Origin: an uncultured delta proteobacterium
Lineage (GTDB): Bacteria; Desulfobacterota; Syntrophobacteria; Syntrophobacterales; Syntrophobacteraceae
DNA: 64,000 bases
Assembly (NCBI GenBank): GCA_963808625.1
Contig: CAWEHK010000041.1
Coordinates: forward strand, 32,001-96,000
Reading direction: 5' to 3'
In this document: positions 1 to 64,000 of the stretch, one piece after another
Layout: every line of letters begins with the position of its first letter
Numbering within the stretch: the stretch's first letter is position 1
Position numbers and translations under genes: made by a program
Notes under the pieces: model-generated
The model's input: only the letters and a program-made list of their open reading frames with translations
Told to the model about the DNA's origin: nothing
The model's database searches: none

Positions 1-200
1 TAAATAGCGCCAATGGAACGTGAGAAAACCACCTCACGGGTGCAGTTCTGTGAAACCTGCAATACCGAGGACCGGAGGATATTAGACGAGAAGTGGTTTG
101 GCAATCCCTTTCTCACCCCTTTTCTCCTTTTGTGTCGCCGATAAAAGGCGAACGTGAGGGGCATGCAACAACGAGGTTTCGCTGTGCGACACACGTCCGG

Positions 201-247
201 GCCTCCCCGCTGGTTCCCAAGCTGGAGCTTGGGAACCAGCGGGAGGC
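201..247. repeat. REP-like palindrome (GCTGGTTCCCAAGCT-GG-AGCTTGGGAACCAGC core), possible terminator for the acyl-CoA synthetase gene
   Basis: Near-perfect inverted repeat of about 22 bp per arm, just beyond the stop codon at 256. Confidence 0.75.
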
Positions 248-255
248 GCTTGCGC

Positions 256-1656
256 TCAGGGCCTGCCATCGCCCTTTAGAAAACGGCTCCTGGCCAGCAG
301 GGCATTGAGGGCAATCGCACCGTCTTCCGGAGTCAGGTAGGTGCATATCCCTCGGGCGGTCAAGTCCTGTAGATGGGGCCGGGCTTCCCGCTCCGGCGCC
401 AGGAGGACGACCACGAAAGGCTTATCGGTTGCTTTCCGGAAGTGTTCCAACTCGGGAATCGGAATGCGGATGAGCGCATTGTAGCTCCAGACCAGAAAGT
501 AGGCGTCAAAGGGCTCAAGCAGCAAGGCATCGAGGACGCTCGCGTAGGTGTGGGGGAGAAAACCGGGTCCGGTGAGATCAACGGGGTTTTGGAGGTCAAC
601 CGGGGTCTTTTCCCCTATGACCGAGAGAATTTGTTTTCTTCCGCGGTCTGAAAGGTCCGGGAACTCCCATCCGGAAGCCAGGAGCCGATCCATCGCCACA
701 ATGCTGGGCCCGGCGGTGAAGGTGAGGGCGCAAAGGCGGTTGCCGGCGGGCGGTGGCAGCATGCTCAGGGCTTTGCCCATCACCGCCGTTTCCCAGCTCG
801 AAGCCGCCTCGATGATTCCGGCCTGCCTGAACATGGCTTGATAGTATCGGTATTCCCCGGCGAGGCTCCCCGTATGGGTGACGGTGGCCCGTGAAACTTC
901 CTCGAGCTTGCCGGCCTTGTAAGCCACGATGGGCTTATGGCGAGACAGGTCTCGAGCGCGTTCAAAAAAACTCCGCGGGTCCTTCAAGCCTTCGATAAAG
1001 ACGCAAAAGGCAGCGACCTCGGGCTGCTCGCTCAAGACTTCCAGGTAGTCCTGAAAATCCACAACAGTGCAGTTGCCGGCCCCAATGAAATGGCTGAGGC
1101 CGCATTCCAGATCGCGCAGGCAATTGGCAATGGTGAGCCCGACGCCGCCGCTCTGGGAGATGACCGCAACGGGGCCGGGCACGGCGTCGAGATGCCAGAA
1201 GAGGCCGTGCAAGCCCCGGTGAAAAGAAGAGAAACCAAGGGTGTTGGGACCGATCACCGGCATCTGGTAATGTTCCGCAAGCTGCCTCAAGCGCGCCTCG
1301 AGCTCGCTTCCTCCCTGCTTGAACTCCTTGAACCCCCCGGCGACAATGGTCACTGCCGCGACTCCCAGTTTCGCCGCCTGTTCCGCCATCGCCACCGCCC
1401 CATGCTGGTTCAGCAGGATGATTGCCAGATCCGGTGGGGGCTCAATGGCCTCGAGACTCGGATAGCACTTGCAGCCGAGGACCTTCTTGTATTTGGGATT
1501 GACAGGCAGCACTTCGCCCGGAAAGGAAGCGGCGAGAAGATTGGAGAGCGGACCGATACCGACGGAGAGTTGTTCCGGTGATGCTCCCACAAGGGCTACG
1601 CGGCTCGCTGAGAGCGCCTTTTTCAGCTTGCCTTTCATGACTTCCGAGATGGGCAT
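256..1656 (-). CDS. ADP-forming acyl-CoA synthetase (acetate--CoA ligase family), alpha/CoA-binding subunit
   Basis: VALVGAS CoA-binding fold, GPNTLG, SQSGG and phospho-His motif THTGSLAG; NPVDL near the C-terminus. Confidence 0.9.
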   Translation of the reverse strand: MPISEVMKGKLKKALSASRVALVGASPEQLSVGIGPLSNLLAASFPGEVLPVNPKYKKVLGCKCYPSLEAIEPPPDLAIILLNQHGAVAMAEQAAKLGVAAVTIVAGGFKEFKQGGSELEARLRQLAEHYQMPVIGPNTLGFSSFHRGLHGLFWHLDAVPGPVAVISQSGGVGLTIANCLRDLECGLSHFIGAGNCTVVDFQDYLEVLSEQPEVAAFCVFIEGLKDPRSFFERARDLSRHKPIVAYKAGKLEEVSRATVTHTGSLAGEYRYYQAMFRQAGIIEAASSWETAVMGKALSMLPPPAGNRLCALTFTAGPSIVAMDRLLASGWEFPDLSDRGRKQILSVIGEKTPVDLQNPVDLTGPGFLPHTYASVLDALLLEPFDAYFLVWSYNALIRIPIPELEHFRKATDKPFVVVLLAPEREARPHLQDLTARGICTYLTPEDGAIALNALLARSRFLKGDGRP

Positions 1657-1820
1657 GGAGACCTCCGCAAAGTGAAGGAATTCTCATTACAAATGCAAAC
1701 GTCAGGCTTCGAGGGCCGCCGAACCAGTCAGTAAATTCCTCGAATCACAAGACTCTGGCCCAGCATCGTTATGTCCGCATGGTCTTTCAAGATCAAGGAA
1801 ATTGTATCAAGAAAATTGTA

Positions 1821-1850
1821 TTGACACGGAACGTTTTGAACCCATAGTCT
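1821..1850 (+). promoter_or_regulatory. Putative sigma-70 promoter for the macro domain gene
   Basis: TTGACA-N18-TAGTCT about 70 bp upstream of ATG 1923. Confidence 0.45.
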
Positions 1851-1922
1851 GGAATGGTAACAAGGGACAATGAAAATCGAGATGCTTTCGGTCCTGATGC
1901 CCACGGTGAAGGGAGGAAGGCG

Positions 1923-2477
1923 ATGGAAAAAAACGTGAAAGGGAAAATGATCAGGTTGGTTCAGGGGGACCTCACGGAGCTTGCGGTCGATGCCATCGTT
2001 AATGCGGCTAACTCCCACCTGGTGTTGGGCGGAGGGGTGGCGGGGGCCATTCGCAGCAAGGGGGGACCCACCATTCAACAGGAATGTGACCGCATTGGCG
2101 GCACGACCGTGGGGCAGGCCGTGGTCACCGGCGCCGGCAATCTGAAGGCCCGGTACGTGATCCACGCCGTAGGGCCCAGCTACGGCGAGGGCGACGAAGA
2201 CGAGAAGCTTCGCGGGGCCACGCTGAACAGCCTTAAGCGGGCTACGGAAAAGGGAATGCGCTCGATTGCCTTTCCGGCGATCAGCACCGGAATCTTCGGT
2301 TTTCCCAAGGATCGCTGTGCGGACATCATGCTCAACACCATTCGAGACTATCTCGAAACGGAGGCAACCAGCCTCGATGAGGTCATTCTGTGCCTGTGGT
2401 CGAAAGACGACCTTGAGTTGTTCGCGCGGACACTCGAGGCCCTGCTTCCTCAGCAAACAGTGGTGAGTGGACAGTGA
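1923..2477 (+). CDS. Macro domain protein (O-acetyl-ADP-ribose deacetylase / YmdB-like)
   Basis: GDLT, DAIVNAAN, GGGVAGAI, IHAVGP and AFPAISTGIFGFP motifs; GGAGG RBS before ATG 1923. Confidence 0.92.
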   Translation: MEKNVKGKMIRLVQGDLTELAVDAIVNAANSHLVLGGGVAGAIRSKGGPTIQQECDRIGGTTVGQAVVTGAGNLKARYVIHAVGPSYGEGDEDEKLRGATLNSLKRATEKGMRSIAFPAISTGIFGFPKDRCADIMLNTIRDYLETEATSLDEVILCLWSKDDLELFARTLEALLPQQTVVSGQ

Positions 2478-2500
2478 CCAGTCGTCCTGGGTTGTGGTTA

Positions 2501-2622
2501 GGAACGGTCCAAAAACAAACGCAACAGTTACGAGGAGCTTAGGGAGGGCTTTGCCCGCGCGCAGCGCCATTGGTGGACACAGTCCACCCCACAAAATGGC
2601 ACAGCTGTTTTTGGACGGTCAC
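2501..2622. mobile_element. MITE-like element with a REP hairpin cargo
   Basis: 16-bp terminal inverted repeats (13/16 match) flanked by TTA on both sides; internal hairpin GGTGGAC-ACA-GTCCACC. Confidence 0.6.
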
Positions 2623-2625
2623 TTA

Positions 2626-3104
2626 GAGGCTATCTCAAAACCGGCTTACCCCGTCACCCCGGCTCAAGCCCATGCGCGTCAACTTAAGCATTTGCTGTCT
2701 ACCCCGAAGGGGTTTCATAAGTCAGCCCAGGGTCAGCGAAAGCGCCACCCTGGGTCGGGAGATGCCATAAACCATCTTACCCTGAAGGGGTTACATCAAA
2801 CAGAGCCATGGCGAGCACCCGGATCTGTTGTGAGAAATGCTTTTTATATAACCCTTTCAGGGTATGGATACTTGTTGTGCACCCATACCCAGGGTGGCGC
2901 TTTCGCTGACCCTGGGCTTAACTATCCAACCCCTTCGGGGTAAAAGGGGATGCACCATCCTGATCGTGAACGACGATGCGCCTTCCATCGCCTTAAATTG
3001 ACGCCAATGGGCGGAAGCCGGGGTCGAGAATACCTGCGAAACCTGGATTCCGGCTTTCACCGGAATGACGATCAGCGGTGTTTTGACCATTTTGAGATAG
3101 CTTC
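2626..3104. mobile_element. MITE-like element containing nested palindromic repeats
   Basis: 15-bp TIRs GAGGCTATCTCAAAA / GAAGCTATCTCAAAA (14/15), TTA direct repeats at 2623-2625 and 3105-3107; three further nested inverted-repeat layers inside. Confidence 0.7.
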
Positions 3105-3248
3105 TTAGTGGTTAATGCTTGCTGGCTAATGCATGGTGTTTGGTAATGGTGGTTTGTGAATAGTGGCTGGGGTTGGTGTGACCGTGGTGAGAGGTCGCAA
3201 ACCGGCTCAGGGTTCAGGGTGTACCAGGGGAGAGAATTTAACCATCGA

Positions 3249-4689
3249 ATGACCAGACGAAACCGCTCTCTTAGAATGCTTCTCTCACTCATCCTTGGTG
3301 GGTTGGTGACAGTGGCGCTGGCCGCCTGCACGGTGGGACCCGATTTCGTGAAACCCGCCCCCAAAATGCCTGAAAGATGGGCGGAAGCGCCCCCCCATGA
3401 GACGACGATCAAGTCGTTGGACATTTCCCGATGGTGGACCATCTTTGGGGACCCGAAGCTGGATTCGCTCATCGAGCGAGCCGTGCAGGCCAACCTTGAC
3501 CTTCAGCTTGGCCGACGCCCGTATTCGTGAAGCGCGTGCTCAGCGCATTGTGGTTGCCTCGAATGCCTATCCCGAGGTCGATGCTGTCGGCAACTACTCC
3601 CGCAGTCGTACCAGTGAAAATGCGAATACCTCGAAGGTTACTGCCATACCGGGAGGATCAAACCTCTTTCTTGCGGGCTTTGATGCCAGTTGGGAAATTG
3701 ATGTGTTTGGCGGCGTAAGGAGAGCGGTCGAAGCTGCCGATGCCGATATTGCGGTAACGGTTGAAAGCCGTCGCGATGTGCTGGTGACTCTGCTTGCCGA
3801 AGTTGCCCGGAACTATCTCGAGGTGCGGGGGAGTCAGACCCGGTTGGGGGTCACGGAGAAAAATATTTTCACCCAGCAGCAGGCACTGGAGATTGCCAAA
3901 GCGCGTTACGAGGCCGGCCTGAGCAGCGAACTGGACGTGGCTCAAGCACAGGCGCAGCTTGCAGCAACCGAAGCACAGGTCCCTGCTCTCGAAACTTCAT
4001 TGCGGCAGGCGATTCACCAACTCGGCGTGTTGCTTGGCCAGGGGCCGGAAAGTCTGCTGGAGGAACTTTTGCTGCTGGAGCCGATCCCAGCCGGTCCGCC
4101 CGCCGTTCCCGCCGGGTTGCCGTCGGAGCTTCTCCGGCGTCGTCCCGATGTCCGCCAGGCGGAGCAGGAATTGGCCGGCGCCACAGCCCGAGTCGGAGTG
4201 GCAACAGCCGACCTCTTTCCCCGGTTTTTTCTGACGGGCCTGGTCGGTCAATCCAGTGTGAGTGGTTCCGATTTTTTTCAAGCCTCGAGCCGATACTGGT
4301 CTATCGGGCCGACAATCAGTTGGCCGGTGTTCACGGCGGGCCGCCTCCGCGCTCAACTGGCAGTGCAGGGTGCGAGGGAAGAGCAGGCTGCGATCAGGTA
4401 TGAGCGAACGGTTCTCAGTGCGCTCAAGGATGTTGAAGATGCGCTCGTCGCTTATACCAAAGAGCAGGCTACCAGGGATTCGCTCATGCAAGCGGTGAAA
4501 GCAAACCGCCTGGCCTCCGACATTGCCAATGAGCTCTACACGAGGGGATTGGTGGACTTCCTCAATGTTCTGGTGACCCAACGTGCCCAGTATAACAATG
4601 AAGATGCGCTTGCCCAAAGCGCACAGCGCGTCTCATCCAATCTCGTCGCTCTGTTCAAGGCCCTGGGCGGCGGATGGCAGGTTGACTGA
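3249..4689 (+). CDS. RND efflux outer-membrane lipoprotein, NodT/OprM family (frameshift near 3510)
   Basis: Lipobox LAAC-TVGPDF, WWTIFGDPKL, SWEIDVFG, LLRRRPDV and LFKALGGGW, split over two frames. Confidence 0.9.
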
Positions 4690-4738
4690 AAGCTGGGGCG
4701 GATATGGGAAGGGACTGTCTGTCCTTTTTTGATACGGA

Positions 4739-4747
4739 TGGTATAAT
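4739..4747 (+). promoter_or_regulatory. Putative extended -10 promoter upstream of the MFP gene
   Basis: Perfect TGnTATAAT in the intergenic gap. Confidence 0.4.
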
Positions 4748-4773
4748 GTTTTTCGAATGGGAAAAACTTGACA

Positions 4774-5972
4774 ATGGGCTCTGAGCAGAATCTGAACAAG
4801 ACGGGCGGCTGTTTGACCGCCTTTTTTTACGCGCCCTTGGCGCTGTGGGGATCGTCTTGGTCTTTGGCTTCGTGTCAGCCTGTTCCCGGGATGTTTCGGG
4901 AACGGCGAAAACCGCGGACCCTCGAAAGAAGGTTGCGGTGCCGGTGACCGTGGCCACTGCCGTCGCGAAGCCAGTGCCCGAGCAACTCAGGGCGATCGGG
5001 AATGTCCAGGCGTATGCGACGGTGCTGATGAGAGCGAGGGTCGGCGGCGAGCTCCATGCCGTCCATTTTAAAGAGGGGGATGAGGTAAAGAGCGGTGATT
5101 TGCTTTTCACCATCGATCCTCGCCCGTTCGAGGCCGCGCTCAAACAGGCGGAAGCCAATCTCGCCAGGAACCGGGCGCAGTTGGAACACGCCCGCAGGCA
5201 GGCCCAGCGCTATGCCGCAGTGGTGAAGAAGGGTTATGTTTCCGAGGAACAAAACGATCAGATCCTCGCTAATGCTGCCGCCCTTGAGGCTGCGGTCCGG
5301 GCCGATGAGGCGGCAGCGGAAAATGCCCGGCTCGATCTCAAGTATTGCTCCATCCGTTCGCCCATCAATGGCGTCACCGGGCAGCTTAAAGTGGATCGGG
5401 GGAACCTCATCAAGGCCAACGACACTGACAATCCCATGGTTACGATCAAACAGACAAGCCCCATCTATGTCGTGTTTTCAGTCCCGGAGCAGAATCTCCC
5501 CCAACTGAAGAGACGCTTGGCGGTCCGTCCTTTGGATGTCTCCGTAAGTGCGCCGGGGGATGAGAAACAGGTAATTCGAGGCGAGCTTACTTTTCTCGAT
5601 AATACGGTTGACCAGACCACCGGAACGATCCTGCTTCGCGCCACGTTCCCGAACCAGGATCGCGCCTTATGGCCCGGACAGTTTGTCAACGTCACCCTGA
5701 CCCTCAGCACCCAACAGGATGCCGTGGTCATCCCGTCTCAAGCCGTCCAGACCGGTCAGCAGGGCCGCTACGTCTTCGTCATCACTCCGGATGGCACGGC
5801 CGAACATCGTCCGGTGGTCCTGGCCCGAACGGTTGATGGCGAAGCAGTGGTGGAAAAAGGCATCACGCCGGGCGAAAGGGTGGTGACCGATGGCCAGCTT
5901 CGGCTCACGCAGGGAACTCAGGTGAAAATCGTTGGTCCCGGGGAAACAGCCGGCGAGGAAAAGCCTCAATGA
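4774..5972 (+). CDS. RND efflux membrane fusion protein, MdtA-like (probable frameshift in the poly-T near 4825)
   Basis: VKSGDLLFTIDPRPF, IRSPING, DNTVDQTTGTI and LWPGQFV motifs. Confidence 0.9.
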
Positions 5973-8900
5973 GCATCCCGGAGTTCTTCATCAAAAGGCC
6001 CGTCACCACCACCCTGGTGATGCTGGCCATTGTCATTTTTGGGCTTGCCGGCTATCGCCTGCTTCCGGTAAGCGAGCTGCCTAATGTGGATTTCCCCACC
6101 ATTCAGGTTACTTCCCGTCTCCCGGGCGCCAGTCCGGAAACCATGGCTTCCTCGGTATCCACGCCTCTCGAGCGCGAATTTTCCACCATCGAAGGCCTCG
6201 ATTCGATGGCTTCAACGAGCGGACTGGGCGTCAGTCAGATCACCCTCCAGTTCGCAATGGAACGTAATCTTGACGGTGCCGCCCAGGACGTTCAGACGGC
6301 TATCGCCAGGGCCCAGCGCCTGCTTCCGGCAGATATGCCGACACCGCCTTCCTATCGCAAGGTCAACCCGGCCGACCAGCCCATTCTGTTTCTGGCCCTG
6401 AGCTCGCCGATCCTCCCCCTGTCCATGGTGAATGAATATGCCGATACGCTCATGGCGCAGCGCATTTCCATGGTGAGCGGGGTCGCTCAGGTGCAGGTGT
6501 TTGGCGCGCAAAAATACGCCGTGCGCGTGCAGTTGAACCCCAAGGCCCTGACTTCCATGGGGATCGGTATTGATGAAGTGGAAAATGCCATTGCCCGGGG
6601 CAATGTCAATCTCCCGACAGGGACGCTCTATGGCAAGCATCAGGCCTTCACGGTGCAGGCTACCGGCCAGCTGACCGAGGCGGCAGCCTATCGTCCGCTC
6701 ATCGTGACCTATCGCAAGGGCTCGCCGGTGCGGCTGGAAGAGCTTGGAAGCGTTATTGACAGTGTCGAGAACGATAAGGTTGCAGCCTGGTACAATGATC
6801 AGACCGGAGGCACCCGGGCTATTACCCTCGCCATTCAACGCCAGCCGGGTACCAACACGGTCGAAGTGGCGAATTCGATTAAAGGAGCTGCTGCCGAGCT
6901 TCCTTGCCCAAATGCCGGCTTCGATTAACCTCAATATCCTTTATGACCGCTCCGATTCCATCCGCAACTCGATCGAGGATGTCCAGTTTACGCTCTATCT
7001 CAGCATTTGCCTGGTCATCCTGGTGATCTTTCTCTTCCTGCGGAACCTCTCCGCCACGATCATTCCCAGCCTGGCTCTGCCCGCCTCGATCATCGGCACC
7101 TTTGCCGTGATGTACCTGCTGGGATACAGCCTGGACAACCTTTCCCTGATGGCCCTTACCCTTTGTGTCGGTTTTGTGGTCGATGACGCCATCGTCATGC
7201 TCGAAAACATTGTGCGCCACATGGAAATGGGGAAAGGGGCGATGCAGGCGGCCTTCGACGGTTCCCGCGAGATCGGTTTCACGATCATCTCGATGACCCT
7301 CTCGCTGGTTGCGGTCTTTATCCCGCTGCTCTTTATGGGAGGCATTCTCGGGCGGCTGCTCCATGAGTTTGCGGTGACCATCGGAGTTGCCATCCTGGTT
7401 TCCGGGTTTGTGTCCCTGACGCTTTCTCCCATGCTTTGCAGCCGCTTCCTGACTCCTCCCGCGACCGCTCACCACGGCCGCTTTTATGCCGCCTCGGAAC
7501 GGGTCTTCAACGGCATGCTCCATGCCTACGAAAGCAGCCTCACATGGGTCCTGAAGCATCGTCGGATGACGTTGATCGTCTCGGTGCTTCTGGTTTTCGC
7601 CACGGCGTATCTTTTTGTCATCATCCCCAAGGACTTCATCCCCAGTCAGGATACCAGCCAAATATCCGGGTTTACGGAAGCGGCTCAGGGGATCTCGTTT
7701 CAGGCCATGGTCCAACATCAGATGGCCGTTGCCGAGGTGATCCGCCAGGAGCCCGAGGTCGAGGCCTTCATGTCGGCGGCGGGAGCAACCGGCGGGGTGC
7801 CGATGGGCAATTCCGGCCGCCTCTTTATGCGGTTGAAGCCGCGCGAAGAGCGTACCCTGAATGCGGACGGGGTGATTCAAAAATTGCGCGCGAAAGTGGC
7901 GCAGATCCCGGGCATTAATGTCTATTTGCAGAACCCTCCGGCAATCCAGATTGGCGGCCGGCTGAGCAAGGGGCAATATCAATACACCTTGCAGGGAGCG
8001 GATATCAAAGAGCTTTACCACTGGGGTCCGGAGGTGGAGAGCAAATTGCGCGGTCTGCCCGGTCTCCAGGATGTGACCAGTGACCTGCAAATCAGCAATC
8101 CTGAAGTGTGGGTGAACATTGACCGCGATAAGGCACTGGCGCTCGGCATCACCGCTGAGCAAATCGAAACAGCCCTGTATAACGCGTATGGCTCCCGGCA
8201 GGTCTCGACGATTTACGCCCCCACCAACCAGTTCCAGGTGATCCTCGAAGTTGAGCCGCAGTATCAGCTCGATCCATCGGCGCTGTCCATGCTTTACGTC
8301 CGTTCGGGCAGCGGCCGCCTCGTGCCGTTCGAATCGGTGGCGAAGCTCGAACAGCGCCTTGGCCCGCTCACCGTTAACCACAGTGGGCAGTTGCCGTCGG
8401 TTACGATTTCCTTTAATCTCCGCCCCGGTGTCAGCTTGGGTGAAGCGGTCTCGCAGACGGAGAAAGTGATCCGCGACCTGCGCCTGCCGGCAACCCTTTC
8501 GGGCAGCTTCCAGGGCACCGCTCAGCAGTTCCAGGCGTCGATGAAAGGCATGTGGCTGCTCCTGGTCATGGCTATCCTGGTTATTTACATGGTTTTGGGC
8601 ATCCTTTACGAGAGCTTCATTCATCCCCTCACCATTCTCTCCGGGTTGCCCTCGGCAGGGGTTGGAGCGCTCTTGACTTTGCTTATTTTCCGCACCGATC
8701 TAAGTATTTACGCTTTCGTTGGCATTATCATGCTCATCGGGATCGTGAAGAAGAATGCCATCATGATGATCGATTTTGCTCTAAATGCCCAGCGAGAAGA
8801 GGGCAAGCCGCCCGCTGAAGCCATCTTTGCCGGGTGTATCCTGAGATTTCGGCCGATCATGATGACCACCATGTCGGCCCTCATGGGGACCCTCCCGATT

Positions 8901-9146
8901 GCACTCGGCATTGGGGCCGGCGCCGAGGCGCGGCGGCCGCTGGGGTTGGCCGTGGTGGGCGGGTTGGTGCTTTCCCAGTTTCTGACACTGTACATCACAC
9001 CGGTGATTTATCTCTATTTGGAGTCCTTACAGGAGCGCTTGCGGTGGACCGGTTACTGGATTCGCACCCGAACAGGCTGGTCTAGGGCAGCCGGATCGCC
9101 GGGGCGGGACAAGGTCATCCCGGAAGGTCCCGGCGGTCACCATTAG
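5969..9146 (+). CDS. RND efflux permease, MdtB/MdtC-like (frameshift near 6880)
   Basis: FIKRPVTT, LPNVDFPTIQV, GFVVDDAIVMLEN, GIVKKNAIMM and RFRPIMMTT motifs. Confidence 0.92.
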
Positions 9147-9249
9147 GGCGTATTTTGAGCGGTCAGAATGACCCAGCAGAGGTCCGGACAACCCTGAGAA
9201 AAGAGGCTCTGGGAAAGATTTTCATACAATTTGAAGGAGCACAGCAGCG

Positions 9250-9941
9250 ATGTCTGAATTAGATGATCTGATGGGGCAGATCAGCGGCCGGTTTCCGATT
9301 GAGACCGTTCCCCTCAGGATCGGTGACCATGTCCTGCAGATTATTCAGCTTAAGGATTATGAGGAGTACATCCTTGATCGGATTGAAGCCGAGGATCCGG
9401 ATGTTACTGCGGCACCCTTCTGGGCGAAACTATGGGAGGCGGGTTTGCTTCTGGCGACTTTTCTTGGAAAACAACCGGTCAATGCGGCTTGTCATATGCT
9501 GGAGATTGGCGCCGGAATTGGAATCGTCGGTATCTATGCAGCTCTTGTGCGGGCACCGGATCACGATTACGGACATCAATGAAGATGCCCTCCTGTTTGC
9601 CAGGGCCAATGCGCTCCTTAACGGGTTGACCGAGGCTGGAGGTTCGCAAGCTTGACTGGAGCGATCCCGGTGAGACGCGTCGGTACGATGTCATTGTTGG
9701 TTCGGAAGTCGTTTACGACCGCCGATCCTATCCTCTCCTGGTGGATTTCCTGCGGAGAACACTGACGCCAAACGGCGTCATCTTTCTGGCGAAAAATGCT
9801 GATTTGCCTGCTCCGACATTTTTTGTGGAGCTGACCAAGCATTTCAAATTCAAGAACACATCGCAGACCCTTCGGAGGGATGGAGAGACGCAGCAGATTG
9901 AGCTCTTCGCCGTCCGCCACAAGCACCCGGTTGATGGTTAG
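9250..9941 (+). CDS. Class I SAM-dependent methyltransferase, lysine methyltransferase (METTL21-like) type (two frameshifts)
   Basis: PFWAKLW, LEIGAGIG, ITITD and DVIVGSEVVY motifs across three frames. Confidence 0.75.
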
Positions 9942-9948
9942 GAATCCC

Positions 9949-10682
9949 ATGACATCTTCCTATCCTTTGTCGATTCCCAGCCCGGATGGGCCGATCCCTG
10001 CCGTGGTCCATTTGCCGGAGCGGACTCCGGCGCCGGTCGTGGTGTGCTGTCACGGACTGCTCAGTTACAAAGACAGTGCAAAGTTCGTGGCCATCGGTGA
10101 GCAGTTCGGCAGTGCGGGCATGGCCGTTGTGCGTTTTGATTTTTCCGGCTGTGGCGAATCGCAAATCATCCAAAGAGAGAGCCTGCTGTTCTCCAGGATG
10201 CGCGACCTCGGTTGCGTGCTGGACTATGTGCAGCGGCAATCCTGGGCCGATGGGACCGTCGGGCTCCTCGGGTCCAGCCTCGGCGGATACCTGTCACTGC
10301 TGGCGGCATCTCGGGCGAGCATCGACATTCAGGCCGTAGTCTGCTGGGCAACCCCGTTTGATTTGTCCCGGATAAAGCTGGCGCTTGCGAATCGGAGGAA
10401 CTGAAGCGAGTTGTTCCACCGGGATTGCCACTGGGAAGTCCGGAAAATCTGACAGATCTTCGCATCGCTTTCCAACGTCCTGGTCATTCACGGACAGCAG
10501 GACGAAACGGTTCCTGGCATGATGCTGTTGCCATCTATCGTCAAGTCGGTGAGCCAAAACGATTGCTGCTCATGAAAACAGCAGATCACCGCTTGCTCGA
10601 TCCGCATTGGCGGGCAATGGCCATGAGGGTGAGTTTGGAATGGTTTCAGGAACGTGGGCTAAGCGTAAGAGCTAACACGTAA
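9949..10682 (+). CDS. Alpha/beta-fold hydrolase (several frameshifts)
   Basis: CCHG, RFDFSGCGES, GSSLGG nucleophile elbow, IHGQQDE in an alternate frame, ADH. Confidence 0.8.
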
Positions 10683-10755
10683 TAGATTGGTAAAAGCTTG
10701 ATCTTTTTTGTCGGCAATCTAACCAGGGTGGAGAATAGATTCCCGATACCAGGCG

Positions 10756-11019
10756 CTAAAACAGTTTGTCTAACGCGGCAATAATGGCGATGGACGCAGC
10801 CATCATGGCGCCCAACTTGATGGTGAGCTTGTATTCCAGTTCATTCAAATGGCTGTCCAGACGCTGTTCCATTTCCGAGAGATCGCGTTTGGTGGTAAGC
10901 TCTTCGTTGATCAGCCCTGCAATGGTTTCGGCCTGGACGGCGGCCTGCTCCTCGGTGAAGCCCACCGCCCGTAATTTCTTGATATAGAGATAGGTGTCAA
11001 AAACAATCGTAGCCATCAA
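10756..11019 (-). CDS. DUF1640/CCDC90-like small coiled-coil membrane protein
   Basis: FDT..YIKKL..GFTEEQA..Q..LTTKRDL..LTIKLG pattern with a C-terminal TM helix. Confidence 0.8.
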   Translation of the reverse strand: MMATIVFDTYLYIKKLRAVGFTEEQAAVQAETIAGLINEELTTKRDLSEMEQRLDSHLNELEYKLTIKLGAMMAASIAIIAALDKLF

Positions 11020-11112
11020 TCATCCTTTCACTGTTAGAAACATAAGGGATGGCAGGGCTGGGAGTCAAGTCCATCTGACGTTGGTTGGTGCTTTAGCAAA
11101 GGAAATCAAGCA

Positions 11113-11751
11113 GTGTTGACGGAAGCAGTCTCGAACTTTGCGATAAAATGCCTGGATCAGACCGGGTACTTCGGCGCCGGGTTGCTCATGGCCCTCGAGA
11201 GCATGATTGCTCCGATCCCGAGCGAAGCGGTCATGCCATTTGTCGGGTTCCTGGTGGCGGACGGCAGTTGGAATCTCTGGTTGGCGATAGGGGTCACCAG
11301 TCTCGGTTCCATTATTGGATCGCTCATTTCCTATTACCTGGGGTATTACGGCGGTAAGCCTCTGGTGTTGAGGGTCGGCAGGTACCTGCTTTTGAACCCT
11401 CACGACCTTGTCATCACCGAGAAATTTTTTCACCGACGCGGGGGACTTCTCACCGTTTTCATCAGCCGTTTCGTTCCCGTTGTCAGGCACCTCATCTCCA
11501 TACCTGCCGGTATCGGCCGCATGCCGCTTGTCCCCTTTCTGGCTGTCACCCTCGTTGGTGCGACCATGTGGAATACCTTCCTCTTGCTCTGCGGTATGAA
11601 GCTTCGCGAACATTGGCCGGTGGTCCAAACCTACTCGCACCAGATCGATCTCGTGGTGGGGGTCATCCTCCTGGGGGGCCTGGCGTGGTTCCTCAAATCG
11701 CGTTTTTCAACGACCCAGGTCAAGGAAGAAAAAATAGAGAGCGAGCTGTAG
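11113..11751 (+). CDS. DedA family membrane protein
   Basis: LESMIAPIPSE, RFVPVVRHLISIPAG. Confidence 0.9.
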   Translation: MLTEAVSNFAIKCLDQTGYFGAGLLMALESMIAPIPSEAVMPFVGFLVADGSWNLWLAIGVTSLGSIIGSLISYYLGYYGGKPLVLRVGRYLLLNPHDLVITEKFFHRRGGLLTVFISRFVPVVRHLISIPAGIGRMPLVPFLAVTLVGATMWNTFLLLCGMKLREHWPVVQTYSHQIDLVVGVILLGGLAWFLKSRFSTTQVKEEKIESEL

Positions 11752-11843
11752 GCGTCTTGGAAACGCAGTGTTTACCGGTAATCAGCAAAATACCGGCAGG
11801 GGGGTCTCAAAGCGAGAAGCGGAGGAGGGAATGAGAGGCAGGG

Positions 11844-11867
11844 GAGGGCACGGCGAACCGTGCCCTC
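11844..11867. terminator. Hairpin between convergent dedA and mce (REP-like / terminator)
   Basis: GAGGGCACGG-CGAA-CCGTGCCCTC, perfect 10-bp stem. Confidence 0.55.
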
Positions 11868-11875
11868 GAATTACC

Positions 11876-12286
11876 CTATGTTCTTTCCGAGATTTCGACC
11901 AGCACGCCAAAGGTGGACTTCGGGTGGAGGAAGGCAATCTTGGCTCCGCCCGCGCCCATGCGCGGCTTCTCGTCAATCAGAGCAACGCCCTTGGCCTTCA
12001 GTTCGGCCAGAGCTTCTTCAATGTTTTCTACACGAAAGGCAATGTGCTGAACCCCGCCTCGACCGCCATTCTTTTCGATAAATTTGGCAATGGGGCCATC
12101 CGGCGCGGTTGATTCCAACAATTCTACTTCGGTGTCGCCCACCGGAAAGAAGGCTGTGGTGACCTTTTGTTCCGCTACCGTTTCACTACCGGCGTGGGGC
12201 AGGCCCAGGATGTCGCTGTAGAGTTTCTTGGCATCATCGACGCTGGCGACGGCGATGCCGATGTGATCCACTTTTAAAACCTTCAT
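11876..12286 (-). CDS. mce: Methylmalonyl-CoA epimerase
   Basis: DHIGIAV, VELLE, HIAFRV and FLHPKSTFGVLVE motifs; clustered with the mutase. Confidence 0.95.
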   Translation of the reverse strand: MKVLKVDHIGIAVASVDDAKKLYSDILGLPHAGSETVAEQKVTTAFFPVGDTEVELLESTAPDGPIAKFIEKNGGRGGVQHIAFRVENIEEALAELKAKGVALIDEKPRMGAGGAKIAFLHPKSTFGVLVEISERT

Positions 12287-12298
12287 TGTGCCCTCCTG

Positions 12299-13288
12299 CT
12301 ACCTTTTCGAAATTGAAAGCCAATTCTTGACGATCTGACGCATGATGGTGTAGGGGTCTTGTTTGTGATCCAAAATGTCCTCTACGAGATGATCAAGCTG
12401 TCCGGTGCTGTCGAGTTGCTCGCGCACGACTCGGAAAAGCTCATTGTGGATCATCCGGAGCGTTTCCCGATAAGTGCGGTCGCGGCGTTTTTCCAAGAGT
12501 TTACCGCTGTCTTTCAAGTGGTTGCGATGCTGCTCGATTGCCTTCCACAGGTCATCCACGCCTTCATTGTTAACCGCGACCGTCTTGACGATGGGTGGAG
12601 TCCAATCGGTTGGCTTAATGTGGCTATCCTGCTCGACCCGGTAGCAAACCTCGGCCCACAATTGATCGGCCCCGGCCCGGTCCGCTTTGTTGATAACAAA
12701 GACATCGGCAATTTCCATGATCCCGGCCTTCATGCTCTGGATCGCATCGCCGAGGCCCGGGACCAAAACCAGGCAAGTGGTATCGGCGATGCCGATAATG
12801 TCCACTTCATCCTGGCCCACACCGACCGTTTCAATAATGACCACATCTTTGCCAAACGCATCGAGGACTTTCACCACATCCCCAGTGGCTTTGGACGTAC
12901 CACCGAGAAAACCGCGGGTGGCCATACTCCTGATGTAGACGTCCGGGTCCAGGTTGTGTTCGCTCATGCGCACGCGGTCCCCCAAAATCGCCCCACCCGT
13001 GAAGGGACTGGAAGGGTCCACAGCGATAATGCCCACGGTCAGTCCCGCTTTTCGTATGTGGTGGGTCAATCTGTCGGTAAGCGTGCTTTTTCCTGCTCCC
13101 GGTGAACCCGTAATACCGATGATGTAGGCGTTGCCGGTGTGGCGATAGAGTTTCACCATGCACTGGTATGCCCTCTCGTCTTCATCTTCCAGCCAGGTGA
13201 TCAACCGCGCAACCGCCGTGGTTGATCCTCCAAGGATCTCCGCGGCGTAATCCTTCGGCATTGCATTGTGCACTGCTTTCCCCTTCAA
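12299..13288 (-). CDS. meaB: Methylmalonyl-CoA mutase-associated GTPase MeaB (start may be ATG 13261)
   Basis: GITGSPGAGKS, AVDPSSPFTGGAILGDR, ETVGVGQ and KAGIMEIAD. Confidence 0.95.
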   Translation of the reverse strand: MKGKAVHNAMPKDYAAEILGGSTTAVARLITWLEDEDERAYQCMVKLYRHTGNAYIIGITGSPGAGKSTLTDRLTHHIRKAGLTVGIIAVDPSSPFTGGAILGDRVRMSEHNLDPDVYIRSMATRGFLGGTSKATGDVVKVLDAFGKDVVIIETVGVGQDEVDIIGIADTTCLVLVPGLGDAIQSMKAGIMEIADVFVINKADRAGADQLWAEVCYRVEQDSHIKPTDWTPPIVKTVAVNNEGVDDLWKAIEQHRNHLKDSGKLLEKRRDRTYRETLRMIHNELFRVVREQLDSTGQLDHLVEDILDHKQDPYTIMRQIVKNWLSISKR

Positions 13289-13579
13289 TACCTTCGACTG
13301 GTTTGATTGTTTGTTGCGAGGCTTTTATAAGGATACGGTCGGCCAGCCCTCGCAGGATGACTTAACTCGCCCACCCGAGCTAATCGTCTTCCTTTTGCAG
13401 GAAGCATGAGAAAAGTGAGGGGTTAATTACAAGGCCCCGGCTCTTCCGTTGTCTGAGATTCTGAGAAGAGCAGGGCTGGCTCTGAGGATGATCGGGGAGC
13501 GCAACCCTTTGGGAGGTCCGTCTCCCCGATCCATCAATTACCAGTCCGTTTAGACTGTTGTCATCAAGAGCTCAGCCGT

Positions 13580-13981
13580 CTAGCCACGAGCCTTGACATT
13601 GCTCTGAATGAAATCCACGATTTCCGTAGTGGGAGTCCCTGGCCCAAAGATGCCAGTCACGCCGGCCTTCTTAAGACCTTCGTAATCCTCCACCGGAATG
13701 ATGCCACCGCCCACCAGTAAAACATCACTGAGCCCTTTGTCACGGAGTAATTCCGCCACTCTGGGGAAAAAGTAATTGTGCACACCGGAAAGGCTGCTCA
13801 TCCCGACCACGTCGGCGTCTTCCTGGATGGCCGTTTGAACAATCATCTCGGGGGTCTGGCGCAATCCGGTGTAGACCACCTCCATACCGGCTTCAGCAAA
13901 TATTCTTGCCAACAACTTGGCGCCACGGTCATGCCCATCGAGACCTGGTTTTGCTACTATGATTTTGATCTTCTTTGCCAT
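13580..13981 (-). CDS. Methylmalonyl-CoA mutase small, cobalamin-binding subunit
   Basis: [11 protein letters not shown]12-binding motif, SSLSG, GGGII. Confidence 0.95.
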
Positions 13982-14032
13982 GGAAAATTACCTCCGCTAA
14001 TCGAACAGTTCATGAACCTGAAGTCTGATCTT

Positions 14033-15712
14033 CTAGACAAATTCTTTGGGTCGATATTCGCCGAAAACGTCACGCCACACATTGCAGATCTCGCCGACTG
14101 TGGCTTTTGCCTTCACGGCTTCAATTACTGCGGGCATGACATTTTCGTTCGTCTTGGAGACTTCCCGCAACTTATCCAGAGCTGCCTTCCACTTGGCCTG
14201 ATCTCTTGATGCGCGAAATTTCTTCAGCTCTGCGGCCTTGACGTCTCCCACCGACATATCCACCTTAAGAAGACCTGTTGGAGGAGGTTCTTCCATGGTG
14301 TACTTGTTGATCCCGACATATACCCGTTCCCCGGACTCGATCTCTTTCTGGAACCGATAAGCACTGTTCTGGATCTCTTTCTGGATGTAGCCTTGCTCGA
14401 TGGCGACCAGGGTGCCGCCCATGGCATCGATCTTCTTGATATATTCATCGATTTCGGCTTCGATCTTATCGGTCATGGCCTCGACGTAGTAGCAGCCCGC
14501 CAGAGGATCGATGGTATCCGTGGCGCCGCTTTCTTCGGCCACGATCTGCTGGGTGCGCAGAGCCACCGTCACGGCTTGCTGAGTGGGCAGACAGAGAGCT
14601 TCGTCGTAGGAGTTGGTGTGGAGTGACTGACCCCCGCCCAACGCCGTGGCGTAGGTCTGCAGGCCCACGCGAACAACGTTGTTCAGCGGTTGCTGGGCGG
14701 TCAGGGTAACACCGCCGGTCTGAACATGGTAGCGCAGCATCATGGAGCGCGGGTCCTTTGCCTTGAAGCGATCTCTCATCACTTTGGCCCAATACCTGCG
14801 AGCGGCGCGGAACTTGGCAACCTCTTCCAGAACGTTGGTGAAAGCATTGAAGAAGAAGCTCAAGCGCGGACCAAAGGAGTCAACATCCATGCCTCGATCA
14901 ACGCATGCCTGAGCATAGGCGATCCCGTCAGCGAGCGTGAAAGCCATTTCCTGGGCTGCGGTGGAGCCTGATTCACGGATGTGGTAACCACTGATACTGA
15001 TGGTGTTCCACTTGGGGACATGCTTCTGGCAGAACTCGATCAAGTCGACCGTCAGCCGCATGGTGGGCTTGGGGGGATAGATGTACTGGCCACGGCAGAT
15101 GATTTCCTTCAGAACATCATTCTGTATGGTGCCGCTCACCTTGTCCCAGGTTACCCCCTGCTCTTCGGCCAAGGAAAGATACATGCCCAGAAGGACCGTG
15201 GCAGCAGCATTGATGGTCATGGAGGTGGAGACCTTGTCGAGCGGAATACCATCGAAAAGGACCTTCATATCTTCGATCGAGTCAATGGCAACGCCTACTT
15301 TTCCTACTTCACCCATGGAAAGCGGGTCGTCGCTGTCGTATCCGGCCTGAGTCGGAAGGTGGAAAGCGACGCTCAACCCGGTCTGCCCCTGTTTCAGCAA
15401 GTACCGATAGCGCTCATTGGTCTGCTTGGCGGTGCCAAATCCGGCGTATTGACGCATCGTCCAATAACGGCCGCGATACATAGTCGGCTGCACTCCACGG
15501 GTGTAGGGGAACGATCCGGGATAGCTGAGGTCCCGGTCATAATCCAAGCCCGTAACATCCAGAGGCGTATAGAGCCGCTCTACGGGCGCCCCCGAAATGG
15601 TGGTGAACTCTTTCTTCTGCTCGGGCGCCTTGGCGAGTGTTTTTGCAACAGGTCCCTGATCCCATTTTTCTTTTCCTGCTTTGATCTTTTCTAACACCTT
15701 CTCGTCAAACAT
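14033..15712 (-). CDS. Methylmalonyl-CoA mutase large, substrate-binding subunit
   Basis: PYTRG, TMRQYAGF (Tyr typical of methylmalonyl specificity), QNDVLKE, ISGYHIRE, LHTNSYDEAL; RBS before ATG 15712. Confidence 0.95.
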   Translation of the reverse strand: MFDEKVLEKIKAGKEKWDQGPVAKTLAKAPEQKKEFTTISGAPVERLYTPLDVTGLDYDRDLSYPGSFPYTRGVQPTMYRGRYWTMRQYAGFGTAKQTNERYRYLLKQGQTGLSVAFHLPTQAGYDSDDPLSMGEVGKVGVAIDSIEDMKVLFDGIPLDKVSTSMTINAAATVLLGMYLSLAEEQGVTWDKVSGTIQNDVLKEIICRGQYIYPPKPTMRLTVDLIEFCQKHVPKWNTISISGYHIRESGSTAAQEMAFTLADGIAYAQACVDRGMDVDSFGPRLSFFFNAFTNVLEEVAKFRAARRYWAKVMRDRFKAKDPRSMMLRYHVQTGGVTLTAQQPLNNVVRVGLQTYATALGGGQSLHTNSYDEALCLPTQQAVTVALRTQQIVAEESGATDTIDPLAGCYYVEAMTDKIEAEIDEYIKKIDAMGGTLVAIEQGYIQKEIQNSAYRFQKEIESGERVYVGINKYTMEEPPPTGLLKVDMSVGDVKAAELKKFRASRDQAKWKAALDKLREVSKTNENVMPAVIEAVKAKATVGEICNVWRDVFGEYRPKEFV

Positions 15713-16002
15713 ACTTACCCTCCTCAACACGATTTCCACACGATACCGCCCCCCAGGTGTCCCCGGAGGACTCTGTTAAAAAAAGCACGAACTCACGTGT
15801 TCGAGCACTTGTGGATCACTTCCTCAATCCCCGCCAACGAGGTCTTTGGAAAGTGAGCCAGAGCGTGATGAATAAAAGGAGACGGGTTAATGATACGGTT
15901 CTGCCTGTGCGCTACCTCCATCAGTCAAAAGTCTATATGGATCCAGGGCCCTCACACAATATTTCACTAACATCTATAGCAGCAAGCATCGGAAGATGCA
16001 AC

Positions 16003-16018
16003 AGCAATTGATGCGCCA
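16003..16018 (-). promoter_or_regulatory. Sigma-54 (-24/-12) promoter upstream of the mutase operon
   Basis: Minus strand TGGCGC-ATCAA-TTGCT matches TGGCAC-N5-TTGCW with one mismatch and correct orientation. Confidence 0.65.
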
Positions 16019-16184
16019 TGGCAAAAATGGGAACACAAAATGAGGCCCGATGAGCAGGTCGCGAAGAAAAGGTTGGCGTTCTTTGTGGAAACGGGCTTGA
16101 CACCCGACGAAGGTGCATTTTATATGGAATACAGTTTTAGCAAATAGTTGATTCTGGGGCGGGCTGATCCTGATTTGAGGGAGG

Positions 16185-16376
16185 TTGCGAGTGATGAGCG
16201 CTGGCTATGCTAGAACTGTGGAGAGTCCCTGTCGGACGTGCGAAAATGTGGATGCGAGCAAGGAGGAATGCAGCAGGAACTGCGACCGGCTGCGAGCATT
16301 TCAGGATGCCATTCTTCTCTGCGACGAGGCGAGTATTAAGAATTTTGCCATGAAGTGCAGCTTTTCCAGGAATTGA
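16185..16376 (+). CDS. Small Cys-rich hypothetical protein
   Basis: GAGGGAGG RBS, SPCxxC...CxxxC pattern, followed by a terminator. Confidence 0.6.
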   Translation: MRVMSAGYARTVESPCRTCENVDASKEECSRNCDRLRAFQDAILLCDEASIKNFAMKCSFSRN

Positions 16377-16441
16377 AAGTCATTCCAAAGGCGAAATGCC
16401 TGGCAACACAAAGTCCCTTGAAGAGGCAAAATGCAAGGAAC

Positions 16442-16470
16442 AAAAAAGGCGGCTCGAAGCCGCCTTTTTT
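16442..16470. terminator. Bidirectional rho-independent terminator
   Basis: AAAAAAGGCGGC-TCGAA-GCCGCCTTTTTT between convergent genes. Confidence 0.9.
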
Positions 16471-16494
16471 GTTACCTTGCCATGAACAGTGACC

Positions 16495-17448
<954 letters not shown>

Positions 17449-17487
17449 TCATCCACTCGAGCTTCAACAAATACTCACTCGCTTCAC

Positions 17488-19482
17488 TTAGCCAACGACC
17501 AGCAACACGGTACCCTTCTGTACGCTTTGACCAGCCTGGCACAGCAGATCTGTTTGATCACGCCATCCGCCGGACTGGTGAGGGAATTCTCCATCTTCAT
17601 GGCTTCGAGCACCATGACGACATCGCCGGCCTTGACCGTATCGCCTTCTTTCACTTCATAGCGAATGACCATGCCCGGCATGGGGGATTCCATCTTGGTG
17701 CCGCCGGCAACCGGAGCGGCAGGCGCCGCGGCCGGAGCGGCAGCCGCGGCCGGCTTCGGCGCCGGGGCTGCGGCCGGTTTCGGAGCTGCGGCGACGGGCT
17801 GGGCAACCGGGGTGATCGAGGTGATCACCGGAGCGGCGCCGCCAACCTGCTCCACATCAACCTCAAAGAAGTCACCGTCAACAAAGACATTGAAGGTGCG
17901 CACCCCATCACCCTTTTCGGGGACGACCTTTTCGGGCTTCTCGACGAGCTTGCCGGCGAGGGCCTTCTTGACCAACTCGGCCTCACGCTCGCAGTCTTCG
18001 AGGGTCTTGCCCTTGATTTCCGGTGGCATCGGCTCAACGCCATACTTCCACTTCAGGTAGCGCATGCCGGTCATGGGGTACATGCCGTAGATGATGACAT
18101 CGTCGATGTCCTTGGCCAAGCCCTTGGTATCTTCCCAATTCTTCGGCATTTCGGTCTGGGATGATCTCACCGGGGCGGCACGTGATGGGAACTTCGCCCT
18201 TGGGATAGCCCTTGAGCGCCTTCTTCTGAATTTCGGGATCGAGAGGCACAGGGGTTTCACCATAGAGCCCGTAGAAAAGGTCTTTGGACTGGGCCGAAAT
18301 CATCTTGTAGCGCTCTTCGGGAGTATCGAAGAGCACGTTGTTGACGGCCTGGATGCCAACGATCTGACTGGTTGGCGTGACCAGGGGTACCTGGCCCATC
18401 TCTTTTCGAACCTGAGGCAGGGCTTCGAACACGTCGTTCAGGCGGTCGGAAGCGCCCATTTCGCGCAGCTGATTGATCAGGTTGGAGAGCATGCCGCCCG
18501 GCGTCTGGTGCAGCAGCACGTTGATGTCGATGGTCGACATCCGGTCATCCAGGAGATAACGATACTTGGGGGAGACCTTCTCGAACCAGGCGCCGCACTC
18601 GGCGAGCTTAAGGAGATCAAACCCGGTGTCGCGGTTGGTGTGTCGCAACGAGACAACCAGCGGCTCGATGGCTGGATGGGAGCTGCGGTAAGCCCAAGGC
18701 GCCAGGCAGGTGTCGATGATGTCCACACCCGCTTCCACGGCCTTCAGCAGGGCCAGGTCCGCCATGCCTGAAGTGAAGTGGCTGTGCAGATGAATCGGGA
18801 TCTTCACCGCTGCTTTCAGAGCTTTGACCAGGTAATAAGCGTCGTAAGGAGCAACCAAACCGGCCATATCTTTGATACAAATGGTGTCGGCGCCCATGTC
18901 TTCGAGCTGCTTGGCCTTCTGCACATAGTAGTCCAGGTTGTAAACCGGCCCGCCCATGCGGCGCAGGGTCAAGGAGTAGCAGATGACTCCCTGGAAGTGC
19001 TTGCCGAGTTTCTTGATAGGCTTGATGACCGCTTCAAAGTTGCGGAAATCGTTGAGCGCATCAAAGGTCCGGAAAATCTCGATACCATTGATGGCAGCGC
19101 GCTCGGTGAAAGCCTCGGCAAAGTCGTCTGCGTAATTCCTATAGCCTACGCAATTCTGCCCGCGCAGCAGCATCAGCATCGGGGTTTTGGTCAGGATTTT
19201 CTTCAGTTCGCGGATCCGCACCCACGGGTCTTCACCAAGAAACCGATGCATGGTGTCAAAAGTTGCCCCTCCCCAAGTCTCCATCGCCCAGTAACCCACC
19301 TCGTTCATTTTGTCGGCGATGGGCAGCAAATCCTCGGTTCGGCCGCGGGTGGCGAAAAGCGATTGATGACCATCACGAAAGGTCAAGTCGCAGATTTTGA
19401 TCGGGTTGTCCACTGCAGGGGCTGGATCATCAACGAGCTTTGCAATCAGTGATGTGCCATGAAGGTATTCGTTGTTTCCCAT
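17488..19482 (-). CDS. Pyruvate/oxaloacetate carboxyltransferase fused to a biotin carrier domain (PycB/OadA/transcarboxylase 5S-1.3S type; frameshifts near 18155 and 17545)
   Basis: RDGHQS, WGGATFD, IKDMAG, HLHSH, PGGMLSN, LVTPTSQIVG; Ala/Pro linker and EAMKMEN biotinylation site. Confidence 0.9.
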
Positions 19483-19719
19483 CCTTAATTCTCCTCTTTT
19501 CCGTTTTTTTCGTCCGCGAGATTCCACTCAACTCACCCCAGCTCAGCACCAGATTCCGTATTCCTCGGAAAGGGCTATTAGATCCTGAATGTTTCGTTTC
19601 TCTTCAGGTTGTTACAGCCAGGACTTGATACTCCAACTTAGGGCCACTTGCTCTCTGTTTCCTCTGTTGCCATGCACTATCAGCGCAACGTGATTGCGAA
19701 ACAAACCTCAATCAAAAGC

Positions 19720-19926
19720 CTAGCGCACCAAACGCATCTGCCACATCCACCTCGCTTCCATGGCAGCTTGCCGCCCGGCCATGGAGTAGGCAATATACGG
19801 CTGACGGGGTTTTTCCGCAAGTGCTTTTTGTTGCATGGCCAGTAACGCTGCTGCTTCCTGTTCCGTTTGAATATAAAGACCTAACGCTGATGCAATTGCC
19901 GCAACCACATTCTTCTGTAATTCCAT
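19720..19926 (-). CDS. Small protein resembling acyl-CoA carboxylase accessory (epsilon/delta-like) subunits
   Basis: AGGAGG RBS; VVAAIASAL...YSMAGR pattern; directly upstream of the carboxyltransferase. Confidence 0.55.
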   Translation of the reverse strand: MELQKNVVAAIASALGLYIQTEQEAAALLAMQQKALAEKPRQPYIAYSMAGRQAAMEARWMWQMRLVR

Positions 19927-19974
19927 TAAACCCTCCTGATAAAGTTCAGCCTGTTTCCGCTCACCACTCCTCTT

Positions 19975-20531
19975 TCAGAGTCCCAATTCATCGCTGATGG
20001 AAGCCATGGCTTTGATACTCAGCTCGATGAATTCCATCAGCGGTATGTTAATCCGTTCGCAGAGGGCAACATGATCCCGATTCACACTGCGAGCGAAGTC
20101 CTTGCTTTTCATTCGTTTCCTGACCGAACCCGGATTCAGGCTCCTAACCTGTTTGTCCGGATGGACCAGAGCCGCCGCAACAATGAGTCCCGTGATTGTC
20201 TCGGCGCAGGTCAGAGCGTAGTCGAAAACGGTCTCCCGCTCCAAGCCAAGCGCTTCGGCGTTATGCCGCAAGACGGCGTTTCAGCGCTTCTTCGGGGAGG
20301 CCGTAAGGCGCCAGGAGTCTCGACCGTCTTCCGCCCATGGACCTCGGGGTGCTCCTTCGTGTCTTCAAAATCAAGATCATGCAGCAATCCGATCGTGCCC
20401 CACAATTCACGGTCCTGCTCCAATCTTGCGGCCAGTTCAAGCATAATGGCTTCGGTCGCAAGACAATGCTTTTTAAGGTTGTCGGCCTTAACATGGGAAC
20501 CCAACAGCTGCAGAGCCTCATCCCGAGTCAT
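19975..20531 (-). CDS. HD-domain hydrolase (frameshifted near 20280-20320)
   Basis: MTRDEAL, KHCLATE, GLLHDLD, TGLIVAAAL, KDFARSVNR. Confidence 0.85.
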
Positions 20532-20569
20532 TGGACTCCCCTCAAAAAGGCGATCATCCCGCATCCCAC

Positions 20570-20902
20570 TCAGGCAGCCCGCCTCGTTCGCTTTTTCAAA
20601 TTGCTGATCCGCCGTCTGAAGGCATCGGCAAGTTGATTGTTGCCCGCTTCCTTGGCACGCTCCCGCTTCTCCTTGAGCGTTGTAATCTTCGCCTTAAGGG
20701 CTCGCACATCGATCTCTGTTTTGGTCGCCTTCTTGTCCTCAACGATGCCCTTGGCCTCTTTGACCGCGGCAATCAGCTCATTCTTGTTCATGGCATGGAC
20801 GCCAACAATACCCTCCAGGGTCAGAGCCAATTCGCGGAGCTCCTTGGCGGTCATCTTCTCCAGAGGTTTTTCTTTCTTTTCCTTCTCTTTCTTCTTACCC
20901 AT
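20570..20902 (-). CDS. Small basic protein with a Rho-termination-factor N-terminal-like domain
   Basis: [13 protein letters not shown]...[11 protein letters not shown]. Confidence 0.7.
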
Positions 20903-21695
20903 CTATCTGCTCCTTGGGCTGCCCCTTTGCCTTGCTGCTCTCATACAGCTCCGCCATAGAAATGAATGGTTTAAAGAGATCGATAGGAATCGGGAAGATG
21001 GTGGTGGAATTGTTTTCCGAAGCGATCTCTCGCAACGTTTGAAGATAACGCAATTGGATGGCGATGGGCTGTTGCTGCATAATCTCCGCTGCCTCCGCCA
21101 AGCGCGACGCTGCCTGAAACTCCCCTTCGGCGCCGATCACCTTCGCCCGTCGTTCTCTTTCCGCTTCGGCCTGCTTGGCCATGGCCCGCTGCATTTCTAT
21201 GGGCAGGTCGATCTGCTTGACTTCAACCACGGTGACCTTGATTCCCCATGGCTCGGTGTGACTGTCAAGGATCTCCTGAATGTGAGCGTTGATTTTGTCA
21301 CGTTCCGCCAGGAGGTCATCCAACTCACCCTGGCCGCAAACGCTTCTGAGCGTAGTCTGGGCCAGTTGGCTGGTGGCATAGAGGTAGTTCTCGACCGAAA
21401 CGATCGCCTTTACCGGGTCAATCACCCGGAAATAAATCACCGCACTGACTTTTACCGAAACATTGTCGCGCGTGATGACATCCTGCGGCGGCACGTCCGT
21501 GGCTATCAGTCGGAGACTAACCCTCTGCAAACGGTCAATGTAGGGAATGAGGATGATCAGGCCCGGCCCCTTGGCGCGGATCACCCGCCCAAGCCGGAAG
21601 ATCACGCCCCGCTCGTATTCATTGAGAATACGGATGGCGTTGGCCAGAAAAAGGACCACCAGAATGACTATCGCTGCGATCCCATAAATTGGCAT
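20895..21695 (-). CDS. SPFH/band-7 (stomatin-like, slipin) protein
   Basis: [43 protein letters not shown]. Confidence 0.95.
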
Positions 21696-21751
21696 ATCTT
21701 CCTCCCGCTTATGCAGCCTTCTCTACCGGAGGCTGCAAATGAAATAATTCA

Positions 21752-23069
21752 CTACTCTCTAGCACTGATTTTCCTGACTTTCAACCTTAAATTCTCTACC
21801 GAAACGACTTCCACCTTTTCCCCTGCAAATATGTGCTCATCAGCGACGGCATTCCAGAGTTCCCCACTGACAAATACTGTCCCTTCGGGAAGGAGATCTT
21901 TTTTAACCTCCCCAATCATTCCGGGCAGGGCCTCAGTCCCTGATTTGCGGCCTTCGCATCTGGGCTCGAAAGGCGAGACTGGCCACGGTCACAAAAAAGC
22001 CCGAGACGATGAGAACCGTCGGAATAAAAACCGACATGGCCAGCCGATTCGTATGACCGGGACCCGGAACAGCATGAGGGATCCCAGAACGAGCGAGAAC
22101 ACCCCGGCAAAACTGAGCAAGCCATGAGAGGCCACCTTGACCTCCAGGATGAAAAACAGCACCGCAAGGAGGATGAGGAGAATGCCCGCATAATTTACCG
22201 GCAGGGTCTGTAAGGCATACAGGGCCAGAATAAGGGCGATGCCCCCGATCACTCCGGGGAGGATGGCTCCGGGTTGAGAAAGCTCGAAATAAAGCCCGGC
22301 CAGCCCAATCATGAGCAAAATATAGGCAATATTGGGGTTGCTGATGCTTCTCAAGACCTGGTGTTGCCATCCTGGACGAAATCGTGCGCTGCTCAACTCC
22401 TGCCGTATGTAGCGTTCTGGTAGATCCTTTCCTCATGATTTCCCAGCCATCCAGCTTTTTGATCAGGGTTGGGAGGTCTTCGGCAACAAGGTCGATGACG
22501 TTTTTTTCATAGGCTTCTTCGGCCGTGATTGACACGCTCTTGCGAACCGAGTCTTCCAACCATTCCGCGTTCCTTCCCCGCTGGCCGGCGATGCTTCGCG
22601 CAAAGGCGACCATATCATTGACCACTTTCTCATTCATGGCTGACGGGACATCACCGCCCCCGATTGAAACCGGATGAGCCGCTCCGATATTGGTGCCGGG
22701 GGCCATGGCTGCGATATCCCCGGCAACCGTGACAAAGACTCCTGCCGACGCTGCCTGGGCGCCGCTGGGGTAGACGTAAACGACTATGGGCACAGCTGAG
22801 CTTCAGGATGGCCTGGACGATGCCCCGCATGGAAGCCATAACCCTCCCGGAGTGTCAAGGAGAATGATCAGGCATTCCGCGCCTTCCTCCTGGGAACGTT
22901 CAATGGCATACTTCACAAAATCCTCGACTCCGGGATTGATCGTGTCTTGAACCTGGACGATGTTGATGTGCGCGATATCGGCAAGAACCGTGCCCAGGCA
23001 GAATAGAGCCGAACAGAGCAGAGCCCCGAAAAGAAGCACCCTCCGGTTTTTCCCCGAATCGTTTCTCAT
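21752..23069 (-). CDS. nfeD: NfeD family membrane-bound serine protease (multiple frameshifts)
   Basis: LDTPGG, AASAG, MAPGTNIGAAHPV, TM region and C-terminal OB-like GELW segment; canonical neighbour of the SPFH gene. Confidence 0.85.
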
Positions 23070-23805
23070 TTAGTTTCCCTCCCGGTGACCGGTCAAAATG
23101 TCATGGACCAACAGCAGGTCCTGCCAGGCGGAGGCCTTCTGGGATGCGTTTCGCAGGAGATAGGCAGGATGGAAAGTGCAGATTAAAGGCATGCCTCGCC
23201 AGGAGATGCCACTTCCCCCGCAGGCTGGAAATGGGCCTGGTCGTGGCAAGCAGAGTCTGGGCGGCGGATGCTCCCAAAGCGCAGATCACCTCCGGGCCAA
23301 TGGCCTCCAATTGTCGAAAGAGGAATGGAGAACAGGTCTCAATCTCATCCTGAAGCGGGGTCCTGTTGTTCGGGGGGCGGCATTTGACCACGTTGCAGAT
23401 ATAGACTCCGTCACGTTTGAGCCCCAGAGCTTGGATCATCTTGTCAAGAAGCTTTCCCGCTCTGCCCACAAAAGGTCTCCCCTGCTGGTCCTCGTCAAAC
23501 CCGGGACCTTCACCGACAAACACCAGCCGGGCTTGTGGCGAACCTTCACCGTAGACGATCGTGGTGCGACCGAGATGCAGACGGCAGCGCGTGCACTCGC
23601 CAAGATCCTCCCTGATGAGGGAAAGCTCCTGCTCCGGATGGACCCGCTCAGAGGTCCTCTCACTTCCTGCCGATGCCGGCGTTTCGTGGTGCTTCGGTCT
23701 TACCGGCCAGTCCTTGATCCCGATCATCTGCAGATCAGTCACATACCGCTTCAGGCGATTCACGATAGCGGCGAGCTCCGCCCTCTTCCTGCTGTCAGCT
23801 TCCAC
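23070..23805 (-). CDS. Uracil-DNA glycosylase family 4 (frameshift near 23205)
   Basis: CTRCRL, GEGPG, PFVGRAG, NVVKCRPP; TFHPAYLLR in an alternate frame. Confidence 0.9.
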
Positions 23806-25016
23806 TAAGGCTCCGCAATATGCAATAAAGCTTCAATGCGATCAAAAACCCGCTCTGCGACTTCTTCCTTGGTCAATGGTGGCAGCTCGGTAACGATCCC
23901 CTTTCGATCGATGACCTTGACCTGATTGGTGTCGCAGCCAAATCCGGAGCCGGCCTGAGTGAGGTTGTTCGCGACAATAAAGTCGAGGTCCTTTTCGATG
24001 AGCTTTTCCGTTGCGTTTTCTATCAGGTTCTCGGTTTCTGCAGCAAAGCCGACGAGCACGGGTCGCCGCGATCCTGCCCGTGATTTTCCGAGGTGTCTCA
24101 GGATATCAGGGTTTCTCACCAGAGTGACGGTCATCTCGTCCTGAAGCTTTTTCAATTTCTCGGGCGCAACCTGCCGTGGCCGATAGTCCCCAACGGCGGC
24201 GGCCATGACAATCGCGTCCATGTCTTGAGCATGCCCCAGGACGACATCTCTCATTTGGTGTGCTGTCATAACTTTCTCAAAATGGACTCCATAAGGTGGG
24301 GGAAGGGCACTGGGACCGGTGACCAGGTAGACTTCTGCAGCGCGTCGAGAGGCGACCGAAGCCAGGGCGTAGCCCATCTTGCCGCTCGATGGATTGCTGA
24401 TGAAACGCACCGGGTCAAAAGGTTCCCAGGTGGGGCCGGCACTGACCAGGACGCGCTTGCCCTCGAGGCTGGCAGGAGTCAACAAGCGCCTTGCCGTTTC
24501 GACGATGACCGAGAGCTCGATCAAACGTCCGGCGCCTTCCTCTTTGCAGGCGAGCTCCCCCACTTCCGGCTCCAGGATGTGGTAATGAAACTCGCGCAAC
24601 ACGGTCAAATTCCTTTGAGTCATATGATTTTCATACATTTTGACGTTCATCGCGGGGCAGACCACAATCGGCGCCGTAGTGGCGAGCAAGATGGTGGTGA
24701 GGTAATCGTCCGCAATGCCGGCAGCCATTTTGGCGATGAGATTGGCAGTGACGGGTGCGAGGATGACCAGATCCGCCGTTCGGGCCAGGTGAATGTGACC
24801 GATTTGAGATTCGTATTCCAGGTTAAAAAGATCTGTCCCTACGGGGTTGCCCGTGAGCGCCTGAAACGTCAACGGCGCAATGAAGCGCTGCGCATTGGCG
24901 GTCATTACCACATGGACGTTCGCCCCGTCTTTAACCAACAGGCGAACGAGTTCGGCAGCTTTGTAGGCGGCAATGCCGCCGCTGATGCCCAGGAGGACCG
25001 ACTTCCCATTCAACAT
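23805..25016 (-). CDS. coaBC: Phosphopantothenoylcysteine decarboxylase/synthetase
   Basis: GGIAAYK, PAMNVKM, LAC, DPVRFISNPSSGKMG, VGFAAET. Confidence 0.97.
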   Translation of the reverse strand: MLNGKSVLLGISGGIAAYKAAELVRLLVKDGANVHVVMTANAQRFIAPLTFQALTGNPVGTDLFNLEYESQIGHIHLARTADLVILAPVTANLIAKMAAGIADDYLTTILLATTAPIVVCPAMNVKMYENHMTQRNLTVLREFHYHILEPEVGELACKEEGAGRLIELSVIVETARRLLTPASLEGKRVLVSAGPTWEPFDPVRFISNPSSGKMGYALASVASRRAAEVYLVTGPSALPPPYGVHFEKVMTAHQMRDVVLGHAQDMDAIVMAAAVGDYRPRQVAPEKLKKLQDEMTVTLVRNPDILRHLGKSRAGSRRPVLVGFAAETENLIENATEKLIEKDLDFIVANNLTQAGSGFGCDTNQVKVIDRKGIVTELPPLTKEEVAERVFDRIEALLHIAEP

Positions 25017-25052
25017 GAGATTACCTTCGATTAACAGGTTGAACCTACTTCA

Positions 25053-25164
25053 AACCACGGAACACACAGAAAACACGGAAAAATCACCTCTGAGCTTTCG
25101 TGTCTCCAGTATTTTCCGTGTATTCCGTGGTTGAGGATGACCTTTTTTCTTGGACCGCCCCTTA
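25053..25164. repeat. Palindromic element (ACCACGGAA.AC type) followed by a solo TIR plus TTA
   Basis: AACCACGGAACACACAGAAAA ... TTTTCCGTGTATTCCGTGGTT; TTTCTTGGACCGCCCC-TTA at 25146-25164. Confidence 0.65.
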
Positions 25165-25193
25165 ACCGCAAAACCATGCCTCGCGGCAGCAGC

Positions 25194-25706
25194 CTAGCCA
25201 CCCGCGGGGGTCACAAAAATCTCCACATAGGTATAGATCGTTCCTTCATAGAGGCGAATAACACAGATTCTGTCGGGCTTTTCGAAGATAAGAACCGATC
25301 GCTGATAGCGGAAAGCTCCCTTCGGTTTCCAGTTCTCGCGGGGCATGGCCATCTGAAAGAAACTGATGAGAGAATTGAGGTCAACCCGTCCTCGCAAGGT
25401 GAGGATACCGGTCTTGATGGAGCCCGCTTGGACCACGTATGATTCTTTGGATTGCAGGTCCAGTTCCTGAGGCGTCGGGATATCCGGGAAGTCATAAAAG
25501 ATTGGTCGTGGCGCGGATGGCGATGAAGCCGAAGGGGGCGCAGAAGGAGTGGCAGCCGTTGCCGTACCCGGCGCCGGTTGCTGACCTACAGGATTGGGCG
25601 GAGGGGTGGTGTTTTGCCCCCCCATCGAGCTGCATCCAGAGAGCGCCACAATCCAAATCAAAGCTGCGACGATCAACGCCAATTCGTTAGGCTTACGAAT
25701 TTTCAT
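25194..25706 (-). CDS. Hypothetical lipoprotein
   Basis: Signal peptide with LSGC lipobox, Pro/Ser linker, globular C-terminal domain. Confidence 0.75.
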   Translation of the reverse strand: MKIRKPNELALIVAALIWIVALSGCSSMGGQNTTPPPNPVGQQPAPGTATAATPSAPPSASSPSAPRPIFYDFPDIPTPQELDLQSKESYVVQAGSIKTGILTLRGRVDLNSLISFFQMAMPRENWKPKGAFRYQRSVLIFEKPDRICVIRLYEGTIYTYVEIFVTPAGG

Positions 25707-25781
25707 TTTCCTCTCCCTCCGCGAAAAGGTGTTCTCCCATCCGGAACGTTGCCCGGAGCCATGCAAGAAAGCGCACGACAG

Positions 25782-26414
25782 CTACTGAAAGAAGGGATTG
25801 CTCCTCTGCTCTCGTTCGACCGTGGTTTTCGGGCCGTGACCAGGGAAAACCGCGGTTTTCCCGTCGAGCGGGAAAATCTTCTCCCGCACCGATCTGATCA
25901 ACTGGCTGTAGGAACCGCCAGGGAAATCCGTGCGCCCAATAGAGCCGGCAAACAAGGTGTCGCCGACAAAAATGACACCGGCATCAGGGAGATGAAAAGA
26001 AACATGCCCCGGGGTGTGCCCCGGCGTTTCGAGCACCCCAAAACAGAGCGATCCGAACTCCAGGGAGTCTCCCTCTTTCAGGTTTCGATCCACCTTCTTG
26101 TCTGTTGTCCGGGGCTTCGGTGCAAAAAGAGACCCCATCCCGGCCATGCTCTGCTGGAAAATCACTTCGTCTTTGGGGTGGAGATAAATCTCTCCGCCCA
26201 ATCGCTGCTTCAGGGCCCAAGCGTCCATGATGTGGTCGAAGTGACCATGGGTGTTAAGGATAGCCACCAGGTTCAGTCCCAGTTGCTGAATTCTGCTCGC
26301 GATCCGTTCGCTGTCACCCCCAGGATCGATTACCACGGCCACGCGTGTTTGACTATCACCGAGAAGGTAGCAGTTGGTTTGAAGCATACCAACCACAAAA
26401 GATTCGAGGATCAT
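25782..26414 (-). CDS. MBL-fold metallo-hydrolase (glyoxalase II-like)
   Basis: THGHFDH, TPGHTPG, GDTLF, PGHG. Confidence 0.93.
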   Translation of the reverse strand: MILESFVVGMLQTNCYLLGDSQTRVAVVIDPGGDSERIASRIQQLGLNLVAILNTHGHFDHIMDAWALKQRLGGEIYLHPKDEVIFQQSMAGMGSLFAPKPRTTDKKVDRNLKEGDSLEFGSLCFGVLETPGHTPGHVSFHLPDAGVIFVGDTLFAGSIGRTDFPGGSYSQLIRSVREKIFPLDGKTAVFPGHGPKTTVEREQRSNPFFQ

Positions 26415-26437
26415 TTTGCACCTTTCTTGCCTGGACA

Positions 26438-26968
26438 CTATTTTTCAAGCACCACGAGCTCTTCTACCGGTTTCCGATGCGAAGTCTGATTGCGGTGGAG
26501 CGGGTGGCCGACGGCAACGACAGCCATGAGCTCAAGGCGCTCCGGGAGCTCGAGAAGACTGAGGACCCTCTCCTTGTTTTTCAAGATCTCCCCGATCCAG
26601 GTTGCTCCGAGGCCATGGGCATGCACCGCCAGCAAGAGGTTCTGCAGACAGGCTCCGATGGCCTGACAGTCCTTGACGCGATCATAAGAACTATCCTGGT
26701 CCAGGAAGACCGGAACCAGGACCGCAGCATTCTTGAGGACCGCAGAGTAACGGGTCAGGCGCCCCAGTTCTTCCTTCAGACGCTGGTCCCAAATAATGGC
26801 AAAGCGCCAGGGCTGGTTGTTCAATCCCGAGGGGGCCCACGATGCAGCTTGCAGAATTTCCATGATCAAACGGCGTTCTACCGGGGCTTCGGTAAAATTC
26901 CTCACACTGCGCCGCTCGTAGATGGTCCTAATCACCTCCAAACCGGCTCTTTCCGGGTCCATGAGCAC
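26438..26968 (-). CDS. Nitroreductase family protein
   Basis: RRSVR, APSGLNNQPW, QNLLLAVHAHGLG. Confidence 0.93.
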   Translation of the reverse strand: MLMDPERAGLEVIRTIYERRSVRNFTEAPVERRLIMEILQAASWAPSGLNNQPWRFAIIWDQRLKEELGRLTRYSAVLKNAAVLVPVFLDQDSSYDRVKDCQAIGACLQNLLLAVHAHGLGATWIGEILKNKERVLSLLELPERLELMAVVAVGHPLHRNQTSHRKPVEELVVLEK

Positions 26969-27317
26969 TCCTTTGCATCACCTTATAAACAAAAAACCGC
27001 CATTCTCCCATCACCTTTAACCAACTCGTAAACCAAAAACGAGCCCAATCAACTCATCTTGGGCAGGTTGGCGTCTGTGATTTCAGTCACATCGTGTCAT
27101 GATTTATAGCAGAATCTGTTTCAGCTTTAACAAAAAATCATCTTGTGGCTTGGAATTTTGCGGCTAATATGGTTAACGTTTCGGCCCGGCAGCAGATGCT
27201 GCGCCCTCTGCCCCGGGTGCCCGGGAGTTCCAATTATGGATGGAATCTCAATTCTGGATGCCGGGTTCTTCTTTCCAGCGTGGCGCAGATGCTTAAGATG
27301 TTCCGAGTTGAGAGCCT

Positions 27318-27672
27318 ATGATGGTCCAATTGTCACCGGAAAAAGACCTGCTTCGGGAGGGCACTATTTTCCTTGCACCTGGAGGGCGTCGTGGCCATGA
27401 GCACGGTGCCGGGGATTCGCCGGGCGCTCCTTGGCGCAGCGAGGAAGAGCGAGGTTAAAGAAGTTCGCCTCGATTTTTCCCGGGTCACGTTACTGGATAC
27501 CGCTGGTGTTGCCATGCTCGTGGAAATCTGGAGAGAGCTTGCCCGCAGGGGTGGAACACTCCGGCTGACCGGTCTGAGCGAAAATGCCAGGAGGCTGATT
27601 CAGTTGGCCGGGCTTGATCAGATCTTCAATCTGCGGGATGATCCGGAGAGGAGGATTCCTTATGGCTCATAA
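27318..27672 (+). CDS. STAS domain protein, MlaB-like (frameshift near 27372)
   Basis: LDFSRVTLLDTAG, LIQLAGL; first gene of the Mla-type operon. Confidence 0.75.
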
Positions 27673-28475
27673 GGATTTGATCGAGGTGTGCGGCCTGAAC
27701 AGCTATTATAGCGGGCGGCAGGTCCTTTTCGATATCCGTTTTGGGATCCCTGACACGCAGATTACGGTAATCATGGGAGTGAGCGGTTGTGGAAAAACCA
27801 CGCTCCTCAGGCATCTGATCGGGCTGAAGCCCACTTGGCCAGGCCAGATAATGGTTGATGGTCAGGACATGGGGAGGTTCAACGAGGAGGAAATGCAGAG
27901 CTATCGGCGCCGCATTGGCGTGCTGTTTCAAAGCGGTGCGCTTTTTAACTCGATGACGGTGTCGGACAACATTGCCGTTCCCCTGAAAGTCCATACTCGA
28001 CTGGCCAACGAGACCATCCGTATCATGGCGCTGATCAAGCTCAACCTTTTGGGATTGGCGGAGTTCGGCGCCTACATGCCATCCCAGTTGAGCGGCGGGA
28101 TGCGCAAGCGTGCCGGTTTGGCGCGGGCGTTGGCGATGGACCCCGAAATCCTCTTTGTGGATGAGCCCTCTTCAGGTTTGGACCCGATCACGGCTGCCGG
28201 GTTGGACCGCCTGATTCCGGAGCTGCGCGACACACTGGGAATGACCATCATTGTGGTTACGCATGAACTGGAGAGTGCTTTTCGAATTGCCGACCGACTG
28301 ATTGTGATGGATGGCGGGCGCATTCTTGCAGCGGGAAGCCCCGAAGCGATCCGGGCAAGCCAAGACGAGCGGGTGCTGCAGTTTCTCGAGAGAAAGGCCG
28401 ACACTGCGGAAGTCAATACCGACGGGCTATTTGTCTCGCATCAGGGGAAGCGAAACAAGCAGGAGTGCCTCATGA
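27662..28475 (+). CDS. mlaF: ABC transporter ATP-binding protein MlaF (3' end apparently frameshifted into mlaE)
   Basis: GVSGCGKT, FQSGALF, LSGGMRKRAGLARA, DEPSSGLDP. Confidence 0.9.
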
Positions 28476-29257
28476 CCCGTTTGGTTCAATTGCTGGGCGC
28501 CTTCGTTCTGGATCAGCTTGCATCCCTGGGTCGCATGGGGCTCTTTTTGGTTTATATGATCAGAGGCACCGTCAAGCCGCCGGGGAAGTTCTGGCCGGTC
28601 GTAAAGCAAATCCACTTCATCGGCACGAAGTCGTTTTTTGTGATCGGATTTACTGCGGCCTTCACCGGGATGGTGCTTGGTTTGCAGGGTTATTACACGC
28701 TCTCTAAATTCGGTTCCGAGGGTTTATTGGGATCAGGGGTGGCCCTCAGTTTGATCCGCGAGCTGGGACCGGTGCTCACAGCGCTGATGGTTACGGGCCG
28801 GGCGGGTTCAGCCATGTGTGCCGAGATCGGGATCATGCGGATTGACGAACAAATCGATGCGCTCGAATGCATGGCTATCGACCCTTATGCCTACCTGATT
28901 ACCCCGAAACTCCTTGCCGGCCTGGTCTGTCTTCCCCTCCTCACGGCCTATTGTGATGTCGTTGGGATCTATGGCGGCTATGTGATCGGGGTTAACCTCC
29001 TGGGGGTGAGCCCGGGAGCATACCTCTCAGGGATTGAAAGCAGCGTGGTCTGGAAAGACGTTTACATGGGCATCATAAAATCGCTCTGTTTTGCGGTCTT
29101 GATGATTTGGATCTGTACCTACAAGGGCTTTTACGCCGGGATTGACGAGGGCAATTTCGGTCCCGAGCAAGTAAGCCGGGCGACCACCGATGCCGTGGTG
29201 CTCTCATCGGTGTCCATTCTCGCGGGCGATTATGTGGTCACCTCCATTTTGCTGTAG
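28472..29257 (+). CDS. mlaE: ABC transporter permease MlaE
   Basis: Own AGGAG RBS and ATG; RELGPVLTALMVTGRAGS, EQIDAL. Confidence 0.92.
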   Translation: MTRLVQLLGAFVLDQLASLGRMGLFLVYMIRGTVKPPGKFWPVVKQIHFIGTKSFFVIGFTAAFTGMVLGLQGYYTLSKFGSEGLLGSGVALSLIRELGPVLTALMVTGRAGSAMCAEIGIMRIDEQIDALECMAIDPYAYLITPKLLAGLVCLPLLTAYCDVVGIYGGYVIGVNLLGVSPGAYLSGIESSVVWKDVYMGIIKSLCFAVLMIWICTYKGFYAGIDEGNFGPEQVSRATTDAVVLSSVSILAGDYVVTSILL

Positions 29258-29332
29258 CGTTCATTATTGATTGATATTATGCGACATTCGGTTCGGAGAG
29301 CATCATTTTCTTTAGCGGCAGGGGACGACCAC

Positions 29333-29788
29333 ATGGAAAAAAGGGGACTTGAGTTAGGTGTAGGGCTGTTCTTAATAATTGGGCTTGCATGCCTGGGTTA
29401 CCTATCTTTTAAACTGGGTGATATCCGTCTTTGGGGTAGTTCCGACTACGACGTTCACGCCAGGTTTTCAAATGTCGCCGGGTTGAAGGACAAGGCGGCG
29501 GTGACGATGGCGGGAGTGACCATCGGTCAGGTTAAGGACATCAATTGGTCGATGGCCAGGCCCTCCTGACCGTCAGCATCAACAAAGACGTTCGTCTCGA
29601 AGAGGATGTTATTGCCAGCATCAAGACCATGGGCATCATCGGGGACAAGTATGTCTCGGTCAGTCGCGGGAGCTTCCGAAGAGTACATCAAACCGGGAGG
29701 GATGATAAAGGATACGCAACCGCCTTTGGACCTGGAAAACCTGGTGAGCAAGTTCGTCTTTGGAAATGCTGAAAAATCGAAGCAGTAA
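29333..29788 (+). CDS. mlaD: MCE-domain protein MlaD (two frameshifts)
   Basis: VGLF, ARFSNVAGLK, GVTIGQV, GIIGDKY, DLENLVSKF. Confidence 0.88.
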
Positions 29789-29876
29789 CTTCGAGCCAAG
29801 CCGGAACGGGATGACGCCCGGTTGCCTCCTGTGAACCGGGGAGTCTCGCACCAAAGCCATCCGATTGTTGGAAAAA

Positions 29877-29910
29877 GGAAAAGCCGCTAAAGGACTTTAG
29901 CGGCTTTTCC
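29877..29910. terminator. Bidirectional terminator
   Basis: GGAAAAGCCGCTAAAG-GA-CTTTAGCGGCTTTTCC between convergent genes. Confidence 0.85.
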
Positions 29911-29939
29911 GTGCAACCAGAAAGTAATGCGTAGCGAAA

Positions 29940-30196
29940 CTACTTCTTCATTTTCTTCATGAAAATGTCTTCGCACTTCTGTGCGGCGGCCTCAGCCCGG
30001 CGAGCGGCTGCATCGGCTTTCATCGCGGCAGCTTCAGCTTGCTTGGCATAATTTGCACAGGACTGCTCTACCTGCTGGCCTTGTCCAGAGCTGCCTGACA
30101 GAGTTCGGTGCATTTCTTGGCATCTTGCGTACAAGCACAACCAACCACCGTGAAAGCGAAAGCGACCAGCAACAGAACTGACATTATTCTCTTCAT
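29940..30196 (-). CDS. Lpp/OprI-like alanine-zipper lipoprotein (frameshift near 30075)
   Basis: GAGGAA RBS, signal peptide with VVGC lipobox, Ala-rich heptads, C-terminus MKKMKK; adjacent to an L,D-transpeptidase. Confidence 0.75.
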
Positions 30197-30462
30197 AACT
30201 CTTTCCTCCTTCGAAAACCTGACTTGACTCTTGTGTTGATGAAATTTGCCTATCTGCTCATAAAACCTGTTGGATATGTTTGCTTCCCACCTCCTCCCTT
30301 TTTCAATGAATTCACTGCAAAAGCGCTTGGGAATTGCCTTCGCTATCCCGCACCGTTGGGAAAAACAACATAAGGCTACTCTAGAAAATCCTAAAATCAA
30401 GAAGTTTTTTAGCCTGCACCGAACGCGATATTGCGCTTTCGACACGGCATCGCATAGCACTA

Positions 30463-31416
30463 CTACTGCATAATATCAACCAATTTCAGGGACGTTTCGT
30501 CGGCTGCCAACCGGGAGACATTGGTGGGCACCCCGTTTTGGAGCTTTACCGCCATAAGGTATTTCTTTTGGTCGATGTATTTCGCCAGAGGGTGCTGCGC
30601 CAGCTTACCAAGAGCATACTGAACGTAGTCGGGGATTCGTCGGTACACGTCAGGATGGGACTCGACAAAGATCTGTCCGTTCTTTTGTCCGAACTTGACC
30701 GGTTCATAGATGATCTCCAACTTGGTTCCCATCGGCACCTGCGGATAGAGGAGCTTTATGTGCTCCGGGTAGCATCGAATGCACCCATGGCTAACCAGAC
30801 GTCCGACCCCCCAGGGCATCGCCGTGCCATGAACGCCATAAGCACCCGCAGAGAATTTCATGACATACTCACCGAGAGGATTCTCCGGCCCGGGAGGCAT
30901 CGAAGCCATGCCATATTTCTCTTGCAGGGAAGCGGGGATATACCAGGTCGGATTGGCTCTCTTATCATTGATAAAGAAGGTGCCGAGCGGGCTCTCCCAG
31001 CCTTCGTCGCCGATCCCGATGGGATAAGTCTGGACCGTGGAAGAGGCCTTGTCAAAAAAGTACAGCCTGAGTTCCGGTATGTTGATAACGAGCTGCTGGT
31101 GCTGACTGGGAGGCAGGACCCAGAAGGTGGGGATAGAAATTTTCTTGTCGGTTGGGGGGACCCACGCGTCCATGCGAGGGAAGAGAAGATCCATCTCATT
31201 ATAGCCCAGACCGTGCTTCCTGGCGATATCGAGCATGCTTTCCCGGGCGCCGATCTTGTACCAGGTCGGCGTCCCAATGACGGTTAACTCGGGGACCCGA
31301 TAGGGATAGCGTTGAACCGTGGCATGGTATTCTTCATCACTACCCTGGGCTTGGGATGCGGCGAATGAGCAGCATATTAAAAGCAGAGAAACGATTGCCA
31401 GGATTCTTCTCTTCAT
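30463..31416 (-). CDS. L,D-transpeptidase, ErfK/YbiS/YcfS type
   Basis: Signal peptide, INIPELRLY, YPIGIG, PPGPENPLG, HGT...SHGCIR. Confidence 0.93.
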   Translation of the reverse strand: MKRRILAIVSLLLICCSFAASQAQGSDEEYHATVQRYPYRVPELTVIGTPTWYKIGARESMLDIARKHGLGYNEMDLLFPRMDAWVPPTDKKISIPTFWVLPPSQHQQLVINIPELRLYFFDKASSTVQTYPIGIGDEGWESPLGTFFINDKRANPTWYIPASLQEKYGMASMPPGPENPLGEYVMKFSAGAYGVHGTAMPWGVGRLVSHGCIRCYPEHIKLLYPQVPMGTKLEIIYEPVKFGQKNGQIFVESHPDVYRRIPDYVQYALGKLAQHPLAKYIDQKKYLMAVKLQNGVPTNVSRLAADETSLKLVDIMQ

Positions 31417-31630
31417 AAATCAATCATCCCAAAATGTTTATTTTTGACTTTGAATCACCAACATAGCCGTGGTGTGAAGTAAAATAAAGGTTCTACAGGT
31501 GTAGATCAAGGTTTTTTTAAAAAGGAAACCATTTAAAACCTTTCTAATGCTTGCCTTGGCAAGATCGCTCTTGACTGATTCCGACATATCGGTCTACAAA
31601 TCAGCTTCTCTTTGCATAGTTCAATGAATT

Positions 31631-32779
31631 TTGGAGGTGAATGAAATGAGTAAACCAAGGATTGATGGACGACCGGCAAATGTTAAAGCGCGCTTTCCCA
31701 ACAGTATTGTTCCCTTGTTCAATGGAAGGGCCCTGCTGGCAGCCGCCAGGAAGCACAAGGGGATGATCATGGCCTGTAACATCCGGTGCCGGTTGCCGGT
31801 GGAGGGCATCGTGCTTGCTTCCATGGCGGCCAAGGCCCCGGTTATGTATGAAATTGCCAAGTCTGAGCTGGGATATACCGAGTTCACCCCGGCAACATTT
31901 GTCGAGTTCATCATTCAGGAAAACGAGCGACTGGGCAATACGGACGTCCCCTTTGGCGTTCATGCGGACCACATCACCGTCAAGAAACCGGAGGAAGTGG
32001 AAAGCGTCGCGGCCCTGATTGCCAAGCAACTGGAAGCAGGGTTCACGTCGTTTGCCATCGATGCTTCGCACATGGAAAATGACAAGAACCTGGCTGCCAC
32101 ATCCGAACTGGCGAGGCCTATCGTGCGGGAAGGCTTGGGATTAGAGGTCGAGCTGGGAGAGATTGGAGCAAAGAGCGGAAGCTCCGAGGGCTTTACGCAG
32201 CCGGAAGAGGCGGAATGGTTCATTGGTGAGCTGGACAAGAACAAGATTCGCCCAAATCTGCTTGCCATCAATAACGGGTCGATCCACGGGACCTATTTCG
32301 GCGCCGCCCATGAGGGCATTCAGCTCGATCTGACGGCGAAGATCTGGGAGTCCATTCAACCCTGGTCCGTGGACGTCGCTCAGCACGGGATCACGGGGAC
32401 TTCCTTGGAAAAGATCTCGTCCTTCATCGAGTACGGAATTCGCAAAGGGAATGTGGGAACGTTGTGGCAGAACATCTCCTTTGGTATGGCCATGAACGAA
32501 AGCGGCAATGCGCTTACCACTGAGAATCGTGAGTACATCAAACGCCCCTATCGCGGCATCCCCGATGAGCTGTGGCAGGAAATGTGGGCCTGGGCGGTGG
32601 AGACCAAGAATACCGGCGGCAACATTAAAAGCGCCAACCAGACTTTTGCTGCAAAAATGAATGCCATCCCGCTGCCATACAAGAAGCGAATCACCGACCA
32701 TGCTTACGAGGAAGCTCTAAGGCTGTTCGAAGCCACCCATTCCATCGGGTTGGCCGAGAGTGTGTGGGATTTTGTCTAA
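31631..32779 (+). CDS. fba: Class II fructose-bisphosphate aldolase (start probably 31640 or 31646)
   Basis: VHADH, IDASH, EVELGEIG, GSIHG, AQHGITG. Confidence 0.88.
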   Translation: MEVNEMSKPRIDGRPANVKARFPNSIVPLFNGRALLAAARKHKGMIMACNIRCRLPVEGIVLASMAAKAPVMYEIAKSELGYTEFTPATFVEFIIQENERLGNTDVPFGVHADHITVKKPEEVESVAALIAKQLEAGFTSFAIDASHMENDKNLAATSELARPIVREGLGLEVELGEIGAKSGSSEGFTQPEEAEWFIGELDKNKIRPNLLAINNGSIHGTYFGAAHEGIQLDLTAKIWESIQPWSVDVAQHGITGTSLEKISSFIEYGIRKGNVGTLWQNISFGMAMNESGNALTTENREYIKRPYRGIPDELWQEMWAWAVETKNTGGNIKSANQTFAAKMNAIPLPYKKRITDHAYEEALRLFEATHSIGLAESVWDFV

Positions 32780-32832
32780 CAGCATCATCAGACAAGAATT
32801 CCATACCCCATTTCCATGTCGATCGACTTAAC

Positions 32833-32862
32833 GGGAATGACAGGCAACAGCCTGTCATTCCC
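32833..32862. terminator. Hairpin between convergent fba and the cysteine synthase fusion
   Basis: GGGAATGACAGGC-AACA-GCCTGTCATTCCC, perfect 13-bp stem. Confidence 0.65.
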
Positions 32863-32921
32863 ATTGACACAGCTATTCCAGATAATTGCTCCGTGGCTTC
32901 CCGGTCAGCCGGTGGTGCGGG

Positions 32922-35249
32922 TCACAGGCGTTCCCATCGGGTTCCCGTCGTGGTGTCAAACACCCTGAGTCTGCGCTTTGATAATTCTTCCCTGAGGCGG
33001 TCGGCTTCCGCCCATTGTTTTGCCTTCCTCGCATCCTCGCGCCTTTGGATGAGAGTCGCTTCCTCAGGGGTGCAGAGGCTGGAGCTCCATATCGAAAACA
33101 CCCATAAGAGCATTCAACTTCTTAAAAACATCCAGAATGTGCTGTCGCTGAGCCTCGCTAAAGTCTCCCCGATCGAGGATCGGGTTTGTCTGGCGAACAA
33201 ATTTGAAGAGCGCGGCCAGGGCCGGAGGCATATTCAGATCATCGGCCATGGCATCAAGGAAGCTCTGTTCGAGAGCGTAAGTCATCTCCGGGATGACCCG
33301 GTTCTCCTGTTCATTGCTTCGGGCATGGTGGACGCGGCTGATGAATTCCTTCAGGCGTTCGTAGCCGCGTTTGGCATTGAGTATGTTCTCGGAGGTGATA
33401 TGGATGGGTTTCCGGTAGTGGGTGTTCAGCAGCCAGTAACGGATCTCCATGGCACTGATACCCGGCGGCAAGGAATTCTCTGACGGAGAGGTTCTCATCG
33501 AGATGGCCTTCGTTCCTTCTCCTGCTGTGAAGACCAGATCCGTTCGCAGAGCATCCAAACATTGGCAAAGGGCTTCCCGGTTATCGCCTCGCCGATCTCG
33601 CGCAGATTTTCCAGGTGGGGGAAGAGGAAGTCCACGCTGCTGACGTGAATGTCGATGGGCGATCCCAGGTCGTGAATGGCAACCGAGGCGGCAGCGATGT
33701 GCCACGTGGGGAGGACGTTTCCCCAGTCCGTTTTCAAAAAGACCCCCTGTTTGAGCTCGGCTAACGTGGATCGCTTGAGCAGAGTAAAATCCCGTGGATT
33801 GAGCTTTTCATAGGCCTCCAGATCCACGGTCTTGCCGAGATGGATTTTCTTGGGGTCGACCCGGGAAAGGACCCCATAGTTGCTGCTCTTGGAAAGATCG
33901 AAGTAAACGGAGCGCAGCTTCTCGTAGGCGAGGCCTTTACTCATCAGAGACCTGGTGAATTGGATAATGGTATCAATATGTTCCGTGGTCCGGGGACAGG
34001 AATAGGTGCGCTGGATCCCAATCTGATCGAGGTCGCTGAAGAAATGCTCCAGTTGCTGCTGGGCATAGGCAGCGTGTTCCATGCCCGCCGTTCGTGATTC
34101 CTGGATGGCGCTGCTGTCGAGATCGGGCGCCAGGATTACCTCGTTTACGGAAAAGTTCTTCACCCTGAGGAAACGGGTGAGAAGATCGGCCAGCAGAAAG
34201 CGACGCAATTCCTGCAATGAAAGAAGCTTGTCCAGGGGAGGGCCGGTCACGAAAATCCGGACTTTGCCCTCCTGGGCCGGTTTGAAGTCGATCTTTTCCC
34301 GCCGCAGCAGATCATAAAAGCGAAAGTCCGGCTCAAGCAGGGTGGTGAAGAGGTTGGTGCTGAGATAACGATCGCCGCCGTCGGGGAGAATGGCTACGAT
34401 GATCCCCTCTTCACGTTCCATCGCCAGCTTCACGGCAGCGGCCATGGCCGCCCCTGAGCTCATCCCGGCAAAGATCCCTTCTTCTCTCGCCAGACGCCGG
34501 GCCATCTCGAACGCTTCGTCGTCCTTCACGTTGATGATGCCGTCCAGGGCATGGCGGTCAAAGATGCCGGGGACGTAAGATTCCTTCATGTTTTTTAGAC
34601 CCTGGATCTTGTGTGCCGGGTAAGGTTCGACACCGAACACCTGGATCGCCGGGTCCCGCTCCTTCATCGCCTCGAGGATGCCCATGGCGGTGCCCGTGGT
34701 GCCAAGCGTGACGACCACGGCGTTGACTTTGCCTTCCGTTTGCTCGTAGATCTCCGGACCGGTCTTCTCGTGATGAGCGGCGGGGTTCGCCGGACTGTTG
34801 AACTGGTCGGGCATGAAATAAAGTTCCGGGTTTTCGCGCACCAGGTTGTAGACTTCTTCGATGGCGCCGTCCGTACCCTTGCTGCCCGGGGTCAGCAATA
34901 ATTCCGCACCGAAAGCCTTGAGGATTTTCTGCCGTTCCAGGCTCGCGGTTTCAGGCATTGCCAGGACGATTCGGTATCCCTTCACCGCCGCAACCATCGC
35001 CAGGCCGATGCCGGTATTGCCACTGGTGGCCTCAATGATGACCTTATTGGGCGTGAGCAATGCCTCTCGTTCCGCTGTCTCGATGAGGGACAGGGCCGGC
35101 CGGTCTTTGACGGACCCGCCGGGGTTCTTCGCTTCCCATTTGACGTAAAGGGTGACTCGCGGATTGGGATTCATGCGATTGATACGAATCAGCGGGGTAT
35201 TGCCGATGGCTTCCAAAACATTGGAGAAGACGTTTTTCATGGTGACCAC
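32922..35249 (-). CDS. Cysteine synthase (CysK/CysM) fused to a degenerate cysteinyl-tRNA synthetase-like module (frameshifts near 33530, 33460 and 33070)
   Basis: N-terminal NPGGSVKDR (PLP Lys), EATSGNTG, GTTGT; C-terminal CysRS-like blocks PRTTEHI, VYFD, RDFTL, WHI, FPH.EN, HYRKP, DDLN and ADRLREEL; fusion junction lies inside one uninterrupted ORF. Confidence 0.85.
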
Positions 35250-35391
35250 ATTTCCTGCTCAGAATTGCACCTCGTCAACCAACCTCAACCAGCATCCACT
35301 TTATAGGCAGTCCCACGGTTCGGTGTCAAAGCCTTTCCTCGTTCATGACATTTTGTAGTAGAATAAATGGGCTGGCTGCATGCGGTGGGTA

Positions 35392-35527
35392 GGGGGCGTC
35401 CAAAAATAAAAGGCCTTCTTTTACCACGAAGAACACGAAGGACACGAAGTGATTTCTTCGTGCTCTTTGTGTTCTTCGTGGTTCGAAAAAGGGCTGGAAT
35501 GAGTGCAAGTTGTTTTTCGACAGTCTC
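35392..35527. mobile_element. Degenerate MITE-like element carrying an ACCACGAAG palindrome
   Basis: Ends GGGGGCGTCCAAAAAT / GTTTTTCGACAGTCTC-TTA resemble the TIRs at 2501/2622; internal ACCACGAAGAACACGAAG...CTTTGTGTTCTTCGTGGT. Confidence 0.55.
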
Positions 35528-35645
35528 TTAGCGTTGAAGAGTTTGCGCTTCTTGGGCTCAGGCGTATTCTCAGCTTTCACTGAGTCTCTACGGTGGAGTC
35601 AAGATCGGAGGGTATCAAGGCCCGGGGGCATAGCCATTTCATATT

Positions 35646-36212
35646 ATGGAGGACGTGTTGGAATTCCGTTTCTGTCCTTACTGTGGAAGGCCTTTGACAC
35701 ACCGTGCGGGCAAAGAACAGGCCCGTCTTCACTGTGAAACGTGCGGGGAAACGTTCTATCGGAACCCAACGGTTGGGGTGGCGGTGGTGATTGTGGAGGA
35801 GGGGAGGGTGCTTTTGGTCCGCCGCCTCGGTGTCTATGAAGGAATGTGGTGCATCCCCTGCGGCCATGTGGAATGGAACGAAGAGGTCCGCGCGGCGGCG
35901 CACCGCGAGTTCCGCGAGGAGACGGGATTGGAGGTTGCGGTTGGGCCGGTTTTTGCGGTCTATTCGAATTTTCATGATGAACATCGGCAGACGGTGGGTG
36001 TCTGGTTCTGGGGAAAGATCAGAGGAGGCGAACTGCGGCCAGGTTCCGACGCGAGTGAAGCCAGGTTCTTCAACATTCATGCTCTTCCGGAGGCCATGGC
36101 GTTCCCGACCGACCGACTGGTCTGCGAGAAATTGGAGCAGGGCATGAGAACCGGGGGCCTCTCCAGTTGGCTGGCTTCCCACCCGGATCGTGAATGGAAG
36201 TCCAGGGCATGA
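35646..36212 (+). CDS. NUDIX hydrolase with an N-terminal zinc ribbon
   Basis: FCPYCG...CETCG, YRNP, Nudix box GHVEWNE...REFREETG. Confidence 0.92.
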   Translation: MEDVLEFRFCPYCGRPLTHRAGKEQARLHCETCGETFYRNPTVGVAVVIVEEGRVLLVRRLGVYEGMWCIPCGHVEWNEEVRAAAHREFREETGLEVAVGPVFAVYSNFHDEHRQTVGVWFWGKIRGGELRPGSDASEARFFNIHALPEAMAFPTDRLVCEKLEQGMRTGGLSSWLASHPDREWKSRA

Positions 36213-36305
36213 CTTTTGCGATTGACCCATCCGGAAATCTTTGCTAAAGGTTTCACGAATTCCAGGAACTGCCGGTAACTGTCATTTTTAACGAGGAGTT
36301 GTGTT

Positions 36306-36515
36306 ATGTCACCATTCGGCGAATTCTTGTGTGTAGAGCTCAAACGCAGTGTCGCCAGCGCGTTGCCTCAGGACATTCCGTGGTACGATCCCAGCCACGC
36401 GGTTTTCTTCGGAGCGCTTTACGGCGCTCTGGGCGTGATCGGGCTGGGCCTCTTGGCCGCGGTTTTGATCACGTTCAAACGGCTGAAACAGGGGGACGAA
36501 GGGGGCCACCACTAG
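36306..36515 (+). CDS. Small hypothetical membrane protein
   Basis: GAGGAG RBS, one long hydrophobic helix. Confidence 0.65.
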   Translation: MSPFGEFLCVELKRSVASALPQDIPWYDPSHAVFFGALYGALGVIGLGLLAAVLITFKRLKQGDEGGHH

Positions 36516-36635
36516 TCCAGCCGGGCGGAAGTTTCTGGTCAGTTCGGCCACCATTCAACCGGATTGTGTAGGGGCGACCAGCCGGTCGCCCCTACCAGCC
36601 GGAACCAATTAGTGATTTCCGCCCACGCGTACTAG
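36511..36635. mobile_element. CTAG-flanked MITE-like element carrying a GTAG-type REP
   Basis: ACTAG on both sides, GGGCGGAA/TTCCGCCC inverted repeats, internal GTAGGGGCGACC-AGCC-GGTCGCCCCTAC (36568-36595). Confidence 0.6.
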
Positions 36636-36868
36636 CCGTCTCGTCACCTGCACCATCTCCCTTCAGGGGAGGAACATCTTCATCTTTCCAGCATATTGGA
36701 CATCTGGTACTGGGCGCTCGATCCAGGGTGAGGCTCCCCAGCTTATGGTGAGCCGGGAGCGCCGGGTACCAGGGCGCCCCTTCCGCTCATCCTTTGACAG
36801 CAATTCCACACCGGTTTATGCCCTCATGTAAGGGCGGACCGCCACCCTCTGTGGCGAGGAGACACCAA

Positions 36869-38233
36869 GTGGACGCGAACACTTTTCGAGAGTATGACAT
36901 CCGCGGTATTGTGAACGAAGAAATCCTGGACGAGGATGTTTTGGTCCTGGGTAAAGCTTTCGGCACCTACATGGCTCGGCAACAAAAGAAGTATGTGGTA
37001 ATAGGGAGGGACTGCCGGCCCAGTTCAGACCGTTATCGGGACCTGCTGCTCGAGGGGATGCTGACGACCGGCCTCGATGTCGTTGATGTTGGCATGTGCC
37101 CGACGCCCGTCTTCTATTTTGCCCTGCGGCATCTGAACCGGGAGGGAGGGATGATGATTACCGCAAGCCACAATCCTCCCGAGTATAACGGCTTTAAAAT
37201 CTGCAACGGTTTCGATACAATCTCCGGAAGCGAAATCCAGAAATTTCGCACCCTCATGGAACGAGGTTCATTTGAGTCGGGGGTTGGTCAGGTCGCACCT
37301 TATGACATCGTGACTCCCTACATCGACTTTATTGTCGGCAATATCAGCCTGAAGCGCCGCTTGCGAGTCGGCGTTGATGCCGGCAATGCGACCGCCGGGC
37401 CGGTGATTTTGCCCATTCTTCAGAGACTGGGCTGCGAGGTGTTCCCGCTTTACTGTGAGGTGGATGGCACCTTTCCCAATCACGAACCGGACCCGACGGT
37501 GCTCGAAAATCTGAGAGACTTGAGCGCGCTGGTCAAGAGGGAAAATCTGGACGTGGGCGTCGCCTACGATGGGGACAGCGACCGGCTGGGAGTGGTCGAC
37601 CATCGTGGAGAGCCCGTTTTCGGCGACAAGTTGATGATTATCTTCGCTCGCGAAATCCTTTCGCGACGCCCCGGGGTGACTTTCATTTCGGAGGTGAAGT
37701 GTTCGCAAACCCTTTATGATGACATAAGAAAACATGGCGGGAAGGCGATCATGTGGCGCACGGGCCACTCCCTGATGAAAGCGAAGTTGAAAGAAGAGGA
37801 TGCAGCGCTTGCCGGAGAGATGAGCGGTCACATGTTCTTCAAAGATCGTTTTCCTGGCTTTGACGACGGGCTGTATGCTTCCTGCCGGCTGTTTGAAATC
37901 CTTGCCAGTACCGGAAAGACCATACCCGAACTGCTCGAGGGAGTACCCGCCACGTATACCACGCCTGAGATCAGGGTACCGTGCCCCGACGCGATCAAGT
38001 TTGACGTGGTGGAGAGAGCGAAATTGCTGTTTCGATCCAGGAACTTGGATATCATCGAAGTCGACGGCGCGCGGATCGTTTTTGAAGATGGCTGGGGGCT
38101 GGTGCGCGCCTCCAACACGCAGCCCGTCCTGGTGCTGCGCTATGAAGCCGGCACTCCCGAGCGCCTGAACGAGATCCGTGATTTGGTGGAAGGAACCATC
38201 GAAGAGGCAAAAGGAGAGGTCGCAGCAAGATAA
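36869..38233 (+). CDS. Phosphomannomutase/phosphoglucomutase
   Basis: FREYDIRG, TASHNP, DGDSDR, GEMSGH, RASNTQP; GAGGAG RBS before GTG 36869. Confidence 0.95.
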   Translation: MDANTFREYDIRGIVNEEILDEDVLVLGKAFGTYMARQQKKYVVIGRDCRPSSDRYRDLLLEGMLTTGLDVVDVGMCPTPVFYFALRHLNREGGMMITASHNPPEYNGFKICNGFDTISGSEIQKFRTLMERGSFESGVGQVAPYDIVTPYIDFIVGNISLKRRLRVGVDAGNATAGPVILPILQRLGCEVFPLYCEVDGTFPNHEPDPTVLENLRDLSALVKRENLDVGVAYDGDSDRLGVVDHRGEPVFGDKLMIIFAREILSRRPGVTFISEVKCSQTLYDDIRKHGGKAIMWRTGHSLMKAKLKEEDAALAGEMSGHMFFKDRFPGFDDGLYASCRLFEILASTGKTIPELLEGVPATYTTPEIRVPCPDAIKFDVVERAKLLFRSRNLDIIEVDGARIVFEDGWGLVRASNTQPVLVLRYEAGTPERLNEIRDLVEGTIEEAKGEVAAR

Positions 38234-38263
38234 TTTGACCGTGTAGGAATTTGCATTCTTTTT

Positions 38264-38296
38264 TGACCACGAAGGACACGAAGAGCACGAAGAAGA
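38264..38296. repeat. Half copy of the ACCACGAAG.ACACGAAG repeat
   Basis: ACCACGAAGGACACGAAGAGCACGAAG matches the left arm at about 35423. Confidence 0.6.
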
Positions 38297-38313
38297 TCAT
38301 ATCGGGAATACCA

Positions 38314-39307
38314 TTGAGAAATCGCAATCAGAAGATCGGCTGTGTCGTCACCGGCGCGGCGGGTTTTGTGGGCAGCCATCTTGCCGAACGACTTCTGTCA
38401 GAAGGCTATCATGTTGTTGGGGTGGACAACTTCTTTTCCGGCCGCCGGGAAAACCTGACTTCATTATTGGCACATCCTGATTTTTCGTTTCATGAGCGCT
38501 CCGTCACCGAGGCCGGCCTGCTGAGGGACCTTAAAGCTCAATACCCCGAACTTGAGAGCTGTTTCCATCTGGCCGCCATTGTCAGCGTGCCCTACTCGGT
38601 GAATCATCCCGAAGTCACCATGGAAGTGAATTGTCAGGCCACCATGAACCTGCTGCGTGAAGCAGAGCAACTGGACTTCAGGAGTTTTGTCTTTGCCGGG
38701 TCTTCGGCGGAGTATGGAGATGAGCAACGATTGCCGCTCAAGGAAGAATATGCCACAGCAGGCACGAGGCATCTGAGCGCTTATGGTCGTTCAAAATATC
38801 TGGCTTCGCGGGAAGTTGCCGCGAGCCGCTGTGGTGTTGCGTTGCGCTGTTTCAACATTTACGGACCGAGACAGGACCCGACAAGTCCTTACAGTGGCGT
38901 GATCTCCCGGTTTGTCACCCTGGCCCTGCGGCAGCAGCCCCTCACCATTTTCGGAGATGGCCTCCAGACCCGTGATTTCATCTACGTGTCGGATGTGGTG
39001 GAAGCTTATCTCTTTGCAGCGAACGTGTGCAGCGAATCACTAAAGGCAGAGAAGGACGTATACAATATCGGGACGGGCCAAAGCACGACCATTGTGGAAC
39101 TGGCCAAAGCCATAAATACCTTGGTTGGAGAATCATGCAGAGGTGGCCTTTTGCCCGGAGCGACCCGGAGATATTCGTTTTTCTGTGGCGTCCGTGGAGG
39201 CCTTTGGCAAGGCCGCCGGGTGGGCGCCCCGGGTATCACTCCGCGAGGGGCTGGGGAAAACCATCGCGTGGGCCGGAGGGTCTCGAAAAGTGGTGCTGCA
39301 GCCATAG
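38314..39307 (+). CDS. NAD-dependent epimerase/dehydratase (start uncertain; frameshift near 39135)
   Basis: TGAAGFVG, HLAA, YGRSK, NIYGPRQ, GDGLQTRDF; RPGDI in an alternate frame. Confidence 0.9.
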
Positions 39308-39317
39308 CCGGCTGTTG

Positions 39318-40097
39318 TCACCACGTCTTCCGAATCTTAACACCTTGTTCCTGAAGGAACTCCTTGATCGTCCTGATCGAATAAGTGCCGTAGTGAACCA
39401 TCGAGGCGATCAAAGCCGCATCGGCGCGCCCTTCCGACAGCACGTCGAAGAGGTGTTGCGGCTCCCCGGCGCCGCCGGAGGCAATGACCGGGATGCGCAC
39501 CTGCGATGAAATCAGCCGGGTGAGAATGAGCTCATAACCGTTTTGCGTGCCGTCCGCATCAATGGAGTTGAGGCAGATTTCGCCGGCCCCGAGCCGTTCC
39601 GCTTCCTGTGCCCACCAGAGGGCATCGATCCCCATGGCAGTGCGCCCACCGTTGATAACCACCTCATATCCCGAAGGGATCTTCACTGATGACGGGACCT
39701 GCTTCACATCCATGCCGAGCACGATACATTGACTTCCAAATGCTCTCGCTCCCTGCCGGATAATTTCCGGATTGAGCACCGCCGCCGAATTGACGCTCAC
39801 TTTTTCGGCACCCGCAAGCAGGACATCCCGCATGTCTTCAAGGGTGCGAATGCCGCCACCAACGGAAAATGGGATGAAAATGGTTGCGGCGACCCTTCTC
39901 ACGACATCCAGCATGATGGGGCGCCGGTCGCTCGATGCCGTGATGTCGTAGAAGACGATTTCATCGGCGCCTTCCTCGTAATAGTAGCGGCCCATCTCAA
40001 CCGGATCGCCAATGTCAATATTATCTCTAAACTTGATCCCCTTGGTGGTCCGTCCATCCCGGACGTCCAGACAGGGGATGATCCGTTTACTCAGCAT
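39318..40097 (-). CDS. hisF: Imidazole glycerol phosphate synthase cyclase subunit
   Basis: [28 protein letters not shown]. Confidence 0.97.
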
Positions 40098-40128
40098 GCG
40101 ATATCCTTCACTTTTTCAGAATTCTAGA

Positions 40129-40205
40129 TTTCACCGCAGAGACGCAAGAGCGCAGAGAGGATCGGCGGGACGAATCTCTGCGATCTCTGCGTCTCTGCGG
40201 TGGAA
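40129..40205. repeat. Palindromic element (CACCGCAGAGACGCA type) between hisH and hisF
   Basis: CACCGCAGAGACGCAAGAGCGCAGAG ... CTCTGCGATCTCTGCGTCTCTGCGGTG. Confidence 0.75.
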
Positions 40206-40234
40206 ACACAGAACTATAACCCTCACGGATGCTT

Positions 40235-40869
40235 TCAGTCATCAAGCCCATTCCATTGGCAAAAATTGCGCAGGATCTGCAGTCCCGGGGCCCGCTCTTT
40301 TCCGGATGAAACTGGACGGCCACCAGATTGCGACGCGCCACAGCCGAACTGAAAGTGATTCCGTATTGGGTGATTCCCACGGCACACGCCAAATCACTGG
40401 CTTCGGGATAATAGCTATGGACAAAATAGAACTCGCTCCCTCGCGGTAACTCCCGGAACACCGGATGTTCCCGGGTGAAGACCACCTCGTTCCAGCCCAT
40501 GTGAGGAATTTTCAGAGGGTCGCCATTTTCATCGCGGAGTTCTTCCGGAAACAGCCGCACTTTTCCCGGCAGGATGCCGAGACATTGCGTATCGTTTTCT
40601 TCACTGTAGTCAAAAAGCACCTGTAACCCCACGCAAATGCCCAAAACCGGCACTCCGGCTTCCAGCCGCTCGCGAAGCAGCGAGTCCAGACCCAGCTCTC
40701 GCAGGTCCTGCATGGACTTTCCGGCCGCGCCAACGCCCGGAAAAATGATCCGTTCCGCAGCCCTGATCCGTTCTGCAGAATGGGTGATTTCGCAGGCAAA
40801 CCCGAGAAAGCGCAAAGCCCTTTCCACGCTCGTCAGATTGCCGGCCCGATAATCCAAAATGGCGATCAC
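40235..40869 (-). CDS. hisH: Imidazole glycerol phosphate synthase glutaminase subunit (frameshift near 40290)
   Basis: DYRAGNL, PGVG, GICVGLQ, PHMGWN, YFVHSY, QFHPEKS. Confidence 0.95.
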
Positions 40870-40998
40870 ATGTAACTCCTCTCGACAGCTGGTTGCGATT
40901 ACGCTCGAATGAGCGTCCTAAATATGCAATATCATTTCTCCAGGTCAAGGAAATAAAGGGCGGGCATGCTTTCGCTCATAACGCTGGTGATAAATCTT

Positions 40999-41027
40999 TT
41001 GACATGACTTCATCCGGTGTGCAAGAT
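40999..41027 (+). promoter_or_regulatory. Putative sigma-70 promoter upstream of the glnD-like gene
   Basis: TTGACA-N17-CAAGAT. Confidence 0.45.
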
Positions 41028-41176
41028 GCGCCTTAGAGCCGATGCAGGGCCTTGCGTGCGCTCGGCGGAGGAAGGAAGCTCTTTTCGCCTGGAGCTATGG
41101 TGGCTTGCCCGTGAGCGCAGCCCTGTAACGGATGTTGATTCACTCAATGCGCCTGAATGAAGGTGAGGAAAACGTC

Positions 41177-43836
41177 ATGCAAAATATTTCTGAATCCCTG
41201 AAAAGACAGCGCGAACAGGTCCTGACCGACAGCAGCGAAGAGATGCTGAGTCGTCACACCAGCCTTCTCGAAATCGCGGTCATTTCTCTCTACAACCGCA
41301 TGGTCAACCGCCTGAACCTGGATGCGGAGCAGTTCCGCTCGAGCGGCGCGGTCTTGGCTGCCGGCGCTCTGGGGCGCGGCTTGCTCGGCCCCAATCAGGC
41401 CGTCCCTCTGCTCTTGCTGAGGGCGGAGTCCTCTCCCTGGAAAGAGGAGTGGATGGACGAGATTGTTCCCCTTTGGTAGAAGCGGGTTGGATTGTTGACG
41501 TTGCAGCAAGGCGCCATCGATTCGCTGCTCGATCGAGCCATAAGGATTTCGGCTTCTTCCTCGATCTTTTGGAGACCCGGTACATCTCCGGAAACCGCCA
41601 GTTGGCGGAGCAACTGGAAAAGGCCCTCGAAACCTTCGTTGAGAGACGCCAGAACGACCTTCTGAGCGCTCTTTTCGAGTCGGTGCAAGCGCGCCAGGCG
41701 CGTCTCGAAGATCCGAAAAGCTGGATGGAACCGGACCTTGATCACAATCCCGGAGGGCTTTCGGAAATCACGGCGATCCGCGCTGCCTGCCGCATTGCCT
41801 CGAACGTCCGCAATCTTGAGGATGCCATTTTTGGTGGATATCTGACACGACAGGAAGTGGACCTGCTGCAACAGGCTGAAAAAACCTTTGCCCGCCTTTT
41901 GAACCTGGTTCGCACCATGAACGGTGCTTCCGCAAGCACTCTTGGCTTCAACGAACAGGAAATTCTTGCGGATAAACTGGGTTATCAGGCGCGTTCCGGA
42001 TTTTTGCCGGTGGAAACCTTCATGCAGCACATTAACCAATTGTTTCACGGGGTGTTATGTGTTTCGCAGGAGTTCTGGGAGCGTTTGCTGGAGAGCCGTG
42101 AAGATGACCGGGGAGGGGAGGACAAGGCCTCGCAGGCTGGTGGAGACCGGAGTCATGGTGCGCGCGGGGAGAATCCACATCCAGACCGATCGCTATTCCC
42201 CCACAGCCGGCCAAATTGTCCACCTGTTTGCCCTGGCGGCAAGGCATGGGATGGGCCTGGCCAATGTCACCAGGCAGTGGATCCGGCATCATCGTAATGC
42301 CCTGGATACGGCTGCCGGCGAACAAACCGTGCGGGAAGAACTTTTCGCCCTGCTTCGAGCGGATGCGGCTGGACCTGCACTTTGTGCGCAAGTTTTACAA
42401 CCAGGGACTCATGCTCTCGCTCGTCCCCGAGCTGTCTGCCATCCATGGTCTGGTTCAGCACGACGCTTTCCACCTCTATCCGGTGCAGGAACATCATTTT
42501 CGAACGCTTGCCGAATTAAAAAAGATCTTCCGCGGGGACTACGCCCAGGCGGAACCGGAGCTGACGCAAATGGCGCAGGATGTTGAAGATCCGACCATGC
42601 TTTATCTGGCCGGACTGGTGCACGATATGGGCAAGAGCTCGGGGCGGGGGCATGCCGCTCACGGAGGAGCGATGATTCCCGCTGTTGCCCGACGCCTGGG
42701 GTTGAATGCCGAGGAATCCGAGTTTACTCCAGTTCCTGGTGGCTCAGCACCTGCTGCTCATGGACAACGCCTCGATGAGGGATCTGGGCGATGACGAGAT
42801 GGTGGCCAACTGTGCCTCCGCTGATCGGGACACCCGAGCGACTGGACCTCCTCGCCCTGTTGAGCCTTGCCGACATGGTTGCCACCGGCCCCAAGGGCTA
42901 TCAGAAGTGGCGGGATACCCCGGTGATTGCACTCTCCAGGCGCATCCGCCATCTTCTGGAAAAGGGAGAACCCAGCCGCAGGCCATCACCGAGCGCATTG
43001 CTCATATCAGAACCCAGGTTGCCAGAGAAGTCGCGGATGTAATGGAACCGGCGGAACTGGAAGACTATTTCGCCAACCTTGCTCCCCGATATCTGCTTTC
43101 CATGCTGCCCGGCACGATCGCCAGGCACCTGCGCATGGAGCGGCAGTTGCGCCAGTCCGGGGAGCCTTTGGCATGGAGGTGGCTAAGCGAAGGCACGGCC
43201 GAGATTACCCTTTTGAGCCAGGAGACGAGCGGCCTGGTATCCCGTTCTGCCGGCATCCTTACCCTTCACGACATGGACATTCGAGGCGCTCAGGTCTTCG
43301 CCATGAACAGCGGCGTACTTATCCTGATCTTTCAGTGTCGCTATGCGGAAACACGTGCCGGGGAACCGGATTGGGATGCCGTGAGGGCGACCTGAAGCGA
43401 TTGCTGGAGGGGAAGATAGGCGTTAGCTACCGGATTGCGGTCCATGCTGCCAGCCGCAGGTACGGTCAGCCGGCTCCTGCGAAGGACGCCCAGTCAGGTC
43501 CTGATTGATAACGAGTCGAACGCCCGGTACACCATCCTCGAAGTGTACACTCTCGACCGCGTGGGCTTGCTCTATACCATCACACGCACCCTCTTTGAAC
43601 TGCAGGTCCGGATATTTGTTGCCAAGATCACGACGAAAGTGGACCAGGTGGCCGACGTCTTCTATGTCCGAACCAGCCAGGGAGAAAAGATCACGGACCC
43701 GGAGCGCATAGAGGAAATACGGAATGCTCTGCGGTTCTGGCTGGATGGGCCGGACGAGCGAACCGGAGGAAGAGGAGAATTGACATGGAAGGCGTCTTAC
43801 TGGAGCGGGATGGACCGCTTGCGTGCCTGGTTTTGA
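41177..43836 (+). CDS. glnD: GlnD-like protein (degenerate NTase domain, HD domain, two ACT domains); at least five frameshifts, true stop uncertain
   Basis: G.LGRG, ETRYISG, LADKLGY, QHDAFHLY, HDMGK, TILEVYTLDRVGLL, DVFYV. Confidence 0.8.
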
Positions 43837-44561
43837 ATCGACCCGAGAAGCGCAATGCCCTCTCCCTCGAAATGATGGCGGAAGTGGTCGAGAGGCTGGG
43901 TGAAATTGCCGAAGATCGGACCATTCGGGTGGTGGTGGTTCGGGGTAATGGGCCAATCTTCAGTGCCGGCCACGACCTGAAGGAGATGGCAGACCACCGG
44001 GACGATCTGCACTACATGCGCAGCATTTTTGCCACCTGCAATCGCATGATGCTGAGACTGCACGAACTGCCCCAGCCGGTGATCGCCCAGGTGCATGGCA
44101 TTGCCACTGCGGCCGGCTGTCAGATGGTGGCCGCCTGCGACCTTGCCATTGCTGAAGCGGGCGCTCGCTTTGCCACGCCGGGAGTCCATATCGGCCTTTT
44201 TTGCACGACCCCGATGGTGCCCCTGGTCCGCGTTATAGGCAGGCGGCGAGCCATGGAGATGCTCTTGAGCGGCCGCTTCATTTCGTCGGAGGAGGCGCTT
44301 GATTACGGCCTCGTCAATCGCGTCGTTCCGCCCGATCAGTTGCCCGAAGCAACCCGCAAGTGGGCCCTGGAGATAGCCCAGTTCAGCGGTTTCACGCTGG
44401 CTCTCGGGAAGCGGGCGTTCTACCAGCAGATCGACCTCGATGAAAAATCGGCTTATGCCTACGCCGGGGAAGTGATCGCGATGAACTGCCGGGCCGAGGA
44501 CGCCGCCGAAGGCATGAACGCCTTTCTGGAAAAGCGCAAGCCCCAGTGGCGTGACCGCTAG
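43785..44561 (+). CDS. Enoyl-CoA hydratase/isomerase family protein
   Basis: NRPEKRNAL, FSAGHDL, ATAAGCQ, EGMNAFLEKR. Confidence 0.93.
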   Translation: MEGVLLERDGPLACLVLNRPEKRNALSLEMMAEVVERLGEIAEDRTIRVVVVRGNGPIFSAGHDLKEMADHRDDLHYMRSIFATCNRMMLRLHELPQPVIAQVHGIATAAGCQMVAACDLAIAEAGARFATPGVHIGLFCTTPMVPLVRVIGRRRAMEMLLSGRFISSEEALDYGLVNRVVPPDQLPEATRKWALEIAQFSGFTLALGKRAFYQQIDLDEKSAYAYAGEVIAMNCRAEDAAEGMNAFLEKRKPQWRDR

Positions 44562-44578
44562 GGTGACGTGCGGCTCCG

Positions 44579-45858
44579 CTAAGGGATCCTGAGCTTCTGG
44601 CCCAGAGTAACGGTATTCGCCTTGAGGTTATTCGCCTCGCGCAGTGTTTGAACGCTCACCTTGTATTGTTGAGCGATACTGAAGAGAGTCTCTCCCTTCT
44701 TGACCGTGTGGTAGCTGGCAGTAGGAGCTGTTGGAGCAGCGGGCTTTGCCTGGGGCTTTGGCGGCGCAATCGCGGCGGAGGCTGGCGGCGCTGCTTCCGC
44801 AAGCCTCTCTGTTTCGTCCTGACTGCTTGACGCAGGCGGGCTTGGCGCAATCCTTGACAGGTCAAAATTCTGTTCGAACGTTTTCCCCGTCCCGGCAGGG
44901 AACTTCAGTTCATGGGTTCCTGCGGGAACATCGTCCGCCCGAAACTCAGGATTGAGCCGCTTGAATTCGCGATAGGTGATTCCCGCCGCCGCGGCAATGC
45001 TCTGGATAGCAGCCGGACGGGAAAGGGTTACCCTCACACGATCCAGTTTGAGCTCGGCGTATCCCGATCCTCTGGGCAAGAAGTATCCGTATTGTGCCGG
45101 GATTACCCAAAACAGCCTTGACCGCCAAAATTCTCATGACATAGCGTTCCGTCTCCTGAGGCAGCCGGAGATGGTAATAGTCGTTGACGCGCTGGGTGCG
45201 CATCTCATCGTAAATGCGCCGGTCGCCGCAATTGTAGGCAGCGAGCGCCAGCGCCCAGTTCTTGTGGCGTGCGTAGAGGTCGCGCAAGCAGGCGAAAGGC
45301 GCTCTCCGTTGAGCGTTCAAAATCATACCGGCGATCGCAGGAACCCTGCTGATCGAGTCCGTATGCGGCCCCGGTGCTCGGCATAAACTGCCACGGTCCG
45401 GCGGCGCCTTTTGGGGAACAGGCATTGGGCTGCAGATCGCTTTCCACGATGGCGACGTACTTGAGGTCTTCGGGCAGGTTGTAATAGCGCAACCGCTCCT
45501 CGATCCAGGGGAAGTACCGCTCCATCCGCTTCAACCAGAGATAAACCTGGGCGTGGTTATAGACGATCAGGGTAAATTCGCGGTCAAACCGCTCCTGAAC
45601 ATCTTGGACTCAAGCGGCACCGGTTCCCCGCAGAGGTCGATTCTGTCGGGAGGCGGGTAATAAGGGGCCATACAGCAGGGCACGGATGGGAAGAGGGGCG
45701 CCGGAGCCTCTTTCACTGGCGTAGTGGCTGCAGAAGAAGAGGATGGAGGCGCTGTTGGTGAAGGCGTTTGAGTCGTGGCGCAGCCGAAAAGCGCCCCAAC
45801 CAGCAACAGGGCAAGCAAAGACAATACAAAATGATCTTGAGTAACCGTCTTGCTTCAT
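44579..45858 (-). CDS. MltD-like lytic transglycosylase lipoprotein with LysM (multiple frameshifts)
   Basis: LFGC lipobox, VES, AAGPWQFM, AAYNCG, ETERYV, C-terminal LysM HTVKKGETL. Confidence 0.85.
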
Positions 45859-45862
45859 GACT

Positions 45863-46293
45863 TCAACTCTCCTCTTGATCGCCGTAAATCTCCAAGTGAC
45901 TGAATAAAAAAGCGATTTCCCTGTTTGCGAGACCGTGGAATCCGAACCATGGACGATATTTTTCGTCAGGTCCCGCGCAAAGTCATGGCGAATGGTGCCG
46001 GGCGAGGCCTCGCGGTAATCGGTTGCGCCCATGAGCGCTCGGTTTGTTTGAATTACATTCTCCCCCTCGAGCACCATTGCCACAATCGGTCCCGACGACA
46101 TGAAATCGGTAAGATTTTCATAAAAAGGCTTTCCTTGATGTTCGGCATAAAAGGAGCGCGCACACTCGTTGGTCAGGCGAAGCATCTTCAAGGCGACAAT
46201 GCGCATACCGGCATTCTCGAAGCGCCTTATGATTTCACCGACAAGTCCCCGTGCGACGCCATCAGGCTTAATCATGGACAGGGTTCGTTCCAT
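45863..46293 (-). CDS. ndk: Nucleoside-diphosphate kinase (frameshift near 45928)
   Basis: ERTLSMIKPDG, PGTIR, NIVHGSDS. Confidence 0.95.
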
Positions 46294-46477
46294 CAAAAGT
46301 TCTCCTCGCAAAGGTAGCGCCTTTCCAGCGGACGACCACTCCTTTACCTCAGTAATTCTTGAGTGTCTATTCAAAATCGAAACCTGCTTGACCTTCGAGG
46401 GCATCATCAAATCGTTATGCATGGAGAAAAGTCGGCTGCTTGGGGGAAAGGGCTGGTTTAATTTACTTAGGTTTTTG

Positions 46478-46506
46478 TTGACAAACATTTTAAGGGTTGC
46501 TAATTT
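46478..46506 (+). promoter_or_regulatory. Putative sigma-70 promoter for acs
   Basis: TTGACA-N17-TAATTT with extended -10 TG. Confidence 0.6.
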
Positions 46507-46717
46507 TATTGATTGAAGCGTCGGTTCCATCCTCTCAATCGCCTGCGGCAACTCGTATTCCAATCCTCACTGAACAGTAGGATTTCTCTAAAGCTGACGA
46601 CTGTCAGCTTGGCTCTTCTTTTCATCAGCCTCTCCTTATTCATAGCTCAATCTTGGCTGGTTCTCCCAGGCGGCGGAATACACACAATTATTCCAATAAC
46701 TTACCAAGGAGGAAGCT

Positions 46718-48663
46718 ATGTCGGATCAAATGTTTCCCGTTCCCGAGTCCTGGGCGAAATCGGCCTGGGTAGACAATGACAAATACCTGCAGATGTACGA
46801 GCAGTCGGTCAAGGACCCCGAAGGCTTCTGGGGAGAGCAGGCCAAGCGCCTCGATTGGTTCAAGCCCTGGACGAAAGTGAAGGAAGGTTCATTTGAGGGT
46901 GATGTGCGCATCAAGTGGTTCACCGACGGCAAGCTGAACGTCAGCTACAATTGTCTGGACCGTCATCTGGCCAAGCGCGGGGACCAGATTGCCATCATCT
47001 GGGAAGGGGATGACCCAGCAGTGAGCAAGTTCATCACCTATCGCCAGTTGCATGAAGATGTGAGCAAGTTTGCCAACGTCCTCAAGTCCTTGGGGCTGAA
47101 GAGGGGCGACCGGGTCACGATCTATCTGCCGATGATCCCGGAGCTGGCGGTGGCCATGCTGGCGTGCACGCGCATCGGTGTCGTTCACTCGATCGTGTTC
47201 GGCGGTTTCTCACCCGATTCTCTGGCGGGGCGCATCCAGGACTGCCAGGGCCGGGTGGTGATCACCGCTGATGAAGGGTTGCGCGGGGGCAAGCCCATCC
47301 CCTTGAAAGCGAATACCGACGAGGCCGTGGAGAAGTGCCCCGTGGTCGAAAAGGTGGTCGTGGTAAAGCACACGGGCGGTCAGGTCCCGTGGACGCCGGG
47401 GCGCGATCTCGAGTGGGGAAGCTCATGCAGGAGGCTTCCGCTGATTGCCCTCCTGAAGACATGGATGCCGAGGACCCGCTTTTCATCCTGTACACCTCCG
47501 GTTCCACAGGAAAGCCCAAGGGCGTGCTGCACACGACCGGGGGCTATCTGGTGTACACCTCGATGACCCATCAGCATGTGTTCGACTATCACGAGGGCGA
47601 CATCTACTGGTGCACCGCCGACATCGGCTGGGTGACCGGACACAGCTACATCATCTACGGGCCCCTGGCCAACGGCGCCACGATCGATCATGTTCGAAGG
47701 CGTGCCCAATTATCCCGACTGGTCTCGCTTCTGGAACGTCGTTGACAAGCATCAAGGTCAACATCATCTATACGGCTCCGACCGCCATCAGGGCCCTCAT
47801 GCGGCAGGGCGACGAGCCGGTCAAGAAGACCTCGCGCAAGTAGCTTGCGACTTCTCGGCACCGTGGGCGAGCCCATCAATCCGGAAGCATGGATGTGGTA
47901 CTACAATGTCGTCGGCGAAAAAAGGTGTCCCATTGTCGATACCTGGTGGCAGACGGAAACCGGCGGCATCCTGATTACGCCGCTTCCCGGCGCCACAGCT
48001 CTCAAACCCGGTTCCGCCACCCGGCCTTACTTCGGTCTGAAGCCGGCCATCATCGATCCCGAGGGCAACTTCCTCGAAGGGCCGGGAAGAGGCTATCTGG
48101 TTATTACCGATTCCTGGCCGGCAATGCTGCGGACGGTGTATGGGGACCATCCACGTTTCATCCAGACTTATTTCAGTGCCTACAAGGGACTTTACTTCAC
48201 CGGTGACGGAGCCCGCCGGGATGAGGACGGTTACTACTGGATCACGGGTCGAGTCGATGACGTCATCAACGTGTCCGGACATCGCCTCGGCACCGCAGAG
48301 GTCGAAAGCGCTCTGGTTGCTCATCCCACCGTCGCTGAGGCGGCCGTAGTCGGGTTCCCACATGAGATCAAGGGCCAGGGGATTTACGCCTATGTGACCT
48401 TGAATGCTGATCGACAGCCTACGGACGAATTGCGAAAAGAGCTCATTCAATGGGTGAGGAAGGAAATTGGGGCAATCGCCTCACCCGACTTTATCCAGTG
48501 GGCGCCCAGCCTGCCCAAAACGCGGTCGGGCAAAATCATGCGCCGGATTCTCCGCAAAATCGCTGCCAATGAGATCTCTGATCTCGGCGATACCAGCACC
48601 CTCGCGGAACCCGCGGTGGTTGAGGACCTGATCAAGAATCGTTTGGCTGCAGTACAGAAATAA
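46718..48663 (+). CDS. acs: AMP-forming acetyl-CoA synthetase (frameshifts at 47410-47845)
   Basis: [46 protein letters not shown]. Confidence 0.95.
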
Positions 48664-48676
48664 ACTTTACTCATGG

Positions 48677-48700
48677 CCGAGGGGGGATGCCCCCCTCGGT
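48677..48700 (+). terminator. Hairpin downstream of acs
   Basis: CCGAGGGGGG-ATG-CCCCCCTCGG, short U tail only. Confidence 0.5.
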
Positions 48701-48990
48701 TCCAGCCTTGTTGACACTCAGGAAGTTCATGCATCGTGGTTGGTTCTGTTCTTTATCGGAACCTGGAGTACCCCTCCTCACTTCCCCATCCAAGAGACAT
48801 CAGCAAGGGCCACACAATATTCTCTCCCCTAAACCATAATCAGCGTCGGCGGTTTTCTTTTTTCCGGCTGAGAAATTGCCGAAATTTGAATAGACAAACA
48901 CTTGACTATTGCTCGCTGACAAGGCAGACATCATACCAGCTTTCTTTTGACACTACTCACGCCGGGGAGCATTGGTATTAAGAGCTTAGA

Positions 48991-49956
48991 ATGAGGAAAC
49001 AGCTAATGCGAAGAACAGGTTTTTTGTATGACGAGCGGTTTTTTCTCCACTGCACAAGCCCGGGACATCCCGAGCATCCTGACCGGCTCGCGGTCGCCTA
49101 CCGGGCTTTGGAAGAAGCCGGACTGTTGTCCGACCTCACCTTGATTCAGGCGACTCCGGCGCGATTGAAATGGATTGAGCGGGTCCATTCCCCGAGGCAT
49201 ATCTTTCGCTTCGAGGAGGCGTGCATGCTCGATCTCGGCGAATTCGACCACCCTGACAATCAGATCTGCAGAGACAGCTATGATGTTGCGCTCCTGGCTG
49301 TCGGCGGCATCCTCAAGACCATCGATCTCCTCATGGAAGGAAAGCTCGACAATGCTTTCTGTGCGGTAAGACCCCCTGGGCATCACGCCGAGATGAACCG
49401 CGCTCTCGGTTTCTGTTATTTCAACAACGTGGCGATTGCGGCAAGATACCTGCAGGAGCAATGGGGAGCCCAAAGGGTTGGCATCATTGACGTTGATGCG
49501 CATCACGGCAACGGAACGCAGCTCATTTTTCTCGGTGACCCCACGGTATTCTACTATTCCATCCATGAACACCCTTCTTTCTCCTTCCCTGGCACGGGGC
49601 GTGAATTCGAGCGAGGTGTTGACGAGGGCTATGGCTTCACGCTTAACTCCCCCGTACTCCCCGGACAGGGCGATGAAGCCTACCAGGAACTGCTGCCCAG
49701 GGACCTCTTCCCGGCATTTGCTTCGTTCAAACCTGAAGTGATCCTGCTTTCGGCCGGTTTCGACGCTCACATGGACGATGATATGTCAAACATCAATCTG
49801 TCTACCCAGGGCTTCTCCTGGATCATGCAAAACCTGGTCGAGCTCGCCGAAGAGCATGCAAACGGTCGCTTGATCTCGATTCTCGAAGGTGGCTATTCAT
49901 TGAAACGCTTACCCGAGTTGATTAAAAACCATGTAGAAATCCTGCTCGGTAAGTGA
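48991..49956 (+). CDS. Zn-dependent histone deacetylase family protein (AcuC-like lysine deacylase)
   Basis: HPE, RPPGHHA, GFCYFNN, DVDAHHGNG, SAGFD, EGGY all intact. Confidence 0.93.
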   Translation: MRKQLMRRTGFLYDERFFLHCTSPGHPEHPDRLAVAYRALEEAGLLSDLTLIQATPARLKWIERVHSPRHIFRFEEACMLDLGEFDHPDNQICRDSYDVALLAVGGILKTIDLLMEGKLDNAFCAVRPPGHHAEMNRALGFCYFNNVAIAARYLQEQWGAQRVGIIDVDAHHGNGTQLIFLGDPTVFYYSIHEHPSFSFPGTGREFERGVDEGYGFTLNSPVLPGQGDEAYQELLPRDLFPAFASFKPEVILLSAGFDAHMDDDMSNINLSTQGFSWIMQNLVELAEEHANGRLISILEGGYSLKRLPELIKNHVEILLGK

Positions 49957-49989
49957 AATTCTCACCCCATAGGGCCTAAGGAGGGAAAG

Positions 49990-50670
49990 ATGTTCATTGA
50001 TAAATCCATGACGAGAGATGTTCTCACCATCGACCCCGAGACCAGCATCGCCGAGGCGTCGGAACTCATGCGCCGAAACCATATCCGTCATCTACCGGTC
50101 ACTGACCAGGACCGCAGGCTGGTCGGGATTGTGACGGATCGTGATATTCGCAGTGCCATGCCTTCGATTCTTTCGAGTGAAGAGGCCGTGGCCAAGGAGA
50201 GAGAGCGAATCGTCCAGCTCAAGGTGAAGGATATCATGACCGGGAACGTGGTGACCGTTTCCCCCATGAATACCCTTGAGGATGCCCTGTTGCTGATGCA
50301 AAGAACGAAAGTGGGGGCCTTTCCCGTGCTCGACCAGCAGCACCGGCTCATCGGGATCATCTCCGTTCGCGATCTCATGCGGGCCTTTATCAATGTCTTG
50401 GGAATCGAGGAACCCGGGACCCTGCTCTGCATCGTAGCAGAAGACAAGATGGGGCAGATGAAACGGATTGTGGACGCCATCACCGAGGAGCGCATACCCT
50501 TTGGCTCGATCCTCGTTGCGCGTTATTGGGAAGAAGGCAAGCGGGCGGTTTTCCCTTACCTGCTCACAAGCAATGTGGCCCGGGTCAAGGCAAAGCTGGA
50601 AAATCTCGGATATACCTTGCTCAACCCCATGCAATGGAGCCTGGACCAGTTGCCGAAGAAAACAGAATAG
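49990..50670 (+). CDS. AcuB-like protein (CBS pair plus ACT-like C-terminus)
   Basis: IRHLPV, LVGIVTDRDI, LIGIIS, C-terminal EDKMGQM. Confidence 0.85.
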   Translation: MFIDKSMTRDVLTIDPETSIAEASELMRRNHIRHLPVTDQDRRLVGIVTDRDIRSAMPSILSSEEAVAKERERIVQLKVKDIMTGNVVTVSPMNTLEDALLLMQRTKVGAFPVLDQQHRLIGIISVRDLMRAFINVLGIEEPGTLLCIVAEDKMGQMKRIVDAITEERIPFGSILVARYWEEGKRAVFPYLLTSNVARVKAKLENLGYTLLNPMQWSLDQLPKKTE

Positions 50671-50848
50671 GTCGCATGAGCCTCAATGGCATGCTGACCT
50701 AGTTATTCAGCAGCTTCTTCGCCGGTGATCCCTAGCGATCAGGGCGATAATTTTGGTTTTGTTTGCATATTGAACGCAGCACGCTTCCCGGAGCTTCCCC
50801 GGTCCCATTTGAAATCGCCGGCAGCTTTGGGCAGTCAAGGTGAAGAGT

Positions 50849-52750
50849 CTACTCTTTGCTGGCTGCCGCAGTTTGCTGAACATCAGAATCATCAAACCGG
50901 CAAGTCATGGTCAGTATGCCTTCTTCAAAGCTAGTTAGGATGGTGTATGGCAAGCTATTGAAAAGCTTTGCCATGGCTCGGTTTTGCATGGAGGTGTAGG
51001 CAGAAAAGCCGGCAATCCCGTTGTCGCGCGCGGCTTCCGTCAGTTTTTTTAGAATGATTTTAGATAATCCTTTGCCCTGCCAGTCTCTTGAGACCGAGAA
51101 AGCCACCTCTGCAATATTGGTGGCTGGATCGAGAGCATACCCTCCCAAAGCGATGATCTTGCCAAAACCGAATTCCCCGACCACCGCCACGATGGTCATC
51201 TCATGCACATAATCGATTTGATACATGGATACGACATCGTTCCGAATGAAGGTGGTCTTGCGGTGGAAAAACCTCGAGACAATGTCATCGGCATCGAGAT
51301 TATAGAAGTGTTCCTGGATCCGGCGCTCATCCACCGACTTTGCCGGTCGGATCGTGACCTCCTGCCCGTCGACTTTTATGATCTCTTCGTATTTGAGAGG
51401 ATAAACGGCGTGTATGGACTCTTTGAGACTGCGCTCGGCGCCGATCAGGCCCAGTTTCTTGGCATTAAAGAAAAGCTCGTCCCTAAAATCAGGATGGGCG
51501 AGACTGATCATGGCCACGGCCCGTTCCTGAAGACTTTTGCCAAAGAGGTTGACGGCTCCAAATTCACTCACGACATAGTACACGTCGCTTCGAGGGATGA
51601 CTACAGCGGTGCTGTCGAGCGTCGGCATAATCCTGCTGATCTTGCCATCCCGCGACGTGGACGGAAGCAGGATAATGGATTTTCCTTGCGGGGATCGGGT
51701 TGCGCCCCTCACAAAGTCAAGCATTCCGGTCACCCCGGAAAAGTGGTTCTGCGGACGCGCGTCGGCGGCGACCTGCCCCGTTAAGTCCATGATCGTGGCA
51801 ACGTGAATGGAGATCATCTTATTGTGGCTGGCAATAACGGTGGGATTATTTACGTAATCCGAAGGGTGGAATTCGATACTCGGATTGTCGTGCAGAAACT
51901 CATAAAGATTAGTCGTGCCGATGGCGCTGCTCGCAACACACTTCCCCTCATTCAAGCCTTTCTTACGATTGGTTATTACACCTTTGGACACAAGTTGCAT
52001 CATCCCGTCAGTAATGAACCGTGAATGCACACCGAGGTCGTTCTTGTCGGAAAGCGCCTGCAATATCGCACCGGCCGTTGCTCCCAGACCCAGATGGAGC
52101 GTGGAACCGTCATCAATGAGTTTGGTGATATGCCTGGCAATCAACCGGGCCGGTTCAAAGATAGCGTGAGCTTCGATGGTCAGCAGATCTTCCTCGTGTT
52201 CAACAATGATGTCCACATCGTTGACATGGATAAAGCTGCGGCCAAGGACTCTGGGCATCTTTGGATTGACCTGAGCGATGACCAGATCTGCCGAGAATGC
52301 TGCCGCCATGGTAATATCCACAGAGATCCCGAGGCTCATCCACCCGAAATCGTCCGATGGAGAAACCTGGATGAGTGCCACGTGAATGGGAATCTGCCTG
52401 CTTTGAAAGAGATGCGGCACCGCGGAGAGGTTAACCGGTGTGAAAAAGCGGCGGCTCTTGGCAAGAGGCTCAGAAATGGTTGATCCCGAATAGAAGGACC
52501 TTATCGTAAAGCTGTTCTGGGAAGTTTCACTGGCGATCAAAGTGAGCGGGGCCGTCTCGAGGCTCAAGAGCCGGACGACCTCGATGTCGGTGAAGTTGGC
52601 TGCCTGAGAAGCCAGCTCCTGGATCAGATGCTGCGGCTCGCCGCACCCTGTTCCGATAAAAATCCTCTGACCGGGTTTGATGGCCCCAATCGCCTGTTTG
52701 GCAGAGCGTCGCTTCTTTACGTAATCGTCGGCCCAGTAACTGGTAATCAT
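50849..52750 (-). CDS. Acetyl-CoA hydrolase/CoA-transferase-like domain fused to a C-terminal Pat-type GNAT acetyltransferase
   Basis: GEP, SLGISVD, NPKMP, DLTGQV, AHPDFRDEL; C-terminal TIRP...SRFF...AEVAFSV..DWQGKGL. Confidence 0.9.
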   Translation of the reverse strand: MITSYWADDYVKKRRSAKQAIGAIKPGQRIFIGTGCGEPQHLIQELASQAANFTDIEVVRLLSLETAPLTLIASETSQNSFTIRSFYSGSTISEPLAKSRRFFTPVNLSAVPHLFQSRQIPIHVALIQVSPSDDFGWMSLGISVDITMAAAFSADLVIAQVNPKMPRVLGRSFIHVNDVDIIVEHEEDLLTIEAHAIFEPARLIARHITKLIDDGSTLHLGLGATAGAILQALSDKNDLGVHSRFITDGMMQLVSKGVITNRKKGLNEGKCVASSAIGTTNLYEFLHDNPSIEFHPSDYVNNPTVIASHNKMISIHVATIMDLTGQVAADARPQNHFSGVTGMLDFVRGATRSPQGKSIILLPSTSRDGKISRIMPTLDSTAVVIPRSDVYYVVSEFGAVNLFGKSLQERAVAMISLAHPDFRDELFFNAKKLGLIGAERSLKESIHAVYPLKYEEIIKVDGQEVTIRPAKSVDERRIQEHFYNLDADDIVSRFFHRKTTFIRNDVVSMYQIDYVHEMTIVAVVGEFGFGKIIALGGYALDPATNIAEVAFSVSRDWQGKGLSKIILKKLTEAARDNGIAGFSAYTSMQNRAMAKLFNSLPYTILTSFEEGILTMTCRFDDSDVQQTAAASKE

Positions 52751-52955
52751 GGGAAGCTCTTCCTTCTCTATGGGCTCACGTTTGGAGGGTAAGTCACCGC
52801 CTCAAAAAAACGCTTATGTCTGCGTTGCCTTCGGGGTGCACCAGGGGATACAAATGAGCGGCGTATGATCATGGTTGCTGAAGAATTCCTCTAACCCACC
52901 GAAATTGTGCCTCTCAATACGATAAGCAGTGGCATTTCTGCTCTGCCCCATTTTC

Positions 52956-52983
52956 ATTATAGTTGCTCGACGGAGATTTTCAA
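52956..52983 (-). promoter_or_regulatory. Putative sigma-70 promoter for the CoA-transferase-GNAT gene
   Basis: Minus strand TTGAAA-N16-TATAAT. Confidence 0.55.
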
Positions 52984-53083
52984 AAGTAATTGTCAATGCA
53001 CAGAGAAGGTTTGCGTTAGGCTGCGCCTGGGAATATGCGAGAGGGCGCCGGCGGAAGACCTGAAACCCAGGAAAGGGGAAAGA

Positions 53084-54185
53084 ATGATTGCCAACGACAA
53101 GCGTCTGATCATCGTCATTGGGCTAATCTTGTTATTTGGCGTCGGCTATCTCCGCGAAGCGATCTGGGGTCTGAGCCCTGCACCAACTCCTTCGATCCCT
53201 TATGTCGTGCCCTACTTTGCTCCACCGGAACAACTTGAGCTCTGCGGGGAACCGGTCCCGCTTGATATCCCCGATGTGAAGGGAAAGATTGGACCGGGAA
53301 TTTACGATCGTCGTTTACAGCCACGCCCAGGTTTACCTTTGGCTGAAGCGCATGCAGCGCTATTTCCCCTGGCTCGAGAAGGAAATTGCGCGCCATGGTC
53401 TGCCGAGCGATCTAAAATATGTCGCCGTAGCGGAGAGCGATCTCCAGGTTTCGGCATCGTCTCCGGCAGGTGCCGTCGGCCCCTGGCAGTTCATGCGCGG
53501 CACCGGCGCCAATTACGGTCTGGCGCAGGCGGAAGGAATTGACGAGCGGCGAGACTTTGAGCTGTCAACCCAAAGCGCCTTTAAATACTTGCGCGATCTG
53601 CGCGAGCTGTTCCAGAACTGGACCCTTGCCATCGCCGGTTATAATTGCGGAGAACGGCGCGTTCAGGACGAAATGAAGAGGCAAAAGGTGAACAGCTATT
53701 ATTTACTCAAGCTGCCGTCCGAGACGGAACGCTATGTGTTCAGGATCCTGGCGATCAAGGAGGTCCTCAGCCACCCCGAAAAATACGGCTACTTCCTTCC
53801 GGAGGGGGCCGGCTACCCCGGTGTTGCCGCGGAGGTTGTCAATATCGTGGCGCCTTGTCCTCTTCCGATGCAAACGGTGGCGGAGCTTGCCGGCATGACC
53901 TACCGGGATCTTAAGAATCTTAATCCCGCGCTCGTTTCGGATACCCTGCCGGAGGGGCCGCGCTCCCTCAAGGTTCCCGGGGACAAGGGGAAGGAGTTTT
54001 GCAGTCGGTTCGAGGCCTTCAAAGCGGGCTATCAGCCCAATGCCGTCTTTCATAAGGTCGTGAAAGGGGAAACTCTGAGCGGCATCGCGGCCCAATACGG
54101 TGTCAGCACCTCGAGCGTGCAGGAATGGAATGGTCTCAAGGGCGATAAGGTCCGCCTCGGCCAGGTGCTCAAGATTATCAGGTGA
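53084..54185 (+). CDS. MltD-like lytic transglycosylase with LysM (frameshift near 53283)
   Basis: AES, AVGPWQFM, AGYNCG, ETERYV, C-terminal LysM. Confidence 0.88.
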
Positions 54186-54231
54186 TGGCTCGCCGGCGGG
54201 TCTCACCAGAGGACCGAAAAAAATGAAGTGC

Positions 54232-54260
54232 TTGACAAGTGGGGCTGGGGGATTTACGAT
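54232..54260 (+). promoter_or_regulatory. Putative sigma-70 promoter for the sirtuin / tol-pal run
   Basis: TTGACA-N17-TACGAT. Confidence 0.65.
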
Positions 54261-54305
54261 ACGCGCGCCATAACGCATTAGAAATTCAATATTTTTTGGT
54301 GAGAG

Positions 54306-55052
54306 ATGGATGATTATCGACGGATGGCCGAGCGCATTCTCCGAAGCGCCTATGTGGTTGCTTTGACGGGAGCGGGAATATCGGTTGAAAGCGGCATTCC
54401 CGATTTTCGCAGTGCGGGAGGGCTGTGGTCGAAATACGATCCGATGGAATACGGCACAATCGAGTCTTTTCGAGCCAATCCGGCAAAGGTATGGAAGATG
54501 CTGGCGGAGCTCGATGAAGTCCTCCTGCGAGCCGATCCCAACCCGGCCCACCGGGCGCTGGCGGAGCTCGAAAAGCGGGGGGTCCTCAGGCTGATCATCA
54601 CGCAGAACGTAGACAGTCTCCACCAGCGTGCGGGAAACACGAAAGTGGTCGAATTTCATGGGAACAATCGGACCTTGCGCTGTGACTCATGCGGCCAGGG
54701 GTCCTCACGCGCATCCGTTTCCTTGAAGAATTTGCCTCCGCGCTGCGCGTGCGGCGGGGCGTTGCGGCCTGAGCTGGTGTTCTTTGGGGAGCCCATACCG
54801 GGTGAGGCCTTTCACCAGGCCATTGCGGCCGCGGAAAAGTGTGACCTGATGCTGATTGTCGGGACTTCCGCTTCCGTTGCTCCGGCATCGCAGATTCCGC
54901 GGGTTGCAAAGCGCAAGGGTGCGTTCCTCCTTGAAATCAATCCCAAGGCGTCAGAGCTATCCTACCACTTGACCGACTTCCGTATTGCCGAGCCTGCGGG
55001 CATCGCCCTGCCCGGCATCCTGGCAGCATTAGATGAACGTGATCATTTTTAG
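54306..55052 (+). CDS. cobB: NAD-dependent protein deacylase, sirtuin family
   Basis: GAGISVESGIPDFR, TQNVD, HG, CxxC...CxC, FGE, GTS. Confidence 0.93.
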   Translation: MDDYRRMAERILRSAYVVALTGAGISVESGIPDFRSAGGLWSKYDPMEYGTIESFRANPAKVWKMLAELDEVLLRADPNPAHRALAELEKRGVLRLIITQNVDSLHQRAGNTKVVEFHGNNRTLRCDSCGQGSSRASVSLKNLPPRCACGGALRPELVFFGEPIPGEAFHQAIAAAEKCDLMLIVGTSASVAPASQIPRVAKRKGAFLLEINPKASELSYHLTDFRIAEPAGIALPGILAALDERDHF

Positions 55053-55064
55053 GGGTTCGAATCG

Positions 55065-55880
55065 ATGACATGCAGTATTTTGTTTCTCTCGGTATTTGCC
55101 CATGCGGCTTCTGAAGCTGTAAGCCCGCCCTATCAGCGGGGTGGGAATGGTATCTGGGAAATGGTTGGCCACGCCGGCCCCATGGTAAAATTCGTGCTGG
55201 TCGCATTGCTGGTCCTTTCCATTGCCTGCTGGTTTGTGATTCTGTTGAAGGTGCGGCTGCTCAGAAGAGCGAAAACCGAGTCCGTTCAATTCATCGACCT
55301 TTTTCGACAGCGCAAGAACTACTCGGTGCTGTACCGGGACAGCCAGGTCTTGGAGGACAGCCATTTGGCGCAGCTCTTCCGGGTCGGTTATCTGGAGCTG
55401 AATCGCCTCAGCAAATCTTTGGAGAGTAAGAATATTCAGGAAGTAAAGGTGAACCCCGAAGTGTTGCTCGAAAATGTGGACCGCGCCATCCAGGGGGGGA
55501 TGATGGCGGAGCGCCAGCGCTTTGAGCGCTTTTTGCCGCTTCTTGCCACGACGGGCAGCACGGCCCCCTTCATCGGTCTCTTCGGCACGGTCTGGGGGAT
55601 CATGACCAGCTTCCAGGACATTGGCCTCAAGGGAGCGGCAAACCTGGCGGTCGTCGCCCCCGGTATTTCGGAGGCCCTGGTGGCCACGGCGATGGGCCTC
55701 GCGGCGGCGATTCCAGCGGTCGTTGCCTACAATCATTTTGCCAACCACATCCGTATGATTGAAAATGAAATGAGCCATTTCTCGGCGGATTTTCTGAATA
55801 TGCTGAAGCGTGACCTGATGCGCCGGGGTCGGCAGGACGAATACCCGATCGAACCGCAACGGGCGGCGATGCAGGATTAG
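55065..55880 (+). CDS. tolQ: TolQ
   Basis: APFIGLFGTVWGIM, APGISEALVATA; operon context. Confidence 0.95.
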   Translation: MTCSILFLSVFAHAASEAVSPPYQRGGNGIWEMVGHAGPMVKFVLVALLVLSIACWFVILLKVRLLRRAKTESVQFIDLFRQRKNYSVLYRDSQVLEDSHLAQLFRVGYLELNRLSKSLESKNIQEVKVNPEVLLENVDRAIQGGMMAERQRFERFLPLLATTGSTAPFIGLFGTVWGIMTSFQDIGLKGAANLAVVAPGISEALVATAMGLAAAIPAVVAYNHFANHIRMIENEMSHFSADFLNMLKRDLMRRGRQDEYPIEPQRAAMQD

Positions 55881-55890
55881 GAAAGAGCGG

Positions 55891-56023
55891 TTGATGGTTG
55901 ATGGTTGATGGTTGATAGTTGATAGTTGATAGTTGATGGTTGATAGTTGATGGTTGATGCCCAAGGGCCAACAGCTAAGAGCCAAGAGCCAAGAGCCAAG
56001 AGCCAAGAGCCAAGAGCCAAGAG
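55891..56023. repeat. Two abutting heptamer tandem arrays: (TTGATRG)x10 and (CCAAGAG)x9
   Basis: Counted directly between tolQ and tolR; the first three units of the second array are degenerate. Confidence 0.95.
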
Positions 56024-56047
56024 CCGAGTCAATGCTGGAGATTAACG

Positions 56048-56491
56048 ATGGGGATGCAGACAAACGGAAGTAATCACAACGGAAGGATGGTTTCGGAGAT
56101 CAATGTAACGCCATTTGTTGACGTCATGCTTGTGTTGTTGATTATCTTTATGGTAACTGCTCCGATGATGACCCAAGGGATTGACGTGAGCCTTCCTCAG
56201 GCCTCAGCGCCGGCAATTCCCACGGAGGATGAACGCTTGATGGTGACCGTCAACCAGGACCGCAAAATCTTTATCAACGAATATCCCGTTGAGATGGACG
56301 CCCTGGGGTCCAAGCTGTTAACGATCTACCAGAATCAGAACCGCCGCCAGGGCGTTTTCCTGCGGGCCGACGAAAAGATCCCGTACGGCTTTGTCGTCCA
56401 GGTGATGGGAGTGATCCGCGAGGCCGGGATCGAACAGATCGGGATGGTCACGGAACCCCTGAAGGCTCCGTCCAAGACCTTGTCGCCATGA
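56048..56491 (+). CDS. tolR: TolR
   Basis: EINVTPFVDVMLVLLIIFMV, LRAD. Confidence 0.95.
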   Translation: MGMQTNGSNHNGRMVSEINVTPFVDVMLVLLIIFMVTAPMMTQGIDVSLPQASAPAIPTEDERLMVTVNQDRKIFINEYPVEMDALGSKLLTIYQNQNRRQGVFLRADEKIPYGFVVQVMGVIREAGIEQIGMVTEPLKAPSKTLSP

Positions 56492-56537
56492 CCTTTTCAG
56501 ACATGCGTTTAGGGATCAGGGTTAGAGGGTTGTTTCC

Positions 56538-57503
56538 TTGGAATCCTTAAATTTAGCACCACGCAAATTGGCGCGAGAGGATGTTTTGACCGGGATCGGG
56601 GGGTCTTTTGTCGCACATGCCCTCATTATTGCCCTTGCGATCATTGGCCCGTTCAGCCCCACCAAGACCATTCTCGCCAATCCGTTCTGGACGGTGAACC
56701 TGGTCACCATGCAGGACCTCGGTCTGGGAAAAGAGGTCCCGGCCAAGGGCACGACGGTGAAAGGCGGCGCTGGACCGAAAGGGCAGGATGACCAGAGAGC
56801 GTCGGCCAGCCGCACGAAGGCAGGACCACTGGTGCCGGTTAAGCGACTGCAGATGGATGAACCGACCACGCGGAGCGAGGCGGAAATAAAAAAGCTGGAG
56901 GCGCCGGAAGTCCCGAAGTTCTCCACTAACCCGCAGAGCGCGAGTGCCGTCGAGAAGAGCGTGGAGAAGCTCATTCCCAAGCCGAAAACACCCGAGCGGG
57001 TGCAAGTTGCTCAAGGCGCCAGGGAGCCAGGCGAGAAGGGCGCACCCGCCGCCGCAAGCACGGAGAAAAAAGAAGGGCAGGGCGGTGCAGCCGGGGGCGG
57101 CCAGGCCGGAGAAAAGGGGGTGACGGGCACCCGTGACGGGTCTGCCAAAGGCGTGGGAGAGAAAGCCGCTCAGCAGGGAGGACCGCCGGGTGGGGCTGAC
57201 GGGGCCCAGGTCGGACTCGCTCGCCGGCTTTACTATACGGAAATCTGGAATGCGATTCGGAGGCAATGGGCACTCCCCGAGTTTCTCAAATCGCAGCGCC
57301 TGGAAACGGTGCTTGTCGTCGTGGTCAGAAGGGATGGGAAGGTCCTGGATTTGCGCGTGGAGAAGAGCTCCGGCAATGAGGTCTATGATGAATCCGCCAG
57401 GCGAGCGGTGCGAAAAGCCGAACCGCTCCCGCCGTTTCCGGCCATCTACAGTCCCCCTCAGGAGGAAATAGGGCTCCGTTTTCGCCCGGAAGACCTTTCT
57501 TGA
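56538..57503 (+). CDS. tolA: TolA/TonB-like energy transducer
   Basis: N-terminal TM with SxxxH, low-complexity linker, C-terminal SSGN..YD..A.RAV..A.PLP. Confidence 0.85.
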   Translation: MESLNLAPRKLAREDVLTGIGGSFVAHALIIALAIIGPFSPTKTILANPFWTVNLVTMQDLGLGKEVPAKGTTVKGGAGPKGQDDQRASASRTKAGPLVPVKRLQMDEPTTRSEAEIKKLEAPEVPKFSTNPQSASAVEKSVEKLIPKPKTPERVQVAQGAREPGEKGAPAAASTEKKEGQGGAAGGGQAGEKGVTGTRDGSAKGVGEKAAQQGGPPGGADGAQVGLARRLYYTEIWNAIRRQWALPEFLKSQRLETVLVVVVRRDGKVLDLRVEKSSGNEVYDESARRAVRKAEPLPPFPAIYSPPQEEIGLRFRPEDLS

Positions 57504-57533
57504 CCATCATGGTGGAAGAGGATTTTCAAAATC

Positions 57534-58868
57534 ATGTTGCAGAATAAGCGGTTCCTTGTCTGGGTGCGTTGCTTCCTCATCGTTGGCGTCATTGCTTTGG
57601 CATGGGGTAAAGCTGCCTGGGCCCAAAGAGTCACCATCGATATCACGCAACCAAGTTTCGAAAGAATACCCATCGCCATTCCTGATTTTAAACGTCAGGC
57701 TGCCGAGCAGTCGCAATTGGCCCGCGAGATGGGAGAAGCCCTGGCCAACGATCTGGATTACTCGGGAGTTTTTCGCTCGCTTGACCCGAAAGGTTTCCTG
57801 GAAGATCCCCAGACCATGGGTTTGACCGCCGCGGATATCAAGTTTCCGGAATGGCGCAAGGTGGGTGCTGATTTCGTGGCGCGGGGAGCGTATCAAGTCC
57901 AGGGTTCGACGTTGAAAATAGAGGGGCGTCTCTTTGACGTCGTCGGCTCCCGTATGGTTTTTGGCAAGGTCTACGAGGGGGAAACGCGGAACTGGCGGCA
58001 GATGATCCATCGTTTCGCGGATGAAATTCTCTATGCCCTGACGGGAGAGCGCGGCGTTTTCGACACGAAGATTGCCTACGTCCAGGCCCAGGGCAAAGCG
58101 AAAGAGATTTATGTCGTGGATTTCGACGGCAGCAGTCCGGTTCAGGTTACCCGGGACAACAGCCTCAATCTGTCTCCTGCATGGAACTCGAATGGCACCC
58201 AGTTGGCCTATGTCAGTTACAAGGAAAACGCCGCCAAAATTTACGCCGTCAATCTGATGGACGGGGCGCAGCGTGTCATATGCGGCTATCCGGGACTGAA
58301 CATTTCCCCGGCGTGGCGGCCTGGAAGCAATCAATTGGCGGCGACCTTGTCCAAGGACGGGAACCCCAGCATTTTCCTCGTATCCTCGTCGGGAGAGGTC
58401 ATTCAGAAGTTGGTTCAAGGCTTTTCCATCAATGTTTCTCCGAGCTGGTCGCCGGACGGGAAACGCCTGGCGTATGTTTCGGATGAAACCGGAAACCCTC
58501 AGATCTACGTTTTGGACGTCGCCAGCGGCCAGAAACGGCGCATCACTTTCAGTGGAAACTACAATACGGCGCCCGCCTGGAGCCCGAAAGGGGATTATAT
58601 CGCCTATACCAGCCTGATCGGGGGGCGTCACAATATCGTTGTCATCCGACCGGATGGGAGCGATGCGCGCCAACTCACTCATGGTGAAGGAAACAATGAA
58701 GATCCGACCTGGTCCCCCGACGGCCGCATGCTGGCTTTCAGTTCCACGCGGGAAGGCGGCTCCGCGATCTGGGTGCTGCAGACCAATGGGACAGGAATCA
58801 GACGGCTCACTCCGAGTGGCAGTGGCCAGGAACTTCCCGACTGGTCACCACGGTCGGGTGGGCGTTGA
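57534..58868 (+). CDS. tolB: TolB
   Basis: Signal peptide, PIAIPDF, HRFAD, repeated PxWSPDG propeller blades. Confidence 0.95.
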   Translation: MLQNKRFLVWVRCFLIVGVIALAWGKAAWAQRVTIDITQPSFERIPIAIPDFKRQAAEQSQLAREMGEALANDLDYSGVFRSLDPKGFLEDPQTMGLTAADIKFPEWRKVGADFVARGAYQVQGSTLKIEGRLFDVVGSRMVFGKVYEGETRNWRQMIHRFADEILYALTGERGVFDTKIAYVQAQGKAKEIYVVDFDGSSPVQVTRDNSLNLSPAWNSNGTQLAYVSYKENAAKIYAVNLMDGAQRVICGYPGLNISPAWRPGSNQLAATLSKDGNPSIFLVSSSGEVIQKLVQGFSINVSPSWSPDGKRLAYVSDETGNPQIYVLDVASGQKRRITFSGNYNTAPAWSPKGDYIAYTSLIGGRHNIVVIRPDGSDARQLTHGEGNNEDPTWSPDGRMLAFSSTREGGSAIWVLQTNGTGIRRLTPSGSGQELPDWSPRSGGR

Positions 58869-59017
58869 CCATAGCCCTTCGTTCTTCGATCCTTGTTCTT
58901 TACTGCAGGGTTTCGGCGGCAACCCGGTGACCACCGGGTGCGGCGGCGCGATGAGAGATCCAACGGTCCCAAGGTGGTGTTTCCAGATTAACCCACGTGA
59001 CATTGAGGAGGATGAAA

Positions 59018-59596
59018 ATGAGGTGTGATTCGCTGGTTCGAGGGTTCCTGATTCTCGCGTTGTTGGTCGGAGGGTTTGCTTGTGCAAAGAAGACCGTGCC
59101 CCCTCAACCCGGTTTTGGTTCGGGGGCCGGGGGATATTCGGAAGGTGGCGGAACCGGGGGACCGGGAGGAGCTGCCGGCGCCGGCCTGGACGATGCCAGG
59201 TGGCGCGAGCTCGGGCTCACCACCGAACAGGAAAAACAGGAATTCCTTGCCAAATCCCAAAAGTTTGAAAATGAAGACATCTATTTCGACTATGACGCCT
59301 ATGTGTTGAGCGAACCGGCGAAGCGTATTCTCGATGAGAAAGTGGCTTTCCTCAAGCGGTTTCCGAAGGCCAAGGTGACCATCGAGGGCCATTGTGATGA
59401 ACGCGGAACAACGGAGTATAATCTGGCGCTCGGGGAACGTCGGGCGAACAGTGCGCTGCAATACCTCACCAATTCGGGAGTCGGCCGGACGAACCTCACG
59501 ACGATCAGCTACGGCAAGGAGCGCCCGATTGCCGCCGGCCACGATGAAGCCTCCTGGGCAAGGAATCGAAGAGATCATTTTGTGTTGACTCATTAG
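59018..59596 (+). CDS. pal: Peptidoglycan-associated lipoprotein Pal
   Basis: Lipobox, IYFDYD, EGHCDERGTTEYNLALGERRA, SYGKERP. Confidence 0.96.
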   Translation: MRCDSLVRGFLILALLVGGFACAKKTVPPQPGFGSGAGGYSEGGGTGGPGGAAGAGLDDARWRELGLTTEQEKQEFLAKSQKFENEDIYFDYDAYVLSEPAKRILDEKVAFLKRFPKAKVTIEGHCDERGTTEYNLALGERRANSALQYLTNSGVGRTNLTTISYGKERPIAAGHDEASWARNRRDHFVLTH

Positions 59597-59676
59597 AACG
59601 ACCCAGCCGGGAAAGAGACGCCAGAGAACAGGGAGAACCAGTGGTTGCTTGACTGTCCTTGCTTGGAAACCCCAAG

Positions 59677-59739
59677 TCCGAGATTCGAATTCCGAATTCC
59701 GAAATCCGACATCCGAAATCCGACATCCAAAATCCAAAG
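59677..59739. repeat. Heptamer tandem array (TCCGAAA-like)x9
   Basis: Degenerate 7-bp period between pal and cpoB. Confidence 0.85.
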
Positions 59740-59763
59740 CTGTGGATGGGGAAGGGAGAATTT

Positions 59764-60594
59764 ATGAAAGTAGGGAAGGAAGCGACGGGGATTGACATCA
59801 GGTGTATCTTGGCCGCAGTGACCATCGTCGGCGTGCTTGCGGGATGCGCCTCCACCTCGATCCATGAAATGAACGCCATCCAGCAGAATATGGCGATGCT
59901 CTATGAACGGGTCCAGGCACTGGAAAAACGTGTCGACGGCATGGATGGCCAGCCCCAGAAAAGGGCCGATCTGTATGCGCGACTGGAGGAACTGCAGCTT
60001 AAGGTTGGGGCCCTCAATGGGCGGATCGAAGAAACCGATCACAAAATCGAGCAGTTGACTCGCCTCACCGCAGCGCCCCCCGCACCAGCGACTCCGACCA
60101 TAACGACCGCCCCCCCCGCCGCCGCTCCTGCGCCGACACCAGCTCCTCCTCCAACACCGCCCCCGGTGGCAAAACCGGCTCCTGCTCCCCAGCCGAATAT
60201 TGCCATCCCGGAGAAGGAGGACCCGGAAAAAGCGCTTTTGGATAAGGCCGGTCAGTCGTTTCAGCAGGGGCAATTCGAGGCCGCGCGGAGGGATTATCAG
60301 AGCTTCATCTCCAAGTATCCCAAGTCATCGCATGCGGATAGTGCCCTCTTCTCGGTCGGAGAGTGCTATTTCTCCGAAAAGCGATATCAGGACGCGGTTG
60401 AAGTTTACCAGCAGGTAATCGAGCGCTACCCAAAGGGCGGCAAGGTGCCGCAGGCCCTCTTCAAGCAGGGCGCAGCGTTCCAACAGATGGGCGACGCCAC
60501 CGCCGCGCGGATTCTCTACGAACGGCTGATGGAAAAGTATCCCGACAGCTCTCAGGCGCAGGCTGCCCAGAAGAAACTGAAACAGCTTCAATAG
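59764..60594 (+). CDS. cpoB: Tol-Pal system protein CpoB/YbgF
   Basis: LAGC lipobox, coiled coil, Pro-rich linker, TPRs ending KYPDS..A..A. Confidence 0.9.
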   Translation: MKVGKEATGIDIRCILAAVTIVGVLAGCASTSIHEMNAIQQNMAMLYERVQALEKRVDGMDGQPQKRADLYARLEELQLKVGALNGRIEETDHKIEQLTRLTAAPPAPATPTITTAPPAAAPAPTPAPPPTPPPVAKPAPAPQPNIAIPEKEDPEKALLDKAGQSFQQGQFEAARRDYQSFISKYPKSSHADSALFSVGECYFSEKRYQDAVEVYQQVIERYPKGGKVPQALFKQGAAFQQMGDATAARILYERLMEKYPDSSQAQAAQKKLKQLQ

Positions 60595-60607
60595 AATGTA
60601 GAAGGAA

Positions 60608-62485
60608 GTGTGTGCCAAAACGCCGGTGATGAACGAGGGACTCCCGCGGCTCTTTCTCTTTTTGTGGCTTGGGCTGGCCCTTTCTTTCATGGTTTTGCTG
60701 GCCTTGCCGGCTGGATCAGCGGCGGAAGAGCCCTCACCATCCCCCACCCTGGACGTGCGTTATATTAAGTTCAAGGGGGTGCAGACCATTCCTTCGAGCG
60801 ACCTGAAAAAGATTCTTGACACCAAAGAGAAGTTTCTCGGTTTGTTCACCAAGGCTCCCCTGGAAGAAAAAATCCTCAGCGATGATCTGGAACGGATCCA
60901 AACGTATTATCGCAGTCAGGGCTTCTATCATGCGCGGGTCGTATCCCACCAAAAGACAAAACTTTTCGGCAATGAGGTCCTGCTCGAAATTCAAGTTGAG
61001 GAAGGGCCTCCCATGGAGGTTTCTGCAGTCACGCTTCAGGTGGATGGCAACCCCGAGGGTCCCTGGCACCGCGAGCTGCTTCGTGTCATGCCATTGCAGG
61101 TCGGCAGCAGGTTCACCACTCCCGGTTATCGGGACATTGAAAAAGCCGTCGTGCGATATCTTTCCGACTGGGGCCATCCGAAGGCTCGTGTCGACCTGAA
61201 TGCGCGCCTCGACAAGAGCACCAACCAGGCCGTTATCTCGGTCGAGGTTCAGACGGGGCCGATCTGCTACTTTGGTTCGATCATTCTGGAAGGGAATGAG
61301 AATGTTGCGGATCAGGTCATCTATCGAGAACTGACCTTTCACCCCGGGGACCGCTTCAATGGCTCGAAGATTCAAGACACTCAGCAGCGCCTTTTTGGCC
61401 TGGAGCTCTTCCAATTCGTCGATTTGACCGTCGAAAACATGGACGGTGAGGAGACTGCGCTACCGGTCCGGATTCTCTTGAAGGAGGCCAAAAAACAGAC
61501 CGTGCGCGGGGGTGTCGGCTACGGAACTGAGGATGAACTTCGAGGCCAGCTGCAGTGGGAAATTCGAAACTTCTTTGGGGACGGCCGGCGCCTGCAGATC
61601 AATGCCAAGGCAAGCTCCATTGTCCAGATGTTGCAAGCCAGATTTCTGCAACCCTATTTTCTGACCCCGCGCAGCACTCTTACCGTGGATGGAGGGATTG
61701 AGCACGAGAACCAGGTTTCATTTGAGAATGACAAAGTGTATTTGGACCCCGTTTTCAACTACAAGTGGAACGAGCGATTGTCGTCCTTTTTCGGGTACAA
61801 TCTGGAAGCGAACCGCCTTCTGAACGTGAACCTTCAGCCGGTGGTTCGAGGCCCCCAGGACCAGGAACGCGAGGATTATTTCATCTCGTCGATCCTCCAG
61901 GGAAACGCCTGGGAGCACGTGGATATCCCAGCCAACCCCCGCCAGGGACTGCGTTTCTTCGAGACGCTCGAGTGGGCCACGGCCGGGCTGGGGTCGCAGG
62001 TCGATTATGTCAAGCTGATTCTGGAGGGGAGGGGGTATGTGCCGCTCAGCAAATATGGCGTGCTGGCTGCAAAGCTAAAATGGGGCGGCATACAACCGTT
62101 GGAAAATACGCCATATATTCCCATATTCAAACGCTTTTTTGCCGGCGGAGGCGACAGTGTCCGGGGCTATCCCTATCAGAAGCTTGGCCCTCTGGACCAG
62201 GACGGCAACCCCATTGGCGGCATGACCCTGGTTGAAGGCAGCCTGGAATGGCGCTTTCCGCTGCCGAAATCGTTTGAAGGCGTGCTTTTCACCGATTTTG
62301 GAAACGTCTTCGAACGAAGCTTCGAGGTTGTCTGGAGCAATCTCCGATACACGGCAGGCTGCGGAGTCCGATACCTTACGCTGGTTGGTCCCCTGAGGTT
62401 GGACGTCGGTTATCAACTCAATCCCCCGGACCAGGATTTCTTCAATCCTTACCAGTTCTATTTTAGTATCGGACAGGCTTTTTAA
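60608..62485 (+). CDS. Omp85 family outer-membrane protein (TamA/BamA-like)
   Basis: POTRA-like repeats, FFAGGGDSVRGY, GPLRLD, C-terminal FSIGQAF. Confidence 0.9.
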   Translation: MCAKTPVMNEGLPRLFLFLWLGLALSFMVLLALPAGSAAEEPSPSPTLDVRYIKFKGVQTIPSSDLKKILDTKEKFLGLFTKAPLEEKILSDDLERIQTYYRSQGFYHARVVSHQKTKLFGNEVLLEIQVEEGPPMEVSAVTLQVDGNPEGPWHRELLRVMPLQVGSRFTTPGYRDIEKAVVRYLSDWGHPKARVDLNARLDKSTNQAVISVEVQTGPICYFGSIILEGNENVADQVIYRELTFHPGDRFNGSKIQDTQQRLFGLELFQFVDLTVENMDGEETALPVRILLKEAKKQTVRGGVGYGTEDELRGQLQWEIRNFFGDGRRLQINAKASSIVQMLQARFLQPYFLTPRSTLTVDGGIEHENQVSFENDKVYLDPVFNYKWNERLSSFFGYNLEANRLLNVNLQPVVRGPQDQEREDYFISSILQGNAWEHVDIPANPRQGLRFFETLEWATAGLGSQVDYVKLILEGRGYVPLSKYGVLAAKLKWGGIQPLENTPYIPIFKRFFAGGGDSVRGYPYQKLGPLDQDGNPIGGMTLVEGSLEWRFPLPKSFEGVLFTDFGNVFERSFEVVWSNLRYTAGCGVRYLTLVGPLRLDVGYQLNPPDQDFFNPYQFYFSIGQAF

Positions 62486-62506
62486 AAGAAGATAAGGGAT
62501 TTCACG

Positions 62507-62995
62507 ATGGATGGCCCGGCTAGGCTGGATACGCTTATTGAACGTATGGAAATGACGATGGAGCTCACGCGGGTTGCCTCTAACCCGATCCATGCCGGGA
62601 GCAGCGAAGGGGATAGTCTCGAGCACTACCGATGTCAGCTTTTGAGACCCGGGAAACACTTGAATGTCTATCTCTCTGTCCATGCGGAAGAAGGCGCGCC
62701 TACGCTGTACGATGTGCTCTTCATGCTGGCTCTGGACGCCTCCGGCTGCGACATGATGGCGGGATTCGACAAATATCGAGAAAAATGGAACACTATTTTC
62801 GGTGGATCCGGCAGCGAGGTCAAGGAAATCGAGCTCTTCTGGGAGGAACTCGATAGCCGCTGCAAACAGACCGAGAAGTTTATGGATTTCCTGGGACCCT
62901 CTGCTTTTGAGGAGTTGCTCAACTTGTTCGGGCTGGAGGAGGCTGAGAACCTGAACCCCTTGGTGCAGCTCCATCAGTACAGGTCCACAGAATAA
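62507..62995 (+). CDS. Hypothetical protein
   Basis: 162-aa ORF filling the gap, with protein-like composition. Confidence 0.65.
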   Translation: MDGPARLDTLIERMEMTMELTRVASNPIHAGSSEGDSLEHYRCQLLRPGKHLNVYLSVHAEEGAPTLYDVLFMLALDASGCDMMAGFDKYREKWNTIFGGSGSEVKEIELFWEELDSRCKQTEKFMDFLGPSAFEELLNLFGLEEAENLNPLVQLHQYRSTE

Positions 62996-63124
62996 AGTGA
63001 CCATAAGCCAAGAATATCTGGCGGGGTCACACCTACACTCTTGACACGAAGAAACTCCACACGAATGTGTGACAGAGGCGGATCGTTTCCAGAAGAGCAC
63101 GGACAAGAAGCAGAGTGCGCCACT

Positions 63125-63367
63125 GTCGGTCAAGATCGTACAGACAGCATCAACACCTTTGGGAGTGCCGATAGGAATCTGATCGCGGCAGACTTCACTC
63201 GCGAGGAGAGACGAAGTTTCACCATCAGGCGAGATATCCTCTGGGAATCAGAGACTGCATCACAATCTGAAGTGACCCAAAAAGAAGTCGAGCTCATAAG
63301 ACTTTACAGATCAAACGACTCTACGATTGGATACAATAAATGGCCCAAATTTGTTGAGCCAGAATGA
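63125..63367 (+). pseudogene. Probable 5'-truncated small GIY-YIG-like nuclease gene
   Basis: VGQD.T....FGS...ILWES...E.ELI..YRSND..IGYN resembles the second half of GIY-YIG domains; no first Y-x-I strand or RBS-backed start upstream. Confidence 0.5.
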
Positions 63368-63430
63368 AACCACCTCACCAGTAGAGATGCAGCCCATCTA
63401 TCATGCTGCGGAGAGACAAGGGACCAGCGA

Positions 63431-63628
63431 ATGCCACCCAAAGTGAGAGAACTCATTGCCGAGCTTGAACTGGCAGGCTTTGTGGACCGAGGAGGCAAGG
63501 GCAGCCATCGGAACTTTGTCCACCCGAAGGTGAGAAGGCCAGTTGCCATTTCCGGGCGGCCGGGTGACGATGCAAAATACTACCAAGTGCGAGCTGTGAA
63601 GCTTGCGATAGAGGAATCCACAAAATGA
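63431..63628 (+). CDS. hicA: HicA family toxin
   Basis: 65 aa, basic, GF...GKGSHR.F.HP. Confidence 0.88.
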   Translation: MPPKVRELIAELELAGFVDRGGKGSHRNFVHPKVRRPVAISGRPGDDAKYYQVRAVKLAIEESTK

Positions 63629-63864
63629 AAGACAGTGCCAGATACGTGAAGATCGTCGAGTGGTCAGAAGAGGATCAGTGCTACGTGGGCAGCTCACCAG
63701 GATTGCTGTATGGGGGATGCCATGGAAACGACGAAAGGGAAGTTTTCGCAGAACTGTGTCGAATCGTGGAGGAGGCAATAGCGCTTTACAGGGAGGATGG
63801 GAAGACCCTTCCTCCGCCAACTTCGGGCCGAGACTTCGCCAACAAGCTGCAGAGTGTCGCATAA
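63625..63864 (+). CDS. hicB: HicB family antitoxin (short form)
   Basis: ATGA overlap with hicA; WSEED..Y....P.L....HG......L pattern. Confidence 0.85.
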   Translation: MKDSARYVKIVEWSEEDQCYVGSSPGLLYGGCHGNDEREVFAELCRIVEEAIALYREDGKTLPPPTSGRDFANKLQSVA

Positions 63865-64000
63865 CTCGGGTCATGGCAATGTGTGGATATTTATGGATAA
63901 GTTTGGAGAACAGAGGTCTTGGCATGTTTTAAGCCAACACTTCGGAGGATTTTCTGCGGAGGAGATCATGAAAAAGAGACATCACATCAAACTTGTCCAC

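Follow-up and report, generated by a model that had tools for sequence, protein, structure and literature searches.

Why should a cysteine synthase carry, in the same polypeptide, a cysteinyl-tRNA synthetase (CysRS) body that has lost its catalytic motifs? The question is raised by a gene in a 64,000-nt stretch of DNA (hereafter the window) from an uncultured delta proteobacterium of the Syntrophobacteraceae (GCA_963808625.1, contig CAWEHK010000041.1, positions 32,001–96,000 of the forward strand). Placed by alignment to homologues, whose products measure 751–836 aa, this cysK–pseudo-cysS fusion gene lies at 32922..35240 on the minus strand and comprises about 771 codons once three extra bases are left out. 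It is covered on that strand by three open reading frames (ORFs), at 33495–35249 (584 aa), 33064–33705 (213 aa), and 32922–33113 (63 aa). Translation probably begins with the ATG at 35240, which opens a homologue-like sequence (MKNVFSNVLEA...), and not with the GTG at 35249; the ORF call would then be three codons too long. The first ~300 residues form the CysK half, which passes with almost no linker into a complete CysRS body. On the 584-aa ORF, Pfam recognizes PALP (aa 12–290, E 1.4e-71) and tRNA-synt_1e (aa 322–569, E 2.1e-41), and further matches toward the C-terminus identify the DALR_2 helical domain (33094..33261, minus strand; PF09190, E 1.5e-9) and the CysRS C-terminal anticodon-binding domain, CysS_C (32934..33071, minus strand; PF23493, E 8.3e-9). 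Orthologues in cultured strains include WP_011697351.1 of Syntrophobacter fumaroxidans MPOB and WP_281793488.1 of Desulforhabdus amnigena. In databases such proteins go by 'cysteine synthase' (NCBI) or by 'Cysteine--tRNA ligase' and 'cysteinyl-tRNA synthetase' (UniRef, JGI); a name of the CysRS type would wrongly add an extra CysRS to genomes. No description of a fusion between CysK and a dead CysRS was found in the searched literature (among supplements, that of PMC12684709 alone), and an accession search returned no papers.

The N-terminal half is a PLP-dependent, fold-type-II cysteine synthase domain of the CysK/CysM type (34380..35216, minus strand). The window translation contains GGSVKDR, with the codon of its lysine at 35106–35108, as well as TSGNTG, GTTGT, and SSG, which we take to be, respectively, the site of the PLP lysine, the Asn/substrate loop, the phosphate loop (GTxGT), and the SSG serine. 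These catalytic motifs (K45, T72–G77, G180–T184, and S261–G263) are invariant in 67 aligned fusions. Against the TIGR01136 cysKM model the window scores 375.7 bits, above the cut-off of 344.15, and its orthologue P0003 scores 381.9; the equivalog models fall just under their own cut-offs (cysM, 368.6 vs. 394.2; cysK, 347.9 vs. 350.95). The model of the orthologue superimposes on solved O-acetylserine sulfhydrylase chains with TM scores of 0.84–0.96 (normalized to the target) and rmsd values of 1.5–2.2 Å, or 3.2 Å for one chain. By its sequence, this half is an active-looking enzyme of the O-acetylserine sulfhydrylase type (CysK/CysM family).

The second half resembles canonical CysRS over its full length: it is colinear with it (phmmer E 4e-58 to 1li5, residues 3–459), and its Rossmann and CP part lies at 33543..34286 on the minus strand. 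Residues were mapped on E. coli CysRS, in the numbering of chain 1li5_A, through P0003, which is 89% identical. In contrast to the canonical enzyme, the fusion has C28 replaced by T, H37-I-G-H40 by S-L-Q-E, T68 by P, and C209 by A. In the PHHENE region H234 is kept, while H235 and E238 are both replaced by L; W205 and H206 are also kept. K266-M-S-K-S270 reads K-D-E-R-H in P0003 and, across the first frame break, K-E-E-G-H in the window. The zinc ligands of E. coli CysRS, C28, C209, H234, and E238, thus read T, A, H, and L, and H234 is the only one kept. Scores against the TIGR00435 cysS model (267.6 bits for P0003 and 279.3 for P0022) are below the cut-off of 340. The CP domain also carries a conserved insertion of four residues (DFTLLKRSTLAELKQG), absent from the genome's own canonical CysRS; the conserved CP loop, at 470–480, is among the few low-confidence segments of the AlphaFold2 (AF2) model of P0003 (pLDDT 87.1, pTM 0.68). 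The modeled module matches the CysRS of a CysRS–tRNA complex (1u0b_B) with a TM score of 0.81 and 8qhp_A with one of 0.89. Lacking both HIGH and KMSKS and left with one zinc ligand of four, the CysRS body is predicted to be unable to charge tRNA; judged from sequence and model, it is catalytically dead yet folded as a CysRS. The initial annotation had described an intact synthase (PLP lysine and substrate loop) joined to a full-length CysRS-like body that had lost three of its four zinc ligands. The reading frames, the Pfam domains, the synthase motifs, and the TIGR01136 score agree with that description, and every motif replacement that it quoted is present in the sequence.

Could the gene simply be broken? 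Alignment to relatives reveals exactly three frame breaks, as many as the initial annotation had counted, and each is a one-base insertion in the window copy. The first extra base (33511..33514) lies inside the loop equivalent to KMSKS and shifts the frame, the second (33457..33458) falls at AAGY|SAMEIRYW, and the third (33066..33072), at MELQPL|, restores the first frame; all three are on the minus strand. None of 11 relatives has any of them, and they were seen in this assembly only. Every public-run contig that covers them, each a piece of a related strain and none of those listed long enough to cross the entire stretch, leaves them out (the first two bases in runs X1 and X3, the third in run X2). 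A real pseudogene of one strain, recently disrupted by three frameshifts within its final 450 bp, would account for the fact that the extra bases stand in the deposited sequence and that none of them lies in a long homopolymer; moreover, the reads of the source sample lay outside the comparison, in which the best public run matched 0.27 of the sampled words. However, the sequence is otherwise conserved codon for codon, and the corrected frame contains no stop. In addition, similar damage occurs elsewhere: 12 window-specific indels of 1–2 bases interrupt glnD (41132–43836), of which five of five same-genus orthologues are intact, the essential metG of this genome is likewise frameshifted, and isolated one-base gaps, the three extra bases among them, are scattered all along the window in its alignment with a syntenic contig of a relative (G007). 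A pseudogene is therefore very improbable, and the three insertions are most likely assembly errors, the organism's own gene probably being intact. Because the indels are most likely errors of this kind and 119 indel-free homologues also lack the motif, the loss of KMSKS is independent of the indels; the absence noted in the initial annotation holds, and its supposed dependence on the indel region does not.

Loss of catalysis in this family is not accompanied by decay. When the 89 positions that are invariant in 12 canonical CysRS were compared with the 119 close homologues of the fusion, 43 were kept, 15 were swapped for another conserved residue, and 31 were variable, the last set including every HIGH and KMSKS position. 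At the 15 swapped positions, the new residue is itself at least 90% conserved. Around the old pocket these swaps are, in canonical-alignment numbering, C29 to T, Y34 to D, T69 to P, D73 to S, C209 to A, and H235 to L. In four pairs with dS below 1, dN/dS was 0.085–0.19 for the CysRS-like module vs. 0.043–0.115 for the CysK half. The module is under purifying selection. The counter-case, in which close homologues would retain the cysteines, HIGH, and KMSKS while this copy evolved under relaxed selection, fails on both counts, the losses being shared by the close homologues.

What, then, is being selected? One indication comes from the C-terminal end. According to the contacts given in PMC12684709 (including its supplement Table S2), CysRS touches G34 of the anticodon through R423, R427, W432, and D436. 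Equivalents of all four are present in the window (LIQRREDARKAKQWAEAD), and their conservation among the 119 homologues is at least 98%. They are conserved across all classes of fusion, with R427 replaced by K in 2 of 20 readable rows and W432 sometimes by F or Y. With the DALR_2 and CysS_C matches, these residues uphold the early description of a preserved DALR-like and anticodon-binding end. We therefore favor, with a probability of about 45%, the reading that the dead CysRS body is a non-catalytic tRNA-Cys-docking module, which would couple an auxiliary cysteine synthase to the status of tRNA-Cys. Two observations temper it. The anticodon domain as a whole evolves faster than the rest of the protein (dN/dS 0.20–0.50 in four pairs), which weakens the case for tRNA reading, and the conserved Arg, Asp, and Trp could be kept for the stability of the domain instead of for RNA. 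The acceptor-end pocket has also been rebuilt (T68 to P, Y34 to D, and D73 to S, all conserved), so that the 3' end of the tRNA may no longer enter; another ligand could bind there.

This rebuilding invites a different view, in which the module does not bind tRNA at all: the new pocket would hold a small molecule (cysteine, O-acetylserine, or a nucleotide), in the manner of HisZ, or the body would shape the oligomer of the synthase. The 15 swaps, many of them around the old pocket and each fixed on a residue that is at least 90% conserved, suggest a selected new pocket, and W205, H206, and H234 are still in place. Sensing of cysteine is plausible in the fusions at loci L058, L092, and L109, which keep C28, C209, and H234, have A or T at position 238, and have lost HIGH and KMSKS. 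The window clade, by contrast, lacks three of the four zinc ligands and could not hold cysteine through zinc, and an appendage of this type gives no reason why exactly the four G34 contacts, located in a C-terminal domain remote from the pocket, should be conserved to at least 98%. We consider it unlikely.

The mechanism implied by tRNA-Cys docking has precedents. HisZ is a paralogue of HisRS that senses histidine for HisG and regulates it, and the HisRS-like domain of GCN2 binds uncharged tRNA. As in those systems, a synthetase homologue without catalytic motifs is here tied to an enzyme or kinase that controls the supply of the same amino acid, and the fusion bears out this likeness in that its CysRS body lacks the catalytic motifs and is under purifying selection (the dN/dS of 0.085–0.19 given above). 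The differences are that class II HisRS is involved there, whereas here a class I CysRS is covalently fused to the last enzyme of the pathway, and that binding of a ligand or tRNA belongs to those systems, whereas in the window protein it is predicted. By the same logic as the GCN2 domain, or HisZ acting on HisG, the docking module would tie the extra cysteine synthase to the state or the amount of tRNA-Cys; for example, the synthase might be turned on as uncharged tRNA-Cys builds up. Both the binding of tRNA-Cys by the module and its effect on enzyme activity are what we infer here. A more specific proposal, that the fused body is a tRNA-Cys sensor gating cysteine synthesis by translational demand or, in a bolder variant, that the CysK half acts on a substrate attached to tRNA-Cys docked on the module, is offered tentatively and seems to us rather doubtful.

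The genome itself encodes other components of cysteine metabolism. A canonical cysS and a cysE, both of which had been suggested as things to look for, are represented by a separate CysRS with all motifs and a CysE-like gene, and two stand-alone CysK genes are also present. The other two items, SepRS and an unusual tRNA-Cys, were sought in vain: SepRS had no match in this genome (84.6% complete), and the single tRNA-Cys is ordinary (GCA, A37, U73). Nor was there any SepRS over the family cut-off in 31 genomes with the fusion or its CysK part, this one included; their only matches to the SepRS model scored 18–27 bits, and control genomes scored alike. The two other CysK genes leave the need for a gated third one unexplained.

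These data bear directly on the idea that the CysRS body holds tRNA-Cys while the CysK half performs beta-replacement on a group attached to it, either converting an aminoacyl group to cysteine, functionally like SepCysS, or supplying a nucleophile on the tRNA itself. An intact PLP site that is followed, after hardly any linker, by a body shaped to dock tRNA speaks for such chemistry, as does the fact that the free alpha-amino group of aminoacyl-tRNAs is usable by PLP enzymes (SepCysS, SelA). The likeness to the SepRS/SepCysS system would be a functional one, namely a PLP enzyme plus a partner that binds tRNA-Cys. However, no SepRS was found, a canonical CysRS is present, and the sole tRNA-Cys is ordinary. 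There is no known source of misacylated tRNA-Cys here, and the PLP half is a fold-type-II CysK, not an enzyme of the SepCysS type. Reviews of SepRS/SepCysS, searched by term, contain no mention of a CysK fusion. We regard tRNA-directed chemistry as quite improbable, and on-tRNA sulfhydration of a misacylated tRNA, which the initial annotation had listed among three possible roles, is unsupported.

The surroundings of the gene offer little to a regulatory interpretation. Neither a conserved partner nor any sulfur or tRNA gene was seen among 28 flanking ORFs of eight loci or the 20 ORFs in the window. Within the family only, the fusion is followed by a class-II aldolase. A possible sigma-70-type promoter (TTGACA-18 nt-TATAAA; 35300..35329, minus strand) was picked out by eye and would give a 5' leader of about 50 nt; an automated promoter scan, whose rule demands a final T, did not report the pair. 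In an Rfam search of 30000–38000 (E up to 1), no T-box, riboswitch, or tRNA-like leader was detected upstream, the only matches being at chance level (to a hairpin at 35423–35482, and at 36648–36733). The absence of conserved neighbors and of a T-box or other known leader counts against a regulatory context for the fusion.

Another proposal, also among those three roles, was that the dead body serves as a scaffold for the canonical CysRS, so that newly made cysteine would be handed straight to the charging enzyme. The existence of canonical cysK–cysS pairs and of a canonical fusion (see below) is compatible with this, and the best PDB sequence match, 8qhp, is titled as a CysRS homodimer. On the other hand, CysRS of the E. 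coli type is a monomer, the two proteins would be rivals for one set of tRNA surfaces, and the anticodon contacts kept in the dead copy would be left unexplained. For the module (residues 305–777, alignment numbering) and the canonical CysRS, both taken from one relative's genome, complex prediction gave no verdict either way (both scores 0.00; mark, 0.32). Scaffolding has gained no support, and we hold it to be extremely improbable. Among the three roles, gating by tRNA-Cys is the one that fits best, in view of the indirect evidence from the four conserved G34 contacts.

How such a protein may have arisen is suggested by its distribution. The architecture is common in bacteria of the sulfate-reducer type: of 301 genomes sampled from the phylum, about 120 contain the fused form, counted as a match in an open frame of at least 600 aa, and 116 of these 120 have a further CysRS match. 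Among seven genomes from the same genus, a DNA query showed no fused gene in one, G003 (96% complete). In a search for related loci, 12 of 80 matched over more than 700 residues, most of the others being plain CysK genes. At two loci from archaeal metagenome-assembled genomes (MAGs), L059 and L118, cysK and cysS are separate and adjacent, the latter has canonical motifs, and it is the only strong CysRS match in its MAG. A third case, P0124 ('cysteine--tRNA ligase [Nanoarchaeota archaeon]'), is a fusion with canonical motifs. All three have the gene or domain order of the window fusion; L059 and L118 share its CP insertion, and P0124 has one of similar length and other sequence. They differ from the window clade in that C28, HIGN, WH(L/I)EC, PHH(E/Q)NE, and KMSKS are kept, whereas that clade has lost all of these and has a second CysRS alongside. 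Loss of motifs is graded across the fused forms. In a quick tree of 34 CysRS and module sequences, with 13 of 31 forks open and long branches, the window clade, whose stem is long, is well supported, and the genomes' canonical copies of CysRS group in a separate clade. A cysK–cysS gene pair may have fused, after which the synthetase half would have lost catalysis in bacteria equipped with an ordinary CysRS as well. The coupling of cysteine synthesis and charging was probably the ancestral advantage of such pairs and fusions.

Two CysRS paralogues are listed in a review (PMC9437257), CysRS* of Desulfobacterales and MshC; as described there, CysRS* has no anticodon-binding domain and still aminoacylates (Mukai et al., 2017). 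Like the window protein, both are derived from CysRS and stand beside a normal one. The window protein is the reverse of CysRS*, since it keeps DALR_2 and CysS_C and has lost the catalytic motifs, and it differs from MshC, an ATP-dependent ligase whose model it matches with 98.5 bits against a cut-off of 485.

Non-catalytic synthetase paralogues that regulate metabolism are few, with HisZ and the GCN2 domain as textbook examples. In this fusion, a pseudo-synthetase derived from CysRS is welded to a cysteine-making enzyme; selection maintains it, the residues that read the anticodon are intact, and some four in ten of the genomes sampled from a major phylum of anaerobes have the fused gene. The graded series provides a natural record that leads from an intact gene pair to a fusion, then to loss of the ATP motifs, and finally to loss of the zinc site. 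If tRNA-Cys is bound, the protein would constitute a direct physical link in bacteria between the status of a tRNA and the synthesis of its amino acid. As a tRNA-Cys sensor, it would be a one-polypeptide bacterial counterpart of GCN2, with a metabolic enzyme under the control of its own product's tRNA, and the bolder variant, if true, would represent a tRNA-linked sulfur chemistry that is independent of SepRS.

The minus-strand stretch 32922-35249 of the window is made up of three ORFs, each in its own register, which together match the Pfam families PALP (E 1.4e-71), tRNA-synt_1e (E 2.1e-41), DALR_2 (E 1.5e-9), and CysS_C (E 8.3e-9). This bears out the fusion architecture proposed in the initial annotation: jointly, the ORFs are predicted to encode a cysteine synthase that leads into a complete CysRS body (the module). 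The start is assigned to the ATG at 35240, because the N-terminus of homologues reads MKNVFSNVLEA..., and in fused homologues the two halves meet at a short, conserved junction, LEPDFRF. The CysK half exceeds the NCBIfam cysKM cut-off (375.7 bits in the window; 381.9 in P0003, an orthologue used for residue mapping and modeling) and falls between the CysM and CysK equivalog models. As initially claimed, its PLP lysine and substrate loop are intact: the lysine, TSGNTG, GTTGT, and SSG are all present in the window and invariant among 67 aligned fusions, and the modeled domain is predicted to resemble solved O-acetylserine sulfhydrylases (TM 0.84-0.96).

The gene was aligned with 11 orthologous genes of related genomes, ten of them of 771-844 aa and one, in G002, with a shorter 626-aa frame. 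The three indels suspected earlier proved to be exactly three one-base insertions specific to the window, each missing from all 11 orthologues; a pairwise BLAST comparison with the syntenic contig in the same-genus genome G007 puts them at 33514, 33457, and 33072. Contigs of four public metagenome runs, which represent related strains and not the source sample (the best run contained 0.27 of the sampled words), were placed on 32850-33750; every one that covers an insertion place omits one base there, at 33511/33513 and 33457 in runs X1 and X3 and at 33066 in run X2. Elsewhere in the window, the PII uridylyltransferase gene glnD (41132-43836, plus strand) is broken into about four ORFs by 12 indels of 1-2 bases that only the window carries; all five same-genus orthologues tested are intact, at 859-946 aa, which points to an indel-rich assembly. 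Similarly, the genome's own methionyl-tRNA synthetase gene, metG (L003, G000:C45, about 2550-2733) switches frame after residue ~400, its anticodon-binding and tRNA-binding C-terminal parts running on in another frame; this is probably another assembly error, in an essential gene. Since glnD and metG show the same kind of breakage and the insertions are missing from orthologues and public contigs, it is very likely that the three insertions are assembly errors, and the organism's own fusion gene is most likely intact, with ~771 codons. That the broken frames reflect a real pseudogene in the window's strain is quite improbable. An ORF of 547 aa at 27614-29569 (plus strand) fuses an MlaF-like ABC ATPase with an MlaE permease, and the ORF after it carries only the beginning of MlaD; given isolated 1-base gaps relative to the G007 contig at 27207, 27364, 28422, 29543, and 29666, both fusion and truncation may be artefacts.

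The module was mapped on E. coli CysRS (1li5_A) via P0003, which shares 89% identity with the first 584 residues of the window's protein. The claimed losses of HIGH, KMSKS, and zinc ligands were confirmed: C28 is replaced by T, H37-I-G-H40 by S-L-Q-E, T68 by P, C209 by A, E238 by L, and K266-M-S-K-S270 by K-D-E-R-H, while W205, H206, and H234 are kept; the same replacements are found in the window. When 12 canonical CysRS were compared with the 119 closest fused homologues, 43 of 89 canonical-invariant positions were kept in the latter, 15 carried another residue, in each case at least 90% conserved, and 31 were variable, including all HIGH and KMSKS positions, so the motif losses are shared by other fusions. 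These variable positions and conserved replacements suggest that the ATP site was abandoned and the old amino-acid pocket rebuilt and held. A rival reading, in which the module is a small-ligand or structural domain, seems unlikely. The C-terminal domain, described earlier as well preserved, indeed keeps all seven canonical invariants in the 119 homologues. PMC12684709 (main text and supplement Table S2) gives R423, R427, W432, and D436 as the residues contacting anticodon base G34 in the CysRS–tRNA complex 1u0b; the window has all four, and each shows at least 98% conservation among the 119 homologues. An AF2 model of P0003 (pLDDT 87.1, pTM 0.68) is predicted to match the complex chain 1u0b_B (TM 0.81) and PDB chain 8qhp_A (TM 0.89). 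The CP domain carries a conserved insertion. CP loop 470-480 is highly conserved and among the few low-confidence segments of this model, as might be expected if it became ordered on contact with a partner.

Across the 119 homologues, the CysK half has a mean identity to P0003 of 84% and the module one of 64%. In four pairs of relatives with dS <1, dN/dS was 0.043-0.115 for the CysK half and 0.085-0.19 for the module, values that indicate purifying selection in close homologues, which also share the motif losses, so the refuting pattern named earlier (motifs retained in relatives, relaxed selection in this copy) was not seen; the short anticodon domain as a whole gave 0.20-0.50 (pairs with dS <1). 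The module changes faster than the CysK half, yet it is clearly maintained.

Both Pfam families occur in every one of the 119 homologues listed (751-836 aa, 71-90% identity). Those with a named source belong to Syntrophobacteraceae, Desulforhabdus, Desulfoferrobacter, and similar organisms. Database names differ: NCBI uses 'cysteine synthase', and JGI and UniRef use 'cysteinyl-tRNA synthetase' or 'Cysteine--tRNA ligase'. By DNA search, the gene is held by six of seven same-genus and all 11 same-family genomes; G003 gave a weak match to the CysK part only. Among 301 evenly sampled genomes of the phylum, 120 showed a match to the module within an open frame of at least 600 aa, and one more, G309, had a 440-aa frame. 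At least one further CysRS match was present in 116 of these 120 (475-561-aa frames with 30-34% identity, among the matches listed), and three of the four remaining genomes are 62-79% complete.

Across cluster representatives and fetched loci, motif decay is stepwise. All motifs are kept in P0124, named as from a Nanoarchaeota MAG (class A). Class B (P0121, L086, L100, L102, L103) has HLG(N/V) and KMSRS, with H235 as N in L086. In class C, HIGH and KMSKS are lost: L058, L092, L109, and P0136 keep C28, C209, and H234, with E238 changed to A or T in the three loci L058, L092, and L109, while L087 keeps HIGL and has E238 as T, and P0122 and P0134 have C209 as S. Both sites are lost in class D, which comprises the window clade and, separately, P0125, P0126, and P0128. 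Class B and C fusions co-occur with a canonical CysRS in all three genomes tested (G325-G327). In two small MAGs, archaeal by record title (Methanosarcinales archaeon, uncultured archaeon), a gene pair (L059 6001-8289, L118 5998-8272) consists of a separate cysK (296 aa) and, 3-4 nt on, cysS (459-464 aa); this cysS has all motifs, shares CP insertion and subtype with the fused modules, and is the sole strong CysRS match there. We infer that such a cysK–cysS pair became fused and that, with a second CysRS present, the fused CysRS would have lost its ATP motifs first and its zinc site next, keeping anticodon recognition; a quick tree leaves the order and number of losses unsettled.

The window's genome, a MAG 84.6% complete, contains a separate canonical CysRS with all motifs (C, HIGH, GWHIEC, PHHENE, KMSKS). 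That the module is a dock for this enzyme is highly improbable. Two stand-alone CysK genes (443-447 bits) are also present, and a CysE-like gene was found, but under its cut-off. SepRS was not found in this MAG, nor over cut-off in any of 31 genomes searched (30 relatives and its own), and the weak matches resemble those given by 13 of 14 control genomes; the single tRNA-Cys gene found has GCA, A37, U73, and an encoded CCA, and is thus not the unusual tRNA-Cys that had been sought. tRNA-directed chemistry by the fusion appears improbable. G007 also encodes another CysRS paralogue, 430 aa long (L135 2609-3901, minus strand, G007:C192), with the opposite pattern to the module: it keeps C28, HVGN, and KMSKS, lacks the anticodon-binding domain, and has SWNIQD for GWHIEC and HHDYN for HHENE. 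It has no tRNA gene within 7 kb; no such paralogue turned up in the genome of the window, and G015 has a similar second match.

Genomic context does not point to a role: neighbor genes vary among the loci compared, and no known RNA leader was found upstream of the gene. A YkuD L,D-transpeptidase gene (30463-31416, minus strand) and a nitroreductase gene (26438-26968, minus strand) lie nearby in the window, and the same families adjoin distant fusions (L087 for YkuD, L100 and L102 for nitroreductase), a pattern that could reflect either ancient synteny or coincidence. A long imperfect palindrome (CACGAAG... repeats; 35423-35482) lies in the spacer that separates the fusion gene from a divergent NUDIX gene. 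It has an 82%-alike copy elsewhere on the G007 contig (12258-12364), gives weak matches on both strands to a model of a miRNA hairpin, and could represent a small repeat element of the intergenic region.

No description of a CysK–CysRS fusion was found in the searched literature, including the portions covered of PMC5424206, PMC8762117, PMC9437257, PMC5388404, PMC2330236, and PMC2922099; as far as these extend, the 2022 review (PMC9437257) names no CysRS paralogue other than CysRS* and MshC. Because a CysRS fold with anticodon contacts is common to every class, tRNA-Cys docking would be the most economical selected function of the module. The most likely role of the fusion, to which we assign a probability of about 0.45, is that of an auxiliary cysteine synthase coupled to tRNA-Cys status.
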